A stretch of 64,000 bases of DNA from a virus. The notes below the pieces were generated by a model. The model had not been told where the DNA came from. It saw only the letters and a list, made by a program, of their open reading frames with translations, and did not search any database. A program made the translations under genes and the position numbers. The DNA is taken from IMG/VR virus record IMGVR_UViG_3300020469_000010; one strand, written 5' to 3'. Within the stretch, counting starts at the first letter, position 1, and the number at the start of each line of letters is the position of its first letter. This document shows positions 1 to 64,000 of the stretch, piece after piece.

Positions 1-380
<380 letters not shown>

Positions 381-387
381 TATAATT

Positions 388-413
388 AGAGGGTGTAACA
401 ACCCTCTTTTTTT
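388..413 (+). terminator. Rho-independent terminator
   Basis: AGAGGGT-gtaaca-ACCCTCT stem followed by T-run. Confidence 0.7.
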
Positions 414-614
414 ATGACTACAATTATTAATCATGCAGTTGCATTTTGGTCTGTAGTTGTAATGAACTGTGTTCAACCTGTAAACTGGGGATATTGTTTA
501 CCAGTTCATGAATGGTTGTTACCTGAAGTTTATGTGGGTATTCAAATGTACCTTGACAAGGAAATGAATTTCTTGTATACTAACGAACGAGATTACTTAA
601 AAAACTTGCAATGA
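414..614 (+). CDS. Hypothetical cyanophage protein
   Basis: 66-aa ORF, ATGA overlap with talC. Confidence 0.6.
   Translation: MTTIINHAVAFWSVVVMNCVQPVNWGYCLPVHEWLLPEVYVGIQMYLDKEMNFLYTNERDYLKNLQ
553..581 (+). promoter_or_regulatory. Sigma70-type promoter for talC
   Basis: TTGACA-17-TATACT, 30 nt upstream of talC start. Confidence 0.65.
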
Positions 615-1261
615 AAATTTTTCTCGATACAGCAGATACGGAAGTGATCCGTCAGTATTTTGAGACTGGACTGGTCGATGGTGTTACAACAAATCCATCA
701 CTTATCATGAAAGCAGGAAGAGATCCTGAAATTGTATATCAAGAGATTAAAGATATTGGTGTAAAAGATATTAGTATGGAAGTCATGGGTGATGCCCAAA
801 ACATGCTAAGTGAAGGACTCAGACTTGTAGAAAAATTTGGTAGTGTTACTACGGTTAAACTTCCTTGCACAAGAGAAGGACTTCTTGTATGTAAAGAACT
901 TAGTAAAGAGAAGGTTCGTACCAATGTAACATTGATCTTCTGTGCATCACAAGCAGTTCTAGCAGCAAAGGCAGGAGCAACCTATGTCTCTCCTTTTGTT
1001 GGACGACTAGACGATCAATCTGTAGCAGGTCTAGAGGTTGTACGGTCTATTTCTGAACTCTATCGGATTCATCGTATGGAGACACAAGTACTTGCTGCTT
1101 CTATTCGTAATGTTCAACGTGCTATCAGGTCTTGGTATAACGGTGCTGAAATCTGCACCATGCCACCAAAGGTATTTGACCAAATGTATGATCACATCTT
1201 GACTGAAAAAGGTCTTGAGATCTTTGATAACGATGCTGCTAAAATTGCATTTACTGCATGA
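611..1261 (+). CDS. talC: Transaldolase (TalC/FSA family), auxiliary metabolic gene
   Basis: MKIFLDTAD, GVTTNPSLI, VKLP, TNVTLIF, YVSPFVGRLDD, LAASIR motifs. Confidence 0.96.
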   Translation: MKIFLDTADTEVIRQYFETGLVDGVTTNPSLIMKAGRDPEIVYQEIKDIGVKDISMEVMGDAQNMLSEGLRLVEKFGSVTTVKLPCTREGLLVCKELSKEKVRTNVTLIFCASQAVLAAKAGATYVSPFVGRLDDQSVAGLEVVRSISELYRIHRMETQVLAASIRNVQRAIRSWYNGAEICTMPPKVFDQMYDHILTEKGLEIFDNDAAKIAFTA

Positions 1262-1482
1262 CACAACTAATTGATCCTACAGATCCAAGATACTTCTCAG
1301 AAACCTCTGATAAATCATATGATCGTCATGTTTATAAACTAACTATTCCTGGATATAAATCTGTCATTATTGAAGACTATGAGATGCTTAGAGCATTATG
1401 GTTTGAACAATGTAGAAATTATAAAGGATGTACAATAGATGTATTGGATGTAAAACCAAAACGAAATAAAGGATTTTCTTGA
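1258..1482 (+). CDS. Hypothetical cyanophage protein
   Basis: 74-aa ORF coupled to talC stop. Confidence 0.6.
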   Translation: MTQLIDPTDPRYFSETSDKSYDRHVYKLTIPGYKSVIIEDYEMLRALWFEQCRNYKGCTIDVLDVKPKRNKGFS

Positions 1483-1546
1483 CTAAATAATCGCATGAGA
1501 GTTGAAACACTCTATGCATATTCAAACATATCTAGAATAACTCTCC

Positions 1547-1582
1547 AGGCAGAGCCCATTATTATGGGTCTGCCTTTTTTTT
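1547..1582 (+). terminator. Rho-independent terminator
   Basis: AGGCAGA-g-CCCAT / ATGGG-TCTGCCT stem then 8 T. Confidence 0.75.
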
Positions 1583-1602
1583 CTGTCCTTTATTTGTACC
1601 GT

Positions 1603-1989
1603 ATGGAACTTTACGCAACTCCTCAAGGATATCTCTATAACTTACACACCGTAAACAGGAAGGAAGCTAAGAAAATGTGGAGAAAAAGAATCAAAGAACA
1701 GTGGGACAATCAATGTGCTTACTGTGGTTCAACTGAAAATCTTACTATCGACCATGTTATTCCCAAGTCAAAAGGAGGAACAAATTTTACACAGAATGTA
1801 GTTTGTTCGTGTTTATCATGTAATGGGTCTAAGGCAAATACTGAATGGAAGGAATGGTATTTAAACCAGGAATTCTTTCAAGAATCGAATAAGAGACGTA
1901 TCCAGGAATGGATAGGACATAAAGAGGATGGTAAAGTTAAATTGTATCGTTGCAAACCTAGGAGAAACTTTATTCCCAATGCAGCATAG
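1603..1989 (+). CDS. HNH endonuclease
   Basis: CAYCG...LTIDHVIPKSKGG...N...CLSCNGSK; start placed at ATG 1603 downstream of the terminator. Confidence 0.88.
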   Translation: MELYATPQGYLYNLHTVNRKEAKKMWRKRIKEQWDNQCAYCGSTENLTIDHVIPKSKGGTNFTQNVVCSCLSCNGSKANTEWKEWYLNQEFFQESNKRRIQEWIGHKEDGKVKLYRCKPRRNFIPNAA

Positions 1990-2014
1990 TTTGCATATAT
2001 AGAAGAATGATAAG

Positions 2015-2038
2015 AGATCCTAAAAATTTTTAGGATCT
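2015..2038. repeat. Perfect 24-bp palindrome, probable terminator hairpin
   Basis: AGATCCTAAAAA/TTTTTAGGATCT followed by T-run, intergenic. Confidence 0.7.
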
Positions 2039-2080
2039 TTTTTATCTCATAAAAATACATGCTATAATACAGGAGTTACG

Positions 2081-2326
2081 ATGGCAAAAAACATGTTTAC
2101 AATTTATTCCAAGACTGGTTGTCCTTATTGTGAAAAGATAGAGAATATTATGAGTCTTGCCAAGCTAGAACATGTCAGATACATGCTTGGGGTAGATTTT
2201 ACCAGAGAAGAATTCTATGCAGAATTTGGAGAAGGATCTACTTTTCCACAGATTGTATGTGATGATAAAAGATTAGGAGGATGCACCGAGACTGTAAAGT
2301 ATCTAAAAGAAAGTAATATGGTATGA
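2081..2326 (+). CDS. nrdC: Glutaredoxin
   Basis: CPYC active site, TFPQI and LGG motifs; AGGAG RBS. Confidence 0.9.
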   Translation: MAKNMFTIYSKTGCPYCEKIENIMSLAKLEHVRYMLGVDFTREEFYAEFGEGSTFPQIVCDDKRLGGCTETVKYLKESNMV

Positions 2327-2541
2327 TACCTGAAAAAAATCTCACAGGAAAGGATCTAAATAGTGTAGACCGTGGGTTTGAACTAATACTATCTCATAGG
2401 AGGACTCATCAAAAAGAAGAACCCCCAAAGTCTTTTTTCTTAAGTTTTAATTTATTTAAATATGAAGTAACTTTTGAGATTAGAAAAAGAAGTTCTCAAA
2501 ACGAGGAGGAAAAACCATGCAAACGGCACTCATTGCGGTAA
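2323..2541 (+). CDS. Hypothetical protein
   Basis: 72-aa ORF in operon context. Confidence 0.5.
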   Translation: MIPEKNLTGKDLNSVDRGFELILSHRRTHQKEEPPKSFFLSFNLFKYEVTFEIRKRSSQNEEEKPCKRHSLR

Positions 2542-2735
2542 GCGTATTACTCTTGATTTCTTATGCGATTATTGGTATAATAGTTGGATGGTTGGTAAGG
2601 GAAAACATTTACTCCTATAAAGGATATATGCATCCAGAAATGTTTGATGAGAATGGTAACGTTTTACCTGACCAAATTTTTGCAGTACGATTTGAAAACA
2701 CTTATGACGACAACGAAACAGAAGAAGACGACTAA
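2517..2735 (+). CDS. Small membrane protein (DUF2973-like)
   Basis: TM helix then HPEMFDENG motif; GGAGG RBS. Confidence 0.65.
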   Translation: MQTALIAVSVLLLISYAIIGIIVGWLVRENIYSYKGYMHPEMFDENGNVLPDQIFAVRFENTYDDNETEEDD

Positions 2736-3255
2736 TATTCTTCCTTCAAATGCTTTTATGCATGAAATTCTTGAACTAACTTCTAAGCAACGAAGTAATG
2801 CTAAAAAAGTAGAGGTTCTTCAGGGAAATAATTGCCTTGCTTTGAAGTCTCTACTTATTTGGAATTTTGACGATTCAGTTATTTCTGTTCTCCCTGCAGG
2901 TGATGTTCCATATGGAAACCTTAAGGAAGATGTAACTGCCTCTGGAAATCTTTCAGATAAAATTAAAACATCTTCACAACAGAACAACTCTATTGCTGAA
3001 GAATCATTACGGGCAAAGAAGACATCTATCCGTAAAGAAAGTGAAAAGTTTTATAATTTTGTAAAAGGTGGTAATGATACACTTTCTTCTATCAGAAGAG
3101 AGGTTATGTTCATCAATATTCTAGAAGGTCTTCATCCCGAAGAAGCAGAAATTCTTTGCCTTGTGAAAGATAAGAAACTTCAAACCAAGTATAAAATTAG
3201 CAAAGCAAATGTTGAAGCAGCATACCCTGATATTTCATGGGGAGGTCGCAGTTGA
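2704..3255 (+). CDS. Conserved T4-like cyanophage hypothetical protein
   Basis: LLIWNFD...LPAGDVPY...RREVMFINILEGLHPEEAEIL; probable start MTTTKQ. Confidence 0.7.
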   Translation: MTTTKQKKTTNILPSNAFMHEILELTSKQRSNAKKVEVLQGNNCLALKSLLIWNFDDSVISVLPAGDVPYGNLKEDVTASGNLSDKIKTSSQQNNSIAEESLRAKKTSIRKESEKFYNFVKGGNDTLSSIRREVMFINILEGLHPEEAEILCLVKDKKLQTKYKISKANVEAAYPDISWGGRS

Positions 3256-3527
3256 AGTTTAAATTTATTCAGCAAGATTGTGATCCAACCTTAGCTGAAG
3301 ATCAATCTCTACCAACAAATTCTTACTTGGTAGAGTATGTTATTGATAAAAAAATACATTATGATATTGTTATGGCAAACAAGTCTGTGGACATCTTTGA
3401 TCACTATTGGGATAATTATCGTCATGATCTTTTAGCATTTAACCAGACTCAAGGAAAAATTAATCCAAAACTATACGGATATAAGGCTAAAGAAAGTAAA
3501 AACCCAAAAAAGAAAAACGATGACTAA
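3237..3527 (+). CDS. Hypothetical cyanophage protein
   Basis: ORF in tightly packed operon; true start may be TTG ~3252. Confidence 0.6.
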   Translation: MGRSQLKFKFIQQDCDPTLAEDQSLPTNSYLVEYVIDKKIHYDIVMANKSVDIFDHYWDNYRHDLLAFNQTQGKINPKLYGYKAKESKNPKKKNDD

Positions 3528-3735
3528 AGGTTTTGATAAATCTTCAAACAATAAAAATCCTGATGATGGAAAGGCAAGAGTTACAATTGATCAGGCTGAA
3601 ATTGACAAAGTTTTGAAGCAGTATAAAAAAATTGGAAAGTATATGAAGTCATCTATTTTTCAAATAAAAACCATGGATGGGACAGAGGAACTTGTTAGTA
3701 AGTTACTTGAAGAATCCCAAGATGTTGACCTCTAA
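3520..3735 (+). CDS. Hypothetical protein
   Basis: 71-aa ORF. Confidence 0.55.
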   Translation: MTKGFDKSSNNKNPDDGKARVTIDQAEIDKVLKQYKKIGKYMKSSIFQIKTMDGTEELVSKLLEESQDVDL

Positions 3736-3758
3736 ATAATTCAAGAGGAAAAGGATAT

Positions 3759-4073
3759 ATGCTCTCCACTCAATATCGACTGAAGATGGAATTCATTTGT
3801 AAGTGCATTGCAAATGGAGAAGAAGTCAAACTAGATGATATGATTTGGGCAAACAAACTCGCTAAAGCAAATACAACTGCTAACGAGATGCTCAAAAAAG
3901 CACGAAGACAATCATCCCAAAAAATTCAAGAAGGAACCATGGATGATTTTCTGAATAGGATGGGTTTAGGAGACCCCGATCCATCCAATCACAAAACGGG
4001 GTTCACTAACACAGACGAAATAGTAGATTGGTTCCGACAGGATAAACCTGATGACTGGAGACAAAGAGACTAA
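3759..4073 (+). CDS. Conserved cyanophage hypothetical protein
   Basis: MLSTQYRL...GLGDPDPSNH...DDWRQRD; late-promoter-like CTAAATA upstream. Confidence 0.7.
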   Translation: MLSTQYRLKMEFICKCIANGEEVKLDDMIWANKLAKANTTANEMLKKARRQSSQKIQEGTMDDFLNRMGLGDPDPSNHKTGFTNTDEIVDWFRQDKPDDWRQRD

Positions 4074-4377
4074 AACCTATCAATATCAATTTGAGTATCA
4101 ATGGGGTGGTGTAGATACACCCTTTACTAAGATGAGACGATGGGCCAAAAAGCAAAATCCTGTTGTTCAGCATGTAGCACTTGGTCTAATTGAGTGGTTG
4201 TGGAATCATTGGGTTGATGGTAGAGTAGACATGGAAATGACTTCTGTTGATAAACAAGCAGAAGAAATACTCAAACAATGGGAAAGTGATGAACCAAAAC
4301 CTAGAATCAAATCTGAACCTTCTGAGGTAGAAGGATTGGATAATATTAGTATCTCTTGGAGACAACACGATGAATGA
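4051..4377 (+). CDS. Hypothetical protein
   Basis: 108-aa ORF. Confidence 0.55.
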   Translation: MTGDKETKTYQYQFEYQWGGVDTPFTKMRRWAKKQNPVVQHVALGLIEWLWNHWVDGRVDMEMTSVDKQAEEILKQWESDEPKPRIKSEPSEVEGLDNISISWRQHDE

Positions 4378-4672
4378 TTTTCTAGACAACTTAGGTGCCG
4401 ATCTTTGGCAAAAAATGCATAAACCTAAGAAACTCAACGGGGTGAAAATTACTCCTCAAACATATATTGATATGAATGAGAGTTTTAAAGAAGAGGGATT
4501 AGCAATTACAATCTCAATCCCAACACAAGAACAAATTGATAAGTGGCAGGAGTGGTCAGATAATACTCCATACATAGAGATGCCTCCCTCAAGAGATTTA
4601 GTACAAGAAATGTTGGATAAGCATAATAGAATAGAAGAAGAACGCAAACTACAATTTGAACTTGACTTATGA
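4370..4672 (+). CDS. Hypothetical protein
   Basis: 100-aa ORF with GGAGA RBS. Confidence 0.55.
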   Translation: MNDFLDNLGADLWQKMHKPKKLNGVKITPQTYIDMNESFKEEGLAITISIPTQEQIDKWQEWSDNTPYIEMPPSRDLVQEMLDKHNRIEEERKLQFELDL

Positions 4673-4833
4673 CTGAAGATTGGAAAGAGGCAACTAATAG
4701 AGTTATTGCCAACAACCTAATTGATAATGTTGGACAACTTCTAAATGCTAAAAGTGTTAGGCATTTTTATTGTTCCGATAAAACCACAACACATAAAAAA
4801 ATTGTTATAGAATATGATAACAAACCAAAATGA
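4669..4833 (+). CDS. Hypothetical protein (54 aa, not in ORF track)
   Basis: MTEDWKEATNRVIANN...KKIVIEYDNKPK*; ATGA overlap with upstream gene, fills the gap. Confidence 0.6.
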   Translation: MTEDWKEATNRVIANNLIDNVGQLLNAKSVRHFYCSDKTTTHKKIVIEYDNKPK

Positions 4834-4846
4834 CAAAAAAGAATTC

Positions 4847-5014
4847 ATGACTGACAAGGAAAAGTGGAATAGAGGACTGGATTTATTCATTGAAAGTGTG
4901 CATAAACCAGATTCTAAATTGAGAGGTTGTGCTCACAATCAGGAATGCTACAATGAATTGATGTGGGTTCGTGAAAATGTTCTTAAGTATCTTGATACAT
5001 TAAGACATTATTAA
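4847..5014 (+). CDS. Hypothetical cyanophage protein
   Basis: MTDKEKWNRGLDLFIESV...CAHNQECYNELM. Confidence 0.6.
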   Translation: MTDKEKWNRGLDLFIESVHKPDSKLRGCAHNQECYNELMWVRENVLKYLDTLRHY

Positions 5015-5016
5015 AA

Positions 5017-5032
5017 TGTATTGCGTTATACA
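5017..5032. promoter_or_regulatory. Putative NtcA binding site
   Basis: TGTA-ttgcgtta-TACA = GTA-N8-TAC with A/T flanks, just upstream of a -35 box. Confidence 0.55.
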
Positions 5033-5039
5033 AAACTTC

Positions 5040-5068
5040 TTGACTATATAATCTACAAGTGCTACAAT
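5040..5068 (+). promoter_or_regulatory. Sigma70-type promoter
   Basis: TTGACT-17-TACAAT immediately before the aptamer region. Confidence 0.7.
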
Positions 5069-5070
5069 GC

Positions 5071-5134
5071 ACTTACGTTCATCCCTAAGTTGCCTTTGGC
5101 GACCAAGTGGGACGCAAGTAAGTCGTAGGAACGG
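5071..5134 (+). ncRNA. Glutamine-II (Downstream-peptide)-type riboswitch aptamer 1
   Basis: CGTTCATCCC...GGGACGCAA...GGAACGG core; pseudoknot ACTTAC/GTAAGT; upstream of a YRG-motif peptide. Confidence 0.7.
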
Positions 5135-5317
5135 AGCGTTCATCCCATGCATGAAATTTTGTTATTAACAACATTATCTTGCTCTGATGCTGGAGTTTTA
5201 ATGCAAAAGATTAGAGCAGATAAAAATCTTGATAGAAATATTAAGATTGAATTGGTGCAAACATTACGATATTCAGTTCCTGAATGTCAATGGGACGCAA
5301 ACGACTGAAGGAACGGG
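5121..5317 (+). ncRNA. Glutamine-II-type aptamer 2 with ORF-containing P2 loop
   Basis: Second CGTTCATCCC (5137-5146) ... GGGACGCAA-ACGACT-GAAGGAACGGG (5292-5317); pseudoknot AGTCG/CGACT. Confidence 0.6.
5147..5308 (+). CDS. Small protein (53 aa) nested in aptamer 2
   Basis: MHEILLLTTLSCSDAGVLMQKIRADKNLDRNIKIELVQTLRYSVPECQWDAND*; GGAG RBS at 5133-5136. Confidence 0.6.
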   Translation: MHEILLLTTLSCSDAGVLMQKIRADKNLDRNIKIELVQTLRYSVPECQWDAND

Positions 5318-5376
5318 AAAACGGATCCTCGGAAACGAGAGAAGGTTCAATTTCACCCAACTTCAGGAGTAAGACA

Positions 5377-5541
5377 ATGAACACACTACAAATCATTAAG
5401 AATCAGATTCAGAAAGCAGCACGTCTTCATGACGCACAAATCTCTCACACCTCATATCGTGGTGTTAAGTATGAGTGCAAGCATGGAGGTAAAGAAGTTC
5501 ATGGAACTTTCTGCTATCGTGGGCATTCTTACAAAAAATGA
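5377..5541 (+). CDS. DUF4278-like 'downstream peptide'
   Basis: MNTLQIIK...SYRGVKY...CYRGHSY (two YRG motifs); AGGAG RBS. Confidence 0.75.
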   Translation: MNTLQIIKNQIQKAARLHDAQISHTSYRGVKYECKHGGKEVHGTFCYRGHSYKK

Positions 5542-5552
5542 TTTAACAATCA

Positions 5553-5591
5553 AGGGATCTGCTTGACAGGTCCTTTTTTTACGCTTATAAT
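5553..5591 (+). terminator. Terminator hairpin overlapping a sigma70 promoter
   Basis: AGGGATCTG/CAGGTCCTT + T-run; TTGACA(5563)-17-TATAAT(5586) embedded. Confidence 0.65.
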
Positions 5592-5613
5592 TAGTAAGGT
5601 AAATCCCAAATTC

Positions 5614-5778
5614 ATGGACAAAGAAAGACTAAAACTGATAATTGCAAACTTAGAGTTGATTCTGGATAGTTTAAAGTCTGAAGTTCTTTCAGATCCTGAT
5701 GCATATCTGCAAAATTATTCCGAAATTACTGACTATGATGAGGTCTTTATTGAAGATGATGATGGATATCAGGACTAA
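5614..5778 (+). CDS. Hypothetical cyanophage protein
   Basis: MDKERLKLII...YDEVFIEDDDGYQD. Confidence 0.65.
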   Translation: MDKERLKLIIANLELILDSLKSEVLSDPDAYLQNYSEITDYDEVFIEDDDGYQD

Positions 5779-5787
5779 AAAACCATT

Positions 5788-5967
5788 ATGTATGAAGAAT
5801 TAGACTCTTTTGAAAGAGCTCTACAACACTTTGGTACGAGAGTAGAGATTGTTACCGCCATGGAAATGGCAAATAAACTTACTACTGAAGATGCCTATCA
5901 AATGATTAAGGATGAACTCAAAGACTTGAAAAAATGTCGTAAACTATTCAAAAAGGAGCAAAACTAA
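5788..5967 (+). CDS. Hypothetical cyanophage protein (59 aa, not in ORF track)
   Basis: MYEELDSFERALQHFGTRVE...DAYQMIKDELKDLKKCRK; TAATG coupling to next gene. Confidence 0.65.
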   Translation: MYEELDSFERALQHFGTRVEIVTAMEMANKLTTEDAYQMIKDELKDLKKCRKLFKKEQN

Positions 5968-6197
5968 TGTCATCACCACGCCTAAGAGATCCATCTGATC
6001 CACTCTATGATCCTACTGATAAGTGGAATGCTTATAAAGTAGACTTTCACGCTAATGAAAAACACTCACCTGATGAGTGGGATCCAAAAACTGAAGGTAA
6101 GATTGCTGATCCACAGGAGAGACATAAAGATAAGGTTTTAGATAAGTTCTGTGATGATCATCCAGGTAGCCCTATGTGTAAAGTATTTGACGAGTGA
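5967..6197 (+). CDS. CP12-like protein (C-terminal CX8C loop)
   Basis: C-terminus LDKFCDDHPGSPMCKVFDE resembles the CP12 C-terminal loop. Confidence 0.65.
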   Translation: MSSPRLRDPSDPLYDPTDKWNAYKVDFHANEKHSPDEWDPKTEGKIADPQERHKDKVLDKFCDDHPGSPMCKVFDE

Positions 6198-6625
6198 TGG
6201 AAGATATTTTACATGGAACTCATTCTGCAAAATACAGTAATGAATATGGTGACTGGAGAATTTTGGACATACGATTGTTCAATGATTTAATTTTAGAGTT
6301 AAAAGATATTCAACATTTTTTGACAGATGATAAGATAAAAATACTTAAGCACAAAGATATTGGTTGGAAAGGAAGACATCTTGATGCTAAACGATCCGGA
6401 TCTGAGTGTATTTGTTGTGATGGTGTGAGATATAGAGAATGTGATCCAAGATATCCTGGTATAGTTCTTGATGGAGGTCCTAATCCATACAAGAAAAGAT
6501 ATAGGATGATTGATGGAAAACATAGAATCTCAAAACTATCTCATACGGGAATTAGAGAAAGTCCATTTTATGTTTTGGACTATGAAACAATCAAACCATA
6601 TTTTAAAATAGAGGAAGAAAAATAA
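6194..6625 (+). CDS. ParB/Srx-like domain protein
   Basis: YPGIV...YRMIDGKHRI motif. Confidence 0.55.
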   Translation: MMEDILHGTHSAKYSNEYGDWRILDIRLFNDLILELKDIQHFLTDDKIKILKHKDIGWKGRHLDAKRSGSECICCDGVRYRECDPRYPGIVLDGGPNPYKKRYRMIDGKHRISKLSHTGIRESPFYVLDYETIKPYFKIEEEK

Positions 6626-6630
6626 GAAGT

Positions 6631-7320
6631 ATGAACGACACTAAACTAATTTCTGTAACACCCAATGCAGAAAGGCACATGGCATATTGTGCTAGGGTAA
6701 GTAACCCTGCTAATCAAGATAATCAGAAAATTGCTGGTCTTCTCAAGTATTGTATTAAACATCAACACTGGAGTATCTTTGAGCAAGCATTTATGACTCT
6801 TGAAATTGAGACTACCAGAGGACTGGCAGCTCAAATTTTGAGGCATCGTAGTTTTACATATCAAGAATTTTCACAACGGTATGCTGACAGTTCTATGTTG
6901 GCAGATAGTATTCCTTTGCCTGAACTTCGTAGACAGGACACTAAGAATAGACAGAATTCTATTGATGATATTGACCCATTTGTTCGTCAAGAGTTCCAGA
7001 TCAAAATGCAAAAGCACTTTGAAGAAGGAATGAAACTGTATCAAGAGATGCTTGATGCATCGATTGCAAAAGAGTGTTCTAGATTTGTACTTCCTTTGGC
7101 CGTTCCCACAAAACTATACATGACGGGTTCTGTGCGCTCATGGATTCATTACATAGATTTGCGTTCTGCACACGGCACACAGAAGGAGCACATGGACATT
7201 GCAGAGTCTGCTAGGTGTATTTTCTGTTGTGAGTTTCCGACCATTGCAGAGGCACTGGAATGGCAGAGAAAAGAGGACTGTCCTGATTGTTACGATCAGT
7301 CTGCTATTACCATAGAATAA
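6631..7320 (+). CDS. thyX: FAD-dependent thymidylate synthase
   Basis: HWSIFE, QILRHRSFTYQEFSQRY, RSWIHYIDLR, QKEH motifs. Confidence 0.95.
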   Translation: MNDTKLISVTPNAERHMAYCARVSNPANQDNQKIAGLLKYCIKHQHWSIFEQAFMTLEIETTRGLAAQILRHRSFTYQEFSQRYADSSMLADSIPLPELRRQDTKNRQNSIDDIDPFVRQEFQIKMQKHFEEGMKLYQEMLDASIAKECSRFVLPLAVPTKLYMTGSVRSWIHYIDLRSAHGTQKEHMDIAESARCIFCCEFPTIAEALEWQRKEDCPDCYDQSAITIE

Positions 7321-7346
7321 ATATTATATACAAAAAGTTCTAGAGT

Positions 7347-7916
7347 ATGAAAGTCACAAAAAATATAACTTATGAAAAGGTTGCTAATCTAATATACTCT
7401 AATAAGATTGTTGCAATTTTTCAGGGAAATGATGAAGGTGGACCTAGAGCTTTAGGTAATAGATCAATTTTATTTAATCCTACACATTCTGGAATGCTCC
7501 GTAAAGTGAATGAAGTGAAATTGAGAGAATGGTATAGACCTTTTGCGGGTTCTATTTTACTGGATGATTTTGGAGAATGGTTTTTGAATGGGTCAATAAA
7601 AGAATCTCCTTTTATGACTTATGCAATAGAAATTAAACCAGATAAAATTTTTAAAATTCCTGCAATCATTCACATGAATAAAACTTGCAGAGTTCAAACA
7701 GTATCGCAAGAACAAAACAATCATTATTATAATCTGATTTCTGCTTTCAAAAAAGTTAGTGGAGTTCCTATTATCGGAAATACATCTTTTAATCTATCAA
7801 GGCAACCAATTGTTCATTCACTTGCTGAAGCCTTACAAACTCTTGATTTTTCAAAAATTGATTACTTGTATCTTCCAGAAAAGGCATGTCTAATTCAATC
7901 ACAGGTTGGGGAATAA
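7347..7916 (+). CDS. Carbamoyltransferase C-terminal (YrdC-like) domain, stand-alone
   Basis: GPRALGNRSIL, VKLREWYRPFA, RVQTV, NTSFN. Confidence 0.9.
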   Translation: MKVTKNITYEKVANLIYSNKIVAIFQGNDEGGPRALGNRSILFNPTHSGMLRKVNEVKLREWYRPFAGSILLDDFGEWFLNGSIKESPFMTYAIEIKPDKIFKIPAIIHMNKTCRVQTVSQEQNNHYYNLISAFKKVSGVPIIGNTSFNLSRQPIVHSLAEALQTLDFSKIDYLYLPEKACLIQSQVGE

Positions 7917-7920
7917 TAAA

Positions 7921-9180
7921 ATGTATATTCTAGGTATTAATATATCTCATGACCCTTCTTGCTGTCTTTTAAAGGATGGTAAAATTGTCTGGTATCTTGA
8001 AAACGATAGACTAACAAGAGAACAAAACTTAAGATATGGTGATGACTTAATAGATTATTATGAAACTCATGGTGAGTTTGCTAGTGCAGAAGATTTTCCT
8101 CATTGTGATAATATAAAAAAACATACACACAATTTAGATTATGTTGTCTTTGCATCTTATGGTAGAGATAATGCACAACATGATCAAATCGTAATGCAGT
8201 CTATTATTAAAAAGTTAAGTGAAGAACAGGTTGCTTTCACTAGTGCATTATTCTTCCCAGAAAAACATCATATCTATCATGCTTCTAATGGATTTTACGG
8301 ATCGGACTTTGATGATGCAGTTGCATTGGTAATGGATGGTGGTGGAGCATTTGATCCAGAGTATAGAAAAGAAGTTACTTCAAATAAGTGCAAGTTTCCG
8401 TTTAGAGAAGTAGAAACTATATACGAATGTTCTTATGAGAATGCTGAATTCAAAAAAGTATTCCAACTCAACTCAATGTTAGATAACATTCCTGGTGAAG
8501 AACCAGAAAATTATCAAGACTTCTTTTGGAAAAGAGATTGGAATGAATATTATTCCAGATCTATTAGTGCTGGTGATTTGTTTGGTGTATTTACAGATAA
8601 GTTTAATATGAGAGCTAATGATCAAGGAAAGGTCATGGGATTATCTGGACATAGAATTCCAGACATAGGTTATGGAGCATATCGAGACGGAATTGTTGAT
8701 GATGATTTAACTTATTCACCTATATTTGTACAAAATAATCCTGAAGATTTTTTCTTAACAGCAAAATGGTTCTATGAAAAGGATGGTCTATCTCTTACGA
8801 AACCATTAATATCAGAGTTACTTGAGGATTTTCTAGATAACAATGATATCGACACTTCTCTTAAGGAAAACGATTGGCATTTTCATTTGTGTGCCGAACT
8901 TGCATTTAAATTGCAGAAAGAAACATTCAAACATACATGTACTTTAATTGATAAAGCAATAAAACTTACTGGTAAAGATAAGATTGTTCTCTCTGGAGGA
9001 TACTTTATGAATTGTGTTAACAACTATAAATATACCAAGAAGTTTCCAGAACTAGAATTTTTTGTAGACCCAATGCCACATGATGCCGGTACATCAGTTG
9101 GTGCTGCTAAGTATGTTTGGCACTCTCTGACTAAAAGTAAGGATAAAATGCCACTAAAAACTTTATATACGGGACCATAA
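7921..9180 (+). CDS. Carbamoyltransferase N-terminal (Kae1-like) domain, stand-alone
   Basis: GINISHD, HHIYH, VMDGGG, GKVMGL, SGGYFMN, PHDAGTSVGAA. Confidence 0.9.
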   Translation: MYILGINISHDPSCCLLKDGKIVWYLENDRLTREQNLRYGDDLIDYYETHGEFASAEDFPHCDNIKKHTHNLDYVVFASYGRDNAQHDQIVMQSIIKKLSEEQVAFTSALFFPEKHHIYHASNGFYGSDFDDAVALVMDGGGAFDPEYRKEVTSNKCKFPFREVETIYECSYENAEFKKVFQLNSMLDNIPGEEPENYQDFFWKRDWNEYYSRSISAGDLFGVFTDKFNMRANDQGKVMGLSGHRIPDIGYGAYRDGIVDDDLTYSPIFVQNNPEDFFLTAKWFYEKDGLSLTKPLISELLEDFLDNNDIDTSLKENDWHFHLCAELAFKLQKETFKHTCTLIDKAIKLTGKDKIVLSGGYFMNCVNNYKYTKKFPELEFFVDPMPHDAGTSVGAAKYVWHSLTKSKDKMPLKTLYTGP

Positions 9181-9198
9181 TATAGTAATTACAATATA

Positions 9199-10428
9199 AT
9201 GAACATTGCTGCAATTTCGTTAACTCCACATGATGTATCTCTTTGTATTATTAAGGATGGGGAAGTATATGAAAACACTTTAGAGGAGAGATTATCTACA
9301 TTTAAAAAAGACGGGGTGCAGTATTTTATATATGATCGACTGAGTAAATTCGCATATGAATATGGTTTAGATAAACTTCTTATTGCAAATGGTTCTGATG
9401 AAGACTATAAATTAGCTGAACAATATCTGGATAAGTATGAAATTAATTGTCATATAGATTATATTCTTGAAGAGCATCATTTATATCATGCTTCTAGTGC
9501 ATTTTATGCTTCTGGATTTGATGAAGCAGCATGTTTAGTTATGGATGGTTGGGGTGCATGTCATAAACTAAAAGAGATTATAGAGACTCATACTGATATA
9601 GATACTGATTCGTATGATCAAGAACTTGATGATAGTAGAACTAAAGCAGTATTTGCGGAATCAAGTAGTGTTTATATGGTAAAGGATCATGTGTTTACAC
9701 CAGCAGGTAAACATTATTATATCGTTCCAGAGTCTAGCACTGAAGACACTCATGTTAGTAGTGTACTTAATTCTCAGGATTATTATTCAAAACTTGCCAA
9801 ATATCATGAATTGGAATTCAGTCATTGTTTTGGTATGGGTATGATGTACGGAACACTATCAGAATATTTGGGGTTTGATAGAGAAAGTTGTGGTAAAACA
9901 ATGGGTCTTTCTGCATTTGGTAAAGAAGATCCAGAACTACCATCGTTTGTGGAGGAGAATAAATTATATGGAAATCCTAGTTTATTTTATTACACAAGAA
10001 ATTTTAATGGAAGGTATCATCCAAGTCTGATTCATAATAATGATTTTCAGAAAAGAGCAAATATTGCATATAAATTACAGAAGTCTGTTGAGGAGGCAAT
10101 TGTTATTAGAGTCGGTAATATTTTAGAGAATTATCCGGATACAAAAAATATTGTTTTCTCTGGTGGAGTTGCTCTAAATATATGTGCAAATTCTGCGGTT
10201 AAAGAAAAATATCCAGATTTAAATTTCTTCGTTGATCCTATAGCATCAGATGCTTGTCAAGCATTTGGGATGGCACAGTATCACAATTCTGATAAGAAAG
10301 AATATAAACCGTTAGAATCAATATATCTTGGTCCAAAATATGATTTACAAATGAAAAAAATAGACATTGAAATTGCTGTTGCAAAAGGGAATAAAAAGAT
10401 GTATAATAAAAACATTAATAGGGAATGA
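9199..10428 (+). CDS. Carbamoyltransferase N-terminal (Kae1-like) domain
   Basis: PHD, EERLS, HHLYH, VMDGWG, GKTMGL, SGGVALN. Confidence 0.9.
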   Translation: MNIAAISLTPHDVSLCIIKDGEVYENTLEERLSTFKKDGVQYFIYDRLSKFAYEYGLDKLLIANGSDEDYKLAEQYLDKYEINCHIDYILEEHHLYHASSAFYASGFDEAACLVMDGWGACHKLKEIIETHTDIDTDSYDQELDDSRTKAVFAESSSVYMVKDHVFTPAGKHYYIVPESSTEDTHVSSVLNSQDYYSKLAKYHELEFSHCFGMGMMYGTLSEYLGFDRESCGKTMGLSAFGKEDPELPSFVEENKLYGNPSLFYYTRNFNGRYHPSLIHNNDFQKRANIAYKLQKSVEEAIVIRVGNILENYPDTKNIVFSGGVALNICANSAVKEKYPDLNFFVDPIASDACQAFGMAQYHNSDKKEYKPLESIYLGPKYDLQMKKIDIEIAVAKGNKKMYNKNINRE

Positions 10429-10991
10429 GTATGCTTGATATTAAATATGATGTTTCATATGAAGACATTGTTGAACGTATGCTCGATAAAAAAATTGGAG
10501 CTATTCATCAAGGAAGATCTGAAATAGGACCTAGAGCATTAGGTAATAGATCCATTATTTTTGATCCTAGAATTCCTAACGGAAAAGATATCGTCAATAC
10601 TGTAAAGAAGAGAGAAAGTTTTAGACCGTTTGCTGGTTCTGTCTTAGAGGAACATGCTCATGAATGGTTTGATATGATTGGGTTGAAGAATTCTCCTTTT
10701 ATGACATTTAATCTAAGAGTAAATCCTGATAAGAAAAAGTATATACCAGCAATTACACATGTTGATGATACATGCAGAATACAAACAGTTAGTAAACAAG
10801 ATAATCTACATTATTATAATTTAATTATGGAGTTCTATAAACAAACTAATGTTCCAATGATATTAAATACATCTTTCAATCTTGCCGGAGATGCAATTGT
10901 TGAAACTGTAGAACATGCTATTAAGACATTGAATAAATCTGATATGGATTATGTTTATTTTGCTGATGTTCATATGGTAGTTGAAAAATGA
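10425..10991 (+). CDS. Carbamoyltransferase C-terminal (YrdC-like) domain
   Basis: EIGPRALGNRSI, VKKRESFRPFA, HVDDTCRIQTV, LNTSFN. Confidence 0.9.
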   Translation: MSMLDIKYDVSYEDIVERMLDKKIGAIHQGRSEIGPRALGNRSIIFDPRIPNGKDIVNTVKKRESFRPFAGSVLEEHAHEWFDMIGLKNSPFMTFNLRVNPDKKKYIPAITHVDDTCRIQTVSKQDNLHYYNLIMEFYKQTNVPMILNTSFNLAGDAIVETVEHAIKTLNKSDMDYVYFADVHMVVEK

Positions 10992-12217
10992 ATCTTGCAG
11001 TTTTATCTTTTAATGGTCATGACACTGGGGTTAGTTTTATTTGTGAAGGAAAACACTATGAAACTATTTTAGAAGAACGTTGTAGTGGTATAAAAGAAGA
11101 TGAATACCCGTTTAGAATTTTTGAGCATATTCAAAAAGTAGATGACAAATATCCTCTCGATAAAATTATTTCTATAAATGGTACTGATACTCAGTTTCAG
11201 TATAGTGATACTATATTAGAAAAATATTTTCATGATATTGGATCAGATAAAGAGACTATAGAGATTGATTATGAATCTGAAGAACATCATTTATATCATG
11301 CTGCATCTGGATTTTATTCATCTGGACTTGATGAAGCAGTATGCTTAGTTATGGATGGTTGGGGAGCTGATGTTCGAATGCTTGATCTCCTAGAATTTGT
11401 TGGAATGGATAAGAATTTATCAAAAGAAGATCTTGATGAGGTAAAACAATTAGATAGTTATAAGTTTTTAGAAACAACATCAATTTATGATGCTTCTTAT
11501 CCATGCAATTTTAAGGTATTGTATAAAAATTACTTGAGACCTCATCCACCACCAGAAATATATCTTGAAAAAAATGATTTTCCTTATAAATTCTTAAATG
11601 AATTGGAGAAATATCCAATAATAACTTGCAATTCATGCTATGATGTCGGAATGCTATATGGATTGATTAGTGCTCATTTATTTGGGAACACTGAGTTCTG
11701 TGGAAAGGTTATGGGACTTTCATCTTATGGAAAACCAAATAAAAGATTGCCAAAATTTATTATAGAAAATGGGTATGTTGATATGAATTTTGCATTTAGT
11801 GAAATGTGTGTCAACACCGTAAATTTTCCATCAATGATTCACAATGATGATTTTCAACATCGAGCTGATATTGCATATAAAGTACAAAAACATACAGAAG
11901 ATATTTTTAGGATGAAAGTAAAACAAATCCTTAAGTTAAAACCTGATGTTAAAAATGTCATACTTTCTGGTGGAGTTGCTTTAAATATCTGCGCTAACTC
12001 AATAATTCAAGAAGAGTATCCTGATATTAATTTTTATGTTGACCCTATATCATCGGATGGTTGCCAATCATATGGAGCAGCAAAGTATTTTTATTACAAA
12101 GATACTAAATCTATGATTAAAGATCCACTCTATACAACTTACTACGGAAACCATCAACCAGATCCAAGGATTCTACAAAAACGGATTGAATTGGAGGTTG
12201 CTAAGCACATGTGCTAA
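10988..12217 (+). CDS. Carbamoyltransferase N-terminal (Kae1-like) domain
   Basis: GHD, EER, HHLYH, VMDGWG, GKVMGL, SGGVALN, SDG..YGAA. Confidence 0.9.
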   Translation: MNLAVLSFNGHDTGVSFICEGKHYETILEERCSGIKEDEYPFRIFEHIQKVDDKYPLDKIISINGTDTQFQYSDTILEKYFHDIGSDKETIEIDYESEEHHLYHAASGFYSSGLDEAVCLVMDGWGADVRMLDLLEFVGMDKNLSKEDLDEVKQLDSYKFLETTSIYDASYPCNFKVLYKNYLRPHPPPEIYLEKNDFPYKFLNELEKYPIITCNSCYDVGMLYGLISAHLFGNTEFCGKVMGLSSYGKPNKRLPKFIIENGYVDMNFAFSEMCVNTVNFPSMIHNDDFQHRADIAYKVQKHTEDIFRMKVKQILKLKPDVKNVILSGGVALNICANSIIQEEYPDINFYVDPISSDGCQSYGAAKYFYYKDTKSMIKDPLYTTYYGNHQPDPRILQKRIELEVAKHMC

Positions 12218-12250
12218 GCACAATAAATAAACTACACTCTGAAACAAATT

Positions 12251-12502
12251 ATGGCAACTTATCCTGTAAAACACAAGGAAACTGGTGAAACTAAAGATGT
12301 TGTTATGAGCATTCATGACTGGGATCAGTGGAAAAAAGACAACTCTGATTGGGAAAGATACTATACTCCGGAAAATTCACCTGGACTAGGTTTAGAACCA
12401 GTTGGTGAATGGAAGGATAAACTTGTCAAATCAAAACCAGGATGGAATGAAGTGCTTGAAAAAGCATCATCTGCACCAGGAGCAAAAAACTTAAAGATTT
12501 AA
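12251..12502 (+). CDS. Conserved cyanophage hypothetical protein
   Basis: MATYPV...GWNEVL, typical gene preceding phoH; ATAAATA upstream. Confidence 0.7.
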   Translation: MATYPVKHKETGETKDVVMSIHDWDQWKKDNSDWERYYTPENSPGLGLEPVGEWKDKLVKSKPGWNEVLEKASSAPGAKNLKI

Positions 12503-12503
12503 A

Positions 12504-13265
12504 ATGGCTAGAAAGAAAAGAAACAACGATAACGTTGGTATTAATTCTGAGTATCATCGTTTAGCATTAAAAGGTAAGAAACCAATTAATACAGACCATC
12601 TTTTAGATGTAGAAGCACTTACTCCAAATCAACAGAGACTTTTTGATTCTTATCAAAAGGGGAAACATGTTATTGCATATGGAACAGCAGGAACAGGTAA
12701 GACATTTATTACTCTGTATAATGCAATCAAAGATGTTCTAAATCAATTTACACCTTATGAAAAGGTCTATGTTATTAGATCTCTAGTTGCAACAAGAGAG
12801 ATTGGATTTCTTCCTGGAGATCATGATGATAAGTCAAACCTTTATCAAATTCCATATAAGAACATGGTTAAGTACATGTTCCAAATGCCTTCTGATGCTG
12901 AGTTTGAGATGCTCTATGGCAATCTAAAGACTCAAGGAACTGTAAGTTTCTGGAGTACATCTTTTATCAGAGGAACAACTTTTGATAACTCAATCTTATT
13001 GATTGATGAGTTTCAGAACTTGAATTTTCACGAACTTGATAGTATAATGACGAGAGTTGGTGACAACTGCAAGATTATGTTTTGTGGTGATGCAACTCAA
13101 AGTGATTTGACAAAAACTAATGAGAAGAATGGCATCGTTGACTTTATGAAAATAATGAATCAAATGCCTTCAGTAGATGTTATCGAATTTGATGCTGATG
13201 ATATCGTAAGATCTGGTCTATGTCGAGAATATATTATTGCTAAAAATGAACTTGGAATTATGTAA
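12504..13265 (+). CDS. phoH: PhoH-family ATPase
   Basis: GTAGTGKT Walker A, IGFLPG, RGTTF, IDEFQN, GDATQSD. Confidence 0.95.
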   Translation: MARKKRNNDNVGINSEYHRLALKGKKPINTDHLLDVEALTPNQQRLFDSYQKGKHVIAYGTAGTGKTFITLYNAIKDVLNQFTPYEKVYVIRSLVATREIGFLPGDHDDKSNLYQIPYKNMVKYMFQMPSDAEFEMLYGNLKTQGTVSFWSTSFIRGTTFDNSILLIDEFQNLNFHELDSIMTRVGDNCKIMFCGDATQSDLTKTNEKNGIVDFMKIMNQMPSVDVIEFDADDIVRSGLCREYIIAKNELGIM

Positions 13266-13936
13266 TGTTTAAACACCTTGATATTAATTTACCTAGCTTG
13301 ACCCGTGAAACAATTGATGGAGTTAGGTTTTATAATGTTCCTGACGAAGAAGAACTTTTAAAACTCGTATCGATTACTTCAGTAACAAGTCACTTTAATC
13401 GTGAAACTTTTGCGAAGTGGAGGAAGAGAGTTGGTGAAGATGAAGCAAATAACATTACTAGAAAAGCAACTAGTCGTGGTACTGACTTTCATACTCTTAC
13501 TGAAAATCATTTGCTCAATAAAGAGTTTGAGACTGGGGTAGTACAACCTCTTTCAGAGTTTTTATTCTTGATGGCAAAAGACGATCTTAAGAGGATAAAT
13601 AATATTTACGCTCTTGAAAGGTCACTATATAGTAAGTACTTAGGTATTGCGGGAACCGTCGATTGTATTGCAGAGTTCGACGGTGAACTTTCTATCATAG
13701 ATTTCAAAACTTCTAAAAAACCCAAACCAAGAGATTGGATTGAGAATTATTTTGTACAGTGTTGTGCATATGCGTGTATGCTTCACGAATTGACTGGTTT
13801 ATCTGTCAAGAAATTTGTAATTATCATGTCTTGTGAGAATGGTGAAGTTGAAATATATGAGGAATATAACAAAGAAAAATATATCAAGCTATTAGTAAAA
13901 TATATCAAAAAGTTTGTAGAGGACAAACTATCTTGA
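13265..13936 (+). CDS. PD-(D/E)XK exonuclease (exonuclease A-like)
   Basis: SITSV, RGTDFH, AGTVDC, IIDFKTS, QCCAY. Confidence 0.85.
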   Translation: MFKHLDINLPSLTRETIDGVRFYNVPDEEELLKLVSITSVTSHFNRETFAKWRKRVGEDEANNITRKATSRGTDFHTLTENHLLNKEFETGVVQPLSEFLFLMAKDDLKRINNIYALERSLYSKYLGIAGTVDCIAEFDGELSIIDFKTSKKPKPRDWIENYFVQCCAYACMLHELTGLSVKKFVIIMSCENGEVEIYEEYNKEKYIKLLVKYIKKFVEDKLS

Positions 13937-13985
13937 TTTTTTTCGTGTTTCCTGATATAATATGAATATGAACAAACTTTAGTAT

Positions 13986-14279
13986 ATGTTAACAATTTAT
14001 TCGGATGTTATGCCCAAAAAAGAAAACAAAGAATTAGAGAAAGAGTTAGAGAATAAATTTTTTTCACAGGCAAAAGTTTCACAAAACATTGAAGAAATTT
14101 ACAGTGACAATCTAGACATGAGTTATATTGATTCCGTGATGCATTTTTGTGAACAAAACAAAATCGATGTTGAATCTATCCCCAAACTAATCTCAAAACC
14201 GTTAAAAGAAAAAATTAAATACGAAGCAATGGAACTTAACTTCCTTAAGAGAAGTAGTAGAGCCAAACTGGTGATTTAA
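13986..14279 (+). CDS. gp33: Late transcription co-activator gp33
   Basis: SYIDSV..FCE.N.ID.ESIPKLISKPLKEKIKYEA..LNFLK; synteny. Confidence 0.85.
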   Translation: MLTIYSDVMPKKENKELEKELENKFFSQAKVSQNIEEIYSDNLDMSYIDSVMHFCEQNKIDVESIPKLISKPLKEKIKYEAMELNFLKRSSRAKLVI

Positions 14280-14350
14280 AAATCACCTTTTAATTCCATT
14301 TTGGGGGCAAAAAAAATCCCCAAAATTTTTTACGCGTAGGGGTTTTTATA

Positions 14351-14941
14351 ATGAGTCCATTTGATTGCTACAAGACTTATATTGCGGTAAAAAACCACTT
14401 TACTAAAGATAAATTTGATTATCATAAGTATTGCGGTAAAACTCGTATGTCAGTTCAGTCTTTTTATAAGAGAAAAGACCGATACTGGTTTGAAAAAATA
14501 TCAAGGCAAAAAAATGATTCTGAAATTAGAGACTTTTTTGTTTCTAACTTTGTTGCCTGTGATGATCCACAAACTTTATGGATAGGAGAATTGATCAAAA
14601 ATGGAAACACCAATTATCAATCTTGGCAAAAAAGAGTCCAATCTCTCTCATACATCTTCAAAGAAGAAATTGAAGGGTCTTTCAGCAGAGACAATTTCGA
14701 CAGTATGTTCAAGATTGAAAAAAATAGACATCCACAAATTGTAAAACTGTATTTAAGTAAAAAGATTAGTATGGAGACTTTTCTTATTTTAGACAAAATA
14801 TTAGGATTTTCTCCACAATTCAATAAAAAACTATCAGATCCAGTTTGGGAGTTGATTAGTTTAAAAATGAGAAAGTATCACCCTTTTTTAAATATTGACA
14901 TATTTAAATTTAAGAAAATTCTAAGAGAGGTTGTATTATGA
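14351..14941 (+). CDS. gp59: Helicase loader gp59
   Basis: YIAVKNHF...FDYHKY.GK...FYKRKDRYWFEK; synteny. Confidence 0.85.
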   Translation: MSPFDCYKTYIAVKNHFTKDKFDYHKYCGKTRMSVQSFYKRKDRYWFEKISRQKNDSEIRDFFVSNFVACDDPQTLWIGELIKNGNTNYQSWQKRVQSLSYIFKEEIEGSFSRDNFDSMFKIEKNRHPQIVKLYLSKKISMETFLILDKILGFSPQFNKKLSDPVWELISLKMRKYHPFLNIDIFKFKKILREVVL

Positions 14942-15288
14942 GTGACTTTTTTGAATCAGAGGTAGTTAGAGAAGAATTGCAAGAAATTTCAAAACTACAA
15001 GAGAAGGTTTATTCCCAAGTTTTTGAATTTCCAAAACTAGATCGAGAAGGAAAGATTGATCATATTAAGGATCTAGAAACTTTAATGGAAAAACAAAAAA
15101 TCTTATATACCAGACTTTCATTATCTGATGATCCAGATGCTAAAAAGATGAAAATTCGTGTTGAAGACTCTGCATCCATGATGGGTCTCCCTGAAAATGT
15201 TGATATGAACGCACTTTTTGCCAATATGACCAAATTGATTATGAATTTCAGAAACCAACTTCAGGACGAAGACCTTGACACTAAATAG
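14938..15288 (+). CDS. DUF1825-like protein
   Basis: FFESEVV...EKQKILYTRLSLSDDPDA. Confidence 0.7.
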   Translation: MSDFFESEVVREELQEISKLQEKVYSQVFEFPKLDREGKIDHIKDLETLMEKQKILYTRLSLSDDPDAKKMKIRVEDSASMMGLPENVDMNALFANMTKLIMNFRNQLQDEDLDTK

Positions 15289-15303
15289 AATGCCTGCTAT
15301 AAT
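15275..15303 (+). promoter_or_regulatory. Sigma70 promoter for gp32 with embedded late-promoter-like box
   Basis: TTGACA-17-TATAAT; CTAAATA at 15281-15287 in the spacer. Confidence 0.75.
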
Positions 15304-15348
15304 AGCAGAGCACACAAGCCACAATCCAATTTAATCCGAGGTAATCCA

Positions 15349-16275
15349 ATGTCCTTTTCAAATCTCAAAAAGCAATCTTCTCTAGGCAATCTCACTGCCA
15401 AATTGGTTAAAGAAGTAGAGAAACTTAATACTAATAGTAATAGTGATGAACGTCTCTGGAAACCAGAACTAGACAAGTCTGGTAACGGTTATGCTGTTAT
15501 TCGTTTCCTACCTGCTCCTGATGGTGAAGAACTTCCTTGGGCAAAAATGTATTCACATGCATTCCAAGGTCCTGGTGGATGGTATATTGAGAATTCTTTG
15601 ACCACAACTGGTGGTAAAGACCCTGTTTCAGAGTACAATCGTGAACTCTGGAATACAGGAACAGAGGCAAACAAAGAGATTGTTCGTAAGCAGAAACGCA
15701 AACTTTCTTACTATAGCAACATCTATGTTGTTAAGGATTCTGCAAATCCTGCAAACGAAGGCAAAGTCTTCCTATACAAATTTGGTAAGAAGATCTTTGA
15801 TAAGATCATGGAAGCAATGCAACCTGAGTTTGAGGATGAGACTCCAATCAATCCCTTTGACTTTTGGCAAGGTGCAAACTTTAAACTGAAGATCAAGAAA
15901 GTTGCAGGTTACTGGAACTATGATTCTTCTGAGTTTGATCGTCCTGATGCTCTACTAGACGATGACGATGCTATGGAAGCAATCTGGAAGAAGCAATATT
16001 CTCTTGCTGCTCTTGTTTCTGCAGATCAATTCAAATCCTATGAGGATTTGAAGAAGCGTCTTGATTATGTTCTTGGTAATAAAGGAACTCCCCGTTTCCA
16101 AGATCAAGAAACAGTAGAGGAGGAAGAACAGTTCCGTCGTGAAAACCGTGGAGAGACAACATCTTTCAAACCAAGTTTCAAGTCTGAACCAGAACCTTCT
16201 CTAGAAAATACTTCATCTTCTTCCGAAGATGAGGATGATGCACTGTCATATTTCCAAAAACTTGCTGAAGAGTGA
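15349..16275 (+). CDS. gp32: Single-stranded DNA-binding protein gp32
   Basis: DERLWKP..DKSGNGYAVIRFLP, WYIENSLTT, YKFGKKIF, GANFKLK, acidic tail. Confidence 0.95.
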   Translation: MSFSNLKKQSSLGNLTAKLVKEVEKLNTNSNSDERLWKPELDKSGNGYAVIRFLPAPDGEELPWAKMYSHAFQGPGGWYIENSLTTTGGKDPVSEYNRELWNTGTEANKEIVRKQKRKLSYYSNIYVVKDSANPANEGKVFLYKFGKKIFDKIMEAMQPEFEDETPINPFDFWQGANFKLKIKKVAGYWNYDSSEFDRPDALLDDDDAMEAIWKKQYSLAALVSADQFKSYEDLKKRLDYVLGNKGTPRFQDQETVEEEEQFRRENRGETTSFKPSFKSEPEPSLENTSSSSEDEDDALSYFQKLAEE

Positions 16276-16289
16276 ATTATAATCAAATC

Positions 16290-16314
16290 TGCCTTACTTT
16301 ATTAGTATTGGCAG
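16290..16314. terminator. Hairpin between convergent gp32 and gp53
   Basis: TGCC-TTACT...AGTA-TTGGCA imperfect inverted repeat. Confidence 0.45.
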
Positions 16315-16332
16315 CGTATTACAATATATTGT

Positions 16333-16992
16333 TTAGTTAAACATAGTTTCTGTATCTTTCAAGGTTTTACTGATAAACTCAGTAGAACCTTTTTTATATG
16401 GAAGAAGATCTTTCATATCTTCAAATATTAGATTAAGATATAATGGTTTTAGTATAAAGATAAGTCTTCTCTCGTCTTGAATTCTTTCTTCATACATTAA
16501 ATTTGTTACTGGATATGATGGGGTTGCAATTCTTACATGTCTATCAATATCAATATCGTAAAACTCTACTGCAAAGTTTTCCGGAACTCTTAATCCAAAA
16601 GGAAAAACTGTTTCATTTTTAGAATTAAATACTCTTTTACTTTCGTAATGATGAACTTTTGCTGAATTTTCGTATGATCCGTATTTTTCTATAATATACT
16701 CATTAAATAATCTTTCGGATAATGGCCACTCGTCTTGAACATTCAATATATTATTTGTTAGTAAAACTACCCAATCTAAATTAGAGTCACCATATACTTT
16801 TTGTGCAACATTATCGGGTCTTTCATTACCGACAACTGTATATTTGGTGAAAAAACTGATATTCTGAAAAATATCATCCCTAATTTTTGCTCTACGAAAG
16901 AGATTTTTAATTTCTATTTTACTTCCTATGCTACTTTTTTCTAGTAGATTAACATAGTTAAAATTTGGAATTCTGTTAAAATAATCTGACAT
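16333..16992 (-). CDS. gp53: Baseplate wedge subunit gp53
   Basis: ERPDNVA.KVYGD..LDWVVLLTNNI...EWP; HHYE. Confidence 0.88.
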   Translation of the reverse strand: MSDYFNRIPNFNYVNLLEKSSIGSKIEIKNLFRRAKIRDDIFQNISFFTKYTVVGNERPDNVAQKVYGDSNLDWVVLLTNNILNVQDEWPLSERLFNEYIIEKYGSYENSAKVHHYESKRVFNSKNETVFPFGLRVPENFAVEFYDIDIDRHVRIATPSYPVTNLMYEERIQDERRLIFILKPLYLNLIFEDMKDLLPYKKGSTEFISKTLKDTETMFN

Positions 16993-16994
16993 TT

Positions 16995-18557
16995 TTAGAA
17001 ACCTATTTCGTCTGGACCTAGACCATCATAATCATCATAATATACGGGTTCAACTTCATTAAAACTTAGTGACATTTCATAGGATGTCATAGTTCTTGCT
17101 GAATCATCAAAAGTCATATAACTGCCATCAGGAACATAATTAACACTACAAGCAACTAAAGCACATACTTTTGCCCTTCCAATTGATTTATGATCAGAAT
17201 CTGGAGATGCTCCTCCTTTATGATATGTAATTTTAAATAAATTTGGTGCCAGTAAGAAGAAAAGTGATTTTTCTTTTCTTACTGACATTGCTTGTTTAAA
17301 TGTTCTAATTATTTGCCTTACCATCGTTGCTTCACCTTCACTTCTTGGAGAAAGTCTAAAAGTAAAACTAAACTTTCTTAATTCTGGGTTGTTGAATAAT
17401 AAAGTCAAGTTTGGGTTAACAATTGCTCCACCAGTCCTACTTAATAAACCAGTAGCACCTGCAGCTTTCCCTGCCATATATGTTGTTAATGCCTTTGATA
17501 ATGTTTGATTATTTTCCTTTAGAAAATCTGTTGCTCCTTCAAATGTTGCTTCAGTTCCTTTTTTATCACCTTTAATCAAATTCGTTCCAAGACCAAAAGC
17601 GAGCGCTTGAATTGGATTCAATCTGTCTCCACCCCAACCAACAGTGCTGTTATCCACTATACCTTGTATAGGTAAATAAATTGGAGGACCATCACCACTT
17701 CCTAAATTATCAAAATTACGTTCCAGGGTAGCCAGTCCCGATTGTGCAATTTTAAGTTCTTCAGGTTTATACCTAAAAGTAATAAACTTCATATAATCCT
17801 GACCAAGTTGAGTTAATTCTTGTGGATAAAATAATCCACCTCCAGCAGGACCCCCAGATGCCGCAGGACCTGGTAAACTTGCACTAGACTTATCATTAAA
17901 ACTTGAATTTATCTGAGAATCTCCAGAACTTTGTGGTCCACCTCCACTAGAAGATCCTCCTCCTCCATCAACATCCGATGCTGTAACGGGTGGAGAACTA
18001 GCATCTGGTGTAGAAGAACCTTCCGGAATTTCTGCTCCAGGTTCTCCAGTTGGTGCCGATGTTTTTGTGTCTGGAGAATCTGTTCCTCCATCACCGACAA
18101 AAGCAGCCGCTTCATTGGAAGCATTAGCAACTTGAGTTTTTTCTGCAATAGATGCTGATTCTTGAAATAATTTCTGAGCTGTATCTAAAAATTGTTGTGT
18201 CCCAGATCTACTATTGGGGATATACATTCCTGTTGCAATGAAGTTTTTTGCTTCATTATCACTTTTATAATTACGACTTTTTAACTTACCGTTTGCTTTT
18301 AAAATGGTAAAAATAGTATTTTCTGGATTATCAGTTGGTATTACCCTTTTATCAAATTTTCCTGTTTGTTTTGAAAAACCCTTTAACGAATATAATTCTA
18401 CTTCTGCATCAGAAAGTATTACAGTTAATTTTGACTGTCCTGTAGAACTTTCTGTTTGTACCGTGGCATTAAAATTCAATTCCCCTTTTTGATCAGTAAT
18501 ATCTGCAGGGTTTGTTGGAGCAAATGATACGGTTATATTTTCTACCTGTAATGACAT
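16995..18557 (-). CDS. gp48: Baseplate tail-tube cap gp48
   Basis: NPNLTLLF..PELRKFSFTFRLSPRSE.EA..V..II..FK; LSFNEVEP. Confidence 0.82.
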   Translation of the reverse strand: MSLQVENITVSFAPTNPADITDQKGELNFNATVQTESSTGQSKLTVILSDAEVELYSLKGFSKQTGKFDKRVIPTDNPENTIFTILKANGKLKSRNYKSDNEAKNFIATGMYIPNSRSGTQQFLDTAQKLFQESASIAEKTQVANASNEAAAFVGDGGTDSPDTKTSAPTGEPGAEIPEGSSTPDASSPPVTASDVDGGGGSSSGGGPQSSGDSQINSSFNDKSSASLPGPAASGGPAGGGLFYPQELTQLGQDYMKFITFRYKPEELKIAQSGLATLERNFDNLGSGDGPPIYLPIQGIVDNSTVGWGGDRLNPIQALAFGLGTNLIKGDKKGTEATFEGATDFLKENNQTLSKALTTYMAGKAAGATGLLSRTGGAIVNPNLTLLFNNPELRKFSFTFRLSPRSEGEATMVRQIIRTFKQAMSVRKEKSLFFLLAPNLFKITYHKGGASPDSDHKSIGRAKVCALVACSVNYVPDGSYMTFDDSARTMTSYEMSLSFNEVEPVYYDDYDGLGPDEIGF

Positions 18558-18576
18558 TGATTCATTTACTTTCCGT

Positions 18577-18924
18577 CTAGTTATTTAGGATGATTTTTTG
18601 ATAAGGTAATGATCTTAAATATGATATTTCATCATTAGAAATAAAATGAAGTTTTCCAATAATTTCTCTCCAAGTATATCTTCTTGATGAACTGAGATGA
18701 AAATTTATTCCAGTAAATCCCCACTGATAAACTCCAGTGCAAGCAATTAGTGGATGTTGATCATACATTATATTGGGTGTTTTTGCCATATAGACAAAGG
18801 TGTAATAATTTCCTGCCTCTGGAACAAATTCAGATTCTGTAAATACCTCAAGAATTGCTTCCATATAATCGTCAGGATCAGAAAGTGTAACAACTTTTGA
18901 TTCTAATGCCTCAGCACGACTCAT
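18577..18924 (-). CDS. Putative DNA end protector (gp2-like)
   Basis: YYTFVY.AKT....YDQHPLI...GFTGINFH; position next to gp4. Confidence 0.55.
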   Translation of the reverse strand: MSRAEALESKVVTLSDPDDYMEAILEVFTESEFVPEAGNYYTFVYMAKTPNIMYDQHPLIACTGVYQWGFTGINFHLSSSRRYTWREIIGKLHFISNDEISYLRSLPYQKIILNN

Positions 18925-19370
18925 CTTTTGATACCCAGTTCGTTTTCTGTTATGATCTTAAATTCAAGTAAACGATCAGCACAAAATTCTGATGCTGCTT
19001 TCCACTTTGCTTGATTGACTGCATAAGTCTTAACTTCATATAACCAAGACTTAGTTTTGCGTTTTGGTTTAGGATTTGGTTGTTGTGTTTGCTTATGTGG
19101 TTTTACTTCAATCACATACTTTTTAATTGATCCATTCTTTTCACGAACCTTAATGAAAAAGTCTGGGAAGTATTTGTGAACTCGATTATCAACGGGAGAA
19201 CGATAAGGAATCCAGAACTCTTCACTTCCCCACTCTAAAATATTTTCATTTTTGTCACACCAGACGCAGAATCTTCTCTCCCAACTACTACGGCAAATAA
19301 TATTATTAATATCCCCAATATATTTTTGAGGATTTGTTGGTTTGTATATACTTTTATTAGTTTCTCTCAT
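18921..19370 (-). CDS. gp4: Head completion nuclease gp4
   Basis: P.KY.GD...I..RSSWE, WGSEE..IPY, YFPDF, EVKP, VNQAKWKAA. Confidence 0.92.
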   Translation of the reverse strand: MRETNKSIYKPTNPQKYIGDINNIICRSSWERRFCVWCDKNENILEWGSEEFWIPYRSPVDNRVHKYFPDFFIKVREKNGSIKKYVIEVKPHKQTQQPNPKPKRKTKSWLYEVKTYAVNQAKWKAASEFCADRLLEFKIITENELGIKR

Positions 19371-19400
19371 CCCTTATACATAGTATAGCAAAGGTATACT

Positions 19401-19408
19401 TATTTATA
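19401..19408 (-). promoter_or_regulatory. T4-type late promoter for gp4 operon
   Basis: TATAAATA on minus strand 30 nt upstream of gp4. Confidence 0.75.
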
Positions 19409-19409
19409 G

Positions 19410-20228
19410 ATGGCTGCACCAAAAGGAACGTCAAGACTTATGTCTGAGCTTAAATCTCGGATAATGACACCAGCAACAACATCTCATTATGAGGTATATT
19501 TTCAAGCTCCCTCACTAGTGAAGGATACTATTAATGGATCAAAATATAAGTTACAAATAAATTCAGATACTCAAATATTAATTAACCTTTCATGTACTGA
19601 TACCACACTTCCTGGATCATCTTTTATGACACATGAAATAACAAATGATGTTCAAGGTGTTACTGAACAACATGTTTACAGACGTTCTTATGATAATCGA
19701 ATGGATTTTACCTTTATGGTAGATAGAAATTATACAATACTTAGATTTTTTGAAGGATGGATGGCATCTATAACTAATGAAGATGAAAATGGTTTTGATC
19801 CAGAAGATAAATCTACAAGATATTTGGTTAAGTTCCCAAAGGATTATCAAGCAGATTATATAAGTATAACTAAATTTGAAAAAGATGTTGGTAGACCTGA
19901 TGAACAAACACAATTACAATATACACTTATTGGTGCATATCCAATTGCTATAAATTCAACTCCTATTACTTATGATTCTTCTAACATATTAAAAACAACT
20001 GTTAGTATGGCTTTTATACGATATGTAGTTCACAGTCTTGGATCTACATCTCCGCAAAAAATTGATCCACTTACTAATGCAGATATAGTTGGACAATCTC
20101 AGATTGGTCCAAATCAAACTAAAACTGAATTTTTATTACCTAATGGTAATATTGTTGAACAAATATCATCTTTCGGATCTACTATTGCTACGGTCTCAGA
20201 TACAACTTCAAATAAAGGTTTTAGATAA
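19410..20228 (+). CDS. Baseplate tail-tube initiator (gp54/gp19-like)
   Basis: LSC..TTLPG, FTFMVD...FFEGW, AYPIAI...YD motifs; synteny. Confidence 0.65.
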   Translation: MAAPKGTSRLMSELKSRIMTPATTSHYEVYFQAPSLVKDTINGSKYKLQINSDTQILINLSCTDTTLPGSSFMTHEITNDVQGVTEQHVYRRSYDNRMDFTFMVDRNYTILRFFEGWMASITNEDENGFDPEDKSTRYLVKFPKDYQADYISITKFEKDVGRPDEQTQLQYTLIGAYPIAINSTPITYDSSNILKTTVSMAFIRYVVHSLGSTSPQKIDPLTNADIVGQSQIGPNQTKTEFLLPNGNIVEQISSFGSTIATVSDTTSNKGFR

Positions 20229-20276
20229 ATTATAAGTTGTATATTTTACCTAAATACATCACTGAGTTGAATATTC

Positions 20277-20993
20277 ATGCCATTACCAAAGATTTCTACA
20301 CCAACATTTGAGTTGGAATTGCCGTCAACAGGACAGACGATTAAGTATAGACCATTTCTAGTAAAAGAAGAAAAAGTTTTACTTTTTGCCCTAGAATCTG
20401 AAAATACAAAACAAATTACAAATGCAGTTAAAACAGTAATTAAAAATTGCATTTCTACAAAAGGAATTAAAGTAGAAGACCTCCCAACATTTGATATCGA
20501 GTATTTATTTTTAAATATTCGTGGAAAATCTGTTGGTGAAGAACTAGATGTTAATCTTATTTGTCCTGATGATGGACAAACTAGTGTTCCTGTAAAAATT
20601 AATGTTGAAGATATTGAAGTTCAAAAACCAGAAGGGCATACCACTCAGATTAAAGTAACTGATGAAGTTATGCTTGAAATGAAATACCCATCACTAAATC
20701 AATTCATTAAAGAAAACTTTCAAGCAGAAGGTAATGATGCTGAAAAATCTTTCGATATGATTGCATCATGTGTTTCTCAAGTTTTTACAGAAGATGAAGT
20801 TTGGACTGCTGAAGATTGCACGAAGAAAGAAATTGTTGAATTTTTAGAGCAAATGAACTCTACTCAATTCAGAAAAATTGAAAAATTCTTTGCTACAATG
20901 CCTAAATTATCACATACAATAAGTATTAAAAATCCTAATACTAATATCGAAAGTGAAGTTGTACTTGAGGGACTTGCATCTTTTTTCGCATAG
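20277..20993 (+). CDS. gp26: Baseplate hub assembly protein gp26
   Basis: MPLPKI.TP.FELELPS...YRPFLVKEEK; FDIEYLFL.IRGKSVGE; LEGLASFF. Confidence 0.9.
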   Translation: MPLPKISTPTFELELPSTGQTIKYRPFLVKEEKVLLFALESENTKQITNAVKTVIKNCISTKGIKVEDLPTFDIEYLFLNIRGKSVGEELDVNLICPDDGQTSVPVKINVEDIEVQKPEGHTTQIKVTDEVMLEMKYPSLNQFIKENFQAEGNDAEKSFDMIASCVSQVFTEDEVWTAEDCTKKEIVEFLEQMNSTQFRKIEKFFATMPKLSHTISIKNPNTNIESEVVLEGLASFFA

Positions 20994-20995
20994 GC

Positions 20996-21172
20996 ATGAT
21001 CCATATGGATCTTGAAAACTATTTCAAACTAAATTTTGCCTTGATGCAGTATCATAAATATTCATTGACGGAAATTGAAAATATGATGCCTATTGAAAGA
21101 GATATCTATGTTATGTTGTTACAACAGCATTTAGAAGAAGAGAAACTTAAACAACAGGCAGCAAATGGTTGA
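20996..21172 (+). CDS. gp51: Baseplate hub assembly catalyst gp51-like (58 aa, not in ORF track)
   Basis: MIHMDLENYFKLNFALMQYHKYSLTEIENMMPIERDIYVMLLQQHLEEEK; in -1 frame relative to gp26. Confidence 0.8.
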   Translation: MIHMDLENYFKLNFALMQYHKYSLTEIENMMPIERDIYVMLLQQHLEEEKLKQQAANG

Positions 21173-24100
21173 TCTAGACGAGTTACTTCAAAGTATACGA
21201 GATGAAGGTAAGAGAGAGCAAGCTCTAACTGTATATGAAGGAACTCGTCAAGATGATCTTGTAGATGAAGAAATAGACGAAAGGATCTTAAGACTTCTTG
21301 GATTAGAAGAAGTTTTTGACATTGATTACTCAACATATTTGACTCTCCTAAAGGAGAAAATGGCTGCTGGTAGAATGTCTTCCAGCAAATTAGCAACAGA
21401 AGAAACTGAACTACTTACTGACGAATTTAAAAGAGTAAAGAGAAAAGTTGGAAGATTTACTATTAAGAAGACGACAGTAGATAATCCAAATATTACTCCA
21501 ATAAGAGCAAAAAATTTTATATCACCAAGTAATTTAGGATCGGCAAATCAATTAGAACCTGCTGTTGACGAACCTAAAAAAGAAAATCAAGCAAAAAATT
21601 TAGATTATCTACTTCAGATTACTGAGTCATTAAGATCTATACAAGATATCTTAAAAAATCAGAGTAAAGTTAATAGTGATATTAGAGAATCTGAAAGGAA
21701 GCAATTAGAAAAAGAAAGGAGAAAAACTAGAGAACAAAATAGAGAGAAAAAGAAAAAATCTGGAAATTTCCTTAAAAACCTTAAGGATTCATTACCAAAA
21801 CTCGGTGTTTTTGGTATGATTGGTAATTTCATTAAAAATGTTCTTCTAGGAAAAGCAATATTTTCATTATTACAATGGATGTCTGATCCAGATAATAAGA
21901 AAAAACTTGAAGCAATTGGAAATTTCTTAAAAGATTGGTGGCCAGCACTTACTGCTGCAGTTTTAATGTTTGTAACACCTTTAGGTGTATTTGTTAAGGG
22001 GATGGTTTCAAGTCTTGTTGGTCTTACTACATTCTTATTGGGAAAGACTGCAGGATTATTAAAATTAGCCGCAGCAAATCCGATCGCAACTGCTGCGTTA
22101 CTTACAGCTGGTGCTGGTATTGCTTTAGCACTTAGATCTAAAGATGGCACTGAACAGCAACTAGAAGATAAAGGTATGACTGATGCTACTCCAAAGGAGA
22201 AAGCAGATGAACTATCAAAACCTTTTAGTATTATGGAAACATTTACTAGAGGTATTCTACCTTCTTTAAATGATGAATCAAAAGTAGAAGGTCGTTCTGG
22301 TGGTGGTTTAGTAGGATTTAGTGGTGGTGGTCATGCTCTAGCATCTGGAACTGATACTGTTCCTGCTATGCTTACTCCTGGTGAATTTGTTATGAGTAAA
22401 GGTGCTGTTGATAAAATAGGTGCCAATAACTTAATGAAAATGAATGCTGATGGTGGTGGAACAAATGAACCAAAATATATCAATAACACTACATATGCTG
22501 CTGGTGGTGGTCTTGTAGATGCATTTAGTTTTCTTCCAGGAACTGGTACTGTAATGGCACCAAGAGCATCAAAAGGACAATATGCTGATGAAGGAACAAC
22601 AGTCCAAAAATTTCTTGGAATGGAAATTCCTGGATCAATGAGAAGGTCAAGATATACACCAGAAGATATTGAAAGATATAATAGATTAGACACTGGAGAT
22701 CCGTCAAGACAATTGAGTACATTTGATGCCATGGATAAACGTTATGAGTCTTTGAATGAAATATATGGACAATATGGTCAGGTGCCAACATCAAAGGCAG
22801 TAAAATCTGGAACTAGAGAAGTTCCAATGATTCCTACGAATACTTCTCCACAAACTTCAAACAGTAAATCTAAACCTCCAATGAGTGAAAAGGAGAGAAA
22901 TGATAGATTTATTGGAGAATCATTCAAAAATTTTGGAGATAATGTTAATACCATCAAATCAAGAAATCAAAAGATGGTTGAACAAATGGGTAAACTTGGA
23001 ATTAAACCCGATGGATATGTAAATCCTTTTGGTTCTCCAGTTACTGCAGATGGTAAACCAATAAAAGCAAAAGGATATAGTGGAGGTGGTTTAGGAACTG
23101 ATACTGTTCCTGCTATGCTTACTCCTGGTGAATTTGTCATGAGTAAAGGTGCTGTGAATAAATTTGGTCTTGGCACCATGATGAATATGAATAAAGCAGG
23201 TGGTGGGACAAATAAACCTAAACTTATATCAGGTCAAACTTTTGCCGCTGGGGGTGGTGCTGTACCTGCTGCACCACAAGGACCAAAGATAAGTGATTCT
23301 GATTTTGCAACACTACTTGCAATTACTGCTTTAGAGGATACCAATCCACAGGGTAGAGCAGATGTTGCACAATCACTTTATAATAGATTGTATTCAGTTA
23401 ATAATTACGGAAGTAACTATAATCAATCAAGTAATTCATTAAAAAATATTATAACAGCACAATCTGAAGGTGGTGCTGCTGGTGGTGGGCAATATGAACC
23501 AACATTTGGAAATCCCGATGATTGGAAAAATATTATGGATAAAGAGTCTGCAGCTCGTGCAATTATGAACTCCAAGAAAGGAAGAGACCAAGGATTTACT
23601 ATGGAACTTGCAATGCAGCAACTACTTGACACTGAAAAAGCATTATCAAATCCAGATTTCCAAAAAAATGCAAGAGAGCATGTTCAGGGAAGAACTTATT
23701 TCTTAGGAACTTCTCAGCAAGATAATATGCAAGAGGGTGATGTATTAAGATCACCTGAGCAAAATTTCTTCAGTATGTGGTATGATGAAACATCTCAATA
23801 TGGAAAGGAAAGAGCAAACATTGCTTCACCGATGCCACAGAGACTTATTCAACCTTCAACATTAACACCAACAACACCGGCAATGCCAGCAGGTCCAAAA
23901 GGACTAATGCAATCACTAACTGATGAAGAGGGATTATCTGGTTTTTATATGAAACCAATAAATGCAATCTTGGGTAATAAATCTCAGAATAATGCACCTA
24001 TAGATAAAAATGTAAGATCAAATATTCCAGGACCACCATCTAGATCATCTAAACCTGGCATAATTAATCTTCCTCCGATTCAAGGTGGATCTATGTCTAA

Positions 24101-24212
24101 CAATAGACCAGGAGCAGCTTCTGCAACAACCGAACCAATGTTCCCAACAGTTTCAAAATTATCTGCACAAACTCGTAGAAGAAAAGTTGATACTTACGGA
24201 GTTGGAAGATAA
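21165..24212 (+). CDS. Tape-measure-like virion protein with C-terminal cell-wall hydrolase (SleB-like) domain
   Basis: Coiled coil, hydrophobic helices, duplicated GTDTVPAMLTPGEFVM module, ALEDTNPQGRADVAQSLYNR...GQYEP. Confidence 0.6.
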   Translation: MVDLDELLQSIRDEGKREQALTVYEGTRQDDLVDEEIDERILRLLGLEEVFDIDYSTYLTLLKEKMAAGRMSSSKLATEETELLTDEFKRVKRKVGRFTIKKTTVDNPNITPIRAKNFISPSNLGSANQLEPAVDEPKKENQAKNLDYLLQITESLRSIQDILKNQSKVNSDIRESERKQLEKERRKTREQNREKKKKSGNFLKNLKDSLPKLGVFGMIGNFIKNVLLGKAIFSLLQWMSDPDNKKKLEAIGNFLKDWWPALTAAVLMFVTPLGVFVKGMVSSLVGLTTFLLGKTAGLLKLAAANPIATAALLTAGAGIALALRSKDGTEQQLEDKGMTDATPKEKADELSKPFSIMETFTRGILPSLNDESKVEGRSGGGLVGFSGGGHALASGTDTVPAMLTPGEFVMSKGAVDKIGANNLMKMNADGGGTNEPKYINNTTYAAGGGLVDAFSFLPGTGTVMAPRASKGQYADEGTTVQKFLGMEIPGSMRRSRYTPEDIERYNRLDTGDPSRQLSTFDAMDKRYESLNEIYGQYGQVPTSKAVKSGTREVPMIPTNTSPQTSNSKSKPPMSEKERNDRFIGESFKNFGDNVNTIKSRNQKMVEQMGKLGIKPDGYVNPFGSPVTADGKPIKAKGYSGGGLGTDTVPAMLTPGEFVMSKGAVNKFGLGTMMNMNKAGGGTNKPKLISGQTFAAGGGAVPAAPQGPKISDSDFATLLAITALEDTNPQGRADVAQSLYNRLYSVNNYGSNYNQSSNSLKNIITAQSEGGAAGGGQYEPTFGNPDDWKNIMDKESAARAIMNSKKGRDQGFTMELAMQQLLDTEKALSNPDFQKNAREHVQGRTYFLGTSQQDNMQEGDVLRSPEQNFFSMWYDETSQYGKERANIASPMPQRLIQPSTLTPTTPAMPAGPKGLMQSLTDEEGLSGFYMKPINAILGNKSQNNAPIDKNVRSNIPGPPSRSSKPGIINLPPIQGGSMSNNRPGAASATTEPMFPTVSKLSAQTRRRKVDTYGVGR
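22347..23155 (+). repeat. 62-bp direct repeat (22347-22408 and 23094-23155)
   Basis: ggaactgatactgttcctgctatgcttactcctggtgaatttgtYatgagtaaaggtgctgt, one mismatch. Confidence 0.9.
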
Positions 24213-27200
24213 TGGCATTAGGATTACTAGCAACAGGATCAAGAGCATTTGCTGGACAGATGGTTAAGTCCACTGGTAAAAAAGTTGTAGCTTCTAAGGT
24301 TTTTAATAGAAAATCTAAGAAAAAGACTCAAAACGATTCTGAGGAAGGATCTTCTTCTTCCCAATCTTCTTCTAGTATAGTTTATCGATCAAATAGAATC
24401 AATGCCAATAATTTCTCAGTTGATCCGGAAAGTCCTACTTCAACTCAAACAGCAAAAACTGTAAGTTCTGATTCGCAACTGAGAATAATAAGGTCTCAAG
24501 TTATTAGTATCGAAAAAATTCTTAAGAATAATTTAAATAAAGATAAAAAATTTGCAGATAAGAAAAGAAAAATAACAGAGACAGATAAAAGAAACACCAG
24601 AGAAAATGTAAGGGAAAAATTAAATGCTGGTCCAAAAGGTCTTGCATTAGCAAAAAAACTGGTTCCTGGTGATATCGTGTCAGCAATTACCAATTTTATT
24701 GGTAATGTTTTACTTGGAAAATTTTTACTATTCTTACTTGAAAATTATGATAAGTTATTAGAATTTATAAAATTTATTGCACCTGTCACTGATTTTCTTG
24801 GTAATGTAACTGGAGTAATTTTTAATGGGATAGTTTCTCTTATTGAGGGTGCATATGATATAAATGAAGCAATAAGAAAGGAAGTTGAGGGAGTTGGTGG
24901 AGAAGGTGCTTTAGAAGAATATGATAAATTTACTGATGCATTCAAAAAATTTGCTAATATAGCCATAATACTTGCCCTTGTAGGTGTTCCAGGATTTGCT
25001 GGTGGTAAAGGTGGAACCAAAGGACCATTTGCAAAACCAGGAGGAGGAGGCCCAACTACAAGACCAGGACAAGGATTAAGACCAAAAGTAACAACAACTG
25101 ATGGTAAAAGTGGTGGAGCACTTGGCGGCACAAGAGAAGCACTCAGAAAGGCAAATCCACTTAGACAAAAACCAAACATTACTGGTTCTAGAGGTGGTGG
25201 ACCACTTAAAGGCATAGGAGAAAAACTTAGAAAGGCAAATCCACTTAGGCAAAAACCAAACATTACTGGTTCTGGTGGCACAAAACTTGCTTCAAAAATT
25301 TCAAAATTTGGTGGTGGAAGAATACCTATCTTAGGTCCACTTATTACTGGTATTTTTTCATTAATGAATGGTGAACCTATTGGGCAGGCATTATTTAAAG
25401 CTGGTGGTGCTGGACTAGGTGGTTTCCTTGGAACATTTATTCCAATTCCATTCCTCGGTACAATTGTTGGTACTATTATTGGTGAATATATTGGTGATTT
25501 ATTTTATCAAGTATTAACCAAGGGAATTATTGGTGGTTTTGGTAAGAAGTTATCAGCTACTTTTACAAGAATTATTGATACTGGAACTTTAATAAAAGAT
25601 TGGTTCTTTAAAGGACTCGATAATATCAGACATCAAGATGGTGGAATTCTTGGTAATCTTAAAATTGGTATACCATTTACTAAGTATAATGTTCAACTTG
25701 GTGGTTGGGCTGAATTTCTCAATCCCATTGGAAATCCAATTAATAAACTAAAAATTATTAAAGATTCTTTCTTCTCTGAATCCGAACCTGTTAAAACAAA
25801 AAGAATGGATTATGAATCTTTCCTTAGTGATGAAGATATGAAATCGAAAAACCAAGGGAAAAGAGATCAATCTGGATCTGGAAAACAATTGGAACCCGGT
25901 GATCCTCAAAGCGCACAAATTGAAGATAATGAAATGGATTTGTTCCAAAGATTAGTTCTTGCAGAGGCAGGTGGAGAAGGAAAATTGGGTATGGCACTTG
26001 TAGCAAGAAGTGTAATGAACAGAACAGGATTGATACAATCTGGAAAAGCAACCACCGGAACTTTCCTTGCTAATGATGATACAATAACTGGTGTTATCAT
26101 GGGGGAAAATCAGTATCAACCAGTTAGTGATGGTAGTATTGATGGTCCATTTACAGATGCACAAAAACAAAATGCATTGGAAGCAATTGAGTTAGCAAAA
26201 GATCCGGAAAAATTAAAAGCAGCACTAATTGAGGATGGTGTAGATTCTAGTGCCGTAAAAACAATGATAGCATCCACAGGATTTAGAACTGGGAGTGCTT
26301 TTAATGATCCATCACAAAATGTAAATGTTACCAAGTACAAAAATCATTTCTTCAATACTGCAGGAAATACTACTGGTGAACCGCAAGCAGCAAAAATTGA
26401 ATTTAGTGGAACAGATGATTCTGGAGCATATGCAACAGGATTAAAAACTGCACCAAAAGGATATATGGGATCTGGTGATGAGTATCATATTGATACCAAA
26501 ATCAACAAATCTCTTGATATGAAACAAAAAATTGCTTTAGTTGATCAATTGGCAAGAGGATATGCTAGTAGAGGTCGGGAGATGGAATTTTCTAATGATG
26601 CTGTTTCTGGTGAGGTTTACAATCCAAATGCATCTTATCAAGATAAAGTAAAACTTTTAAACAGAGTATTTGGAGCACATTCTCATTCAGTTCATAGTGA
26701 ATTTGATAGTTTAGACTACTATATTCCACAGGTTTCTGATGCAAAAGGTAGATTTGGAGAGAGTGCAGAATCTGCTGAAATTCTGTCACCAACACTTGGT
26801 GGATCTATACTTGAATACCGTGAGGGTGGTGGATATGGAGCATATGTTGTTCAAGTTGATGCCGCTGGAAATGTCCTTTCTAAGACTGGACATGGAGATA
26901 CTAGAACTTCAAAAGCAGGAACTTTTGTATCTTTAAACAAACCTGAGCAAAATTTCGCCAGTATGCGGTATCCAGAACAACAAGAATCACCATCGATGGT
27001 TGTATCTGCAGACGAGGATATGGGTGATCATTATGGACTTGACCTTGATATTAAACCATCAAAAAATGAGATGGCATCTCAACAAATTAAATCTATAGGA
27101 AAAAATCAAGGAACAGGAGCTGAAATTAAAGTTCCCAATGTAGGAACCTTTGTCAGTGGAAGAAACCTTTTTGGTCAAGGAACTGATAAATATTTTGATA

Positions 27201-27433
27201 CTAGTGGTAATAGTATCAGTTCTGAGGACTTCTATGGCAAATTAAATCCTTCTAAATCACAACCCAAAATAGCTAAATCTATACCAAATAAATCCAAAAA
27301 CATTGAAGAATCTGCAAGTTATGAAAGTGATGATGCAAATGTTGTGGTTATGATGCAACCAATCATTTTGCCAAACCTTAATGATGGTGATGATATGTTC
27401 TCTGGTTTATCAATACCCCAATCATATGGATAA
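24212..27433 (+). CDS. Tape-measure-like virion protein with SleB-like hydrolase and possible M23-like peptidase region
   Basis: LVLAEAGGEG..GMALVARSVMNR...QYQPV...HFF; YHID...GGGYGAYV...TGH. Confidence 0.6.
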   Translation: MALGLLATGSRAFAGQMVKSTGKKVVASKVFNRKSKKKTQNDSEEGSSSSQSSSSIVYRSNRINANNFSVDPESPTSTQTAKTVSSDSQLRIIRSQVISIEKILKNNLNKDKKFADKKRKITETDKRNTRENVREKLNAGPKGLALAKKLVPGDIVSAITNFIGNVLLGKFLLFLLENYDKLLEFIKFIAPVTDFLGNVTGVIFNGIVSLIEGAYDINEAIRKEVEGVGGEGALEEYDKFTDAFKKFANIAIILALVGVPGFAGGKGGTKGPFAKPGGGGPTTRPGQGLRPKVTTTDGKSGGALGGTREALRKANPLRQKPNITGSRGGGPLKGIGEKLRKANPLRQKPNITGSGGTKLASKISKFGGGRIPILGPLITGIFSLMNGEPIGQALFKAGGAGLGGFLGTFIPIPFLGTIVGTIIGEYIGDLFYQVLTKGIIGGFGKKLSATFTRIIDTGTLIKDWFFKGLDNIRHQDGGILGNLKIGIPFTKYNVQLGGWAEFLNPIGNPINKLKIIKDSFFSESEPVKTKRMDYESFLSDEDMKSKNQGKRDQSGSGKQLEPGDPQSAQIEDNEMDLFQRLVLAEAGGEGKLGMALVARSVMNRTGLIQSGKATTGTFLANDDTITGVIMGENQYQPVSDGSIDGPFTDAQKQNALEAIELAKDPEKLKAALIEDGVDSSAVKTMIASTGFRTGSAFNDPSQNVNVTKYKNHFFNTAGNTTGEPQAAKIEFSGTDDSGAYATGLKTAPKGYMGSGDEYHIDTKINKSLDMKQKIALVDQLARGYASRGREMEFSNDAVSGEVYNPNASYQDKVKLLNRVFGAHSHSVHSEFDSLDYYIPQVSDAKGRFGESAESAEILSPTLGGSILEYREGGGYGAYVVQVDAAGNVLSKTGHGDTRTSKAGTFVSLNKPEQNFASMRYPEQQESPSMVVSADEDMGDHYGLDLDIKPSKNEMASQQIKSIGKNQGTGAEIKVPNVGTFVSGRNLFGQGTDKYFDTSGNSISSEDFYGKLNPSKSQPKIAKSIPNKSKNIEESASYESDDANVVVMMQPIILPNLNDGDDMFSGLSIPQSYG
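25145..25273 (+). repeat. 45-bp direct repeat (25145-25189 and 25229-25273)
   Basis: Encodes RKANPLRQKPNITGS twice; one mismatch. Confidence 0.9.
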
Positions 27434-27435
27434 TA

Positions 27436-28731
27436 ATGTCAAATAATAATAATATAGAAACATTTGCAATTTATTCAAATTATGGTAAAACTATCAATCT
27501 TCTCGGATTGGGTAGTTTGAATGAATTGATAATATATCAAAGTATGCTTGATGACACTATTAGAGCATCTTTTAAAATTAATGATACTGGAAATAGAGAT
27601 GATCTTAGTTCTTCCGCAGTTAACATAGAAGAGGAAGATGATTTAAAAATAACATCTGGCGAGAAAGTTGAACTTGTGTTAGTTGATAACCGTAAAAATA
27701 AATTAGAATTTATTGGTGAAAAAGAATTCATGGTAGAGCAAGTGGATTCTAGTGGATCAAATACGATGGTTGAGACATTTGAAATACATTTATGTACTCC
27801 TGATTATATTAAAAATTCTTTAGAATCTAGTTTTGTTATAAAACGGTATGAAGGAAAAATAAGTGACACTATTACCACAGTATTAAAAGAAGATTTAAAA
27901 ACATCAAAAGATATCGAAGTAGATACTACAGTAAATTGTCTTCCTATTTTGGGTAAAAGTGATAAACCTTTTGATTTTTGTACTTTATTAGCACCCAAAT
28001 CAGTTCCAGAAAAATTTCCACAATTGGCTGGATATTTTTTTTATGACACTTATAATGGGTACAAGTTTAAATCTATAGATATTCTTTTTTCACAATCACC
28101 AAAAAGAAAGATGATATACACAAATTCATCTACACTTCCGGCTGGTTATACGACAAAGATAGTAAATTTTCATTTTGAAAATAGTATGAATGTTATTAGA
28201 AATTTAAAAACATCTACATTATCCCAGTCAAAATTAAATACTTTTGACAATTATACGAATGAATATATTTCTGATTTGTATGATAGTAACGATACATTTT
28301 TAGAAATTAATAATGCTGGAAAAGAAAAACCTCTAATTGGTGCATATCTTAATCTTGATAAAGAGTCAAGTAGCATCTTTAATCAAATTCATAATACTGG
28401 TGTATTACCTCCAGGATCGGATTTAGTAGAACAACTAAAAACATGTAAAGAATCTACATTTAATTGTAATGAGATCGTTAGAAGATCAATCATTAGATAT
28501 AACCAAACATTCTTATTGAAAGCTCAACTTGTAATTCAGGGAGATTTTGATATCTATCCTGGTGACATAATTGAGTGTAGTTTTCCAGAAATTTCTCCAA
28601 AAGATCTAAATTTAAAGGTTTCGGAGAAGAAAAGTGGTAATTATTTGGTAGTAGATGTATCACATTTAGTAAATGCAGAACATTGTTATACTCGTCTAAA
28701 TATTGTTAGAGATACCATCATGCAAAAGTAA
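27436..28731 (+). CDS. Baseplate hub protein (gp27/late-control D-like)
   Basis: GYFFYDT..GYKFKSID, I.GD..I.PGDII, SGNYLV..V.H. Confidence 0.65.
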   Translation: MSNNNNIETFAIYSNYGKTINLLGLGSLNELIIYQSMLDDTIRASFKINDTGNRDDLSSSAVNIEEEDDLKITSGEKVELVLVDNRKNKLEFIGEKEFMVEQVDSSGSNTMVETFEIHLCTPDYIKNSLESSFVIKRYEGKISDTITTVLKEDLKTSKDIEVDTTVNCLPILGKSDKPFDFCTLLAPKSVPEKFPQLAGYFFYDTYNGYKFKSIDILFSQSPKRKMIYTNSSTLPAGYTTKIVNFHFENSMNVIRNLKTSTLSQSKLNTFDNYTNEYISDLYDSNDTFLEINNAGKEKPLIGAYLNLDKESSSIFNQIHNTGVLPPGSDLVEQLKTCKESTFNCNEIVRRSIIRYNQTFLLKAQLVIQGDFDIYPGDIIECSFPEISPKDLNLKVSEKKSGNYLVVDVSHLVNAEHCYTRLNIVRDTIMQK

Positions 28732-28961
28732 TGGAAAAATCTATCGAAGATCACATTGAAAATGATAGAAGAATCCTTCAAGACCCTACAATTTCTCCAC
28801 AAATGCGTCGGTATACTGCTGATGAACTTGAGCATCTTGAGCGTTATGCTAAAGAACATAAGAAGGATATTGAGGCAGGAGATCATCACGATCCAACAGC
28901 ATTTGAAATGTATTGCGATGAAAATCCCGAATCAGACGAATGTAGAATTTATGAGGACTAA
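28731..28961 (+). CDS. cp12: CP12 Calvin-cycle inhibitor
   Basis: SIEDHI..D..IL.DPT.SPQ.RR...EL..LE.Y...DHHDPTAFEMYCDENPESDECRIYED. Confidence 0.92.
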   Translation: MEKSIEDHIENDRRILQDPTISPQMRRYTADELEHLERYAKEHKKDIEAGDHHDPTAFEMYCDENPESDECRIYED

Positions 28962-28966
28962 AAGTT

Positions 28967-29623
28967 ATGCCAGCATTAATTTGTAATCTTCCCTCCGTTG
29001 AAGTATGGGTAAGAAAAGAATATCTAACTGACCATCAAAGTGGTCATGGTGAATTTGTAAAAGGTGTTTGGGTTTCTGCAAAATCTATCCCCGGAAGAGC
29101 ATTTTACTTTGAAACTTATCTTCCTGAGTATGGTGCAATGTATGATAAGTTGCCTATCAGTGCATTCTTATCAGACCCAGAATTACCAGATCCAGATATG
29201 AGTTTACAAAATCTTCAGTTTTGGAACTGTATGGATTATGGTGTAGTTGCTATTCAAAAGCAATTTATTGGATCTATGGACTATGAAGTTTATACTAGAG
29301 ATCATGGAACTATGCGTGGAACTTATGTTTGCACTATAGATAACTATCACCAAGATCCTGATATTGTAGATTATGCAACATCAGAAAATCCCTCAGAACA
29401 TAAATCTCACAATTTAATTGAACTTGTGAATGGGCAATATTGTTTGTATCCCAATAACAGAACTAGAATTTATGATAATAGTCTGACACCACCAGAACCC
29501 AAGATGCCAGACTTCAAAGTTTCAACGGTATACTATCAAGTTGAGAATGGTTATGATCGAATGGGATTAGGTGATCAAGAATCATATTTCTGGAAAACTG
29601 TTAAGGAAAGAGAGGAATCATGA
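28967..29623 (+). CDS. Conserved hypothetical protein
   Basis: VWVRKEYL, SIPGRAF, GAMYDKLPISAF, LQFWNC, YPNNR. Confidence 0.75.
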   Translation: MPALICNLPSVEVWVRKEYLTDHQSGHGEFVKGVWVSAKSIPGRAFYFETYLPEYGAMYDKLPISAFLSDPELPDPDMSLQNLQFWNCMDYGVVAIQKQFIGSMDYEVYTRDHGTMRGTYVCTIDNYHQDPDIVDYATSENPSEHKSHNLIELVNGQYCLYPNNRTRIYDNSLTPPEPKMPDFKVSTVYYQVENGYDRMGLGDQESYFWKTVKEREES

Positions 29624-32268
29624 ACAATCTAGGACCAGCATATCTACAAGATAATGTAAGAAAAAATGCAATGTATTGGTGGCTTGGTCAAGTTGTTGAC
29701 GAGTCTACATGGATTGGAAATGAGCAATTGCATTTGCATAGTAGAGATGCTGTTCCTGGTTGGGGTAAAAGGTATCGTGTAAGAATATTCAGTAGAGATT
29801 CAGAAGTTAAGATAGTTCCAGATGAGCAATTAGACATGGCAGATGTCGTTGTTCCAGTTACTTCTGGTTCTGGGCATGGTGGATATGGTGAAACAGTAGT
29901 CCTTGCACAAGGATCTTTTGTCATGGGATTTTATCTTGATGGTGAAGAAGGAAGACAACCTATGATTGTTGGAACACTTCCAAATAATCCACAAACTCGA
30001 TTATTTGGTGGAGATCCAGAAGATGGTTTTATTCCAAGAACTGGATTTATGGGAATAACTGGCAACAAAAAAGTTGCAACTAATGATTTGTATACTAAAC
30101 CAGATCCACATCCATGTAAAGAAGGATGTTCTGCAGATGGTGCATTAGATGATGTTAAACGACATGATCAAAAAACCGATGGTGATGTTATTGAAGTAAG
30201 AAAGAAAAATATTGAATGTGAAGGTGGTGGTGGACCAATACAAAATATTCAAGGTTTTATTCAAAAAGCATTATCGATTATTAATTTCTTAAAATCTCAA
30301 GCAAATTCTTTTTTAGGTGCTGCAACTGATTTAAAAAATAACATTCAAAACCTTGTAGATTCTACAGCATCTTTCGTTGCTTCAATGTTTAAGTTGATTG
30401 TTGGTAGAATGAGAGAGTTTGCTCTCAAAGAATTCAACAAAATTACAGCAGTTGCAGGTCAATTAATTCCACCTAATCTTAGACAAGTATTTGCAACTAA
30501 AGAATCTGAAGCTGCAGGTGGATTAGGATGTGCAATTCAAAAAATTATAGACACCTTACTTAACCTTGCTAAAGGTTTTGTTGAGAATATTGTCGATGGT
30601 TTTGTTGTTGCACCAATATGTGCAGCAGAAAAGATGGTTGGTGATATGATTGGCAATATTGTTGGTGAAATTACTGGTGCAATTGATACCGCATTAAGTG
30701 GTATTGGGGGTGTTATCGGTGCCGCGGCAGGTATCATGGATGGAGCATTTAAAGTTGTTGATTTTATTACTGGTCTTTTAAATTTCTTAAAATGTGATGA
30801 AACTCCTAACTGTAAGTATACAAACAGATGGAGTTTTTGGAATGGTGAGAATGAAGCAGCAGAAGTAAGTGATGCACTTGGTGATTTACTAAAAGAAGTT
30901 GCTGGAACTGGTGGTGGAGGAGGAGAATGCAATACTACTCAAACCCCATGTGACGCTCCAACTCTAACATTTACAAATATGCAGGATGAAGATTCTGAGA
31001 TAAGTGCAGAATGTATCGTATCTGCTGATGGTGAAGTTATGGGTTGTACATTCAGTGATACTGGAGGAAGTCTGTCTGCAACTCCAGGTGTGGTTGTTAA
31101 TCCCAATAATAATTCCGGTGCTGGAGCCCAAATTGCATTAGTTACTACTGCTGGTGGAGGAGAACCAAGCACTACCATTAAATCGGGTGGTGATGTAGAA
31201 GTTGTTGGTGCTGTTGTTCTTGATCCCGGACAGGGATATTTACAATCTCCAGATGGATCTAGTAACTTCCCAAGTGATCCAAATGATGTTATTATAACAG
31301 ATACTGATGGAAGTTCATTTGTTGTTCCACCAGGGACTGGAGTTGGTAATCCAGGTGATTTAATACAGATAAGTCAACCCAATACAGACAATACAGAGGA
31401 TGATGGACTACAACCAGTAATATATGTTCCACCAGGACTTCCACCAATACCCATTTATGATGTAGATACTGGACTAGAATTGATTACAATTATTGGAGAA
31501 GGAATTGATGTTGCAATTCCTATACCACCAAACGGATGTTTCACTTCACCATCTGTCGTATCCTCAGATCCTTCTGATATTGAAGTAGATAGTGGTGGAA
31601 TTGGTGTCCCAGGATCTACAACATTAACTGATTTGCCAGGAAATACTCCAGGAACAGTTATTGTTGGTGATATTATTGGATCTACTCCTACTAATACTAA
31701 TCTCACTGATGGTATTACTGGAGACTTTACTGACGGTGGAGTATTTGTAGAAGATGGTTCTGATGATCCTCTAGGATTACTTACACCAGTTACTCCAGGT
31801 ATTGGATTTACCGCAATAGATGGTGGAACAGGATTTGATGGTATTGGTAATAATCCAATTTCTGGAACTGGTAGTAATGGTGCTGGTGATACTAATTCCA
31901 GTCCAACTGTAGGTGGACAACCAGTAGATGTAGTTCTTGATGGATTATTCATTGAAAATGGTGGTGCAAATTATTCTCCGGGAGATGAAATTGTTATTAT
32001 ACCATCAAAAGGTGTTGAAACTGAAGCAGTATTCAATGATATAGGTCAGTTGGTGAATATAAATATACAGAACCCTGGAGGATCTTTCTTCGGAATTCCA
32101 AGAATTTTTGTAAAATCTCAAACAGGTGTTAATGCTAATATTATTCCGATATTTGGTATTAGACCAGAGAATGAAAATCCAGATGAAAGAGTTATTCAAG
32201 TCATTGGTGATAGAATTATCAGTGTTATTGACTGCGTAGGAACATTACCTAGACCTTTACAGAGATAA
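29620..32268 (+). CDS. gp5: Baseplate hub / tail spike gp5 (OB-fold N-terminus)
   Basis: WWLGQVV, RYRVRI, V.GFYLDGEE.RQPMIVG; no T4 lysozyme motif recognised. Confidence 0.75.
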   Translation: MNNLGPAYLQDNVRKNAMYWWLGQVVDESTWIGNEQLHLHSRDAVPGWGKRYRVRIFSRDSEVKIVPDEQLDMADVVVPVTSGSGHGGYGETVVLAQGSFVMGFYLDGEEGRQPMIVGTLPNNPQTRLFGGDPEDGFIPRTGFMGITGNKKVATNDLYTKPDPHPCKEGCSADGALDDVKRHDQKTDGDVIEVRKKNIECEGGGGPIQNIQGFIQKALSIINFLKSQANSFLGAATDLKNNIQNLVDSTASFVASMFKLIVGRMREFALKEFNKITAVAGQLIPPNLRQVFATKESEAAGGLGCAIQKIIDTLLNLAKGFVENIVDGFVVAPICAAEKMVGDMIGNIVGEITGAIDTALSGIGGVIGAAAGIMDGAFKVVDFITGLLNFLKCDETPNCKYTNRWSFWNGENEAAEVSDALGDLLKEVAGTGGGGGECNTTQTPCDAPTLTFTNMQDEDSEISAECIVSADGEVMGCTFSDTGGSLSATPGVVVNPNNNSGAGAQIALVTTAGGGEPSTTIKSGGDVEVVGAVVLDPGQGYLQSPDGSSNFPSDPNDVIITDTDGSSFVVPPGTGVGNPGDLIQISQPNTDNTEDDGLQPVIYVPPGLPPIPIYDVDTGLELITIIGEGIDVAIPIPPNGCFTSPSVVSSDPSDIEVDSGGIGVPGSTTLTDLPGNTPGTVIVGDIIGSTPTNTNLTDGITGDFTDGGVFVEDGSDDPLGLLTPVTPGIGFTAIDGGTGFDGIGNNPISGTGSNGAGDTNSSPTVGGQPVDVVLDGLFIENGGANYSPGDEIVIIPSKGVETEAVFNDIGQLVNINIQNPGGSFFGIPRIFVKSQTGVNANIIPIFGIRPENENPDERVIQVIGDRIISVIDCVGTLPRPLQR

Positions 32269-32271
32269 TTT

Positions 32272-32856
32272 ATGGCCGAGTTGGAACACGTTCAATATGT
32301 AAAAAGTCATCCGTTTGGCAATCTTGAAATGGGTCAAGAATGTCTTGATGGTGTCATCACAGGCATAGGATTACAAGGAAGAAATTCAATTCATTACATA
32401 CACTTGGATGCAACAGGTGTCCGTGAAGGATGGACTTTAATGAGAAATCCTGGTGTTTTTGAGATTAAATGTGGAGATACGGTTAATCCACAATCTACTG
32501 CAATTGATATTGAAGCATTAAATGGTGATATTAGATTAACTGCATCTAATGGCAGAATTATCCTGAGTGCCAAAGATATTGACATTATGGCAAATGGGGA
32601 GGATAATACTAGAGGTCATATCAAGATAGAGGCAAATCAAGATATAAAGTGTAAAGCAAGTGGGTCTTTTGATTTAATTGCAGATACTGGATATCGATTA
32701 TATACTCCACATGTTGGTAAAATTATTGCCAATACCGAATTATTCATGGTATCAAATTTTATAAAAGGTTTAACGGTAGCATCTTCATCTTTGATAGGAA
32801 AAACTGATCCAATGACCACTGTACAATTCATGTCTTTTTCAAATTACGTTTCTTAA
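32272..32856 (+). CDS. gp5 C-terminal-like beta-helix spike protein
   Basis: IDIEALNGDIRLTASNGRIILSAKDIDI repeats; follows gp5. Confidence 0.55.
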   Translation: MAELEHVQYVKSHPFGNLEMGQECLDGVITGIGLQGRNSIHYIHLDATGVREGWTLMRNPGVFEIKCGDTVNPQSTAIDIEALNGDIRLTASNGRIILSAKDIDIMANGEDNTRGHIKIEANQDIKCKASGSFDLIADTGYRLYTPHVGKIIANTELFMVSNFIKGLTVASSSLIGKTDPMTTVQFMSFSNYVS

Positions 32857-32858
32857 TT

Positions 32859-33635
32859 ATGTCACTTTCATTCGATGATTTAACAATTCAACATCAACTT
32901 TGGGTTGGTGCTGGTGTAATGCCAGTATTTGGTCTTGGTCCTGCAAAAGTTCGTGGTGCTGTTTACATTGAAGGTCCAGAGATGGTTGGAGCTCCACACC
33001 CATTCGTAACTGGATGTGTAATGATCGGACCTCTAATAAATACCGATTCTCCAACACCATTTATTCCTGGTGGATTTTGTTATGGTGCTCCTAGTAATCC
33101 ATTCTCATTATCAGTAGCTGGTAGTACGGCAATAATGGGTAGCTTAGAAACTGCTGGGGATGTTACTGTCGGAGGTAATTTAAAGGTTCAGGGTCTAGTT
33201 CTTGGTAGTTGTGGTGGTCATTTACTACAAATTAAAAAGAATTTTGATATTCCACACCCATCAAAAGAAGGTTGGAGACTCAGACATACTTGTCCTGAGG
33301 GACCATCTAATGATGTATACATCAGAGGCAGAGTAACGGGTAAAAGAGCAATTAATCTACCATCTTATTGGAAAGATTTTGTTGATGTTAGAACAATTAC
33401 GGTTAACTTGACTCCCGTTGGAGCATATCAACGTGTTATAATAAAGAGGATTGATGAAGACAAAATATATCTCCAGTCACAAGGAGATATGCCAATAGAT
33501 TGTTTTTATCACATCTTTGCCGAAAGGAAAGATGGTGAAAAATTAATACCAGAATATCCCGGAGAATCTCCAGAAGATTATCCAGGTGATAACAGTGGGT
33601 ATTCAATTGCTGGTTATAATTATGATGTTCGTTAA
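32859..33635 (+). CDS. Virion structural protein
   Basis: KNFDIPHPSK...LRHTCPEGP..DVYIRGR...LP.YW domain. Confidence 0.65.
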   Translation: MSLSFDDLTIQHQLWVGAGVMPVFGLGPAKVRGAVYIEGPEMVGAPHPFVTGCVMIGPLINTDSPTPFIPGGFCYGAPSNPFSLSVAGSTAIMGSLETAGDVTVGGNLKVQGLVLGSCGGHLLQIKKNFDIPHPSKEGWRLRHTCPEGPSNDVYIRGRVTGKRAINLPSYWKDFVDVRTITVNLTPVGAYQRVIIKRIDEDKIYLQSQGDMPIDCFYHIFAERKDGEKLIPEYPGESPEDYPGDNSGYSIAGYNYDVR

Positions 33636-33645
33636 GGAGAATTAA

Positions 33646-34305
33646 ATGTCAGTAGATGAATCGCAATTAAAATTTGTACCGGGTAATCACGATAGTAAAA
33701 ACTGTGATGGTGCAATAACAGGAGTAAAACATCCTAGTTATGATTATATTCGGAGATCTCACTCCGGAGATGATGATGAGTATGAAGAGTTTAATGATTG
33801 TCCATTATATTTGCAAGTAAATGGAAAGTTTGACAATCTTCAGGTCACTAACAGAGTTACTGCTCCAACTTTTAGGGGAAGTATTAATGTTCAGTCTTGG
33901 AAAGGATTTGATATTAAGCATCCTAATAAAGATAATCATCGTCTTAGACATATCTGTTTAGAAGGTCCAGAGGCAGGTGTATATGTTCGTGGAAGACTTA
34001 CTGATCAAAATTCAATTACTCTTCCAGAATATTGGAAGGGTTTGATTGATCCAGAATCAATCACAGTAACTTTGACTCAAATTGGATCTTCTCAAGATTT
34101 AATTGTAGATAGTATTGAATGGGGATCAGTAATTAAAATTAAGTCTGGAAATGCTTCTAGAATTGATTGCTACTATGTAATACAAGCTTCTAGAATTGAT
34201 GGTGAACCTTTAATCGTTGAATATGAAGGTGAAACACCAGAAGAATATCCAGGCAGCAAAGACCAATTTTCTATTTCAGGTTTTGATTATGGGAGGAATA
34301 ACTAA
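33646..34305 (+). CDS. Virion structural protein (paralog of upstream gene)
   Basis: KGFDIKHPNK...LRHICLEGPE..VYVRGR...LPEYW. Confidence 0.65.
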   Translation: MSVDESQLKFVPGNHDSKNCDGAITGVKHPSYDYIRRSHSGDDDEYEEFNDCPLYLQVNGKFDNLQVTNRVTAPTFRGSINVQSWKGFDIKHPNKDNHRLRHICLEGPEAGVYVRGRLTDQNSITLPEYWKGLIDPESITVTLTQIGSSQDLIVDSIEWGSVIKIKSGNASRIDCYYVIQASRIDGEPLIVEYEGETPEEYPGSKDQFSISGFDYGRNN

Positions 34306-34733
34306 TGGCAGGAACAACTAACAGTTATAGAGTTTTTATTGACAATTCTGCACTTGTAGGTCAAGAAACTATTGCTGGTATCCAAACTCAGGGTTTTGAG
34401 TATGGTATTTATGTCAGTAATGATCTCGAAACTAATGATGTAGATGCATCCGCTATAACTGCGAATAGTGTTAGTGCTAACACTTTGAGTGGTAATTTAA
34501 CTGCTACTAATGTTAGTACAAATAATTTAAGTGTATCTGGAAATATTACTGGTAATTTAAATTTAAATGGAAATGTAACAGGTTCATTTTCTGGATCTGT
34601 TCGTGCAACTGGTGCCGCACCTAATTCAAGTACATCATCTGGCACAACTGGAGATATTAGGGTATCCAGTGGGTTCATCTATGTTTGTGTTGCTCCCAAT
34701 ACCTGGGAGAGAGCAGAGTTGACTACCTTCTAA
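34305..34733 (+). CDS. Small fibre-like structural protein
   Basis: Ser/Thr/Asn beta repeats; C-terminal GTTGDIR...IYVCVAPNTWER. Confidence 0.6.
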   Translation: MAGTTNSYRVFIDNSALVGQETIAGIQTQGFEYGIYVSNDLETNDVDASAITANSVSANTLSGNLTATNVSTNNLSVSGNITGNLNLNGNVTGSFSGSVRATGAAPNSSTSSGTTGDIRVSSGFIYVCVAPNTWERAELTTF

Positions 34734-34737
34734 AGGC

Positions 34738-34766
34738 TTGACAAGGAGACCCGATTGCCCTATAAT
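34738..34766 (+). promoter_or_regulatory. Sigma70 promoter
   Basis: TTGACA-17-TATAAT, perfect consensus. Confidence 0.8.
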
Positions 34767-34790
34767 ACATGGGTACAACGGGTCAGACCC

Positions 34791-34979
34791 ATGGAAGACT
34801 ATCTAGACAGTGTGCTCATCGACATGAATCAAAGACAGTTCAAACTGTTCTCAACCTCAGGTGATGAAAAAGTTGTTCCTTGCGAAACTGTTGAGCAGTT
34901 TATGTCTGTTCTAAATGTCGTTCGTGATCAAGTAGACGAAGAAAATATCTTTTATGTTGACTCATTTGTAAATGTATGA
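34791..34979 (+). CDS. Hypothetical cyanophage protein
   Basis: MEDYLDSV...CETVEQFMSVL; start placed downstream of the promoter. Confidence 0.65.
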   Translation: MEDYLDSVLIDMNQRQFKLFSTSGDEKVVPCETVEQFMSVLNVVRDQVDEENIFYVDSFVNV

Positions 34980-35428
34980 TCGATGATTTCATTGTAAAAC
35001 TGAAAGGTAAATACAATAATTGGTTGCAAGCAGCATCTAGTCCTAGAGACTATTCGCATGTACACATTATTTGGGACCAAATTGGTGACAATGAACTCAC
35101 AATCAAACAATGGTATGATCATGAAGGTGAATCAAACCCATATAGAACAAGATGGCACAAAATTTTGGAAAACCAAAATTCCATAATTGTTGAAAATTGG
35201 GAAGAAAACTGGAAAGAACACCATAACCAATACGATATGATGTTTACATTAAATAATAACTTTTATAAAGGAAAACTAATCCATGAGAATCCAACTGTGA
35301 GAGAAAATACAATATTAAAAAGTTTTGTTGAATTCAACGGAGATAAGTATCGAAGTAGAGATCAAGGATGGAGAGGTAATGAACTTATATGGGGTTCAAT
35401 GCTAATATATGAACTCCAAAAAGAGTAA
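34976..35428 (+). CDS. cpeT: CpeT/CpcT-like phycobiliprotein lyase
   Basis: G.YNNW.QA...P..YSHV, QWY.....PYR, SRDQGW....IWGS. Confidence 0.8.
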   Translation: MIDDFIVKLKGKYNNWLQAASSPRDYSHVHIIWDQIGDNELTIKQWYDHEGESNPYRTRWHKILENQNSIIVENWEENWKEHHNQYDMMFTLNNNFYKGKLIHENPTVRENTILKSFVEFNGDKYRSRDQGWRGNELIWGSMLIYELQKE

Positions 35429-35441
35429 AGTTAAACCTCTT

Positions 35442-35529
35442 GCGAGTGAGACTTGGTAGTCAGAGAGGATTTATAATCCTTTTCCGCCAGATTAGCGGCT
35501 TTGAGGTGGTTCAAATCCACCCACTCGTA
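35442..35529 (+). tRNA. Atypical tRNA-Ile(UAU) with long variable arm
   Basis: Acceptor GCGAGTG/CACTCGT, D GACT/AGTC, anticodon loop TTTATAA, variable CCGC/GCGG, T arm GGTGG-TTCAAAT-CCACC. Confidence 0.65.
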
Positions 35530-35532
35530 TTC

Positions 35533-35670
35533 GACAGGGAATGAGCTCGCCTGCGACGGTGTTAACCACACTGTGATCTAGAGAGTTGGTTACTTTCTTC
35601 TTGCTCCATTACAAACTGTTAGTATACTGGGTGTTGTGAATGCCCATATAGCATACTGATAAGTGTGATG
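35533..35670 (+). ncRNA. Candidate structured ncRNA between two tRNAs
   Basis: Several hairpins with complementary loops (TAACC / GGTTA); no ORF. Confidence 0.5.
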
Positions 35671-35674
35671 TTAA

Positions 35675-35748
35675 GCCCGTGTAATCCAATTGGCAGAGAT
35701 AGTTGACTTAAAATCAATACAGTGTCGGTTCGAGTCCGACCACGGGTA
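35675..35748 (+). tRNA. tRNA-Leu(UAA), short variable region
   Basis: Acceptor GCCCGTG/CACGGGT; anticodon arm GTTGA-CTTAAAA-TCAAT; T arm GTCGG-TTCGAGT-CCGAC. Confidence 0.88.
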
Positions 35749-35803
35749 TTCTGCTAGAAATGGTTGACTAAATAGACCTATAGGAATTTAACGCGTTAAT
35801 ACA

Positions 35804-38800
35804 ATGGGTCTTAGTCGTCTGGATAATTTTCTAAAGAGTTCAAAAGGTGAGATTCTATATGTAGATCCTTCTGCATTAGATTCTACTGACAGTATCGAAA
35901 ACAAAGGTAACTCTTTAGCAAGACCGTTTAAAACAATTCAAAGAGCACTGATTGAAGCCGCACGGTTTTCATATCAGTCTGGTCCCAACAATGATAGATT
36001 TGGTAGAACTACCATTTTACTCTATCCTGGTGAGCATATAGTAGATAATAGACCGGGATGGATACCAATTCACGACCAAATAGCAAATACATACAGACTT
36101 AGATCTGGAACTACTTCTGATGACTTCCCACCTTTTGACATCAATAGTAACTTTGATTTAGACAGTGATAATAACGCATTATATAAACTCAATAGTATTA
36201 ATGGTGGTGTTATCATCCCCAGAGGTACATCATTAGTTGGTCTTGACCTTAGAAAGACCAAGATTATTCCCAAGTATGTACCTGATCCAGAAAATGATCA
36301 GATTGAAAGATCTGCAATCTTCCGTGTAACTGGTGCATGTTACATGTGGCAGTTCTCCATCTTTGATGGTGATCAGACTGGCACTGTATATAAAGATTAT
36401 ACAACTAACTCATTCGTTCCTAACTTCTCACACCATAAACTAACAGTATTTGAATATGCTGATGGTGTAAATCCTGTATCTATTAATGATGACTTCTTAA
36501 TCTATGAAGATGAAGATACCGACCTTAAGATGTATTATCAAAAGGTTGGTTTTGCGTATGGAACACCTTCTGGTAGAGATGTATCCCCAGATTATCCTCT
36601 AGACAATTTAGATATTGAACCAAAGATTGATGAATTTAGAATTGTTGGTTCTACTGGTTCTGAAGTAGGTATTACAAGTATTAAAGCAGGTGATGGTTTA
36701 CTTACATCCACAGTTATTACTGTAGATCTAGTAGAACCTACAGTAGGATTAGATGTAGATACACCGATTCGTATTGAAGGCATTGCAGATGCTGGATATG
36801 ATGGAAAGTTTGCTATTTTTGAATCTATTAGTCCAACACAAATTAAATATCAAGTTTCTTCACCTCCAATAAATCCATTACCAGCAACAACTTCTGGTGC
36901 AACACTTAGTGTTTCTGTTGATACTGTTACATCTGCATCACCATATATCTTCAATATCTCTCTGAGATCAGTATTTGGTATGTGTGGTCTTCACGCTGAT
37001 GGTAGCAAGGCAGATGGATTTAAATCCATGGTTCTAGCTCAATATACTGGTATTGGTCTTCAGAAAGATGATAATGCTTTTGTTAAGTATAATCCATCAA
37101 ATGGATTGTATGAAAATCGTCTTGCTGCAGGAAATGAAAATATTCATACCGATAGTTTAGCACGATATAAACCCGAGTATGAAAACTTCCATATCAAGGC
37201 AAGTAATAATGCACTATTGCAAGTCGTTTCCGTCTTCGCAATTGGTTTTGCAAATCACTTCCTATTAGAGTCTGGTGGTGATGCATCTATTACTAACTCT
37301 AACTCAAACTTTGGAGCTAGATCTCTTGTTTCAAAAGGATTTAGACCAGATGCTTTTGATAGAGATGACTTAGGTTATATTTCTCATATTGTTACACCAA
37401 AAGAAATTGAGTCTACAGAAGGTGGAATCGAATTCTTAGGAATTGATGTTGGTGTATCTACTGCTGTAGGTATTGCAACAACTAGTAAATTGTTCTTATA
37501 TGCTGAAACTAACCAAGATAATCCACCAGCAACAGTTATTGATGGATTTAGAATTGGTGCAAGAGAAGATGAATCTTTGAAAGTTCTTCTTTCTGAAGGA
37601 AATGAAATTGTTACATATGAATCTAAAGTCGTAATGCCAAATACTGAAGGTACTTCAAATGAAGTATCTAAAGAGAAACGGCATAGAATTGCAAAAGTTA
37701 ATAATATAAATTCAATCTCATCAAATACAATTACTTTTGAAACTCCTCATTCATTCTTAAATGGTGAAAGTGTTAGAATTTTTAGTGAAGATGGAAGTCT
37801 TCCAGATGGAGTAGAATCTAATACAGTATATTTTGCAATTACTAATTCTATTTCACCAAATCCGGTACTAAACTCATCTGAAATTAAATTAGCAACAACA
37901 ATTAATGATGCTAATAATGATATTCCTATTACAATTAATAATGCAGGTGGAACTTTAACTGTTGTCAGTAGAGTATCTGATAAATCTGCTGGAGATTTAG
38001 GACACCCTGTTCAGTATGATGAAACTCAAGGTCAATGGTATATAAATGTCTCTACTGGAGGAACTGAGACAAGTATCTACAAGCAACTATTTGATAGAGG
38101 TGTTGCTCAACTTGGTGATGTGACACCAAGAACATTTGTATTGAGAAAACCCAGAGATAGATCTATTGAAGATAGTACATATAAGTTTAGATATATTCTT
38201 CCAAAAGATTCAACAATTTTTGCAAGACCTCCAGTTGATGGATTTGTATTCCAAGAATCAAATACTATTGATGGAGCAACTAATGAAGAAGTACAAAAGT
38301 TCTTAAGTTTTGATAGTCAAACACTTAACAACTCTACAGAATTTAGAAACTTCAAGTTTATTGCAAATGCCGAGTGGGATGCTGCAACTGCAAAAGCAAC
38401 ATATAGAACAGAACTTCCTCACAATTTAACTGAGGGAGCTCATGTAGAAATTTCTAATATTATTAGTGGACTCAATACTACTGGTCTTGCAAAGAAAGGT
38501 TTTAATGGTGAATTCTTCGTTGATTCTGTAGATAACAGAAAAGAATTTAAAATTTCTATATCAGTAGATCCTGGTGAATTTACAAGTGACACTACTGTTC
38601 GTGATAAAAATCTACCTAAGATCAAAAAGAAAAAACATAAAGGAACATACTTCTCATATAAATCTGAAGAAATTCGTCCATATATTCAGAATGAGCAGGA
38701 TGGAGTGTATCATGTAACGGTACTTAATTCATCAAATAATCCAACAGTATCACCATTTACTAATTTTAAACTACCTCAACCTGTTGGTAATCTTTATCCA

Positions 38801-41371
38801 GAATATGATAGAGATAACCCACTTTCAGATCCAGCAGAAGCAAGATCACATGCAACTAGAGATCTAATCGGAAGGGTTGTTGTTAACGATCCTGAGAAGA
38901 GTATCACTAAAGAAACTGTTGTTGCAAGTCTTCCTGACATCGGTATTGGTTTTGGTATAACTGATATTAAGTCTGACCAAGCAACTGATGCAACAACTCA
39001 TACCATCTTTACTGATAATGATCATGGTATGAATAGGTTGATTGAAGTTGAAGTTTTAGAGGGTGGAGAACAATATGGATCTGGAGCTGGCACCACAGAA
39101 TCACTCTTCAATGCACAATTAGTTGGTTTTGCTGGATCAGTTTCTGGATCTCATGCTACTGCAAGAGTAAGAGTTTCTACTGCAGGAACTTTATCTGAGG
39201 TTAAAATTATTGATGGTGGTAGTGCATATGGAGTTGGAAATACATTATCAGTCATTGGTATTAAGACATCTGGAGTAACTGGATTTGTTCCTGGACTTGT
39301 AAGAGTTACTAAAGTATATGATAATGTAGGAGACTCTATTTCAATTTTTGGTATCCCTGATTCAAATTCAGATTACAATACATCATACAAAATTTCCAGT
39401 GTAGGTGTTGGAGAAACTAGTAGTTTCAATGTTACTTCTGCAACTGCTGTAGGTATTGGTTCTACTCAGGGTGGTATTGGTGCAAATAATACTACTATTG
39501 CACATGGTATTTTAAATGGACAATCTTTCTCTGTTCTTTCTGCAGATTATACCTTCACTACAGGAATTGCTACATTTATTGTAGATAAACCTCATGGATT
39601 GCAAGTAAATGATAAATTCATCTTTGGTGGTGCAACTGGTGTAAGTACTGCTTTCAATGGTGAACATTTAATCACACAAATAGATACTTCAAACCTTGAT
39701 AGACTCACTGCAAGTATCGGAATAGGTACGACAACACTTCTTATTGGAGGATCTCCAGCAATATATCCTAAAGCAATTACATCAAAAGGTGGTGAAATTT
39801 CTATTGAGGATGAAAATATAAGTGCTAGAAATTCTTACTATTATGGAAATGTAACTGCGGTGCTGGCATCTCCGATGTCAAAAGTTGATACTACATTAGA
39901 AATTACAGATTTAGATAATTATGATTTAGAAATTGGTGATTTCCTATTAATTGGAAATGAAATTGTTAGGATAAAAAATTCAGTAACTGGAAATCCAATT
40001 ACTGTGTTTAGAGGAGTATTGGGAACGGAATCTAAGGCACATAATACCGGTATTGTTGTAAGAAGAATTATTGCAAAACCAGTTGAACTTAGAAGACATT
40101 CAATCATCCGTGCTTCTGGACATACATTTGAATATCTTGGATATGGTCCTGGTAACTATTCTACTGCATTCCCAGATAGACAAGATAGAGAATTGTCTGC
40201 TGAAGAAGAAGTCCTATCACAATCATTCTCAGATGAAGGTGGATTTATTGTTTACACTGGAATGAATAGTGATGGTGATTTCTATGTCTCTAACAAGAGA
40301 GTTATCACTACTGCAAATGATGAAGAAACATTCAATACACCACAGCAGAGATTTAGAGGAGAAACTAAAAAAGTTCCAAAGACAAAACTTGGATTCAATG
40401 TTATTTCTGCGGCGGAAGTTAATGTTACTGATGCTGTAAGAGTTGAGGGTGGTGATAGTAAGACAACTGTTTCTTATTTTGATGGTCCACTAATTGTTAA
40501 CAATAAACTTACAATTACTTCAAATAAAGGAGTAGAAACAACAGACATATTCTTACAAGGTAAGGAAACTGTATCAAGGAAATATACTGTTGGTATATCA
40601 GATCCACCATCCTCAGTTGAACTTACTGATGCCAACGCAGGAAATCCTGGTGACATTATCTTTAATGGTAATCCATTCAAAGGACAAAATGCTGGTTGGA
40701 TTTACACAACTGATAATGATTGGTATCCTTGGGGAATTATTTCAACAGATCATGATAAATTTACGATTGAAGGTAACTTCTTTGGAACATTTACTGGTGA
40801 TGGTCAAGGTCTAATCAATGTATCTGACATTTGGGCAATTGATGCAACAGGTATTCATACTACTCGTAATGTAGGTTTTGGATCTACAACCAGTTCCAAA
40901 CCAGATGTTGCGATGTATGTTCAGGGTAATGCGGAAATCCGTGGAACCATGAAGGTATTTGAGATTATTGAAAATACAACTCTCGATAATGTAACTGTTA
41001 TTGGTTCTGGTGTAACAAACCTTGAATTAGATCTCGATAGATCTTCAATCTATTACTTTACACAAGATGCTGGTGCAAACTGGGCAGTTAATCTTAGAGC
41101 AAATGTTGGTCTTGCACTAACTGATTTCCTTGATCTTGGTGAGTCTATTACAGTTGCTGTCACTACAAAACAAGGTCCAAGTCCATATTACAATGCTGAA
41201 GTTTATATTGACAATACTTTAGTTTCACCAAGATACTATGGATCACTTACGATAAATAGTGGCAATGCTAATAGTTTAGATCTGTACACATATGTTGTTG
41301 TAAGAAAGAACAACACAGGTAGTCCAGTTGCTGACTTTGATGTTCTATATTCACAATCTCAATATCAATAA
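35804..41371 (+). CDS. Large virion structural / tail fibre protein
   Basis: MGLSRLDNFLK..G.ILYVDP...RPFKTIQRALIEAARFSY N-terminus typical of cyanomyovirus virion proteins; CTAAATA upstream. Confidence 0.8.
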   Translation: MGLSRLDNFLKSSKGEILYVDPSALDSTDSIENKGNSLARPFKTIQRALIEAARFSYQSGPNNDRFGRTTILLYPGEHIVDNRPGWIPIHDQIANTYRLRSGTTSDDFPPFDINSNFDLDSDNNALYKLNSINGGVIIPRGTSLVGLDLRKTKIIPKYVPDPENDQIERSAIFRVTGACYMWQFSIFDGDQTGTVYKDYTTNSFVPNFSHHKLTVFEYADGVNPVSINDDFLIYEDEDTDLKMYYQKVGFAYGTPSGRDVSPDYPLDNLDIEPKIDEFRIVGSTGSEVGITSIKAGDGLLTSTVITVDLVEPTVGLDVDTPIRIEGIADAGYDGKFAIFESISPTQIKYQVSSPPINPLPATTSGATLSVSVDTVTSASPYIFNISLRSVFGMCGLHADGSKADGFKSMVLAQYTGIGLQKDDNAFVKYNPSNGLYENRLAAGNENIHTDSLARYKPEYENFHIKASNNALLQVVSVFAIGFANHFLLESGGDASITNSNSNFGARSLVSKGFRPDAFDRDDLGYISHIVTPKEIESTEGGIEFLGIDVGVSTAVGIATTSKLFLYAETNQDNPPATVIDGFRIGAREDESLKVLLSEGNEIVTYESKVVMPNTEGTSNEVSKEKRHRIAKVNNINSISSNTITFETPHSFLNGESVRIFSEDGSLPDGVESNTVYFAITNSISPNPVLNSSEIKLATTINDANNDIPITINNAGGTLTVVSRVSDKSAGDLGHPVQYDETQGQWYINVSTGGTETSIYKQLFDRGVAQLGDVTPRTFVLRKPRDRSIEDSTYKFRYILPKDSTIFARPPVDGFVFQESNTIDGATNEEVQKFLSFDSQTLNNSTEFRNFKFIANAEWDAATAKATYRTELPHNLTEGAHVEISNIISGLNTTGLAKKGFNGEFFVDSVDNRKEFKISISVDPGEFTSDTTVRDKNLPKIKKKKHKGTYFSYKSEEIRPYIQNEQDGVYHVTVLNSSNNPTVSPFTNFKLPQPVGNLYPEYDRDNPLSDPAEARSHATRDLIGRVVVNDPEKSITKETVVASLPDIGIGFGITDIKSDQATDATTHTIFTDNDHGMNRLIEVEVLEGGEQYGSGAGTTESLFNAQLVGFAGSVSGSHATARVRVSTAGTLSEVKIIDGGSAYGVGNTLSVIGIKTSGVTGFVPGLVRVTKVYDNVGDSISIFGIPDSNSDYNTSYKISSVGVGETSSFNVTSATAVGIGSTQGGIGANNTTIAHGILNGQSFSVLSADYTFTTGIATFIVDKPHGLQVNDKFIFGGATGVSTAFNGEHLITQIDTSNLDRLTASIGIGTTTLLIGGSPAIYPKAITSKGGEISIEDENISARNSYYYGNVTAVLASPMSKVDTTLEITDLDNYDLEIGDFLLIGNEIVRIKNSVTGNPITVFRGVLGTESKAHNTGIVVRRIIAKPVELRRHSIIRASGHTFEYLGYGPGNYSTAFPDRQDRELSAEEEVLSQSFSDEGGFIVYTGMNSDGDFYVSNKRVITTANDEETFNTPQQRFRGETKKVPKTKLGFNVISAAEVNVTDAVRVEGGDSKTTVSYFDGPLIVNNKLTITSNKGVETTDIFLQGKETVSRKYTVGISDPPSSVELTDANAGNPGDIIFNGNPFKGQNAGWIYTTDNDWYPWGIISTDHDKFTIEGNFFGTFTGDGQGLINVSDIWAIDATGIHTTRNVGFGSTTSSKPDVAMYVQGNAEIRGTMKVFEIIENTTLDNVTVIGSGVTNLELDLDRSSIYYFTQDAGANWAVNLRANVGLALTDFLDLGESITVAVTTKQGPSPYYNAEVYIDNTLVSPRYYGSLTINSGNANSLDLYTYVVVRKNNTGSPVADFDVLYSQSQYQ

Positions 41372-41384
41372 GGAGTTGTAAAAT

Positions 41385-44300
41385 ATGCCTTTAATTGGTG
41401 CTCAAGGTCCTGGTTCCCAGATTGCCTTCAGAGGTAATCTGGATGAATATCCAGATCAGTTTCAATTCCCTTCTGTTGTAGAAGTTAATCCAGGAACTTC
41501 TGGAATATCTACAGAAGTAGTAATTACAGGTATTAACTATAAAGCTTTAGTTACTCTTGTAGGGTCTGCAGCATCAGTAAGTGTAACTCCGTATCAAGAA
41601 GCAACTGATAATTATGGATCAGAGGGTGATTTTCTACCCGGTAATGATCCTAATAATCCAATTATTATTAGAAACAAAGATAAATTAAAACTTAAAATTG
41701 ATACATTGCCTCCTACTGTAAAGGAAGATTATGGTAGGATTTATGCTGCAAATATTAAAATTGGAAAGAGACCAGAATCTGTATGGTCAATAACAACCAA
41801 ACTTGTAGATAATGATCCAGATCCATTTAGTTTTAATTCTCAAAGTGGGTTAGAAGTATCTGATTTTGTTGCTAGTAATAATGTACCAATTACTGGAATA
41901 GATGAGATAGTTGGAATTGATGTGTTCATGTTATCTCAAACTGGTGAGATAAGAATTAACGGAGGTTCTCCTGTAAGATCCGGAAAAATATTTAATGGAC
42001 AAGGTATAGATATTGTTGATACAACATCAGGTTTTTATACTAAAGATGTAGTAAATACGGTTCAAGTCGGTACTTTTGCAACAACATTTACGCACTCAAC
42101 TAGAGATGCTGATAAGACAATTGATCCATTTACATTATCAACCGTAGTTAATTCTGATGTTAGTGTATCACAAGATTCTACCACAATTACAATCAGTGGT
42201 GCAGATCCAAGTATAAACAATAATAATCCACTACCAATTTCAATTACATCTGGTGGTCAATATAAAGTAACCCGTGGTGGTACAATTGTAACACAGTTTA
42301 CCGATGTTGCTGGAACTGTTGAAAATGGAGATGTAATCACTGTTAGACAAACTTCTTCTACAGAGTTTTCTACAGAAGTAAGTACGACACTAACAGTTTC
42401 AAATCAATCTTCAACTTTTAGAATAACAACAAGACCAAGACCGATTGATACAATTCCAGATCAATTTGCTTTTAATAATATAATTGATCAAAAAAGAAAT
42501 GTAGTTGTAAGTAGTAATGAAGTAGTTCTTGCTGGTATGACAGCATTTGGTGATGAAGGAACTGCATCAATTTCTGGTACAAATGGTACAAATGCTGAGT
42601 TTAAAGTAATACGAAATGATGAAATAGTTAGAGATTATAGTTCTAGTTCTTCTCAAGTACAACTGGGAGATAAGATACAATTAAGAGTAACTACATCACC
42701 AAATTCATTAGGAGATGTCTCCGCAACATTTACAGTTGCTGGAACAAATACTTTCACTGTATTGAGTGGTGTTAATGGATCAACAACTTCAACATGGAGT
42801 GTAATATCCGCATTAAGAACTTGCTCAATTGATATATTCAGTCTCACAAATCAAGTTGGAGATTCTGGAGGATTGCAACCAGGAGAATTGGCAGAGACTT
42901 CATTTGTTTCTACTGGTTTTGATGAAGATTGTGGAATAACTGCTACAACTTCCAATCCAAACTCATATTTAAAAATTGGAAATCGTCAAGGAACATCTTT
43001 AGATAATGTTGCTATTGGTGATATCATAGAAGTGTATATGAGTACACCATATTTTGATCAAACAAGAACTACGACAGTTACTCTAACATCTTCTTTTGGA
43101 ACTTCTAGAAGTGCTGATTGGTCTATTGGACCAGTTAGTCCCCCATTACCAGAACTAGATTTAAATGCTGTTGATAGAAATGTTGCGTTTGTTTTCCCAA
43201 ATGGTGGTACAGCAATATTAAATTATGTTTATAATTTTGTAACTAATGCAACGGTTACAACTAATTTTGGAGTTATTTCAGTTCCTATTAATACATTATC
43301 AAGTGGAAGTAAATCTGGAAGTGCAACACGAATAAATCTTCCTGCTGGAACAACTAATTTCACGATGACTGTCAGTAACTCGACAGGTTCCACTTCTGAT
43401 AATGTTGATGTAATTGTTGGAGTTCCACCAAATCCAACAATCTCTTTATGTCCATCTGATACATCAACTTGTTCAAATACATCAAATAATAATAAAGGTG
43501 GAAGTATTAGATTATTCTGGAAAACTACAAATTGTGTTAGAACAGAATCTCCAGATTTTTCTACTGGAGGAAAACAAAATGGAAATATATTAATAGAAAA
43601 TTTGATAGAAGATGATAAAGTATTTACAATTACTGCTATTGGTGCAGGAAATCCAGCTCCAACAGCAACAGCAACTCATACAGCAAATCTAAGACCATTT
43701 GTAGATATAAGCACTGACAGAGATTCAATTATTCTTGGAGAAAGTGTAACACTTTCTTGGACATCAGAATTTGCTACAGAAGTTGCGAACTCCAGTGGAT
43801 TTAGTACAAGAGATTTAAGTGGAACTTTAAATGTAACACCTACAACCAGAGGTAATTTTACTTTTGGTATCACTGTAAGAGATACTGATGGGGTGCAAAC
43901 ATCAGATTCTACGAATATTAATGTTATTGAAGATATATCACCATTTTCGTTTAGACTAGATCCAGATAGTTTTGATAATTTAAATCGTGGTCAAAGGGTA
44001 GAAACTCAACCAGTATTTACTGAAGGAGATCCAAATTCTTTAGGTGGATTATCTCCGGGAGTATCTCTAGTAGCAACATTAACTGGGCAAGGAAATCCAA
44101 AATTCACTAAAAATAATTCTACAACTTTAAATGTTGAAAATGGTACACCTACAAATGATCTAAAATTCTTCTTTAATGCTTCTGATGACTTTAATGTTGA
44201 GCATATTGTATCATTAGCAATTGGAGATAAATCAGACTCAGTTTCTGCCAGCACTGATAAATGTATTGTTGAAAACTCAACAGAAACTCTTGACGGTATG

Positions 44301-45902
44301 GTTTGGAATATGCGAAGATTATTCCACTTCAATTCAAAAAATACAAGAATATTTAATGATCTTGCTTTCCTTGATATTAAAAGTGGTGGTCAAGATTTAA
44401 TTAAAAGATTTGGTGAGGCAACACCTGCATATCAAGAGTTTCCATGTGTTAATAACACACAAACAGATTATACTTGGACTGCGCCTTCTGGGATATCAGA
44501 AGTTATATTCCAAGCAATTGGTGGTGGAGGTGCTGGAAGTACAGGTAAAGTAAAATATACAAAAACAAGAGGTAAAGGGCGGCAAGATAATGTTAGACAA
44601 ACCAAGTTAATACCAGGAAGTGGAGGTGGAGGTGGAGGAGCAGCTCAACTAGAAACCACAACAGTTGCATCAGGAACAGAATTTTTCATTACTGTTGGTG
44701 CTGGGGGAAATGTAGATTCTTTTCCCACTGGTGGAAAAACAGAAATAAATCCTGGAAAAATTTCTGGAACTTCTGCAATTTTCATTAGTGTTATTGATGA
44801 AGCTTCATCCTTTAAAAAACAACAGACTGTAGATAACGCTTATGCTAATTTTCAGGCAGAATTTCCAGGGCAACCATTTTATATACTACAGCCAGGAAGA
44901 ACAGCAAATCAGATTACACTTCCATCTTCATGGAATAATGACAAATTATCATATGGTCCAATTCAAGTTGGAAGGCAGGATGGGAGAGGCATCGATGTGG
45001 TTACTGATTGGTTTGACTTACTTGATCTAAAGAAATTTGGTAGAGGAACTTTAATTTCTTTAAGTATTGATGATTCTGGAAGTATGAAAAGATCATCTGT
45101 TGAAGATTCAATTACACTTTTCTTTGAAAAAACTGCTGCAGCAGAATTTACAATTGTAGAAAGAAGTATGGCAACATCAGAAAATTGGATTGCAGGACAT
45201 ACAGGTAAAACACCAATAGATATCCCATTAGAACCATTTATTACTGCCTTCGGTGGAAAGGCAGGTTCGACAAGAGGTGGACAGGGTGGTATTTTTAGTG
45301 GATCACCTTCAGATGGATTAACTGGTGGAAACGGAGGTTCTGGTGTACAAGGAAGTTCAAACAAAACTGGACATGGAGGTGGATCGGGAATTCCTATAGG
45401 TGGTAAATGTGACGATGGATCCGATTGTGGAAATACAGGATTTGGAGGAGGTTCCGGTAAAGGTAGCACTATTTCTGGAGGAGAATGTAAGGGAGATAAT
45501 TGTATGAGTAGAACCAATAATGGAGGTGATGCTAATGGAGGTGGTTTCGGTGCTGGAGGTGGTGGAGGTCAATCTAAAAAATTAAGAAATGGTACTGTTG
45601 ATCTTGGTAGAGGAGGAAATGGTGGAAATGGTCATGCAAAAATTTTATGGAAATTTGATTTCCCAGACTATACCAAAGCTCAAGTTGTAGATACTATCAG
45701 AAGAACTCACTGGGACGACATCGGTAGAGCACCGACATTTGAAGAACTTAAAGTATACTATAATCTGTTTAAAGATAGACCAGATCTAACTGGACAGAGT
45801 TTAGGTGAGTTTGAAATTTATATGAAAGGTAAAATTGCTGATATTAAAAATACAAGATCAGAAGATAATTGTGGAAATGTTTTTCCTCTCATAGATTTCT
45901 AA
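41385..45902 (+). CDS. Tail fibre-like protein with Ig-like repeats, Gly-rich domain and vWA-like insert
   Basis: Repeated PD.F.F modules, GGGG-rich C-terminal region, LSIDDSGSM. Confidence 0.7.
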   Translation: MPLIGAQGPGSQIAFRGNLDEYPDQFQFPSVVEVNPGTSGISTEVVITGINYKALVTLVGSAASVSVTPYQEATDNYGSEGDFLPGNDPNNPIIIRNKDKLKLKIDTLPPTVKEDYGRIYAANIKIGKRPESVWSITTKLVDNDPDPFSFNSQSGLEVSDFVASNNVPITGIDEIVGIDVFMLSQTGEIRINGGSPVRSGKIFNGQGIDIVDTTSGFYTKDVVNTVQVGTFATTFTHSTRDADKTIDPFTLSTVVNSDVSVSQDSTTITISGADPSINNNNPLPISITSGGQYKVTRGGTIVTQFTDVAGTVENGDVITVRQTSSTEFSTEVSTTLTVSNQSSTFRITTRPRPIDTIPDQFAFNNIIDQKRNVVVSSNEVVLAGMTAFGDEGTASISGTNGTNAEFKVIRNDEIVRDYSSSSSQVQLGDKIQLRVTTSPNSLGDVSATFTVAGTNTFTVLSGVNGSTTSTWSVISALRTCSIDIFSLTNQVGDSGGLQPGELAETSFVSTGFDEDCGITATTSNPNSYLKIGNRQGTSLDNVAIGDIIEVYMSTPYFDQTRTTTVTLTSSFGTSRSADWSIGPVSPPLPELDLNAVDRNVAFVFPNGGTAILNYVYNFVTNATVTTNFGVISVPINTLSSGSKSGSATRINLPAGTTNFTMTVSNSTGSTSDNVDVIVGVPPNPTISLCPSDTSTCSNTSNNNKGGSIRLFWKTTNCVRTESPDFSTGGKQNGNILIENLIEDDKVFTITAIGAGNPAPTATATHTANLRPFVDISTDRDSIILGESVTLSWTSEFATEVANSSGFSTRDLSGTLNVTPTTRGNFTFGITVRDTDGVQTSDSTNINVIEDISPFSFRLDPDSFDNLNRGQRVETQPVFTEGDPNSLGGLSPGVSLVATLTGQGNPKFTKNNSTTLNVENGTPTNDLKFFFNASDDFNVEHIVSLAIGDKSDSVSASTDKCIVENSTETLDGMVWNMRRLFHFNSKNTRIFNDLAFLDIKSGGQDLIKRFGEATPAYQEFPCVNNTQTDYTWTAPSGISEVIFQAIGGGGAGSTGKVKYTKTRGKGRQDNVRQTKLIPGSGGGGGGAAQLETTTVASGTEFFITVGAGGNVDSFPTGGKTEINPGKISGTSAIFISVIDEASSFKKQQTVDNAYANFQAEFPGQPFYILQPGRTANQITLPSSWNNDKLSYGPIQVGRQDGRGIDVVTDWFDLLDLKKFGRGTLISLSIDDSGSMKRSSVEDSITLFFEKTAAAEFTIVERSMATSENWIAGHTGKTPIDIPLEPFITAFGGKAGSTRGGQGGIFSGSPSDGLTGGNGGSGVQGSSNKTGHGGGSGIPIGGKCDDGSDCGNTGFGGGSGKGSTISGGECKGDNCMSRTNNGGDANGGGFGAGGGGGQSKKLRNGTVDLGRGGNGGNGHAKILWKFDFPDYTKAQVVDTIRRTHWDDIGRAPTFEELKVYYNLFKDRPDLTGQSLGEFEIYMKGKIADIKNTRSEDNCGNVFPLIDF

Positions 45903-45923
45903 TAGATGCCAATATGTTTCTAA

Positions 45924-45931
45924 TATAAATA
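45924..45931 (+). promoter_or_regulatory. T4-type late promoter
   Basis: TATAAATA 40 nt upstream of the structural gene at 45972. Confidence 0.75.
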
Positions 45932-45971
45932 TTAGAAAATATCGAGGGGATAGTGAACCTCAGGAGATCTA

Positions 45972-48272
45972 ATGGGAATTAATAAGAATTTCGTTGTTCG
46001 TAATGGATTAGAAGTTGCAACTGATCTGATTTATGCAAATGATTTTCAAAATAAAGTAGGAATCAATACTGCTTTTCCTGAATATGGTCTAGATGTTCAA
46101 GATGATATAAAAATTGAAGGGAGAATCGTATCTTCTGGAGAAACTGGTGGTGTAGTTGGACAATATTTAAAATCTACAGGTCAAGGATGGGAATGGGAAT
46201 CTTTTCCTATCAGCAGAAATACAGTTAGATATACTTTAACAGCTGGACAATTAAGAGTTCCTGAAACTGGAACTTTTCCAGACTTTACATTAACAGAACA
46301 AGATTTAACAAGTGTTTACTTAGATGGTGTTAAATTAACTGTTGGAGATTATTCCATCGATGTTGGTGGTGGTTCAATTGCATTATTTGCTGCTGCATTT
46401 GGTCAAGAAGAAATTGAAGTTATTGCTCATGGTGCTGCTGGTATTGGTGCAGGAACAACTGGTATTTTAGGTGTTACTGCAAGAAAAGCAGGTATTGATA
46501 GTGGATCAACAGGACAGGTAAGAATTTTTGATTTCGTTGGTCTTGGTGTAACACTAGATGGACGAGCAGGTATTTGTACAGTACATATAGATTCTGGTGG
46601 TCTAAGTGATGTTTTAAGTGATCCATCACCACAACTTGGTGGAAATTTAGATTTAAATTCCAGTGATATTACAGGAACTGGTGATGTAAATATTACTGGT
46701 TTTGTTACTGCAACAGGTTTCTATGGTAGTGGTTCTAATATCACTGGCATCTCTACACTCAACATTACAGGATATGGTGTTGGATTAGGTCAAGATGATT
46801 CTGGTCAGGATGGATTATTTGGTGAAGTAAATGATGATTCTGCTGTTGGTATTTTCACCGACAGTGCTGCTGTTGGTCTAGGCACAACAAATCCACGATT
46901 CCAAACAGAAATTGGATATGTTGGTGCTGCTGGAACACAACTATGGGTCAATGGTAACGCAAGAGTTACTGGTATTCTAACTGTTGGTGATTCAAGTATT
47001 ATAATTGATGGTGTCAATGATCAGATCAGAATCGGTGCTGGTTTTACACTATCTGCAGATACTGTTGCTCAAACTGCAAACTTACAATTATCTGGTATTA
47101 TTACTGCAACCGGATTTGATGGTGATCTAACTGGTCAACATAAAGTCTTTACCGCAGGTGTATCTAACAGTGATGATTATGATATTGCATTATTCCTTGA
47201 TCCTACTCAAGGTGGTCATTCATTTAACAGATTTGATTTAGGTCATAAGTTACAATTTAATCCCAATAATGGTCAATTCTCGGTTGCTGGAGTTACTAGC
47301 ACCAGAGGATTACAAGTAACAGGTGTCTCAACATTTACCAGTGGTGTAACTCTACAAGGTAATGCTCAGTTTGGAGATAGTATCTCAGCAGTCTTTGGTT
47401 CTGGAAATGATCTACATATTTATTCTGATGGATCAAATAGTTACATTGAAGATCAAGGTAATGGTGGAATAAACATTGATGCAAATCCATCTATCACGCT
47501 TGGACAGTATGGAACTACCGCAGAAATGGCATCCTTTAGAGTAGGTGCTGGTGTAAGTCTCTTCTATAATAACTCTAAGAAGTTTGAAACTACTGCTATA
47601 GGCATTGATGTAACTGGTAAAGTAACAGCAGATGACCATATACAATCAGTTACTGGTAATCAGACAGCAACTATAACAGGTAGTGATGATATCAAAAATG
47701 ATCCAGAATTAATTTTATATACAAATAATACATCTGAATTCAGAGGTTCAAGAGTTGAACTTCTAAATTCATCCAATGGAACTCAGTTATCACACTTAAA
47801 TAATAGTATAGCAAGTGGTAGTGGACAATATTTTGCCATAGAAAAAACCACTAATGATGGCACTTTCGTGCAACAGATGGCAATCTACTCTTATCGCAAT
47901 GATGAGTGGGTATTTAAGACAGGTTCTAATGAAGTTGAAAGCCTTACTATTAATAATGGACAGGTTGGTATTGGAACAACAGTTATTACTGATACTCTAA
48001 CAGTTGATGGTAATGTAAGGTCTACTAATGTTACAGTTAGTGCGGATATAACAATCGGAGGTAAAGTTCAATCAGATGTTATTGTTGGTAGCGGATATTC
48101 AGTAGGTATTGGAAGTACACAACCACAGAAAGCATTAGATGTTAGTGGTGAAATTTTAGTAACCGGTGGTATTAGTACTAATGGAACTAGTACAGCAGTT
48201 TCTTTAAATGTTGTTGGAAATGATTTAGTTATTACTGTAGGATCTTTATCAACATCGTTTTCTTTAGGATAA
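45972..48272 (+). CDS. Tail fibre protein
   Basis: MGINKNFVVRNGLEV, VGI.T..P repeats, DPSPQLGGNLDLN, KKFETT. Confidence 0.75.
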   Translation: MGINKNFVVRNGLEVATDLIYANDFQNKVGINTAFPEYGLDVQDDIKIEGRIVSSGETGGVVGQYLKSTGQGWEWESFPISRNTVRYTLTAGQLRVPETGTFPDFTLTEQDLTSVYLDGVKLTVGDYSIDVGGGSIALFAAAFGQEEIEVIAHGAAGIGAGTTGILGVTARKAGIDSGSTGQVRIFDFVGLGVTLDGRAGICTVHIDSGGLSDVLSDPSPQLGGNLDLNSSDITGTGDVNITGFVTATGFYGSGSNITGISTLNITGYGVGLGQDDSGQDGLFGEVNDDSAVGIFTDSAAVGLGTTNPRFQTEIGYVGAAGTQLWVNGNARVTGILTVGDSSIIIDGVNDQIRIGAGFTLSADTVAQTANLQLSGIITATGFDGDLTGQHKVFTAGVSNSDDYDIALFLDPTQGGHSFNRFDLGHKLQFNPNNGQFSVAGVTSTRGLQVTGVSTFTSGVTLQGNAQFGDSISAVFGSGNDLHIYSDGSNSYIEDQGNGGINIDANPSITLGQYGTTAEMASFRVGAGVSLFYNNSKKFETTAIGIDVTGKVTADDHIQSVTGNQTATITGSDDIKNDPELILYTNNTSEFRGSRVELLNSSNGTQLSHLNNSIASGSGQYFAIEKTTNDGTFVQQMAIYSYRNDEWVFKTGSNEVESLTINNGQVGIGTTVITDTLTVDGNVRSTNVTVSADITIGGKVQSDVIVGSGYSVGIGSTQPQKALDVSGEILVTGGISTNGTSTAVSLNVVGNDLVITVGSLSTSFSLG

Positions 48273-48329
48273 ATAGGAGATCGCCAGTCACTAAATACTC
48301 TTAAGAGACCCACCTAGCTAGAGAAATAG

Positions 48330-51300
48330 ATGACTAGAAATAGTAGAGAACTATCTCAATTTGCGTCTTTTATTGATGTTAGAGATGCCAACCAAAATAT
48401 CGGGATTATTACATCAATAGTCATCGAACCTGGTGGCATTGGAATTGGAAGCACAGTTGCAGATTATCGTGCAGAAGTTGCAGCAAGAGGTGCTGTAGAT
48501 CCTCTAATCAACTTCAATGAAAGTTACTTATTAGATAAAGTTTATATTGAAGCAGATATAAATGTTGACGGTGGTCAGACAGCAGCAATAACATCTGCTG
48601 GATCAACATTTAATCACCTTAATGTAGCAGGATTAACAACGACACAGAATTTAACAGTTACAGGTATCTCTACACTTGGTGGTGATACTGGAATTGGAAC
48701 GTTATATGTTGGATCATTAAATACTGAAATCGGTGATAGCGCTGCATTAGGTAAGTCAGATACTCCATATCCAGGAACAAACTATAATTATCTTGGTGTT
48801 GGTGGTGGTAACTTTTCACCAGATAATGAATTTGCCCGTGCTGCTGTCATCATCAGTCAAGATGAAGGTGGTGATTTAAATAGAGACGATTATATTGCAT
48901 TACAAGTTTTTGGAAGAACACAATTTAATGGACGATCTCCAGATGATAATGCTGGTTTAGGAACTGCATTTGTAGTTGTTCCGGAATCATTTTTCCATAA
49001 TAAAATTACTTCTGCTCAAGGCATTGATATAACTAACCTTGACAATGGTTCAGGAAATAAATCCGATGGAAATCTTAAAGTATTCAATAGTGCACGTGAA
49101 AGAAATTTCTATAGAGATGACACATTTAGCGAAAAAGATCCAGCGGTTTACACCAGTGGTGGTATTTTAGTTGATAAATTTGGTGAAGTTGGACTTGGTT
49201 TCTCTGTTGGTGAAAGACTACAAGTTGGTTTTGGATTAACAAGAGATACCAATATTGTAAGTGGTTTTGACCCACTCGTCATGAGTGATGTTGTTCATGA
49301 TATAAGAGGAGACATATCTATTGGTGGTGATGAAATAATACTTGGTTTTACATCAACTAACCATCTTTATGATGGTGTCAATGATGCTCAAGTTAGATTT
49401 GTAAATTCCAGAGTTGCATCTAATATTTTACCACTGTTAGATAATAATAATTCTATAGGTGATGCTGCCGGTAGTCCATGGCCAAAGATCTTCGCAGCTG
49501 ATCTTGTTGATGTTGGTATATCAAATAGCATAACTGCTGGTGGTAGTGCTGCTAGAGGTCTAATACTGGCAAAAGATTTAATAATATCTGGAGTAACAAC
49601 AAGTTCAAGAGCATTTATTCCAGGTATAGGTTTAACTGGTGCAGATGCTACTGAAGCTCTCGATTTTGAAGTTCAGGTTGGTGCAACTAAGGTAAGAAAT
49701 TTCTCAGCAAATGGACATAATAAATTAGTTGGTTTCACCACAATTTTTGGAGAATTAAATGTTATAACAAGCAGTGGTGCTCCATTTAATGGATATGCAG
49801 CAACTGCTTTCCATGCAAATCAGATAGATGTTACTAGGCAGGACGCAAATAATAGTGCTAATCCTGAATATTTCTTCCCAGCAATGGTGAATTCCAGTCA
49901 AACTCAGACTGCTGCTGGTGCATTGTTATTTGTAAATCCTGGTTTTTATCTAGATGCTTTTGGATCAAGTCTCTACATTCAAAATGACTTAAATGTTCTT
50001 GGAACTGCTATCAATGCAGATCCATTTAGTGGAGAAACTGAAATAAGATTTGATGTACTAAATTATCGAGTAGATCAGTTACAACTTGCTGGTGAAGCAA
50101 GTCAAATCACCATGGGGCAGGCAGGTGCCACTGGTGTTACGACTATTTTTACTCGTAGAACAGATATATCAGAACTTAGACTTTTCCAAAATAATATTGA
50201 ATCAAGTGTTGGAAGTACATGTATCACATTAGATAATCTTGATACCATATTCACTGGTAGCGTTACTATTGGTGGAACGCAAATTGCTGCTACTAGTAAT
50301 CAATTTGAGATTGCATCTGATCCGAATTCTGGTAAATTATTTACTGGTGCGGCTGATATTCTAATTGGTCCTGATGGACAGACAACATCTGGAGTTACAA
50401 CTATAAGATCTACTATTACTGAAGTTGAAAAACTACAACTCAATGCAAATCAAATTAGATCAAGTGATGCTGAACCTGTTATTGAGGTTGGTGTAGGTGC
50501 AACTTTTGTTCAAACTAGTGGTGATTTAATAATAACCGGTATACACATAAACACTGGTTTTGGTGAAACTCAAATAACATTAGATAAACAGGTTGGTAGG
50601 ATTGAATTTTATAATGACATCATGGTTAATAGTAATAAAATACTATCCAGTGATGGAAATATAAACATTCAAATGTTTGATAACCAGGAACTTACAAGTT
50701 TCACTGGTGCAATTAGAGTTGAAGGTGATACTATTCAAGCAGGAAGTGGTAATACAAACATCACAATGCAGAGCAACCAGCTAACAAGATTTGCTGGTGC
50801 AATACAAGTTGATGGTAATCAAATTCGTTCTAGTGATGGACAAACAAATATTGAAATTAATAGTGATTTCTTAACAGAATTTAAAGGTGATATTCGTGTT
50901 GGTGGTGCTGGATCAATTCAAGCAGGTGATGGAGTTAATTGTATAACTCTTGAAGTTGGAACAGGTAATGTTGCAATTTCAAGTGATTTAACTGCTAACA
51001 GTGCGTTCTTTAATGGATTAGAAGCAAGATTAAATGTTCAAGATGTTGACATCAGAGATAACCTCTTGAGAATTGGTATGATTGAAGATCCTACAACAGA
51101 AGGATCACTAATTCCACCAAATGTATCGACAGGAAATACTGGTGATGTTGGTATCTTGATGGCAAGATATGATGTTGGTCTTTCAACTCATAAATATGCC
51201 GGTATTTTCTTTGATGATTCTAATGGAAGAATTGCAATTCGCACTGATGTAGAGGATGATCAGACTGGTACTGGAAGAAATCGTATACTCCAACTAAATG

Positions 51301-51443
51301 GATTACCCTCAGAATTAGAAATTAAAAACTTACTTTTAACTCTAAATAATACAATCGGAGTTAAAACATTGTTTGAACCTAGTGCAACTGACGATACTGT
51401 TCTTGTTCTGGGTAATGTGGAAATAGATGGGGGCACTTATTGA
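48330..51443 (+). CDS. Tail fibre protein
   Basis: MTRNSRELSQ, repeated (I/V).GN.I.SSDG..NI modules, C-terminal IDGGTY. Confidence 0.75.
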   Translation: MTRNSRELSQFASFIDVRDANQNIGIITSIVIEPGGIGIGSTVADYRAEVAARGAVDPLINFNESYLLDKVYIEADINVDGGQTAAITSAGSTFNHLNVAGLTTTQNLTVTGISTLGGDTGIGTLYVGSLNTEIGDSAALGKSDTPYPGTNYNYLGVGGGNFSPDNEFARAAVIISQDEGGDLNRDDYIALQVFGRTQFNGRSPDDNAGLGTAFVVVPESFFHNKITSAQGIDITNLDNGSGNKSDGNLKVFNSARERNFYRDDTFSEKDPAVYTSGGILVDKFGEVGLGFSVGERLQVGFGLTRDTNIVSGFDPLVMSDVVHDIRGDISIGGDEIILGFTSTNHLYDGVNDAQVRFVNSRVASNILPLLDNNNSIGDAAGSPWPKIFAADLVDVGISNSITAGGSAARGLILAKDLIISGVTTSSRAFIPGIGLTGADATEALDFEVQVGATKVRNFSANGHNKLVGFTTIFGELNVITSSGAPFNGYAATAFHANQIDVTRQDANNSANPEYFFPAMVNSSQTQTAAGALLFVNPGFYLDAFGSSLYIQNDLNVLGTAINADPFSGETEIRFDVLNYRVDQLQLAGEASQITMGQAGATGVTTIFTRRTDISELRLFQNNIESSVGSTCITLDNLDTIFTGSVTIGGTQIAATSNQFEIASDPNSGKLFTGAADILIGPDGQTTSGVTTIRSTITEVEKLQLNANQIRSSDAEPVIEVGVGATFVQTSGDLIITGIHINTGFGETQITLDKQVGRIEFYNDIMVNSNKILSSDGNINIQMFDNQELTSFTGAIRVEGDTIQAGSGNTNITMQSNQLTRFAGAIQVDGNQIRSSDGQTNIEINSDFLTEFKGDIRVGGAGSIQAGDGVNCITLEVGTGNVAISSDLTANSAFFNGLEARLNVQDVDIRDNLLRIGMIEDPTTEGSLIPPNVSTGNTGDVGILMARYDVGLSTHKYAGIFFDDSNGRIAIRTDVEDDQTGTGRNRILQLNGLPSELEIKNLLLTLNNTIGVKTLFEPSATDDTVLVLGNVEIDGGTY

Positions 51444-51616
51444 AGTGTCCACTGAAACAACCACTGAGACGATTACCCTATAAACTAGAGGTAATCAAAT
51501 TATATCATGAAATTTCTATTTGTCATCTCAGGAATATGGTTTTTACATTGGTTATGTGTAATTCCATACAAAATTATTGAATTGTTTCAACCTTCTCAAT
51601 TAATTCCTTTTGGGGC

Positions 51617-51645
51617 TTGACAAAAATAACAAATTTAATTATGAT
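51617..51645 (+). promoter_or_regulatory. Sigma70 promoter
   Basis: TTGACA-17-TATGAT upstream of NblA-like ORF. Confidence 0.7.
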
Positions 51646-51690
51646 AACTCTGCTAGGGTTGAAGGGTAAATAAGCTTTAAGGAGACTTTT

Positions 51691-51861
51691 ATGGAACCAT
51701 CAGAAATAACATTAACATCACCATCAAAATCTTTTGAATATGAAAAATTATCAAGAGAAATTGATAATGTCAATGATGTTAAAGAATTAAAAAATATGCT
51801 TAAGTCATATGTAAAATTATATTTTAAACAACAGGAAACTATTAAAATGATTGGTCTTTAG
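51691..51861 (+). CDS. NblA-like phycobilisome degradation adaptor (56 aa, not in ORF track)
   Basis: MEPSEITLTSPSKSFEYEKLSREIDNVNDVKELKNMLKSYVKLYFKQQETIKMIGL; AAGGAG RBS; NblA-like helix-loop-helix pattern. Confidence 0.55.
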   Translation: MEPSEITLTSPSKSFEYEKLSREIDNVNDVKELKNMLKSYVKLYFKQQETIKMIGL

Positions 51862-51918
51862 AACCAATTTAAAAACTGTCACAGGCATCTTGACTTTCGG
51901 GTTGAGATGCCTTATATT
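51861..51918 (+). promoter_or_regulatory. Sigma70 promoter with upstream AACTGTCAC motif
   Basis: TTGACT(51890)-17-TATATT(51913). Confidence 0.65.
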
Positions 51919-51941
51919 ATGTTCATTGACAGGGACAGCAC

Positions 51942-53186
51942 TTGACCATCACTCTTCGACCCCACCAGTTTCGTGCAGTTGAAGCAATGCAAGAGAATAA
52001 TCTTGGTCAAATTATTGTTCCTACTGGTGGTGGCAAAACTATCTGCATGATTCAAGATACTATTCATCAGCAGGCAATTCCTACTGGAACTACTACTGTC
52101 GTTGTTGCTCCTCGTATTCTTCTTGCAGAGCAACTTTGTAGTGAGTTTCTTGAGTTGGTTAATACTAACTATACTCATATTCTTCATATTCATAGTGGAG
52201 AGACTTCACATTTCTCTACAACAAAACCAGAAAAAATCAATTTATTTGTAAATACTGCTAGGACTGCTGGTGAAAATGTAATTATCTTTACCACCTATCA
52301 TTCCTTACATCGTTTGCAGGAAGCAGATGTTGAGGTCAATACAATTTATTTTGATGAAGCGCATAATTCTGTGCAGAGAAACTTTTTCCCTGCTACAGAA
52401 TACTTTGCTTCTAATTCTGATCGTAGCTATTTTTTCACTGCTACTCCTAAGCACAGTGCTACCATTTTTAAACCTGGTATGAATGATACCGAAGTTTATG
52501 GTCAGGTAATTTGTCAAGTTCCTGCACCTGAACTGGTGAACAACGGTTTCATTATTCCTCCCAAAGTTGTTGTCAATCACTTGGACAATGCTTCTCTTTA
52601 TCCTGATGTTCCTGCACGGGATTCTGTTCATCTAATCAATACCATTGAAGAGACTGGTGCTGACAAAGCACTGATCTGCTCTAAGTCTACTAAAAACATT
52701 ATCAATCTGATTGGTCAGTCTGACTTTACTTTTCAGTTGGAATTGCGTGGATATTCTTACATGTATATCACTGCTAAGACTGGTGCTGTGATTGATGGTA
52801 AGAAAGTCAATCGAGAGGTCTTTTTTGATACTTTGAGTGCATGGGGTCGTGATGATGAGAAGAAGTTTGTTGTACTCCACCACAGCATTCTTTCTGAGGG
52901 TATCAATGTTTCTGGTCTTAATGCTGTTATTTTTATGAGATCCATGGATTACATTGGTATCAGTCAAACCATCGGTCGTGTGATTCGTTTACACAAAGAT
53001 GATGCAAAAGGTCTTCGTAATGGTACAATTATTCCAGGTCAACTAAATCAATACACAAAGTCTTATGGTTTAGTTTGCATCCCTACCTTCAATAGTTCAG
53101 GTATCAGCACTGCTAAAAAAGTTCAAGCAGTTGTTGATATTGTCTTTGAGAAAGGTGATGCTGCTGTTTCTGTAGTAAAGAAGTGA
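51942..53186 (+). CDS. SF2 DEAD/DEAH-like helicase (ResIII-like)
   Basis: LRPHQ, PTGGGKT, VAPRILLAEQ, TTYHS, FDEAH, FTATP, LSEGI, QTIGRVIR. Confidence 0.9.
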   Translation: MTITLRPHQFRAVEAMQENNLGQIIVPTGGGKTICMIQDTIHQQAIPTGTTTVVVAPRILLAEQLCSEFLELVNTNYTHILHIHSGETSHFSTTKPEKINLFVNTARTAGENVIIFTTYHSLHRLQEADVEVNTIYFDEAHNSVQRNFFPATEYFASNSDRSYFFTATPKHSATIFKPGMNDTEVYGQVICQVPAPELVNNGFIIPPKVVVNHLDNASLYPDVPARDSVHLINTIEETGADKALICSKSTKNIINLIGQSDFTFQLELRGYSYMYITAKTGAVIDGKKVNREVFFDTLSAWGRDDEKKFVVLHHSILSEGINVSGLNAVIFMRSMDYIGISQTIGRVIRLHKDDAKGLRNGTIIPGQLNQYTKSYGLVCIPTFNSSGISTAKKVQAVVDIVFEKGDAAVSVVKK

Positions 53187-53190
53187 TAAC

Positions 53191-53406
53191 ATGAAGTATA
53201 AATATACAAACTCATCAGTTCTAGATCCCAACTTTCGTGATCAATACTGCTCAGATGATGGAAATTTTGTAGTAATTCCATTAGCAGGAAAGAAAGTAAG
53301 ATATTCAATTATCTTAAAGGGAACACCAACGGGAAAAATTTATCGCAAATTTGACACTGCGATGAAAGATGTGGTAAAATTACAAAAAAGACAAAAAAGG
53401 AAGTAA
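53191..53406 (+). CDS. Hypothetical protein
   Basis: 71-aa basic ORF. Confidence 0.55.
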   Translation: MKYKYTNSSVLDPNFRDQYCSDDGNFVVIPLAGKKVRYSIILKGTPTGKIYRKFDTAMKDVVKLQKRQKRK

Positions 53407-53408
53407 TC

Positions 53409-54083
53409 ATGAGTGTTGATTATTCAATTTATTTTGGTGAAAATGAGGATAGCAATCCTGGTAATGAAGATTATATAATTCCTATATTTTCAGTTCCTTT
53501 ATTTCACTATAAAGTAGAAAATTGGCCAGAGAAAAAAGAAAAATTGATGGAATTATATAATAAAAGATTAGAAAGTAACATGTTAAAAAGAACTGGAGGT
53601 ATGAATGATGTAGAAACTGATTATCATGCTAATTTTGATAATGAATATAATTATTCGGATGATATCACTGACATCTTTGAAAGTGAATTAGTAGATTTTG
53701 CTGATGCTTCAGACTTGGCAATTTCTGTAAACTCTACATGGTTTGAAAGATCATCTAAAAATAGTTTACATTCATGTCATAATCATGGACCAATAGGATA
53801 TAGTGCAGTTTGCTTCATTCAATTTGATCCTAAATATCATACACCAACGGTGTTTATGAATCCAGTAACTGCTGCTGTTTCACCATGTAGTTTGATGCCA
53901 CCAGGAATAAGAGAAGGATCTTTAATTTTATTTCCATCATATCTTTTACATTTTACAAATTCTAATGAAAGTGATGTGGATAGAATTATATTATCATTTA
54001 ACTTAGAATCTGAAGAGGAAAGTCAAAAATTTTCTGATGATGATGATGCACATGACGGTGAATACTACTCAAAATCCTGCTAA
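53409..54083 (+). CDS. 2OG-Fe(II) oxygenase (TIGR02466-like)
   Basis: STW...HSCHNH...YSAVCFI...LFPSYLLH...RIILSFN. Confidence 0.85.
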   Translation: MSVDYSIYFGENEDSNPGNEDYIIPIFSVPLFHYKVENWPEKKEKLMELYNKRLESNMLKRTGGMNDVETDYHANFDNEYNYSDDITDIFESELVDFADASDLAISVNSTWFERSSKNSLHSCHNHGPIGYSAVCFIQFDPKYHTPTVFMNPVTAAVSPCSLMPPGIREGSLILFPSYLLHFTNSNESDVDRIILSFNLESEEESQKFSDDDDAHDGEYYSKSC

Positions 54084-54639
54084 AGTTTTTATTCTTCGTA
54101 ATTTTTTATTTGAAGATGATGTAAAAGAACTTAATCAGTGGACACTTAGGAACAACCATTTGCATTATTTTAAAGATGCTTGTATGGATCCTGATAATCA
54201 TGGGACGAGATTTACAACTCGACGTTGTAATGAAGAAATAGCAGGAGACATAGACTATCCAAAGTCTGCATATGTTATACAAAAAAGAATAATCAATTAT
54301 TTTCACCTAGAAGGATATAAAAGTCCACCATCATATAGTCATGGAATTGTAACTGGAATTGGATACGATGGTGGAAGAATAGAGAATCACATTGATCCTA
54401 CATACTATCCAGATACAAAAACAGTTCACTTCAATGCTATCACACAACAAGCAGAAGAGGGTGGACATACCATCATTGATGGTGTAGAATATAAAAATGT
54501 AAATCCTACGGATCTTTTAATCTATCAAGTATCTGAACTTCATCATGAAGTAACATCAACTAAAGGAAATACTCCTAGAATACTTTGGGTTTTTGGTTTT
54601 TGCCTTGACAACGAAAAAATAGAGGAAATTTTTTTATGA
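54052..54639 (+). CDS. 2OG-Fe(II) oxygenase
   Basis: HID...EEGG...HHEV...RILWVFG. Confidence 0.8.
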   Translation: MTVNTTQNPAKVFILRNFLFEDDVKELNQWTLRNNHLHYFKDACMDPDNHGTRFTTRRCNEEIAGDIDYPKSAYVIQKRIINYFHLEGYKSPPSYSHGIVTGIGYDGGRIENHIDPTYYPDTKTVHFNAITQQAEEGGHTIIDGVEYKNVNPTDLLIYQVSELHHEVTSTKGNTPRILWVFGFCLDNEKIEEIFL

Positions 54640-55361
54640 CAGTAGAATTGTTTGAACTTAATGACCTATCTAATATGAAAGTCATTAAATTTAATGATGG
54701 AGATAGTGTATCAAATATTTACTGGATGGATAATTTTTACAAAGATCCAGATGGTGTATTTGATTATATTCAATCTGAAGAACCACCCCTATGGAAATAT
54801 GGAGATGAGTGGAAAGAATTCATGGAGACTTCATTGAACACCAAAACTTTTGAAGACAGACGACATATGAGAAAAACACCATATTTAAAAAAGGTGTATA
54901 AAGCATTGTCAAAGTTTACTGGTCAGGATGCAATGGATTATGATCTTGTCACAAACTACACTAGATTTAGTAGAGTAAAAGAAAATCCATATAAAACACA
55001 TTATTGGTGGCCTCATCATGACGCAGGATATAATGGTATTTGCTATCTGACAAAAAATGAAGAAATTGGAACCAATTTATACAAACCATTAATTACCGAT
55101 AATCCAGAAATTTTACCTCTAGATGAAAATGATTCTTATAGAAATGAACATGGAATACCATGGACACCTAAAAAATTGTGGGATATTGTAGTCAGATTAC
55201 GTTCAAAATATAATAGATTTGTTATGTTTGAAGGATCTATGTACTATCATAGCATGGACTTGACTGGTAAATATTATTTTGCTGATCATTATAGTAATGC
55301 TGATTATCGTATCAATCAAGTATTCTTTTTTAGAAATGAATCATCTCCATATTCAGACTGA
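54636..55361 (+). CDS. 2OG-Fe(II) oxygenase-like (DUF6445-like)
   Basis: DNFYKDPD, PHHD, ICYL...GTNLY, KYNR.V.F....YH, RINQVFF. Confidence 0.75.
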   Translation: MTVELFELNDLSNMKVIKFNDGDSVSNIYWMDNFYKDPDGVFDYIQSEEPPLWKYGDEWKEFMETSLNTKTFEDRRHMRKTPYLKKVYKALSKFTGQDAMDYDLVTNYTRFSRVKENPYKTHYWWPHHDAGYNGICYLTKNEEIGTNLYKPLITDNPEILPLDENDSYRNEHGIPWTPKKLWDIVVRLRSKYNRFVMFEGSMYYHSMDLTGKYYFADHYSNADYRINQVFFFRNESSPYSD

Positions 55362-55367
55362 AGTATA

Positions 55368-56063
55368 ATGCACAAACATAAGATAAATCGCACTTACTAT
55401 GAGGACACTCATGAAGATAATAATCAAGAAAATGATTCAAATCATATAGAGATTCATGATGTACAATCTGAACAAATTTTTTCAACTCCAATTTGGAGTA
55501 TGGAAATTGATACTGATAATGATGCAATACTTGAAGAATGTTATGATTTAGAACGCAAATTTCCTAATGGAGTTCGTAAATCTAATGCAGGAGGGTGGCA
55601 AAGTGATGTATTTGAAATTGAAACTATAAGTCCCTTTATGACTCCTAAAATTCAAATTTTAGCAAGAAATGTAGAAGATATTACTTATGATTTGGTAGAA
55701 GAATTTGCCGGAGGAAAGAAAAATCTTTCTGCTAATGTTGGTAAAGATCAAATAGGATGGTGGATTAACATTAACAGAGGATATTCATATAATGTTTATC
55801 ACACCCATCCGGGATGTGCATTGATTGCATTATATTATGCAAAAATCCCAAATAATAAAGACGAAAGAGAAGGTAATTTAGTTCTCTTAAGACAAGATTC
55901 AATGAATCATAATAATGTATTTGCTAACATAGGAGAACTATGTGAGGCTAATATCATACCACAAGAAAAACATTTGTATATAATGCCTTCAGTTGTAGCA
56001 CATTATGTCACTGCACATACTTGCAATGAAGATAGAATTTCTATTGCATTTAATATTGGATAA
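55368..56063 (+). CDS. 2OG-Fe(II) oxygenase (TIGR02466-like)
   Basis: SNAGGWQS, WININ, HTHPG, YYAK, PS...HYV, RISIAFN. Confidence 0.85.
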   Translation: MHKHKINRTYYEDTHEDNNQENDSNHIEIHDVQSEQIFSTPIWSMEIDTDNDAILEECYDLERKFPNGVRKSNAGGWQSDVFEIETISPFMTPKIQILARNVEDITYDLVEEFAGGKKNLSANVGKDQIGWWININRGYSYNVYHTHPGCALIALYYAKIPNNKDEREGNLVLLRQDSMNHNNVFANIGELCEANIIPQEKHLYIMPSVVAHYVTAHTCNEDRISIAFNIG

Positions 56064-56099
56064 ATAGAATGATACTGAAATTTTTTGGTAGGTAAATAT

Positions 56100-56627
56100 A
56101 TGTCAATTCTACAGGCCAGTGGCATACAATTTGGAGATAATACAGTTTTAAATTCCAAGTATGGAATTATTCCTCAGGGAAGCAGTATGGTATTCTATAA
56201 ATCTTCTGCTCCAAGTGGATGGACAAAATCTACAGCACATAATAATAAAGCATTAAGAGTTGTATCTGGATCTGGTGGTGGATTTGGTTCTGGTGGAACT
56301 TCTGGACCGGGAGGATCTTCCTTCACTTCTATCATGGCAAGTAGAAGTGTTTCTGGATCAGTAACTTCGGGTGGTGCTGTTGGTAATCATACATTAACAT
56401 TGCAGCAAATTCCATCACATAGTCATAATGCAGGTTCTAGTGTAACTGTTAGTCCAGGTAGTCCTGGTACACAAGGTCGTGCTGTTAATAGTCAAGCACC
56501 TAATACAGGTAGTGCTGGAGGAGGTTCATCTCATAATCACCCATTTAGTGGTGGTACTTCTCCTGTTTCTGGTAGTGTTGATTTGAGAGTTCAATATATT
56601 GATGTTATTGTTTGTAGTTTTAACTGA
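56100..56627 (+). CDS. Short tail-collar/needle-type fibre protein
   Basis: FYKSSAPSGWTK..HNNKALRVVSG, HTLTLQQIPSHSH, GGGSSHNH, VQYIDVIVC; TAAATA at 56061. Confidence 0.75.
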   Translation: MSILQASGIQFGDNTVLNSKYGIIPQGSSMVFYKSSAPSGWTKSTAHNNKALRVVSGSGGGFGSGGTSGPGGSSFTSIMASRSVSGSVTSGGAVGNHTLTLQQIPSHSHNAGSSVTVSPGSPGTQGRAVNSQAPNTGSAGGGSSHNHPFSGGTSPVSGSVDLRVQYIDVIVCSFN

Positions 56628-56636
56628 GGACAATAA

Positions 56637-57923
56637 ATGGCAATTTTACAAACCGATGGCCTACAGTTTGGAAATGGTGGTGTAATTGAGACAAAATATT
56701 TTTTAGTCCCACAAACAACTCAGATGTTGTTTTATCAAGCATCTGCACCAACTGGATGGACTAAAAAAACAACACACAATAATAAAGCATTAAGAGTTGT
56801 ATCTGGAACTGGTGCAGGTAGTGGTGGTACTAGTAGTTTTACAAGTATATTCAAGTCCAGTAATACTGTATCAATGTCAGGATCTCATAGTGGATCTGTT
56901 GGCAATACAACATTATCTTTACAACAACTTCCATCACATAGTCATGGTGTTGGAAGTCCATTCAGCGCAGTCAGTTCTGCCGGTACTTCTCCATTCAGAC
57001 AACCACGAAGACAACCTAGATCATACTCTTTCAGGGCTGAATATAGACAACCAAGAAACTTTCGAGCTTCAGTTGCTTTCAGACGACCAATTCAGTTTAG
57101 ACAACCAAGAAATAGTCAAGTTGCAATTAGGCAAAGAAGAGACGTCAGATTTAGAAATGAACTTGAAATAAGATCAAGAAATCCGTTTAGATATAGAAGT
57201 CCATACAGACAACCAAGATCTTATAATACAACTGTATCAGTAAGATACAGGCAACCATTTAATAATAGAGTTGATTCTGGTAGAAATAGAAGTCCATCTA
57301 GACAAAGACGTTCTGTCAATTTTACAGTCAATCAAAGAAGGGAAGATAGGGGAAGAAGACGAGATCTAAAACGCAGAAGAAATCAGAGAAGAAGAACTGA
57401 TGTTCGTTTTAGATTGTCAGCTCGAGTAAGAGTTAATCAACGAAGAAGAAGCAACTTCAGACAAAGAAGACAGACTACTACTAACCAACCGGCAAGACAG
57501 AGAAGAGATGCTCGGCAGCCGAGAAGTTATAGTAATCAGGCTGATGTGAGACAAAGAAGATCTGACAGACAAAGAAGAGATGTCCCACAGCGTGCTAGGT
57601 ATCAAGGAAGGTTAAGAGTTGAAATTAGACAACCACGCAGATATCAAGCCTTTGTAGAATTTAGACAAAGTGCTGCTTATAGGCAACCAAGAACTTTCAG
57701 ACTAGCAAGAAGATACCCAGCAACAAATAATAATAGAGCAAATCAAAGAATATTGACACCCGGTGGAACTATTAGAGGAGTTAATACTCAAGGACCTGCA
57801 ACTTCGTCGGCTGGTGGAGGTTCATCTCATAATCATCCGTTTAATGGACAATCTTTCTCAACATCTTTAGGTCTTGATATAAGATTACAGTATATTGATG
57901 TTATTATGTGCTCTTTTAACTAG
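56637..57923 (+). CDS. Tail-collar/needle-type fibre protein with ~250-aa Arg-rich insert
   Basis: Same N- and C-terminal scaffold as upstream paralog; RQPR/RQRR-rich insert between the HSH and HNH motifs. Confidence 0.75.
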   Translation: MAILQTDGLQFGNGGVIETKYFLVPQTTQMLFYQASAPTGWTKKTTHNNKALRVVSGTGAGSGGTSSFTSIFKSSNTVSMSGSHSGSVGNTTLSLQQLPSHSHGVGSPFSAVSSAGTSPFRQPRRQPRSYSFRAEYRQPRNFRASVAFRRPIQFRQPRNSQVAIRQRRDVRFRNELEIRSRNPFRYRSPYRQPRSYNTTVSVRYRQPFNNRVDSGRNRSPSRQRRSVNFTVNQRREDRGRRRDLKRRRNQRRRTDVRFRLSARVRVNQRRRSNFRQRRQTTTNQPARQRRDARQPRSYSNQADVRQRRSDRQRRDVPQRARYQGRLRVEIRQPRRYQAFVEFRQSAAYRQPRTFRLARRYPATNNNRANQRILTPGGTIRGVNTQGPATSSAGGGSSHNHPFNGQSFSTSLGLDIRLQYIDVIMCSFN

Positions 57924-57973
57924 ACAAATTGTACATATTCTGATAGACTAAATAAGACAAAGAATTTTTTAGT

Positions 57974-58357
57974 ATGAGTGATGCGTTTGGAAAATGGTGT
58001 CCCTTAATAAGAAAAAACTGTATTGAACATAAGTGTGCTTGGTATATGCGTATTGCTGGACTAGATCCTAATACTGGTCAAGAAATTGATCATTGGGGAT
58101 GTGCAATAAGTTGGATGCCAACTTTACTTATTGAAAACTCACAACAACAGAGGCAAACTGGTGCTGCTGTTGAGTCTTTCCGTAATGAAATGGTCAATGC
58201 AAATGAAAGTAATCAACAAATGTTAGATGCTGTTGGTAACATGTATCTTGATATGTGCGAGCAACAGGGTGTCAATGTTGATCAATATATAGAACCTTTA
58301 GAAGGCATAGATAATAACGAAGAAAACATTTTACCACCTGAAGAGGAAAGACCATGA
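57974..58357 (+). CDS. Conserved Cys-containing protein associated with tail-collar genes
   Basis: CPL....C....CAW...G.DPNTG....WGCA..W.P.LLIENSQQQRQTGAAVESFRNEMV. Confidence 0.7.
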   Translation: MSDAFGKWCPLIRKNCIEHKCAWYMRIAGLDPNTGQEIDHWGCAISWMPTLLIENSQQQRQTGAAVESFRNEMVNANESNQQMLDAVGNMYLDMCEQQGVNVDQYIEPLEGIDNNEENILPPEEERP

Positions 58358-59691
58358 AAATTTCTATTATTCCACAAGATAATCGTATTGTAGTTGATGG
58401 AAAAACTGTAGATCTTGATGATAATGATATTAGGTGGGAATTTGAAGATGAGCATATTCATGCTATTCAGTGGAAAGATAGCATGGGTGAAGTTGAATAT
58501 GAAGATGAAATTGGTAAAGATCCTCTTCCCAATAAATCCTTTGGTCAGGATGAATTTGATACCATTGTTCAACCATACTTGTCTTTCTTTGAAAAATTTC
58601 TAACTGTTACAGAGCAAAATGAACTTGAGGCTATATTAGAAGAAGAAGAGAGATTAGCAAATGATATAAAAGAATCAGATCTTAATAAGATGCAAGAAGA
58701 AGAAAATATTTTAATGATAGAAGATCTTCAGTTACAAAATAAAGAAGTTAGACAAAATTATATGCAAATTGCTGCCGAATTAGGTGATGTTCTTGAAGAG
58801 AAAAAAGTAACTGAACAACAACTTAAACTAGAATATGATAAAGAATTGTTTGAAAAAGATCAATTGCTTAAGCAACAAGAACATGCAAAGATAGAGGAGT
58901 TTTTTAAAAAAAAATCGGCCGATTTTCTTGCAAACTTAGAAAAACTTGAAGAAGATTTTAATTCCCAGAAAGAAAATCTTGCCGAAGAAAAAAAACAATT
59001 TAACGACTATATACAAAAATATAGAGATACTTTAGAAAAAGAAAGTGAAGAAATCAATGAACAATTATTAGAAGGCAAAAGAAATGCAGAAAAAGATAAA
59101 ATTTTAAAAGAAAAGTCACAAGCTAATGCTGAAGAGTCAATGTCTATAATGAGGGCAGCAAATGAATTAGAACAGCAAAGTATGGAATTGGCATTTGAAG
59201 AATTGGAGTTAGAAAAAACTCGTTTACGGAATGAAAGAAGATTGGAAATTGAACGAATCAAACTTCTTGAAGATGAACTAGAAAAAGAAAAGGAAAATAT
59301 TGAACTGTCATACATCCAAGAAAGAGAAGAAATACTTAAGTATGATATGAAAGATGATGCAGAACTTACATTCTATCAGTGGCAATTAAAAGATACTGCT
59401 GAACTTGAAGCTGATTATATTAAAAAACAACAAGATAAATTCGACGATTACATTGCTGAGCGGGAAGGAACCTATAGAGATATTGAAGAACGCGTTCGTC
59501 TTAAAGAAATTGAAGGGAAATCTGAACTTAAAGAAGTTGAAGATGTTTCATCCATCCTTGATGAAATTAATCCAGAGGAATTTTATCAATCTCTTACAGA
59601 TGATCAAAGAGATTCAAATAGTTTTCCGGTAGAAAAAGCAACTGCTTGGTTTAAAAAACTAAAAGAGGTAATGGAAAAGAATGAATCTTGA
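58354..59691 (+). CDS. Tail-fibre-assembly-like N-domain fused to long acidic coiled coil
   Basis: IIPQD..IVVDG...IHAIQW....GEVEY then Glu/Lys-rich helical region. Confidence 0.6.
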   Translation: MKISIIPQDNRIVVDGKTVDLDDNDIRWEFEDEHIHAIQWKDSMGEVEYEDEIGKDPLPNKSFGQDEFDTIVQPYLSFFEKFLTVTEQNELEAILEEEERLANDIKESDLNKMQEEENILMIEDLQLQNKEVRQNYMQIAAELGDVLEEKKVTEQQLKLEYDKELFEKDQLLKQQEHAKIEEFFKKKSADFLANLEKLEEDFNSQKENLAEEKKQFNDYIQKYRDTLEKESEEINEQLLEGKRNAEKDKILKEKSQANAEESMSIMRAANELEQQSMELAFEELELEKTRLRNERRLEIERIKLLEDELEKEKENIELSYIQEREEILKYDMKDDAELTFYQWQLKDTAELEADYIKKQQDKFDDYIAEREGTYRDIEERVRLKEIEGKSELKEVEDVSSILDEINPEEFYQSLTDDQRDSNSFPVEKATAWFKKLKEVMEKNES

Positions 59692-61135
59692 TTTGTTGAG
59701 GAACAACTATTTGGTTGTTCCAAATTTTATTACCAAAAAAGAAGCATTAAAATTAAAGACGGAATTTGAATTAACAGATGAAGTTTTTGAATTTTCCGGT
59801 GATGAACAGGCACCTAATTCATCATCAATATATAATTATCTTCCTGCGTTAGAACTTTTAGCAAATAAAACATCACATGTATCTGAAATTATAGGTGAAA
59901 CTGTTTTACCAACTTATGTTTACTCCAGAATTTATCATAATGGGAGTGAATTAGTAAAACATACAGATCGTCCAGCATGTGAAATATCTTTAACTCTACA
60001 TCTTGGTGGAGATAAACCTTGGGCAATTTGGATAAAAACACCTAATAATAAAAATAAGTGTGTAAATTTGAATCCAGGTGATGCTATGCTATACTTGGGT
60101 TGCATTGCTCCACATTGGAGAGATACTTTTGAGGGAGATAATTATACACAGTTTTTCTTACATTATGTTAGGAGTCGTGGATGTTGTAATAGTGTTTATT
60201 TTGATAAACATGATAATGACAGTGATTTACCATCAAACCATAAATTGAATCATTTTTTAGAAAAGGAGTATGAACAAATGGGAAGACTTATTATACCAAG
60301 AAAATGGGAAGAATGTGATGAATTACTAAATGAATTTAATGAAAATAATCTTGAAATAGTTGATTCTGATTCGGAGTCGCAATATATTGATTTTGATGAT
60401 TCAAAATCAAAAATTTTTAGTAAACAAAAAGAACCTAAAATTGAACCCAAGTCAGAAGAATATTTTGATTTTGATGAAGTAGTAATTATCAACAAAAAAT
60501 ATGAGAAGAATTTTGTTGAAACAACTTCTAAAAAAGAGGTAAAAGATGTAAAAGATGCAAAACTTTCAAATAAAAGTTTGCATGAGTTTATACTGCATGT
60601 TGAAAATTGGATTGAACCAGATTTTTGTGATGAATTACTAAATGAATATGCAGATACTAATTTTTGGGAACCAACATTAACTGGTAGTGGATATGATCCA
60701 GGTTCTAGGAAATGTAATGTTATCAATATTTCTGACGAACATATTAAAAATGAAGCAAATACTGAGACTAGAAATGAACTTGACGAGTATCTATTTGAAA
60801 AAGTTTCAAAGTTAATTAACAAATATCAATCTGAGAATGATGATTTCTTGTTAGAAATGCAGGAAGATAGTGGATATGAACTGTTAAAGTATGAAGTTGG
60901 TGATTTTTTCCTTGAACATAGTGATTCTTTCAAAGAAAATCCTAGAGCTTTAACTATAATTTTTGCATTGAATGATAATTATAAAGGTGGTGAAATCGGA
61001 TTTTTCAAAAGAGAGTTAATTTATAGGTTAAATGTTGGAGATGCTATAATTTTTCCAGCTAATTTCATGTATCCACATGAAATTCTTCCAGTTACCGAAG
61101 GAATTAGATTCTCGGTAATTACATGGATTGTTTGA
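59681..61135 (+). CDS. Tandem two-domain 2OG-Fe(II) oxygenase
   Basis: Domain 1 HTDRPACEIS...HWR...FLHY; domain 2 HSD...YKGGE...FPANFMYPHEI...RFSVITW. Confidence 0.85.
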   Translation: MNLDLLRNNYLVVPNFITKKEALKLKTEFELTDEVFEFSGDEQAPNSSSIYNYLPALELLANKTSHVSEIIGETVLPTYVYSRIYHNGSELVKHTDRPACEISLTLHLGGDKPWAIWIKTPNNKNKCVNLNPGDAMLYLGCIAPHWRDTFEGDNYTQFFLHYVRSRGCCNSVYFDKHDNDSDLPSNHKLNHFLEKEYEQMGRLIIPRKWEECDELLNEFNENNLEIVDSDSESQYIDFDDSKSKIFSKQKEPKIEPKSEEYFDFDEVVIINKKYEKNFVETTSKKEVKDVKDAKLSNKSLHEFILHVENWIEPDFCDELLNEYADTNFWEPTLTGSGYDPGSRKCNVINISDEHIKNEANTETRNELDEYLFEKVSKLINKYQSENDDFLLEMQEDSGYELLKYEVGDFFLEHSDSFKENPRALTIIFALNDNYKGGEIGFFKRELIYRLNVGDAIIFPANFMYPHEILPVTEGIRFSVITWIV

Positions 61136-61790
61136 TATGAAAGATACTACATTCATTGGTGTTTATGATAATGTATTTACTAAATTACAATGTAAAGAAA
61201 TTATAGATTATTTTGAACAATCTAACGGTCGAACTATTATAGACAACGATGAAGCAATTCATCATAGAAATGATGAGCAACTTTTTATTCTTGATGACGG
61301 TAATGATGACGATAAAAATTATTCTGGTGATACAAAAATTTTTAATTTAGTCAATGATGGTGTGCAAAAATGTTATGATCTTTATCAAAAACGATACTGG
61401 GTTGTTAAAAAAAATGATTTAACTTTTGACCAAGATCATATTAAAATTCAAAAAACTTTACCTAGAGGTGGTTATCATATTTGGCATTGTGAGATAGATA
61501 GTTTACATATGGTTGACAGATGTTTGGTCTGGTTATTATATCTAAATGACATACCTAAAGGTGAAGGTGAAACAGAATTTTTATGGCAAGGTATTAGAGT
61601 ACAACCAAAAGCAGGGACGATGGTAGTTTGGCCCGCATTTTTCACACATTATCATAGAGGGAACCCCGTTTATTCATGTAGTAAATATATTGCAACTGGT
61701 TGGGGACATTATAGAACTGCCGACGAATGTGTTGAAGACTATTTTGAACGAGAAGAAGAAGACATCAATTTTATTAGGAGAAAAGACTAA
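61128..61790 (+). CDS. 2OG-Fe(II) oxygenase (prolyl-hydroxylase-like)
   Basis: GGYHIWHCE, YLND...GETEF, WPAFFTHYHRGNP, KYIATGW. Confidence 0.88.
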   Translation: MFDMKDTTFIGVYDNVFTKLQCKEIIDYFEQSNGRTIIDNDEAIHHRNDEQLFILDDGNDDDKNYSGDTKIFNLVNDGVQKCYDLYQKRYWVVKKNDLTFDQDHIKIQKTLPRGGYHIWHCEIDSLHMVDRCLVWLLYLNDIPKGEGETEFLWQGIRVQPKAGTMVVWPAFFTHYHRGNPVYSCSKYIATGWGHYRTADECVEDYFEREEEDINFIRRKD

Positions 61791-61990
61791 TGGCGTTATC
61801 AGATCAAGTAAAAGAATCTTTAGATTCAGCAGAATACAATTTAAGAGAAGCACTTGCATTTTCTGCAAGGAATGAAAAACCATTTGTTAATAAAGCAATC
61901 GCAGAAATGATTCAGACTATTGATAATATGGTAAATGCTGATGAATTTTTTGATCAAATGGAACAAATCATAAAATCAAATGATGATTAG
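61790..61990 (+). CDS. Hypothetical cyanophage protein
   Basis: MALSDQVKESL..A...LREALAFSAR.EKP. Confidence 0.65.
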   Translation: MALSDQVKESLDSAEYNLREALAFSARNEKPFVNKAIAEMIQTIDNMVNADEFFDQMEQIIKSNDD

Positions 61991-61995
61991 TTAAT

Positions 61996-62054
61996 GTGTC
62001 AGTTAAACAAACTGTCCACTACTCATTGACTTGAGTGGTGGATTCATGTATATT
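61996..62054 (+). promoter_or_regulatory. Sigma70 promoter with upstream dyad motif
   Basis: GTGTCAGTT-N-AACTGTCCAC then TTGACT(62026)-17-TATATT(62049). Confidence 0.7.
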
Positions 62055-62077
62055 GTAAGAGTCAAAGGAACCCACCC

Positions 62078-62629
62078 ATGCACCTGATTGATTCTTTGGA
62101 AGCAAAAACTGATTGGGGTAAGATTTTTGGTGTGGTCGATTCTCTTTACAATGATAAAGGATTCTCCTCCAATGCTGATAACTTTGCCCGTGCTACTGCC
62201 GTAGAGAAAGCAATAGCAAAGTTTTCTGATCTTGACCGTGTTGATCAAACTGGTTACGATTTTCTTTTTGGTGATAAAAAAGTAGAACTAAAGATGGGTA
62301 AGAATTTGTTCTACAAAAGAAAGGATGTTCATGCTACTAAAAAATTCAAGGTCAAATCTTTTCTAAGTGAAACTAAAACTGTAGAAGATTTCAAGAAAAT
62401 AAAAACATTCGATTACATGATGGTAATTGATCTTACTGCTCGTCGTGTGGTAATTGTTGAAGATGAGAAAGCAAGATCACTCTATCAAGATGGTGCTGAC
62501 GGTGCTATGATTGAACTTAAACTCGGTGACTATTACGAATGTAATCTAGGTGAGTTTGATGTTACTGAACCTCCTGCAAGTTTGTCAGAATCTATCAATA
62601 ACGCCATTGAAGGTTATCTGGACTTCTGA
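62078..62629 (+). CDS. Hypothetical protein, possible PD-(D/E)XK endonuclease
   Basis: E...GYDFLFGDKKVELK motif. Confidence 0.5.
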   Translation: MHLIDSLEAKTDWGKIFGVVDSLYNDKGFSSNADNFARATAVEKAIAKFSDLDRVDQTGYDFLFGDKKVELKMGKNLFYKRKDVHATKKFKVKSFLSETKTVEDFKKIKTFDYMMVIDLTARRVVIVEDEKARSLYQDGADGAMIELKLGDYYECNLGEFDVTEPPASLSESINNAIEGYLDF

Positions 62630-62631
62630 GT

Positions 62632-62689
62632 GTGCCAGTTCATCAAAGTGTCCACTGATCGTTGACAGGGCACTAGGATGTCCTATAAT
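62632..62689 (+). promoter_or_regulatory. Sigma70 promoter with upstream dyad motif
   Basis: GTGCCAGTT-N-AAGTGTCCAC then TTGACA(62662)-16-TATAAT(62684). Confidence 0.7.
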
Positions 62690-62716
62690 ACATTTGTAAT
62701 CAAGGGATGATCCCTA

Positions 62717-63343
62717 ATGCCTCTCACCGCGGAACAAGGTTACAAGATTCGGGAAGAGTATTCCGACATTAAAGAAAAGGAAGTTTGTGAGGCTCATGGT
62801 CTGACACAAATTGGTGGTTCACGCACTAAAATTGATGGTAGTGATGGTGTTAATAACAAAAGCATCAAAAATATGTCAGGATCTTCCACACAGGTTCACT
62901 TAACAACACAGAAACATTTTATCAAAATGTTGAATATCAGTGGTGATGCTGCTGAGTTCATTGCACATTTCTGTGGTAGTGAAGGTTACAACTACAACGG
63001 TAAAGATCGTCGTACAGTTAAACAGATCGATTCTGTGCTGGTTGATGCTTTTAAAAAGTTTCTTGATGCAAACAAGGACAAAATTGTTGATCTTATCATT
63101 CGTAATGGATTTGATATTACATCAGTTGTAATTAAAAATACAAAGACAAATGAAGAATTAGAATTGACCTATCAAGAGATTTGTGATAAGATAAAAGATG
63201 CTCAGTGGGTCTTTCTCAGTGGTGGTATTCACCTAAAAAATGCTGATGGTAAGAGTTACTTTCACTTCCAGCGTGAGGGTAAAAAGAAACTGAGCAATCG
63301 TTACAATGTTCTGTGGCACATTCACCGTAATCTGTTTGTATGA
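62717..63343 (+). CDS. Hypothetical protein, possible type II restriction-endonuclease-like
   Basis: KIDG......SIK...STQVH and HFQREG motifs; ATGA-coupled to a DNA methyltransferase. Confidence 0.5.
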   Translation: MPLTAEQGYKIREEYSDIKEKEVCEAHGLTQIGGSRTKIDGSDGVNNKSIKNMSGSSTQVHLTTQKHFIKMLNISGDAAEFIAHFCGSEGYNYNGKDRRTVKQIDSVLVDAFKKFLDANKDKIVDLIIRNGFDITSVVIKNTKTNEELELTYQEICDKIKDAQWVFLSGGIHLKNADGKSYFHFQREGKKKLSNRYNVLWHIHRNLFV

Positions 63344-64000
63344 TTATCAATAAAGATTGTATTGAAGGTATGAAGGAGATGGAAGAAAGTTCCGTCGATT
63401 GTATTGTCACATCTCCTCCATACAATAAAAAAGGATTACTAGGAAAAGTAACACCTGGCAATCAAATTTGGGGTAAGTTTCAGATCGACTATTCATCTTA
63501 TGGTGATGATATGCCAGAGGATCAATATCAGGCATGGATGATAGAATTTCTGAATGAATGTCATCGTGTGATTAAACCTGAGGGATCTATTTTCTTCAAT
63601 CACAAACCAAGAAGATACAAGAACCGATGTTATCTGCCAACAGATTTTACCAGTCAAAGTGATGCTCAACTCTATCAACTTATCATCTGGGATAGACGCA
63701 ACTCACCAAATATCAGGAATGATGTACTTGTGCCATGCACAGAGCACATTTATTGGTTCTGTAAAAAGAAACCAAGAGTATATCGTAATGCCATAGATCC
63801 TGTATATAAGAGTGAAATATGGGTGATCAATCCTGAACGACAGAAACAACATCCTGCACCATTTCCCCCACAACTGGTAGAGAACTGCATTAAACTTACC
63901 ACACAAGAAGGTGATTTAGTCCTCGATCCTTTCATGGGTTCAGGTACAACTGCTGTTGTATCACAAAAACTTAATAGAAAATGGATGGGATTTGATATTG
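63340..64000 (+). CDS. Beta-class N4-cytosine/N6-adenine DNA methyltransferase (truncated by window end; not in ORF track)
   Basis: DCIEGM...VDCIVTSPPYN (motif IV), HPAPFP, VLDPFMGSGTT (motif I). Confidence 0.92.
   Translation, partial: MIINKDCIEGMKEMEESSVDCIVTSPPYNKKGLLGKVTPGNQIWGKFQIDYSSYGDDMPEDQYQAWMIEFLNECHRVIKPEGSIFFNHKPRRYKNRCYLPTDFTSQSDAQLYQLIIWDRRNSPNIRNDVLVPCTEHIYWFCKKKPRVYRNAIDPVYKSEIWVINPERQKQHPAPFPPQLVENCIKLTTQEGDLVLDPFMGSGTTAVVSQKLNRKWMGFDI

Follow-up and report, generated by a model that had tools for sequence, protein, structure and literature searches.

A candidate composite glutamine riboswitch with two nested cores and a gene within a sensor stem in a T4-like cyanophage

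Riboswitches are generally regarded as rare in phages. In two surveys, only two glutamine aptamers were recorded in cyanophage genomes (PMC5473149) and two riboswitch-bearing phages were present in the set analyzed (PMC9004378). Two further papers refer briefly to glutamine riboswitches of T4-like cyanophages (PMC9602691, PMC9964418). The closest described system is the type 1 glutamine riboswitch (RF01739), reported from the Synechocystis gifB/IF17 leader (PMC6212724) and by Weinberg 2010 (PMC2864571). It has the core CGUUCA / ACG(C/G)AAGUA / GAAGGAACG, forms a three-way junction whose P3 has a loop E at its base, and is placed before a DUF4278 (IF17-like) gene. In the gifB leader (PMC6212724), the 3′ region of the aptamer near P1 can mask the ribosome site, and ligand binding should therefore turn translation on. 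The second family, Glutamine-II (Downstream-peptide, RF01704), has the same ligand-core sequence, stands ahead of short YRG/DUF4278 peptides in marine picocyanobacteria, and folds as an H-type pseudoknot with GGAACG in a 3′ hairpin loop.

Two further groups of RNAs are relevant for comparison. Tandem riboswitches, of which glutamine doublets and triplets (Sherlock 2022, PMC9481103) and the glycine riboswitch are examples, carry two or more same-ligand sensor domains in one leader. The glutamine doublets and triplets are listed in PMC9481103 as independent, “pseudo-cooperative” tandems, whereas in the tandem glycine riboswitch the domains are physically coupled and have one expression platform in common. 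Coding sequences are also found within functional RNAs, as in the homing-endonuclease and maturase genes in group I and II intron loops, tmRNA, and SgrS/SgrT, and in the trp and erm leader-peptide attenuators the translation of a short open reading frame (ORF) can remodel a downstream regulatory structure.

The sequence analyzed here, a 64,000-nucleotide stretch of viral DNA (IMG/VR record IMGVR_UViG_3300020469_000010; the window), contains the glutamine-aptamer core twice, at 5076-5316 (all features are on the + strand). We consider it likely that this leader represents a glnA-type (type 1) glutamine riboswitch of composite structure, with nested cores, a gene in the inner P2, and a masking expression platform. 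It would resemble the tandem glycine riboswitch in the coupling of its domains and in its common platform, and it would differ from the published glutamine doublets, which are described as independent units with their own platforms (PMC9481103), in having a shared helix, nested cores, and a single platform. Compared with RF01739, the phage P3 would be a helix formed from both copies and enclosing a second, permuted core rather than a small hairpin; one P2 loop (both in some relatives) accommodates an entire gene whose start codon falls in the stem; and the element is phage-borne, with the window scoring below the family threshold. The inner core is without loop E, as in RF01704, but the H-type pseudoknot of that family is absent. 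In contrast to the known ORF-containing RNAs and attenuators, the host RNA is a predicted metabolite sensor with start and stop codons inside sensor helices, and, unlike in leader-peptide attenuators, the ORF encodes a conserved protein that is predicted to fold, not a sensing leader peptide. Neither a gene inside an aptamer nor two cores sharing P3 was seen in the passages, titles, and abstracts covered from the glutamine-riboswitch literature on cyanophages and from 2022 onward.

The window belongs to a T4-like cyanomyovirus, with S-SCSM1 as the best long match at ~80% identity and no close isolate. Approximately 412 phage records matched 5109-5545, and the leader type was also found in hundreds of viral contigs. 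Judged by its sequence signals, the locus is a self-contained phage transcription unit of ~500 nt, extending from a promoter at 5040-5068 to a terminator at 5555-5580. The predicted promoter is sigma-70-like (TTGACT, a 17-nt spacer, and TACAAT; 10/12 matches, with TG before the -10 hexamer) and would start transcription a few bases ahead of the first CGUUCA; a TTGACT...TATAAT arrangement upstream of the aptamer recurs in relatives. Centered on the -10 hexamer is a palindrome, AAGTGC-TACAAT-GCACTT (5057-5074), which had a stem of at least 6 bp in 163/195 distinct relatives compared with 26/195 shuffled sequences, and whose stem sequence varied widely among relatives while covarying. The reading of this palindrome as an NtcA box was rejected, because the half-site spacing ranged from 3 to 10 nt among relatives and there is thus no fixed GTA-N8-TAC site.

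The gene following the leader (5377-5541) encodes a 54-amino-acid DUF4278-like (IF17-like) peptide with two YRG motifs. The peptide matched phrog_545 with an E value of 4e-32 and PF14105 with an E value of 0.002, the latter at 18.9 bits and so under the cutoff of 25.3. The predicted intrinsic terminator (5555-5580) consists of a 7-bp stem, GGAUCUG/CAGGUCC, followed by U7 (fold, -11.9 kcal/mol), and its loop contains the TTGACA of the promoter of the following gene (5563-5591; 12/12 matches). RNA-library contigs spanned 4815-5543 without mismatch, one of them beginning at 5080; they indicate presence only, with DNA carry-over possible, and are uninformative on transcript starts, strand, or level.

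In the first-pass annotation the leader had been described as two interlocked glutamine-II-type aptamers, one compact and one split. When the sequence was re-read, every coordinate was found to be correct and the core did occur twice, with copy 1 compact (5076-5133) and copy 2 interrupted by 141 nt. Copy 1 consists of CGTTCA at 5076, TCCC at 5082-5085 (the 5′ P2 strand), GGGACGCAAGTAAGTCG at 5109-5125, and GGAACG at 5128-5133, while copy 2 has the 5′ half CGTTCATCCCATG (5137-5149) and the 3′ half ATGGGACGCAAACGACTGAAGGAACGG (5290-5316). The conserved core blocks of the family, CGUUCA, ACGCAAGUA, and GAAGGAACG, were matched letter for letter.

That the cores are of the glutamine type stood, but their assignment to Glutamine-II did not: the Glutamine-II model scored 19.4 bits against a gathering score of 33, its hairpin columns were unpaired in the window, and no 3′ hairpin encloses either GGAACG. 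The Rfam search of the window that had been proposed as a check found only a tRNA, with all riboswitch gathering scores failed. The Glutamine (glnA, RF01739) model gave 25.8 bits with copy 1 alone, below its threshold of 35. The same model was passed by compact relatives, at 46.4, 40.2, 39.4, and 36.9 bits, but only with alignments that began at the first CGUUC and ended at the last GGAACG. In these alignments the first CGUUC was paired with the last GGAACG, the helix between the copies was aligned as P3, and everything between was treated as the P3 “loop.” In-silico deletion of the ORF (5151-5287), a second check that had been suggested, left a sequence that was matched end to end by a profile of 27 compact doublets (58.2 bits, E value of 3e-17, for a sequence profile only), whereas the unspliced window gave two partial matches to that profile. 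A covariance model made from the same 27 doublets recovered the 5′ part but placed the 3′ half at 5196-5220 (30.6 bits); this placement, inside the ORF, was rejected as false. The true partner is separated by 243 nt, which exceeds the hit length of the model. The leader is hidden from covariance-model scans because the gene splits the sensor beyond their reach.

The features of RF01739 were also compared individually. For P1, both CGUUC/GAACG strand pairs occurred without variation in 150/150 sequences. For P2, a U-A closing pair directly follows CGUUCA and ACG(C/G)A comes after the stem, with the inner P2 closing over 141 nt. The two parts of loop E, AGUA (5117-5120) and GAA (5307-5309), flank a covarying P3; they come from different copies, however, and this P3 encloses the second core in place of a small loop. 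The genomic context is that of the family, namely the leader of a DUF4278-like YRG peptide gene. It could be supposed from the failed gathering scores that the element is no metabolite sensor, but a protein- or ribosome-dependent attenuator or a coding constraint (W-D-A-N-D-stop) with a superficial likeness to glutamine aptamers. We regard this as very improbable: the blocks are retained in compact relatives that lack the ORF, and these relatives pass RF01739; the blocks are identical to the conserved core of the family; and the leader is placed ahead of a DUF4278-like gene, the usual position of known glutamine riboswitches (PMC6212724). Binding of glutamine by 5076-5316 is, by homology to RF01739, quite likely.

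To place the window among its relatives, 242 cyanophage loci with the two-copy junction were gathered from six annotated phages and four IMG/VR pattern scans, and 219 of them had a complete second copy. Isolates that share the layout include S-SM2, Syn33, Syn30, and S-SCSM1. The spacing from the copy-2 CGUUC to the 3′ half was bimodal, at 18 to 35 nt in 49/219 and 144 to 205 nt in 170/219, with no intermediate insert sizes among the 219 complete second copies. All of the 170 long inserts were open and contained an ATG ORF of 48 to 67 codons. Copy 1 likewise fell into two classes, with 180 compact and 57 long forms among 237, and 54/57 of the long forms carried an ORF of 65 to 79 codons. In natural compact forms, such as L109 (about 90 nt), the same halves are joined by a small hairpin, which indicates that the two halves in the window are one element. 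An aptamer triplet also exists (L129), as does a rare variant (the L063 type) in which the J strands are non-complementary. A search of 185,579 species genomes for the exact copy-1 J-P1 sequence gave only 6 contigs, each with the same phage-type leader; several of these contigs had been binned with unrelated taxa and are probably misassigned phage DNA.

Base pairing was assessed with an alignment of 150 sequences. Two long-range pairings had been proposed in the first-pass annotation, together with a test of covariation across cyanophages, and both were found to covary. The inner P2 is formed by UCCCAU (5143-5148), whose last two bases, A and U, open the nested start codon, and AUGGGA (5290-5295), which lies over codons Q-W-D. 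The strands are fully complementary in the window and 96.5% paired over the 150 sequences; the fourth pair was C-G in 93, U-A in 36, and U-G in 7, and longer matches were seen in other relatives (e.g., CCUCAU/AUGAGG). The inner J2/3, CGCAAA (5296-5301), is without a loop-E half, and its natural variants are CGCACA and CGCAAA. In the outer core, P2 (5082-5112) is a UCCC/GGGA stem closing an extended hairpin, GUUGCC-UUU-GGCGAC (fold, -11.8 kcal/mol). Its closing pair covaried (U-A in 120, A-U in 20, and G-C in 2), and C-G, U-A, and A-U were seen at the next positions. The outer J2/3, CGCAAGUA (5113-5120), carries AGUA as its part of loop E, agrees with the RF01739 consensus aCGGAAGUA, and is invariant.

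The second pairing, of AGUCG (5121-5125) in copy 1 with CGACU (5302-5306) in copy 2, is real and was 99.5% paired over all cells, with G-C, A-U, and U-A all seen at two positions; the nested stop codon begins at U5306. Partners read from scans that targeted variants of the copy-1 strand were AGUCG with CGACU (about 107 loci), AGUCA with UGACU (about 69 loci, with three exceptions), AAUCG with CGAUU (26 loci, no exception), AUUCG with CGAAU (3 loci), AGUCU with AGACU (3 loci), and AGACU with AGUCU (1 locus). A scan for C-to-D variants at position 4 gave no matches, and the matches from a scan at position 3 (L246 to L248) were discarded as unrelated chance matches. In a tree built from the leader together with the downstream gene, 7/7 independent contrasts in this helix were compensatory. 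After allowing for relatedness the covariation events are few, with 3 to 8 independent contrasts per pair. For the whole proposed structure, 96.4% of cells were paired compared with 30 to 53% for slid controls, and the observed values were reached in 0/500 shuffles.

The position of this helix bears on the topology of the two cores. AGUA adjoins AGUCG on its 5′ side and GAA adjoins CGACU on its 3′ side, so that the loop-E halves are divided one per copy and neither copy alone is a complete type 1 core. The AGUCG/CGACU helix, which had been taken as a pseudoknot competing with one inside copy 1, would instead be a P3 shared between the cores. Combined with the RF01739 alignment across the copies, the divided loop E makes a nested fold the simplest. 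In this fold the outer core would be a three-way junction with P1 at 5076-5080/5311-5315, P2 at 5082-5112, P3 at 5121-5125/5302-5306, and loop E at 5117-5120 plus 5307-5309. The inner core would be circularly permuted and lie beyond the shared P3, at its distal end, with P1 as a hairpin, GAACG-GAG-CGUUC (5129-5141, 3-nt loop), and P2 at 5143-5148/5290-5295. The outer P1 would thus pair CGUUC at 5076-5080 with GAACG at 5311-5315, a strand that is also invariant and is paired in this way in the Rfam alignments. All four P1 strands being invariant, covariation cannot decide between the nested and side-by-side pairing of P1.

The arrangement originally proposed, with the two glutamine-II-type aptamers side by side, would close the copies separately (P1 at 5076-5080/5129-5133 and 5137-5141/5311-5315), and ACUUAC/GUAAGU and AGUCG/CGACU would compete as pseudoknots. 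Each copy does have its own CGUUC...GGAACG pair, glutamine doublets have been published as independent tandem riboswitches (PMC9481103), and a kissing helix with a 5-nt strand is not sterically impossible. In addition, the ligand-free minimum free energy (MFE) fold of the full sequence has copy 1 closed on itself, with the first CGUUC paired to the first GAACG; as modeled, this may be the OFF state. The copy-1 pseudoknot itself did not hold up, with ACUUAC/GUAAGU fully complementary in only 4/167 distinct relatives: GUAAGU is fixed while its supposed partner varies, and the ACTTA of that partner belongs to the conserved -10 hairpin at 5057-5074. Nearest-neighbor energies for five loci favored the nested fold by 5.7 to 8.4 kcal/mol over the side-by-side fold, and the nested fold was the MFE of the ORF-deleted window (-34.6 kcal/mol). 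The features of independent tandem riboswitches were also not found, in that P3 and loop E are split between the copies, the linker between copies is always 3 to 5 nt among relatives, and there is one masking helix and one ribosome site. Considering also the low Glutamine-II score and an RF01739 threshold that is reached only across both copies, we judge the side-by-side arrangement to be quite unlikely. Sequence comparison and modeled energies together indicate that the two cores are very probably nested and share P3.

A candidate expression platform was identified downstream of the nested cores. The sequence CUGAAG (5305-5310) is made up of the final two P3 bases, the loop-E half GAA, and a G, and it holds the nested UGA (5306-5308). 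It can pair alternatively with CUUCAG (5361-5366), part of an anti-switch segment (5361-5369) overlapping the Shine-Dalgarno sequence AGGAG (5365-5369) of the DUF4278-like gene. Over 150 sequences this masking helix was 99% paired, and the pair in its middle was G-C in 70, A-U in 52, and G-U in 28, with a mismatch in 0/150. Nested UAA stops were observed only together with CUUUAG downstream. Of 8 independent contrasts, 6 were in the same direction and none was opposite, and the helix was present in ligand-free MFE folds. By analogy with the gifB leader (PMC6212724), we infer a translational ON switch. The CUGAAG/CUUCAG pairing had been missed in the first-pass annotation. A different anti-Shine-Dalgarno candidate, UCCUGAA (5279-5285) against UUCAGGA, was rejected, as this stretch varies in relatives as codons P-E/D/H-C without compensation.

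The nested ORF (5147-5308) has 53 codons, running from ATG at 5147 to TGA at 5306-5308 and ending in W-D-A-N-D. Its placement, wholly inside the second-core P2 loop, starting in the stem and stopping in the 3′ half, is as first annotated and is repeated in the 170/219 relatives with such an ORF. By the sequence measures applied, the nested ORF is a real gene. The nested ORFs of either copy formed one BLASTP family, in which 203/220 sequences were distinct, and variability by codon position followed the order 3 > 1 > 2. In frame, pN/pS was 0.46 to 0.69 for the copy-2 ORF family and 0.27 to 0.74 for the copy-1 ORF, compared with 0.82 to 1.46 off frame. Two cysteines (C12 and C47) did not vary among 73 diverse members. 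In PHROG the proteins are assigned to families without known function (phrog_504, the family of the window's protein, phrog_6471, and phrog_13397). A single-sequence search with the window's protein gave one match only, while a profile search gave 350 relatives, all hypothetical, of which the few with a named source were from cyanophages. The protein was confidently predicted by AlphaFold2 to be a two-helix hairpin (pLDDT 83); a Foldseek search of this model against the PDB returned nothing below an E value of 4, and a Pfam search of the ORF and its neighbors gave no match.

Whether such a gene takes part in regulation or is merely lodged in an insertion-tolerant loop of a nested double riboswitch, with the overlaps of its start and stop reflecting genome compaction, was weighed using the same set of relatives. 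Homing-endonuclease genes in intron loops offer a parallel for a passenger, and 49/219 relatives are without the ORF. Homologous ORFs occur in either P2 loop, the P2 loops of compact forms vary freely, and on the leader-plus-gene tree the ORF switched between presence and absence at least 8 times in copy 2 and at least 23 times in copy 1. The ends of the gene, however, are not free. The nested start was fixed in the stem, 10 or 11 nt past the C of CGUUCA, in 167/170, and stops were confined to the 3′ half of the aptamer: in copy 2 the stop was UGA or UAA inside CU(G/A)AAG in 160/170 (position +10), and in copy 1 stops fell within the P2 3′ strand or the conserved GUAAGU. Among the relatives, no ORF was found farther inside the P2 loop with a ribosome site of its own. 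A Shine-Dalgarno-like GGAG is formed in the window by G5133 and the GAG linker, 10 nt ahead of the nested AUG, and this linker was present in 30/41 ORF-bearing versus 5/23 compact loci (p of 9e-5, uncorrected for relatedness and limited to the loci in which the search pattern did not fix the linker). The identity of the stop codon also covaries with the downstream masking strand. A passenger gene thus seems unlikely, and the reading of a gene built into the switch was retained.

In this arrangement the inner P2 would close around the 53-codon gene, with the AUG in its stem, GGAG at the loop of the inner P1, and UGA over P3 and loop E. The nested start codon falls in a sensor helix, as its GGAG probably does. 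With glutamine bound, the nested fold would retain CUGAAG, leaving the downstream ribosome site free and the DUF4278-like gene ON, while the start of the nested gene would be locked in P2 and that gene OFF. Without glutamine, CUGAAG would mask the downstream site and the nested gene would be translatable. Reciprocal control of the two genes, as read from these overlaps, is a possibility to which we give slightly less than even weight. A ribosome finishing the nested gene would sit on CUGAAG and transiently block the sensor fold and the masking helix alike, so that the terminating ribosome would unmask the downstream site too and a simple reciprocal switch would be blurred. From the overlaps, there are three possible states for the six CUGAAG bases, which can be part of the sensor fold, part of the masking helix, or covered by a terminating ribosome. 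The mutual exclusivity of nested-ORF translation and folding of the second aptamer, which had been put forward at the outset, follows from this anatomy: with start and stop codons within sensor helices, the exclusion would be steric.

More tentatively, and with some doubt on our part, the leader could be a three-state device, with glutamine and the translating ribosome as inputs, that sets the ratio of two small phage proteins, the two-cysteine helical protein and the IF17-like peptide, during infection. In that case the nested-core architecture would make the two ligand sites obligatorily cooperative, and the element would be the first riboswitch in which the start and stop codons of a regulated, sensor-disrupting gene lie in the sensor helices. 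The predicted fold would also provide a natural example of a sensor made of two cores with a common helix, and, with the gene inside a sensor stem, metabolite sensing and translation would act on the same bases. One of the two small proteins resembles the host glutamine-synthetase inactivating factor, and the arrangement points to control by nitrogen status of two small phage proteins in very abundant ocean viruses.

Between the sensor and the masking segment, an optional spacer hairpin was observed at 5323-5348. It has the stem CUCG-GAAA-CGAG (5328-5339), with a possible GGAUC/GGUUC extension, and is absent from many short leaders. Where it occurred in relatives the stem covaried, with CUGC/GCAG, CAGC/GCUG, and CACC/GGUG all being seen.

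At the S-SCSM2R locus (L004, positions 288 to 775) and 56 other loci, the P2 of the first aptamer core (copy 1) was also found to hold a gene. This gene, phrog_6471, spans 65 to 79 codons and is homologous to the gene nested in the second core (copy 2). Across the copy-1 genes, all three stop codons were found within the 3' strand of P2, each with a matching 5' strand paired to it, giving UCUUAUG/CAUAAGA, UCCUAUG/CAUAGGA, and UCUCAUG/CAUGAGA. The related locus L129 (6502 to 6861) carries a row of three aptamer units, comprising a compact, stand-alone unit that scored 35.1 bits with the Rfam glutamine model RF01739, a second unit carrying a 66-codon ORF, and a compact third unit. Glutamine "triplets" are mentioned in published surveys (PMC9481103).

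A rare variant was observed at L063 (792 to 1249), L052, and L068, where both copies contain AGCCGACU instead of the strands of the inter-copy helix P3. The two AGCCGACU strands of this variant are mutually non-complementary, and each copy may form a local mini-P3 of 2 bp (AG-CCGA-CU). The loop E halves were still divided between the copies.

Within the nested ORF of the window, AUGCAAAAGAUUAGAGCAGA (5196 to 5220) is a loose mimic of the aptamer 3' half and was picked as that half by a covariance model derived from compact doublets, the natural relatives with both cores and no nested ORF; its aptamer-like character is probably due to chance. The top profile match to the nested-ORF family was P0002, a 131-aa metagenomic protein (E value, 6e-26). 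It is approximately twice the usual length for the family and therefore may represent a fusion or the read-through of two units.

Mismatch-free matches to window positions 4815 to 5543 were found in marine RNA-library contigs from three studies, indicating presence in RNA libraries only. One such contig begins at 5080, and two, both from one study, end at 5538 to 5543. Other contigs in the same runs showed different ORFs attached to the conserved halves of the aptamer and were therefore derived from related phages. The phage-type leader and nested gene were also present on each of six contigs from the species-genome set (L249 to L254), with sources given as MAGs of Synechococcus (194 kb), Verrucomicrobiales, and Euryarchaeota and an isolate of Nonlabens. 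The probable origin of these contigs is cyanophage DNA that ended up in the bins or assemblies of other organisms.

Upstream of the aptamers, a palindrome with a stem of 6 to 8 bp, located at 5057 to 5074 in the window, has the -10 hexamer at its center. In relatives, it lies 0 to 5 nt 5' of the first CGUUCA, and its stems are very diverse among phages (AGGTCTA/TAGACCT, TGTGTTA/TAACACA, GGGAC/GTCCT, and others). Stems of at least 6 bp occurred in 163/195 distinct upstream sequences versus 26/195 shuffled ones. Since a T4-late-like TATAAATA or CTAAATA overlaps the -35 element in 77/195 distinct upstream sequences, a late transcript could, judging from these motifs, start with the palindrome hairpin. 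A fixed NtcA box was ruled out because the half-site spacing is variable. At the other end of the riboswitch unit, the terminator overlaps the promoter of the next small gene (5614 to 5778) within 5555 to 5591; this promoter is a perfect TTGACA-17-TATAAT, with its -35 hexamer contained in the terminator loop.

Follow-up and report, generated by a model that had tools for sequence, protein, structure and literature searches.

To our knowledge, all TobZ/NodU-type carbamoyltransferases studied structurally and biochemically are single chains, with the adenylate passing between two fused domains. In these fused enzymes (TobZ), both active sites open onto one shared chamber. Homologous folds operate in t6A synthesis, where TC-AMP diffuses from TsaC to TsaD. 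The class III O-carbamoyltransferases, including TobZ (PDB 3VEN), GdmN (7VYJ), VtdB (7XB6), NovN (9S2T) and NodU/NolO, combine a Kae1-like module (PF02543), placed first, with a YrdC-like module (PF16861), placed second. The family also has a phage-encoded representative, a single 63-kDa chain that uses ATP and carbamoyl phosphate to carbamoylate 5hmC in both DNA and RNA and is found together with a hydroxymethylase of the ThyA family (PF00303; Yang et al. 2021, eLife, PMC8670742).

The window analyzed here, a 64,000-nucleotide stretch of DNA from a marine T4-like cyanophage (IMG/VR record IMGVR_UViG_3300020469_000010), contains both modules as separate genes. Five intact genes occupy positions 7347-12217 on the plus strand in the order C1-N1-N2-C2-N3, where the two C genes encode YrdC-like halves (PF16861) and the three N genes encode Kae1-like halves (PF02543). 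The surrounding region is devoted to nucleotide metabolism and replication (thyX, phoH, Cas4-like nuclease, gp59, gp32). The array and its flanking genes are as follows:

6194..6625, plus strand: conserved cyanophage protein of 143 aa (phrog_35149), upstream of thyX, also present in several relatives
6631..7320, plus strand: thyX, flavin-dependent thymidylate synthase (PF02511, E 9e-45)
7347..7916, plus strand: C1, 189 aa, putative stand-alone YrdC-like subunit of type A, predicted to form carbamoyl-AMP (PF16861, E 1e-54, 184.8 bits)
7921-9180, plus strand: N1, 419 aa from ATG, putative stand-alone Kae1-like transfer subunit of type A, predicted cognate partner of C1 (PF02543, E 9e-13, 48.8 bits)
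9199-10428, plus strand: N2, 409 aa, putative additional Kae1-like transfer subunit of type B (PF02543, E 1e-21, 77.8 bits)
10425-10991, plus strand: C2, 188 aa, putative stand-alone YrdC-like subunit of type B, predicted to form carbamoyl-AMP (PF16861, E 3e-59, 199.8 bits)
10988-12217, plus strand: N3, 409 aa, putative Kae1-like transfer subunit of type B, ortholog of the last N in C-N-C-N arrays (PF02543, E 8e-20, 72.0 bits)
12251..13265, plus strand: small transcriptional regulator (phrog_385) and phoH

Gene Organization and Catalytic Motifs

All five genes score well above the Pfam gathering cut-offs (24 bits for PF02543 and 27 bits for PF16861). The ORFs and Pfam matches thus agree with an initial sequence-only reading of the window, which had described five split carbamoyltransferase genes arranged C-N-N-C-N. 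C1 covers profile positions 1-165 of 170 and N1 positions 2-345 of 346; N1 also matches phrog_1601 (E 2.5e-45). For N1 we use the ATG at 7921, 4 nt past the C1 stop, instead of the TTG at 7906 given in the ORF list; the annotation of a sister phage uses the equivalent start. C2 is overlapped by 4 nt on each side, by N2 and N3, stop and start codons sharing the sequence ATGA at these junctions. No terminator was found inside the array.

The signature motifs named in the sequence-only reading are all present in the translations: HHxxH, DGxG, GKxMGL and SGG..N in the three N proteins, and GPRALGNRS, RPFA and NTSFN in the two C proteins. In GdmN, H27 acts as general base, and H133, H137, D156 and D333 are metal ligands (PMC9633730). 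In our alignment, the equivalent general-base histidine and the metal-binding His, His, Asp and Asp are invariant in N1, N2 and N3, as well as throughout N clades A and B (see below). N2, for instance, keeps the catalytic His, HHxxH, DGWG, the final Asp, GKxMGL and SGG..N. The YrdC-like motifs are likewise invariant in C1 and C2, and C2 shows every one of them when aligned to the YrdC-like domains of VtdB and GdmN. AlphaFold2 models of N1 (pLDDT 84.7) and N2 (pLDDT 80) are confident, with residues 179-193 of N2 modeled at low confidence. The best fold matches of N2 are TobZ and VtdB, followed by TsaD/Kae1. For type-B N proteins, a helix is predicted at the C-terminus.

The array proteins thus share modules, metal ligands, general base and YrdC-like motifs with class III O-carbamoyltransferases, which are also their best sequence and fold matches. 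However, class III enzymes are single chains with N preceding C, whereas here the modules are encoded by separate genes, C before N. Judging by these features, the array appears to be a split, order-reversed variant of a class III O-carbamoyltransferase. It also differs from class III enzymes in having two co-resident types, surplus N genes and N proteins enlarged by 30-70 residues around the acceptor pocket. Separate encoding of a YrdC-fold adenylate former and a Kae1-fold transferase is shared with t6A synthesis (TsaC/Sua5 and TsaD/Kae1). However, the TsaD models TIGR03723 and TIGR00329, with cut-offs of 296 and 208 bits, give scores of only 19-25 bits, the C proteins match only the carbamoyltransferase family PF16861 and not TsaC, TsaB and TsaE partners are lacking, and the predicted donor group is carbamoyl, not threonylcarbamoyl.

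Distribution and Synteny in Cyanophages

In T4-like cyanophages, cassettes made up of two to six of these genes lie between thyX and the regulator/phoH pair, which form the left and right borders of an insertion hot spot. The cassette takes the form C-N in S-RIM44-like phages, C-N-C-N in S-SCSM1-like phages (usually followed by an RmlB-like dehydratase gene), C-N-C-N-N in related cyanophages, C-N-N-C-N in the window phage and lineage L085, and C-N-N-C-N-N in the sister phage, where it was recovered in three independent assemblies (ENA, JGI, Logan). S-SCSM1 and S-RIM44 have the cassette at the same thyX/phoH site as the window. Compared with S-SCSM1, whose type-A genes are 63% (C1) and 50% (N1) identical, the window has an additional type-B N ahead of C2, which brings the array to five genes, and no dehydratase. 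The cassette is widespread in cyanophages and its genes are already annotated in GenBank: S-SCSM1 has four and S-RIM44 two under the label "Nol-like carbamoyltransferase", which in P-SSM2 is given to a fused form. The word "carbamoyl" does not occur in the S-SCSM1 paper, and the cassette genes are not mentioned there. Fused forms predominate in other phages.

Phylogenetic trees resolve two unit types, A (C1 and N1) and B (C2 and N3). C1 and C2 fall into the type-A and type-B C clades, respectively, N1 into N clade A (support 100), and N2 and N3 into N clade B. Across about 35 split loci, the C gene comes first in every stand-alone pair, and no locus has fewer N genes than C genes. The two C types are found together in at least 15 lineages, where each always immediately precedes an N of its own type. 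The extra N genes, N2 included, all belong to clade B and all adjoin a type-B C. As S-RIM44-like phages have only type A, and L105 and L108 only type B, we regard each type as an autonomous unit.

Upstream of thyX, the 6194-6625 gene is part of the syntenic backbone and lies outside the enzyme system. It had been called ParB-like from the sequence; its product has no match in Pfam, NCBIfam or PDB sequences, while the neighbor cluster in ESM-Atlas is auto-named ParB/Sulfiredoxin and the S-SCSM1 annotation reads "chromosome segregation protein", so a ParB/Srx-like fold is possible. The thyX gene was correctly placed ahead of the array by the same reading. It encodes a canonical enzyme with an RHR...S motif and evolves slowly (dN/dS 0.07-0.08). 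In S-SM2 and S-H38, which lack the array, thyX directly abuts the regulator and phoH; therefore, its adjacency to the array is only positional.

Divergence and Selection

Pairwise identity is 30% for N1-N2, 28% for N1-N3, about 40% for N2-N3 and 46% for C1-C2. As anticipated from the sequence, N alignments place the greatest divergence of the Kae1-like copies after DGxG. This hypervariable stretch lies next to the elements that define the acceptor pocket in GdmN, and the insert evolves nearly neutrally. Relaxed selection had been named beforehand as a sign of decay; in comparisons with two relatives, each of the five genes shows purifying selection, with dN/dS of 0.13-0.21 for C1 (95% identical to its sister phage counterpart), 0.23-0.26 for N1, 0.34-0.39 for N2, 0.10-0.18 for C2 and 0.32-0.34 for N3. 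The N2 value, the highest of the five, includes a segment near 1.0 (residues 101-200) and a catalytic half at 0.10-0.26. N3 is a mosaic of sister phage N3 and N4; its residues 221-360 are 88-97% identical to sister N4 and 75-88% to sister N3.

Proposed Mechanism and Alternative Explanations

We hypothesize that the five genes probably encode a heteromeric class III (TobZ/NodU-type) O-carbamoyltransferase system in which several transferases share one type-B activator, with a sugar hydroxyl as the likeliest acceptor. Each C protein would convert carbamoyl phosphate and ATP to carbamoyl-AMP, and each metal-dependent N protein would then carbamoylate a hydroxyl on an acceptor specific to that protein. 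The array would comprise two cognate units, each C then N: C1 with N1 (type A) and C2 with N3 (type B). N2 would be a second type-B transferase, translationally coupled to C2, from which we infer it to draw its carbamoyl-AMP. One activator would thereby supply two transferases here and three in the sister phage, with different acceptor pockets. The cassette itself forms an accessory module between thyX and the regulator/phoH of T4-like cyanophages, probably expressed alongside early and middle genes. A combinatorial system with shared adenylation subunits had been proposed from the sequence, and part of this idea is supported: the extra N genes next to, and of the same type as, one C, together with N genes never being fewer than C genes, fit shared activators and several acceptor-specific subunits. 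However, since there are two unit types, the array is not fully combinatorial.

Physical pairing of C and N would be dispensable if C proteins were free carbamoyl-AMP synthases and N proteins independent transferases capturing the diffusing adenylate, gene numbers then reflecting dosage and acceptor range. The t6A pathway works in this way with homologous folds, TsaD is among the fold matches of N2, and N genes exceed C genes in several lineages; moreover, mirror-tree correlations are uniformly high (0.90-0.97) and do not single out the cognate C-N pairs, giving no pair-specific co-evolution. Nevertheless, we consider this rather unlikely, because indiscriminate feeding of any N by any C would not readily account for the type-specific arrangement seen in at least 15 lineages, and the common chamber of fused enzymes such as TobZ also argues against it. 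A non-catalytic structural role of N2, resembling that of TsaB for TsaD, or its being a redundant or decaying duplicate, could account for its elevated dN/dS and poorly modeled segment, but is very unlikely given its retained general-base histidine, both metal-binding histidines and both aspartates, GKxMGL and SGG..N, the constraint on its catalytic half, and its conserved orthologs in L084 and L085; its sub-lineage even provides the sole type-B N in L086-L088. The heteromeric system with a shared C2 remains our preferred reading.

An origin of the split layout in sequencing or assembly errors, or in the decay of fused genes into pseudogene fragments, was ruled out and has practically no probability. 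The best 80 cellular loci are either fused or show N-then-C breaks resembling frameshifts (the latter in a few MAG loci), but a frameshift in an N-C gene cannot produce the C-then-N order; the same layout occurs in the isolates S-SCSM1 and S-RIM44, the sister phage genes are separate in each of its assemblies, and none of the five genes is truncated or free of purifying selection.

Carbamoyl-AMP might simply diffuse, in which case "sharing" of C2 need not involve a complex.

Predicted Acceptor

A sugar hydroxyl, either of a nucleotide sugar or of a host or virion surface glycan, is the likeliest candidate acceptor, ahead of DNA. In most relatives an RmlB-like sugar-nucleotide dehydratase gene comes after the array, an RmlB-like SDR following 13 complete C-N-C-N loci, which points to sugar chemistry. 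Carbamoylation of 5-hydroxymethyl pyrimidines in phage DNA (DNA/RNA hypermodification), in the manner of the fused phage 5hmC enzyme, would suit the kinship with that enzyme and the nucleotide-metabolism/replication setting of the array; it is nevertheless improbable. The 5hmC enzyme is linked to a ThyA-family hydroxymethylase, whereas the array neighbors a canonical ThyX that keeps its place in phages without the array. Searches of two complete genomes (S-SCSM1 and S-RIM44) and of a 154-kb relative found no PF00303 hydroxymethylase, and no TET/JBP protein scored above the family cut-off in the two complete genomes. The DNA-base carbamoylation suggested as one option by the sequence-only reading therefore finds no support, and neither does a link to phage 2OG oxygenases, those of the window being of the PF13759/PF13640 types.

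The sugar hint comes only from relatives, as the window array has no dehydratase of its own.

Biological Implications

Separately encoded, order-reversed modules present in unequal numbers raise the questions of how carbamoyl-AMP reaches the transferase, whether several transferases can rely on a single donor subunit and how acceptor specificity evolves; as modular parts, the split modules could also be useful in enzyme engineering. The cassette occurs, unremarked, in abundant ocean cyanophages, including the cultured S-SCSM1 and S-RIM44, and its substrate could reveal a phage-driven modification of the Synechococcus/Prochlorococcus surface, of virions or of nucleic acids. More tentatively, we speculate that the cassette may be a "one donor, many transferases" toolkit, in which a conserved YrdC-like subunit feeds one to three Kae1-like subunits, pocket-flanking inserts diversify fast and whole alleles are captured in tandem by inter-phage recombination. 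If so, phage lineages could direct carbamoylation to different hydroxyls, on surface glycans or elsewhere, in the course of an arms race.

Gene Content and Layout of the Array

The window derives from a T4-like cyanomyovirus of low GC content (about 34%), whose best DNA matches are the Synechococcus phages S-SCSM1 and S-RIM44 (about 69% identity). Positions 6194–12217 hold seven co-oriented ORFs encoding a 143-aa conserved phage protein, ThyX and five carbamoyltransferase halves, either stand-alone YrdC-like activators (C) or stand-alone Kae1-like transfer proteins (N):

7347–7916, + strand: C1, Carbam_trans_C (PF16861), E 1e-54
7921–9180, + strand: N1, Carbam_trans_N (PF02543)
9199–10428, + strand: N2, Carbam_trans_N (PF02543)
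10425–10991, + strand: C2, Carbam_trans_C (PF16861), E 3e-59
10988–12217, + strand: N3, Carbam_trans_N (PF02543)

E-values for PF02543 range from 9e-13 to 1e-21 across N1–N3, and PHROGs places all five half-genes in the "Nol-like carbamoyltransferase" family. The C-N-N-C-N order proposed in the sequence-only reading is thus borne out, and every signature motif listed there is present in the translations. The ATG at 7921, 4 nt past the C1 stop, is the most likely start of N1; gene calls in a sister phage, whose array has a sixth gene (N4), also begin N1 at this position. The N2/C2 and C2/N3 junctions are 4-nt overlaps (ATGA), a translationally coupled arrangement.

The gene at 6194–6625 exists as described, but its earlier "ParB-like" label is weakly supported: searches of Pfam, NCBIfam and PDB sequences gave no hit, leaving one ESM-Atlas lead, a neighbor cluster auto-named ParB/Sulfiredoxin. 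Its S-SCSM1 homolog is annotated as a chromosome segregation protein, and several cyanomyoviruses keep the gene upstream of thyX.

At 5563–5591, ahead of the small-ORF/thyX/carbamoyltransferase block, a perfect sigma-70 consensus (TTGACA-17-TATAAT) could be an early promoter driving the array. Promoter-like sites are not enriched in the window (38 versus a mean of 38.5 in shuffled sequence). Terminator-like sites number 4 versus 2.5 in shuffled sequence, and none was found on the + strand within the array.

Recurrence of the Cassette in Phage and Cellular Genomes

About 110 viral loci were fetched with profiles of the C proteins and of the N proteins of type B (the C2 + N3 unit; C1 + N1 being type A), and their ORFs were sorted by HMMs built from our own alignments. 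Among the best 80 C-domain loci in IMG/VR, the majority encode a fused N-C protein of 570–620 aa, with two or three such genes in tandem at some loci, while split pairs occur in seven, all in C-then-N order. Two or three full-length fused carbamoyltransferases stand in tandem on viral contigs L065, L049, L078, L046, L064 and L069. The C-then-N order could plausibly have arisen from such arrays, by duplication and then loss of the outer halves. Of the best 80 cellular-genome loci, 73 have a fused gene and 2 more have two fused copies each; the remaining five show frameshift-like N-then-C breaks with overlapping frames. About 4,650 metagenome proteins have the size of a stand-alone C domain (185–188 aa in many cases), although some of those listed are fragments of fused genes; the split form is therefore abundant in nature.

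Searches with type-B N proteins returned the array family, whose members are all located in the interval from thyX to the small regulator/phoH of cyanomyoviruses. In S-SM2 and S-H38 the regulator and phoH directly follow thyX with no array between them, so the array was inserted into a conserved backbone, and its place beside thyX is a matter of position. On one further cyanophage contig (L103) a type-B N gene (7012–8178) lies upstream of thyX, outside this usual hot spot; the contig stops right past thyX.

Table. Gene orders in the array family (L-numbers denote fetched loci; SDR, RmlB-like dehydratase)
C-N: S-RIM44-like phages, 8–9 loci
C-N-C-N, then SDR enzyme: S-SCSM1 and 12 further complete loci
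C-N-C-N without SDR: L104, L110
C-N-C-N-N: L106, L107
C-N-N-C-N: window, L085
C-N-N-C-N-N: sister phage (L084/L117, L115, L116)

None of the fetched viral loci has more C than N genes. Proteins of the sister phage are 88–95% identical to those of the window; its array was recovered in independent assemblies from ENA and JGI data, and its first four genes on three Logan contigs.

Several "Nol-like carbamoyltransferase" CDSs are already annotated in the GenBank entries of S-SCSM1 and S-RIM44. The S-SCSM1 paper does not discuss these genes, and the literature searched gave no account of a class III carbamoyltransferase that is split or reversed in order.

Two Unit Types and Their History

The split N proteins fall into two clades, both supported at 100%. 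N1 groups in clade A with the N of single pairs and the gene in second position of all double arrays; clade B takes in N2 and N3 together with the final N of double arrays and all surplus N genes. The C tree, in which the groups but not the backbone are resolved, matches this division, uniting C1 with first-position C proteins and C2 with third-position ones, with a third group for single pairs. Since S-RIM44-like phages carry type-A pairs alone, and L105 and L108 type-B pairs alone, each C-then-N pair behaves as an autonomous unit and double arrays contain one of each. Forcing all split N genes into a single clade gave p 0.14 in the AU test, a value compatible with either one or two origins of the split.

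Within clade B, N3 is the ortholog of the usual last N, and the N2 sub-lineage provides the sole type-B N of L086–L088. Because N2 and N3 belong to separate sub-lineages, the window lineage carries two type-B "alleles" in tandem. N4 of the sister phage is a younger duplicate of N3. Residues 221–360 of the window N3 are 88–97% identical to the sister N4 versus 75–88% to the sister N3, while both ends are closer to the sister N3, making the window gene a mosaic. A direct repeat, GCTAAGCAC, lies on either side of its stop codon (12200–12222). Together these sequence features suggest recombination or deletion between tandem N3/N4 paralogs.

Catalytic Residues, Selection and the Variable Region

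Decay under relaxed selection, which the sequence-only reading had named as an outcome that would count against it, is refuted: dN/dS relative to the sister phage and L085 is 0.10–0.21 for the C genes and 0.23–0.39 for the N genes, so all five are functional. The GdmN structure defines iron ligands (H133, H137, D156 and D333), a general base (H27) and acceptor-pocket elements (PMC9633730). When these roles were transferred through a profile-to-GdmN alignment, the five catalytic residues proved invariant in N1, N2, N3 and 20–21 members per clade. For the C halves, conservation was judged at the motif level, and neither type shows any change in the YrdC-like motifs. AlphaFold2 models are confident (pLDDT 84.7 for N1 and 80.0 for N2), and the N2 fold best matches TobZ and VtdB, followed by TsaD/Kae1, GdmN and NovN.

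The segment after DGxG, previously singled out as the most divergent part of the N proteins, corresponds to an insert of about 50 residues relative to GdmN, running from pocket loop 2, right after DGxG, to pocket helix 2, beside the acceptor-pocket elements. It contains the stretches in which the N2 model has low confidence. Its dN/dS in N2 is about 1.0 and that of the N-terminal half of N3 about 0.65, versus 0.10–0.26 for the catalytic halves of both proteins. These features fit either a specificity-determining or a weakly constrained surface element.

Proposed Mechanism and Pairing of the Halves

By analogy with the established TobZ/GdmN mechanism, the C protein would use ATP and carbamoyl phosphate to form carbamoyl-AMP, and the N protein would pass the carbamoyl group on to a hydroxyl of the acceptor. 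C1 would partner N1, and C2 would supply both N3 and N2, as well as N4 in the sister phage. A conserved C-terminal helix of about 25 residues is predicted in type-B but not in type-A N proteins; positioned like the interdomain linker of fused enzymes, it is a candidate docking element. A serious rival is a diffusing adenylate, with N proteins drawing carbamoyl-AMP from a common pool as in the case of TsaC and TsaD. However, C proteins of two distinct types have been maintained, and each keeps its place upstream of the matching N type, a pattern that favors specific pairing over a common pool. Mirror-tree correlations of pairwise C and N distances, intended to reveal type-specific co-evolution, are 0.90–0.97 for all pairs, cognate or not, and so do not discriminate. 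The earlier idea of shared activators remains plausible and is partly supported by N genes being at least as numerous as C genes and by all surplus N being type B, with C2 itself as the putative shared partner.

Possible Acceptors

DNA-base carbamoylation, linked in the sequence-only reading to the 2OG oxygenases of the phage, found no backing. A nucleic-acid acceptor has a single basis, the analogy with the fused phage 5hmC carbamoyltransferase, which co-occurs with a ThyA-family hydroxymethylase (PMC8670742). However, the suggested hydroxymethylase search, run in the complete S-SCSM1 and S-RIM44 genomes and a 154-kb relative, revealed no PF00303 protein and no TET/JBP match above cut-off, the window thyX has a canonical motif and very low dN/dS, and the 2OG oxygenases are of PF13759/PF13640 types and distant from the array. 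We therefore regard nucleic acid as a quite improbable acceptor. ThyX was also considered as a hidden hydroxymethylase and ruled out by its canonical motif, strong conservation and identical site in array-free phages. Seven ORFs were scanned at 53409–61790: four match PF13759 or PF13640 (the latter prolyl-hydroxylase-like), three have no Pfam match and none matches a TET/JBP family.

Directly 3′ of most C-N-C-N arrays lies the SDR gene (L001:10481–11497, and at the corresponding place in 12 other loci among L087–L100). Its closest family is dTDP-glucose 4,6-dehydratase, with a score of 235.6 bits, under the 365.1-bit equivalog cut-off. To our knowledge, sugars or secondary-metabolite hydroxyls are the targets of all characterized carbamoyltransferases of this family with known acceptors, except for the 5hmC enzyme. 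Because of these acceptors and the dehydratase neighbors in relatives, we tentatively favor a sugar or glycan over nucleic acid, at slightly under an even chance. Surplus-N lineages (the window, L084, L085 and L106/L107) all lack the SDR; in the window lineage the dehydratase was lost or never present. The array is a real and mechanistically interesting, otherwise ordinary-looking variant of class III carbamoyltransferases.

Follow-up and report, generated by a model that had tools for sequence, protein, structure and literature searches.

The locus and its gene layout

The window (the whole stretch of 64,000 nucleotides that was analysed) has a GC content of 34%. Four genes on the plus strand, labelled A (56100-56627), B (56637-57923), C (57974-58357) and D (58354-59691), lie between two pairs of genes assigned to 2OG oxygenases. 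The features discussed below are as follows.

54636..56063, + strand: two 5' genes (54636-55361 and 55368-56063), a 2OG oxygenase pair by Pfam match or S-SCSM1 counterpart
56062..56069, + strand: GATAAATA box, T4-type late-promoter-like, about 31-38 nt 5' of the gene A ATG
56100..56627, + strand: A, a 175-aa stand-alone fibre-tip protein with collar and two-HxH head domain, by profile matches
56637..56996, + strand: N-terminal scaffold part of B (aa 1-120, first HxH at aa 101-103), 54% identical to A
56997..57749, + strand: insert of B (aa 121-371), an Arg-rich hexad-repeat array by counts and periodicity, a long beta-hairpin in the AF2 model
57750..57923, + strand: C-terminal scaffold part of B (aa 372-428, second HxH at aa 398-400, QYIDVI end), 50% identical to the A C-terminus
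57974..58357, + strand: C, a 127-aa protein with four invariant Cys and a conserved ENSQQQR..AAVESFRNEMV helix, in a fibre-linked gene position
58354..58542, + strand: N-terminal beta domain of D (aa 1-63), common to Tfa-type chaperones, AF2 pLDDT about 80
58570..59496, + strand: acidic helix of D (aa 73-381, 309 residues, net charge -38), AF2 pLDDT >90
59560..59691, + strand: C-terminal motif of D, D-P-E..LY..LT ... FPV.KA..WF..LK, by conservation
59681..61790, + strand: 3' oxygenase genes (59681-61135 and 61128-61790), by Pfam and PHROG matches and related loci

Gene A was taken to start at the ATG at 56100 according to orthologue alignment, and not at the TTG at 56085 further 5'. The T4 late promoter consensus is TATAAATA. 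In 19 of 21 lineages an ATAAATA box precedes the start of A by 25-43 nt, also where the flanks have diverged. The gene order A-B-C-D is conserved in all 21 insert-bearing lineages. The related loci were found by an alignment-based scan; a query with the single B sequence returned no confirmed relative. No RNA family was detected in the region with Rfam, and searches of Pfam, PHROGs and NCBIfam with B, C and D returned nothing except weak matches.

On the 5' side, ORF 55368-56063 matches the 2OG-Fe(II) oxygenase family PF13759, and the counterpart of 54636-55361 in the cultured Synechococcus phage S-SCSM1 (ORF242) carries a 2OG oxygenase annotation. This pair was present at every insert-bearing locus examined. 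On the 3' side, the C-terminus encoded by 59681-61135 matches PF13640 and the N-terminal half matches a PHROG named 'ferrochelatase', while 61128-61790 aligns with genes assigned PF13640 at related loci. The 3' genes flank insert-bearing and insert-less cassettes alike.

The fibre-tip scaffold and the arginine-rich insert of B

The tip loop of A is short, about 37 aa. A profile of A built with 23 relatives matched two solved tail fibres, 9qgo (E 9.6e-9) and 9nxk (E 2e-5); the T4 gp12 and gp37 chains were absent among the matches of the scaffold profile at E up to 1. With Pfam, A reached 18.7 bits for Gp10_C, below the cut-off of 27, and its PHROG tail matches were weak. Residues H107, H109, H145 and H147 are invariant in the A family (n=23 sequences), as are H101, H103, H398 and H400 in the B family (n=44 sequences).

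The first-pass annotation had claimed a common scaffold for ORFs 56100 and 56637, the second being a fibre-tip paralog with an expanded segment between the HxH motifs. Our results agreed with both claims. A shares 54% identity with aa 1-107 of the 428-aa B (E 1e-32) and 50% identity with aa 352-428 (E 3e-20). Because A aligns to both ends of B, the insert is flanked by the HxH motifs and falls in the variable loop of the tip. Judged by sequence, A and B probably each consist of a stand-alone two-HxH fibre-tip domain of the gp10/gp12/gp37-like kind, and B with its Arg insert is an undescribed variant of this known family. HHpred searches by the authors who described S-SCSM1 tie ORF244 and ORF245 to gp10 and gp12, with gp12 assigned to ORF245 at 99.2% (PMC9602691 supplement). 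ORF244, the A orthologue, was flagged as a virion protein by mass spectrometry. ORF245, the B orthologue, was not flagged in virions, and it yields only 6 tryptic peptides of the usable length of 7-30 aa.

The best profile matches, the Photorhabdus PVC fibre (9qgo) and the Pseudomonas phage Pa223 fibre (9nxk), share the order PxGW ... HxH ... loop ... HxH with the A/B scaffold. Their inter-HxH loops, however, are only tens of residues long and not Arg-rich, and their domains form the C-termini of longer fibres. The T4 gp37 long-tail-fibre needle tip and the gp12/gp10 head domains are knitted trimers whose HxH motifs bind metal. In them, as in B, the segment enclosed by the HxH pairs exits the domain and comes back to it; in T4 gp37 the chain follows a beta needle outward and then returns (PDB 2XGF). 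Unlike these T4 proteins, B is a stand-alone tip with no shaft, and its extension has 40-60 Arg/aromatic/Pro hexads in place of His-metal ladders.

The insert of B is extreme in composition. It contains 79 Arg (31%) and a single Lys in 251 aa, with a net charge of about +60, and it carries eight RQPR and six RQRR units; the counts reported earlier from inspection by eye were all reproduced. The remaining ORFs of the window average 4.0% Arg and 6.0% Lys, and outside the insert no 251-aa stretch of the window has more than 17 Arg. The Arg codons of the insert are mostly AGA, as in the rest of the genome. Autocorrelation showed a period of 6 for Arg, aromatic residues and Pro, and a period of 2 for hydrophobic residues. 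The insert is a degenerate array of hexads, aromatic-R-Q-P-R/x-x, and the unit conserved across the family is aromatic-R-x-P-x-x, with Pro at position 4 conserved. Tandem Repeats Finder found no DNA-level repeat inside the insert.

The long beta-hairpin suggested earlier was also obtained in the AF2 model of B, in which strands 137-201 and 293-357 form the predicted arms (pLDDT 70-85). Model confidence was low for the insert centre (aa 201-291, the most Arg-dense part, pLDDT <50) and for the scaffold of the monomer (pLDDT 33-60). A Foldseek search of the model, which is of low confidence outside the hairpin, gave no match in the PDB at E up to 0.001. A left-handed beta-helix (PF00132) was considered, since a period of 6 is common to both. 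It was rejected: the insert has no [LIV]-G-x4 pattern and no Pfam match, and the model is a hairpin rather than a solenoid.

An untranslated insert, produced by a frameshift or an assembly artefact, had been named as a possible objection. The comparative data already refute this explanation, to which we give practically no weight. The reading frame is kept across about 55 independent full-length protein clusters of marine metagenomic origin and in the cultured phage S-SCSM1, and indels in the insert are whole codons only. The dN/dS of the insert is 0.21-0.46, well below 1 and equal to that of the folded scaffold, which indicates real coding sequence under purifying selection. In close pairs, 70-75 of 73-76 Arg positions are conserved (for example 75/76), and the inter-HxH span is nearly constant within clades (287 residues). 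The insert has a single evolutionary origin. With the insert as the only query, phmmer retrieved just four proteins from 1.8 billion representatives, all of the B family, and the repeat was found in no other context. Our search of the literature on arginine-rich cyanophage fibres found nothing.

Proteins C and D and the charge coupling between B and D

C is a fibre-linked accessory protein. A C-like gene lies directly 3' of collar-type fibre genes in P-SSM2, CRP-361, a Ralstonia phage and dozens of IMG/VR loci. C has no relative in Pfam, in NCBIfam or, by profile search, in the PDB, and the protein atlas placed it in unnamed viral clusters only.

D has 445 aa with 86 Glu and 38 Asp, and its net charge is -58. 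It had been described as a fibre-assembly-like domain fused to a long Glu-rich coiled coil, and this description was borne out in part. The N-terminal domain is of the Tfa type: BLASTP with aa 1-50 of D matched CRP361_gp41 (E 8e-10) and PSSM2_030 (E 2e-5), both of which contain PF16778 above cut-off (72 and 45 bits, respectively), and the genes for D, PSSM2_030 and CRP361_gp41 share their position after a fibre gene and a C-like gene. The 309-residue acidic helix is likewise predicted with high confidence. A coiled coil was not established: power at period 3.5 was no greater than in shuffled sequences (p = 0.25), and the best period was 3.6. Hydrophobic residues make up 30% of the helix, whose length and charge differ among lineages. 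D also differs from Tfa-type chaperones at the C-terminus. No Pfam match to D was found at E up to 0.1, and the PF16778 C-terminal domain was not found; D has instead the acidic helix and its own C-terminal motif, in which D406, P407, P425, W432, F433 and L436 are invariant or nearly so (n=20 sequences). The S-SCSM1 orthologue of D was not flagged as a virion protein despite 26 good tryptic peptides.

Covariation between B and D was analysed by phylogenetic independent contrasts (PIC) on 21 lineages (20 contrasts) with two trees; one of the near-identical pair L034/L035 was pruned, and a minimum branch length was set. The net charges of B and D were negatively correlated (PIC r = -0.65, permutation p 0.002; second tree -0.71, p 0.0003). 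The partial correlation controlling for ox2, a 3' oxygenase gene, was -0.73. Neighbouring control genes gave -0.10 to -0.35 and +0.24 against B charge. A sign test on the B-D charge contrasts was only 13 to 7. Since the charge of D changes in step with that of the B insert, B and D are probably a positive fibre and its negative escort, and we regard them as a plausible candidate pairing. A complex prediction with full-length B and D scored 0.00, which is evidence neither way.

This covariation agrees with the earlier suggestion of a charge-matched acidic escort. A view of the acidity of D as a response to the Arg insert was not upheld. The D-like proteins of insert-less relatives have 162-348 aa and net charges of -25 to -68, with no basic protein nearby; examples of 344-348 aa (net -68) and 258 aa (net -54) are nearly as long as D and as acidic or more so. 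The acidity thus predates the insert and is not explained by B. D proteins of at least 421 aa were confined to loci in which B carries the insert. As the insert arose once, presence/absence comparisons amount to one event. Length covariation between the insert and the acidic protein, suggested in the first-pass annotation as a check, was rejected as evidence: B length against D length gave PIC r 0.81 from essentially one split, with a Spearman coefficient of 0.31 and a sign test of 8 to 8.

Proposed tip assembly and alternative explanations

The whole explanation that we favour, with moderate confidence, is that the cassette is a late-expressed fibre-tip set of an S-SCSM1-like T4-type cyanophage, with B as a cationic hairpin tip and D as its acidic chaperone. 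The distal loop of B between the HxH motifs has expanded once in evolution to 40-60 hexads of aromatic-R-Q-P-(R)-x, with the chain running out and back as the predicted long hairpin. A trimer of B would then form a thin, needle-like and strongly cationic tip, with about +40 to +78 per chain. C and D would be assembly factors and not parts of the virion. D may dock via its Tfa-like N-domain, and its acidic helix of about 46 nm may keep the arginine arms neutralised and shielded during folding and trimerisation of B. This helix would be ancestral in the D chaperone family, and in the insert-bearing clade it would have been lengthened and its charge tuned to B. B would be part of the virion, and its ligand may be an anionic cell-surface polymer.

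Known helpers suggest how D could act. T4 gp57A is a small helical oligomeric chaperone required for trimerisation of gp12, gp34 and gp37. Like gp57A, D may be a helical non-virion helper of HxH-type fibres, but gp57A has about 80 residues against 445 in D, and the likeness does not come from sequence. Nucleoplasmin (with histones and protamines) and prothymosin-alpha (with H1) are polyanionic escorts charge-matched to polycationic clients. They offer an analogy of mechanism only, as they are eukaryotic and unrelated in sequence, and their clients are DNA-binding proteins, not a fibre.

Little is understood of how marine cyanophages recognise their hosts, and most of their fibre tips lack annotation. 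The B family is easily recognised and environmentally widespread, and combines a known tip scaffold with a polycationic extension that is both extreme and ordered. Should the needle and the acidic escort prove real, charge-matched chaperoning would have in them one of its rare examples among prokaryotic viruses. They would also represent a new principle of adhesion and offer a natural template for stiff fibres of polycationic protein. More tentatively, a trimeric needle of Arg/aromatic/Pro hexads (about +120 to +230 per trimer) could constitute a new kind of phage receptor-binding device. It could be assembled only with the help of a dedicated helical polyanion that co-evolves with it, and the 2OG oxygenases encoded nearby might hydroxylate it. 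Through its guanidinium groups the needle would adhere to anionic surface polymers at the ionic strength of seawater, which might contribute to the reported broad host range of S-SCSM1.

The insert could instead be a flexible and mostly disordered polycation. It would adhere to membranes, polyphosphate or nucleic acid, or form condensates, and D would be an unrelated generic chaperone. The abundance of Arg together with aromatic residues, the low confidence of the central 90 residues, the lack of a structural match in the PDB search and the acidic D-like proteins of insert-less relatives are all consistent with this. We nevertheless consider it rather unlikely, because Arg is conserved site by site, omega is the same as in the folded scaffold, the hexad and period-2 patterns are strict, and length is nearly constant within clades; the confidence of the predicted hairpin arms and a B-D charge covariation that exceeds the controls also argue against it. 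The RxxR units had also been proposed as processing or modification sites in a repetitive precursor. The insert does contain 23 overlapping R..R matches, which could be protease sites for the release of short cationic peptides. However, the family unit is the hexad, and distant members lack most of RQPR/RQRR (P0054, P0057 and P0058 have YRQP/NRVP and few RxxR), which argues against processing sites. No protease gene was found in the cassette with Pfam and PHROGs, and the insert is embedded between two domain halves that must rejoin. Processing is therefore highly improbable.

A further explanation, compatible with the cationic tip and its acidic chaperone, is that the flanking 2OG-Fe(II) oxygenases hydroxylate Pro or Arg of the hexads, which would make the cassette a fibre-tailoring system. 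We see this as a minor possibility. S-SCSM1 has 24 such oxygenase genes scattered over its genome (PMC9602691), so that adjacency may be no more than synteny inside a single clade, and PF13759 and PF13640 both cover broad classes of substrate. On the other side, besides the conserved Pro of the hexad, ox0-ox1 lie 5' and ox2 with the P4H-like ox3 lie 3' wherever B carries the insert, including loci with B identity as low as 33%, and the ox0/ox1 pair was not seen beside insert-less cassettes. The cassette offers a candidate substrate for the many unexplained cyanophage 2OG-Fe(II) oxygenases, and P4H-like oxygenases also adjoin fibre-plus-C genes elsewhere, at unrelated loci and, as piuC, in P-SSM2.

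The arginine-rich insert of a fibre-tip paralog

With 34% GC the window is AT-rich, and its source looks like a T4-type cyanomyovirus. Four co-directional genes, named A to D, were found within 56.1-59.7 kb.

Genes of the cassette
56100-56627, + strand: A, fibre-tip paralog, 175 aa
56637-57923, + strand: B, fibre-tip paralog with the insert, 428 aa
57974-58357, + strand: C, 127 aa
58354-59691, + strand: D, acidic protein, 445 aa

In 19/21 lineages gene A is preceded, at a distance of 25-43 nt, by an ATAAATA box, even though the flanks have diverged (window copy 56062-56069; equivalents across the related IMG/VR loci L002-L091). The box is similar to the T4 late promoter TATAAATA. Further upstream (21165-51443) is a series of very large ORFs (1015, 1073, 882, 1855, 1505, 766 and 1037 aa), which corresponds to the fibre, baseplate and virion-protein cluster (ORF225-236) of the cultured Synechococcus phage S-SCSM1. 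An nblA-like ORF, a helicase and oxygenase genes lie between this series and the cassette.

The first-pass annotation claimed that ORFs 56100 and 56637 share a scaffold, expanded in B between two HxH motifs. A indeed aligned with the N- and C-terminal parts of B (54% and 50% identity, E 1e-32 and 3e-20), so the extra segment is placed between the motifs, where A has only ~37 residues. The claimed composition was reproduced exactly: of the 251 residues of B aa 121-371 (nt 56997-57749), 79 are Arg and one is Lys, and there are 8 RQPR and 6 RQRR units. In the window's remaining ORFs, Arg averages 4.0% and Lys 6.0%, with at most 17 Arg in any 251-aa stretch. The Arg codon choice of the insert (AGA) agrees with the rest of the genome, and no DNA tandem repeat is left in it. 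Between close relatives its dN/dS was 0.21-0.46, in most pairs not above that of the folded scaffold, and Arg positions were almost all kept (75/76, 73/74, 72/73); indels were few or absent. These results exclude a chance frameshift or untranslated product as well as a freely drifting low-complexity region, and the probability that the insert is an artefact is negligible.

Both HxH motifs are invariant in the A and B families. The region between them is the variable part of the alignment, thus the insert occupies the loop that most likely faces the host. A profile of 23 short paralogs matched the solved tips of two tail fibres, 9qgo from Photorhabdus PVC (E 9.6e-9) and 9nxk from Pa223 (2e-5); the Pfam Gp10_C match to the scaffold was sub-threshold. 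By HHpred, the S-SCSM1 authors reported similarity to gp10 and gp12; they labelled ORF245 'short tail fiber protein (T4-like gp12)' and left its arginine insert unmentioned (PMC9602691).

Across the B family, the autocorrelations of Arg, of aromatic residues and of Pro each peaked at lag 6 and its multiples (12, 18, ...), with a repeat unit of aromatic-R-Q-P-(R/x)-x, and the hydrophobic residues of the insert alternate with period 2. AlphaFold2 with a 44-sequence alignment predicted two 65-residue strands (137-201 and 293-357, pLDDT 70-85) paired in one long hairpin. The monomer model was poor for the centre, where Arg is densest (201-291), and for the scaffold, and Foldseek found no match to the B model in the PDB. 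From the periodicity and the predicted hairpin, we read the insert as ordered, extended beta structure that would exit and re-enter the tip domain. This path is analogous to the T4 gp37 needle, whose chain goes out and back. The B scaffold is presumably trimeric, and we infer a trimeric geometry for the insert.

The acidic protein D and its charge relation to B

D had been described as an acidic coiled-coil protein and a candidate charge-matched chaperone. Its acidity was confirmed (net -58); heptad periodicity was not significant, so the coiled coil is unproven.

Anatomy of D predicted by AlphaFold2
aa 1-63: small beta domain
aa 73-381: single helix of 309 residues (pLDDT above 90; ~46 nm if straight)
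between the long helix and the C-terminal helix: disordered linker
C-terminal: short, conserved helix

The first ~50 residues align with the start of PSSM2_030 and of CRP361_gp41, whose genes follow a C-like gene and which carry the PF16778 tail-assembly-chaperone domain; this domain is absent from D itself. Conserved parts of D are its N-domain, a QNK..R motif and the C-terminal motif; the length and charge of the helix differ between lineages.

In the insert-bearing clade, net charges range from +34 to +78 for B and from -26 to -65 for D (raw Spearman -0.71). Phylogenetically independent contrasts (PIC) gave r = -0.65 (20 contrasts, permutation p 0.002), and r = -0.71 (p 0.0003) on a second tree from other genes. 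The partial r controlling for the acidic product of the downstream oxygenase gene ox2 was -0.73, and five neighbouring control genes gave -0.35 to +0.24 against B charge. The B-D length-length correlation was not counted as evidence, being essentially one split; D of at least 421 aa occurs only alongside insert-bearing B.

In relatives without the insert, two or three short paralogs stand in tandem. Their D-like proteins, too, are strongly negative, with net charges of -25 to -36 (162-186 aa), -54 (258 aa) and, in the longest (344-348 aa; L071:7473-8507, L065:7473-8519), -68, and no basic protein was found near these genes. Acidity is therefore a trait of the D chaperone lineage and no response to the insert; what speaks for B-D coupling is the charge covariation within the insert-bearing clade.

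Relatives of the cassette and of gene C

In S-SCSM1, the nearest cultured relative, ORF244-247 are syntenic with A-D, and ORF245 (421 aa) carries the same insert. With the insert alone as query, phmmer against 1.8 billion representative proteins matched only the B family; protein search gave ~55 full-length clusters (411-515 aa) from marine metagenomes. The whole cassette was found in 21 distinct lineages by an alignment-based IMG/VR scan and individual contig look-ups. On the scaffold tree a single gain is enough to explain the insert, so presence/absence comparisons amount to one event. Stand-alone tip-domain paralogs (~175-190 aa) stand in tandem as three copies in L025, L028, L036, L038 and L042 and as two in L027, L065, L072 and L087; L090:3912-6305 has two short copies plus an insert-bearing one.

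GenBank flags ORF244 (A orthologue) of S-SCSM1 as virion-detected, and not ORF245-247. ORF245 yields only 6 predicted tryptic peptides of 7-30 aa, so its missing flag says little; for ORF247 (D orthologue) 26 are predicted, and its missing flag is in line with a helper outside the virion. Across 21 lineages A has only a small net charge (-3 to +7), which rises with that of B (PIC r = +0.69), a hint at a common target or a joint assembly of the two proteins.

The family of C is strongly conserved (~90-130 aa, four invariant Cys, an ENSQQQR...AAVESFRNEMV helix), and no relatives were found for it in Pfam, NCBIfam or the PDB. In P-SSM2 (PSSM2_029), Roseobacter phage CRP-361 (gp40) and a Ralstonia phage, as in dozens of uncultured phages, its gene comes immediately 3' of a collar-type fibre gene. 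These proteins may be fibre accessories or chaperones that have escaped recognition as a family. Members occur at window 57974-58357, L006:3986-4309, L004:2977-3288, L005:2977-3288 and in ~60 IMG/VR loci; the phages that carry them are very different (cyanomyoviruses, an Autographiviridae roseophage, a Ralstonia phage), with the genes just 3' of collar/HxH-type fibre genes.

Of this, the scaffold family and the S-SCSM1 gene as such were already known. What appears new is the insertion of Arg hexads, with its ordered character and its spread in the environment, and the covarying acidic Tfa-like partner; we found no description of these in the full-text literature.

Proposed function, alternatives and flanking oxygenases

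We give about even odds to the joint picture of B as a cationic virion needle tip, C and D as assembly factors and the D helix as tuned to shield the Arg arms. B would be a late-expressed fibre tip with its distal loop folded into an ordered polycationic hairpin of needle-like shape. The acidic helix, which D already had, would have been lengthened and charge-tuned, shielding the arginine arms while B folds. A natural guess for the B ligand is an anionic surface polymer; the preference for Arg over Lys fits bidentate contacts able to withstand the salt of seawater.

A disordered polycation with a generic chaperone unrelated to it seems unlikely; the poorly modelled centre and the acidic D-like proteins of insert-less relatives speak for it, the hexad periodicity and the charge covariation against it. 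The suggestion that the RxxR units are processing sites is highly improbable: the most distant B-family members keep the aromatic-R-x-P core with far fewer RQPR/RQRR units, which argues against cleavage there.

The repeat might be a substrate of the flanking 2OG-Fe(II) oxygenases, a minor possibility that is compatible with the needle-tip picture. Such genes lie on both sides of the cassette in every insert-bearing locus (window 53409-56063 and 59681-61790). The upstream pair (54636-56063) turned up in insert-bearing loci only; the oxygenase gene at 59681-61135, on the downstream side, is found behind insert-less cassettes as well. Genes for P4H-like oxygenases adjoin fibre-plus-C genes in L041, L043, L046, L050, L057, L075 and L079, as does piuC in P-SSM2, and protein search found collagen repeats (PF01391) on some collar-domain fibres. 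This suggests that the fibre is hydroxylated.
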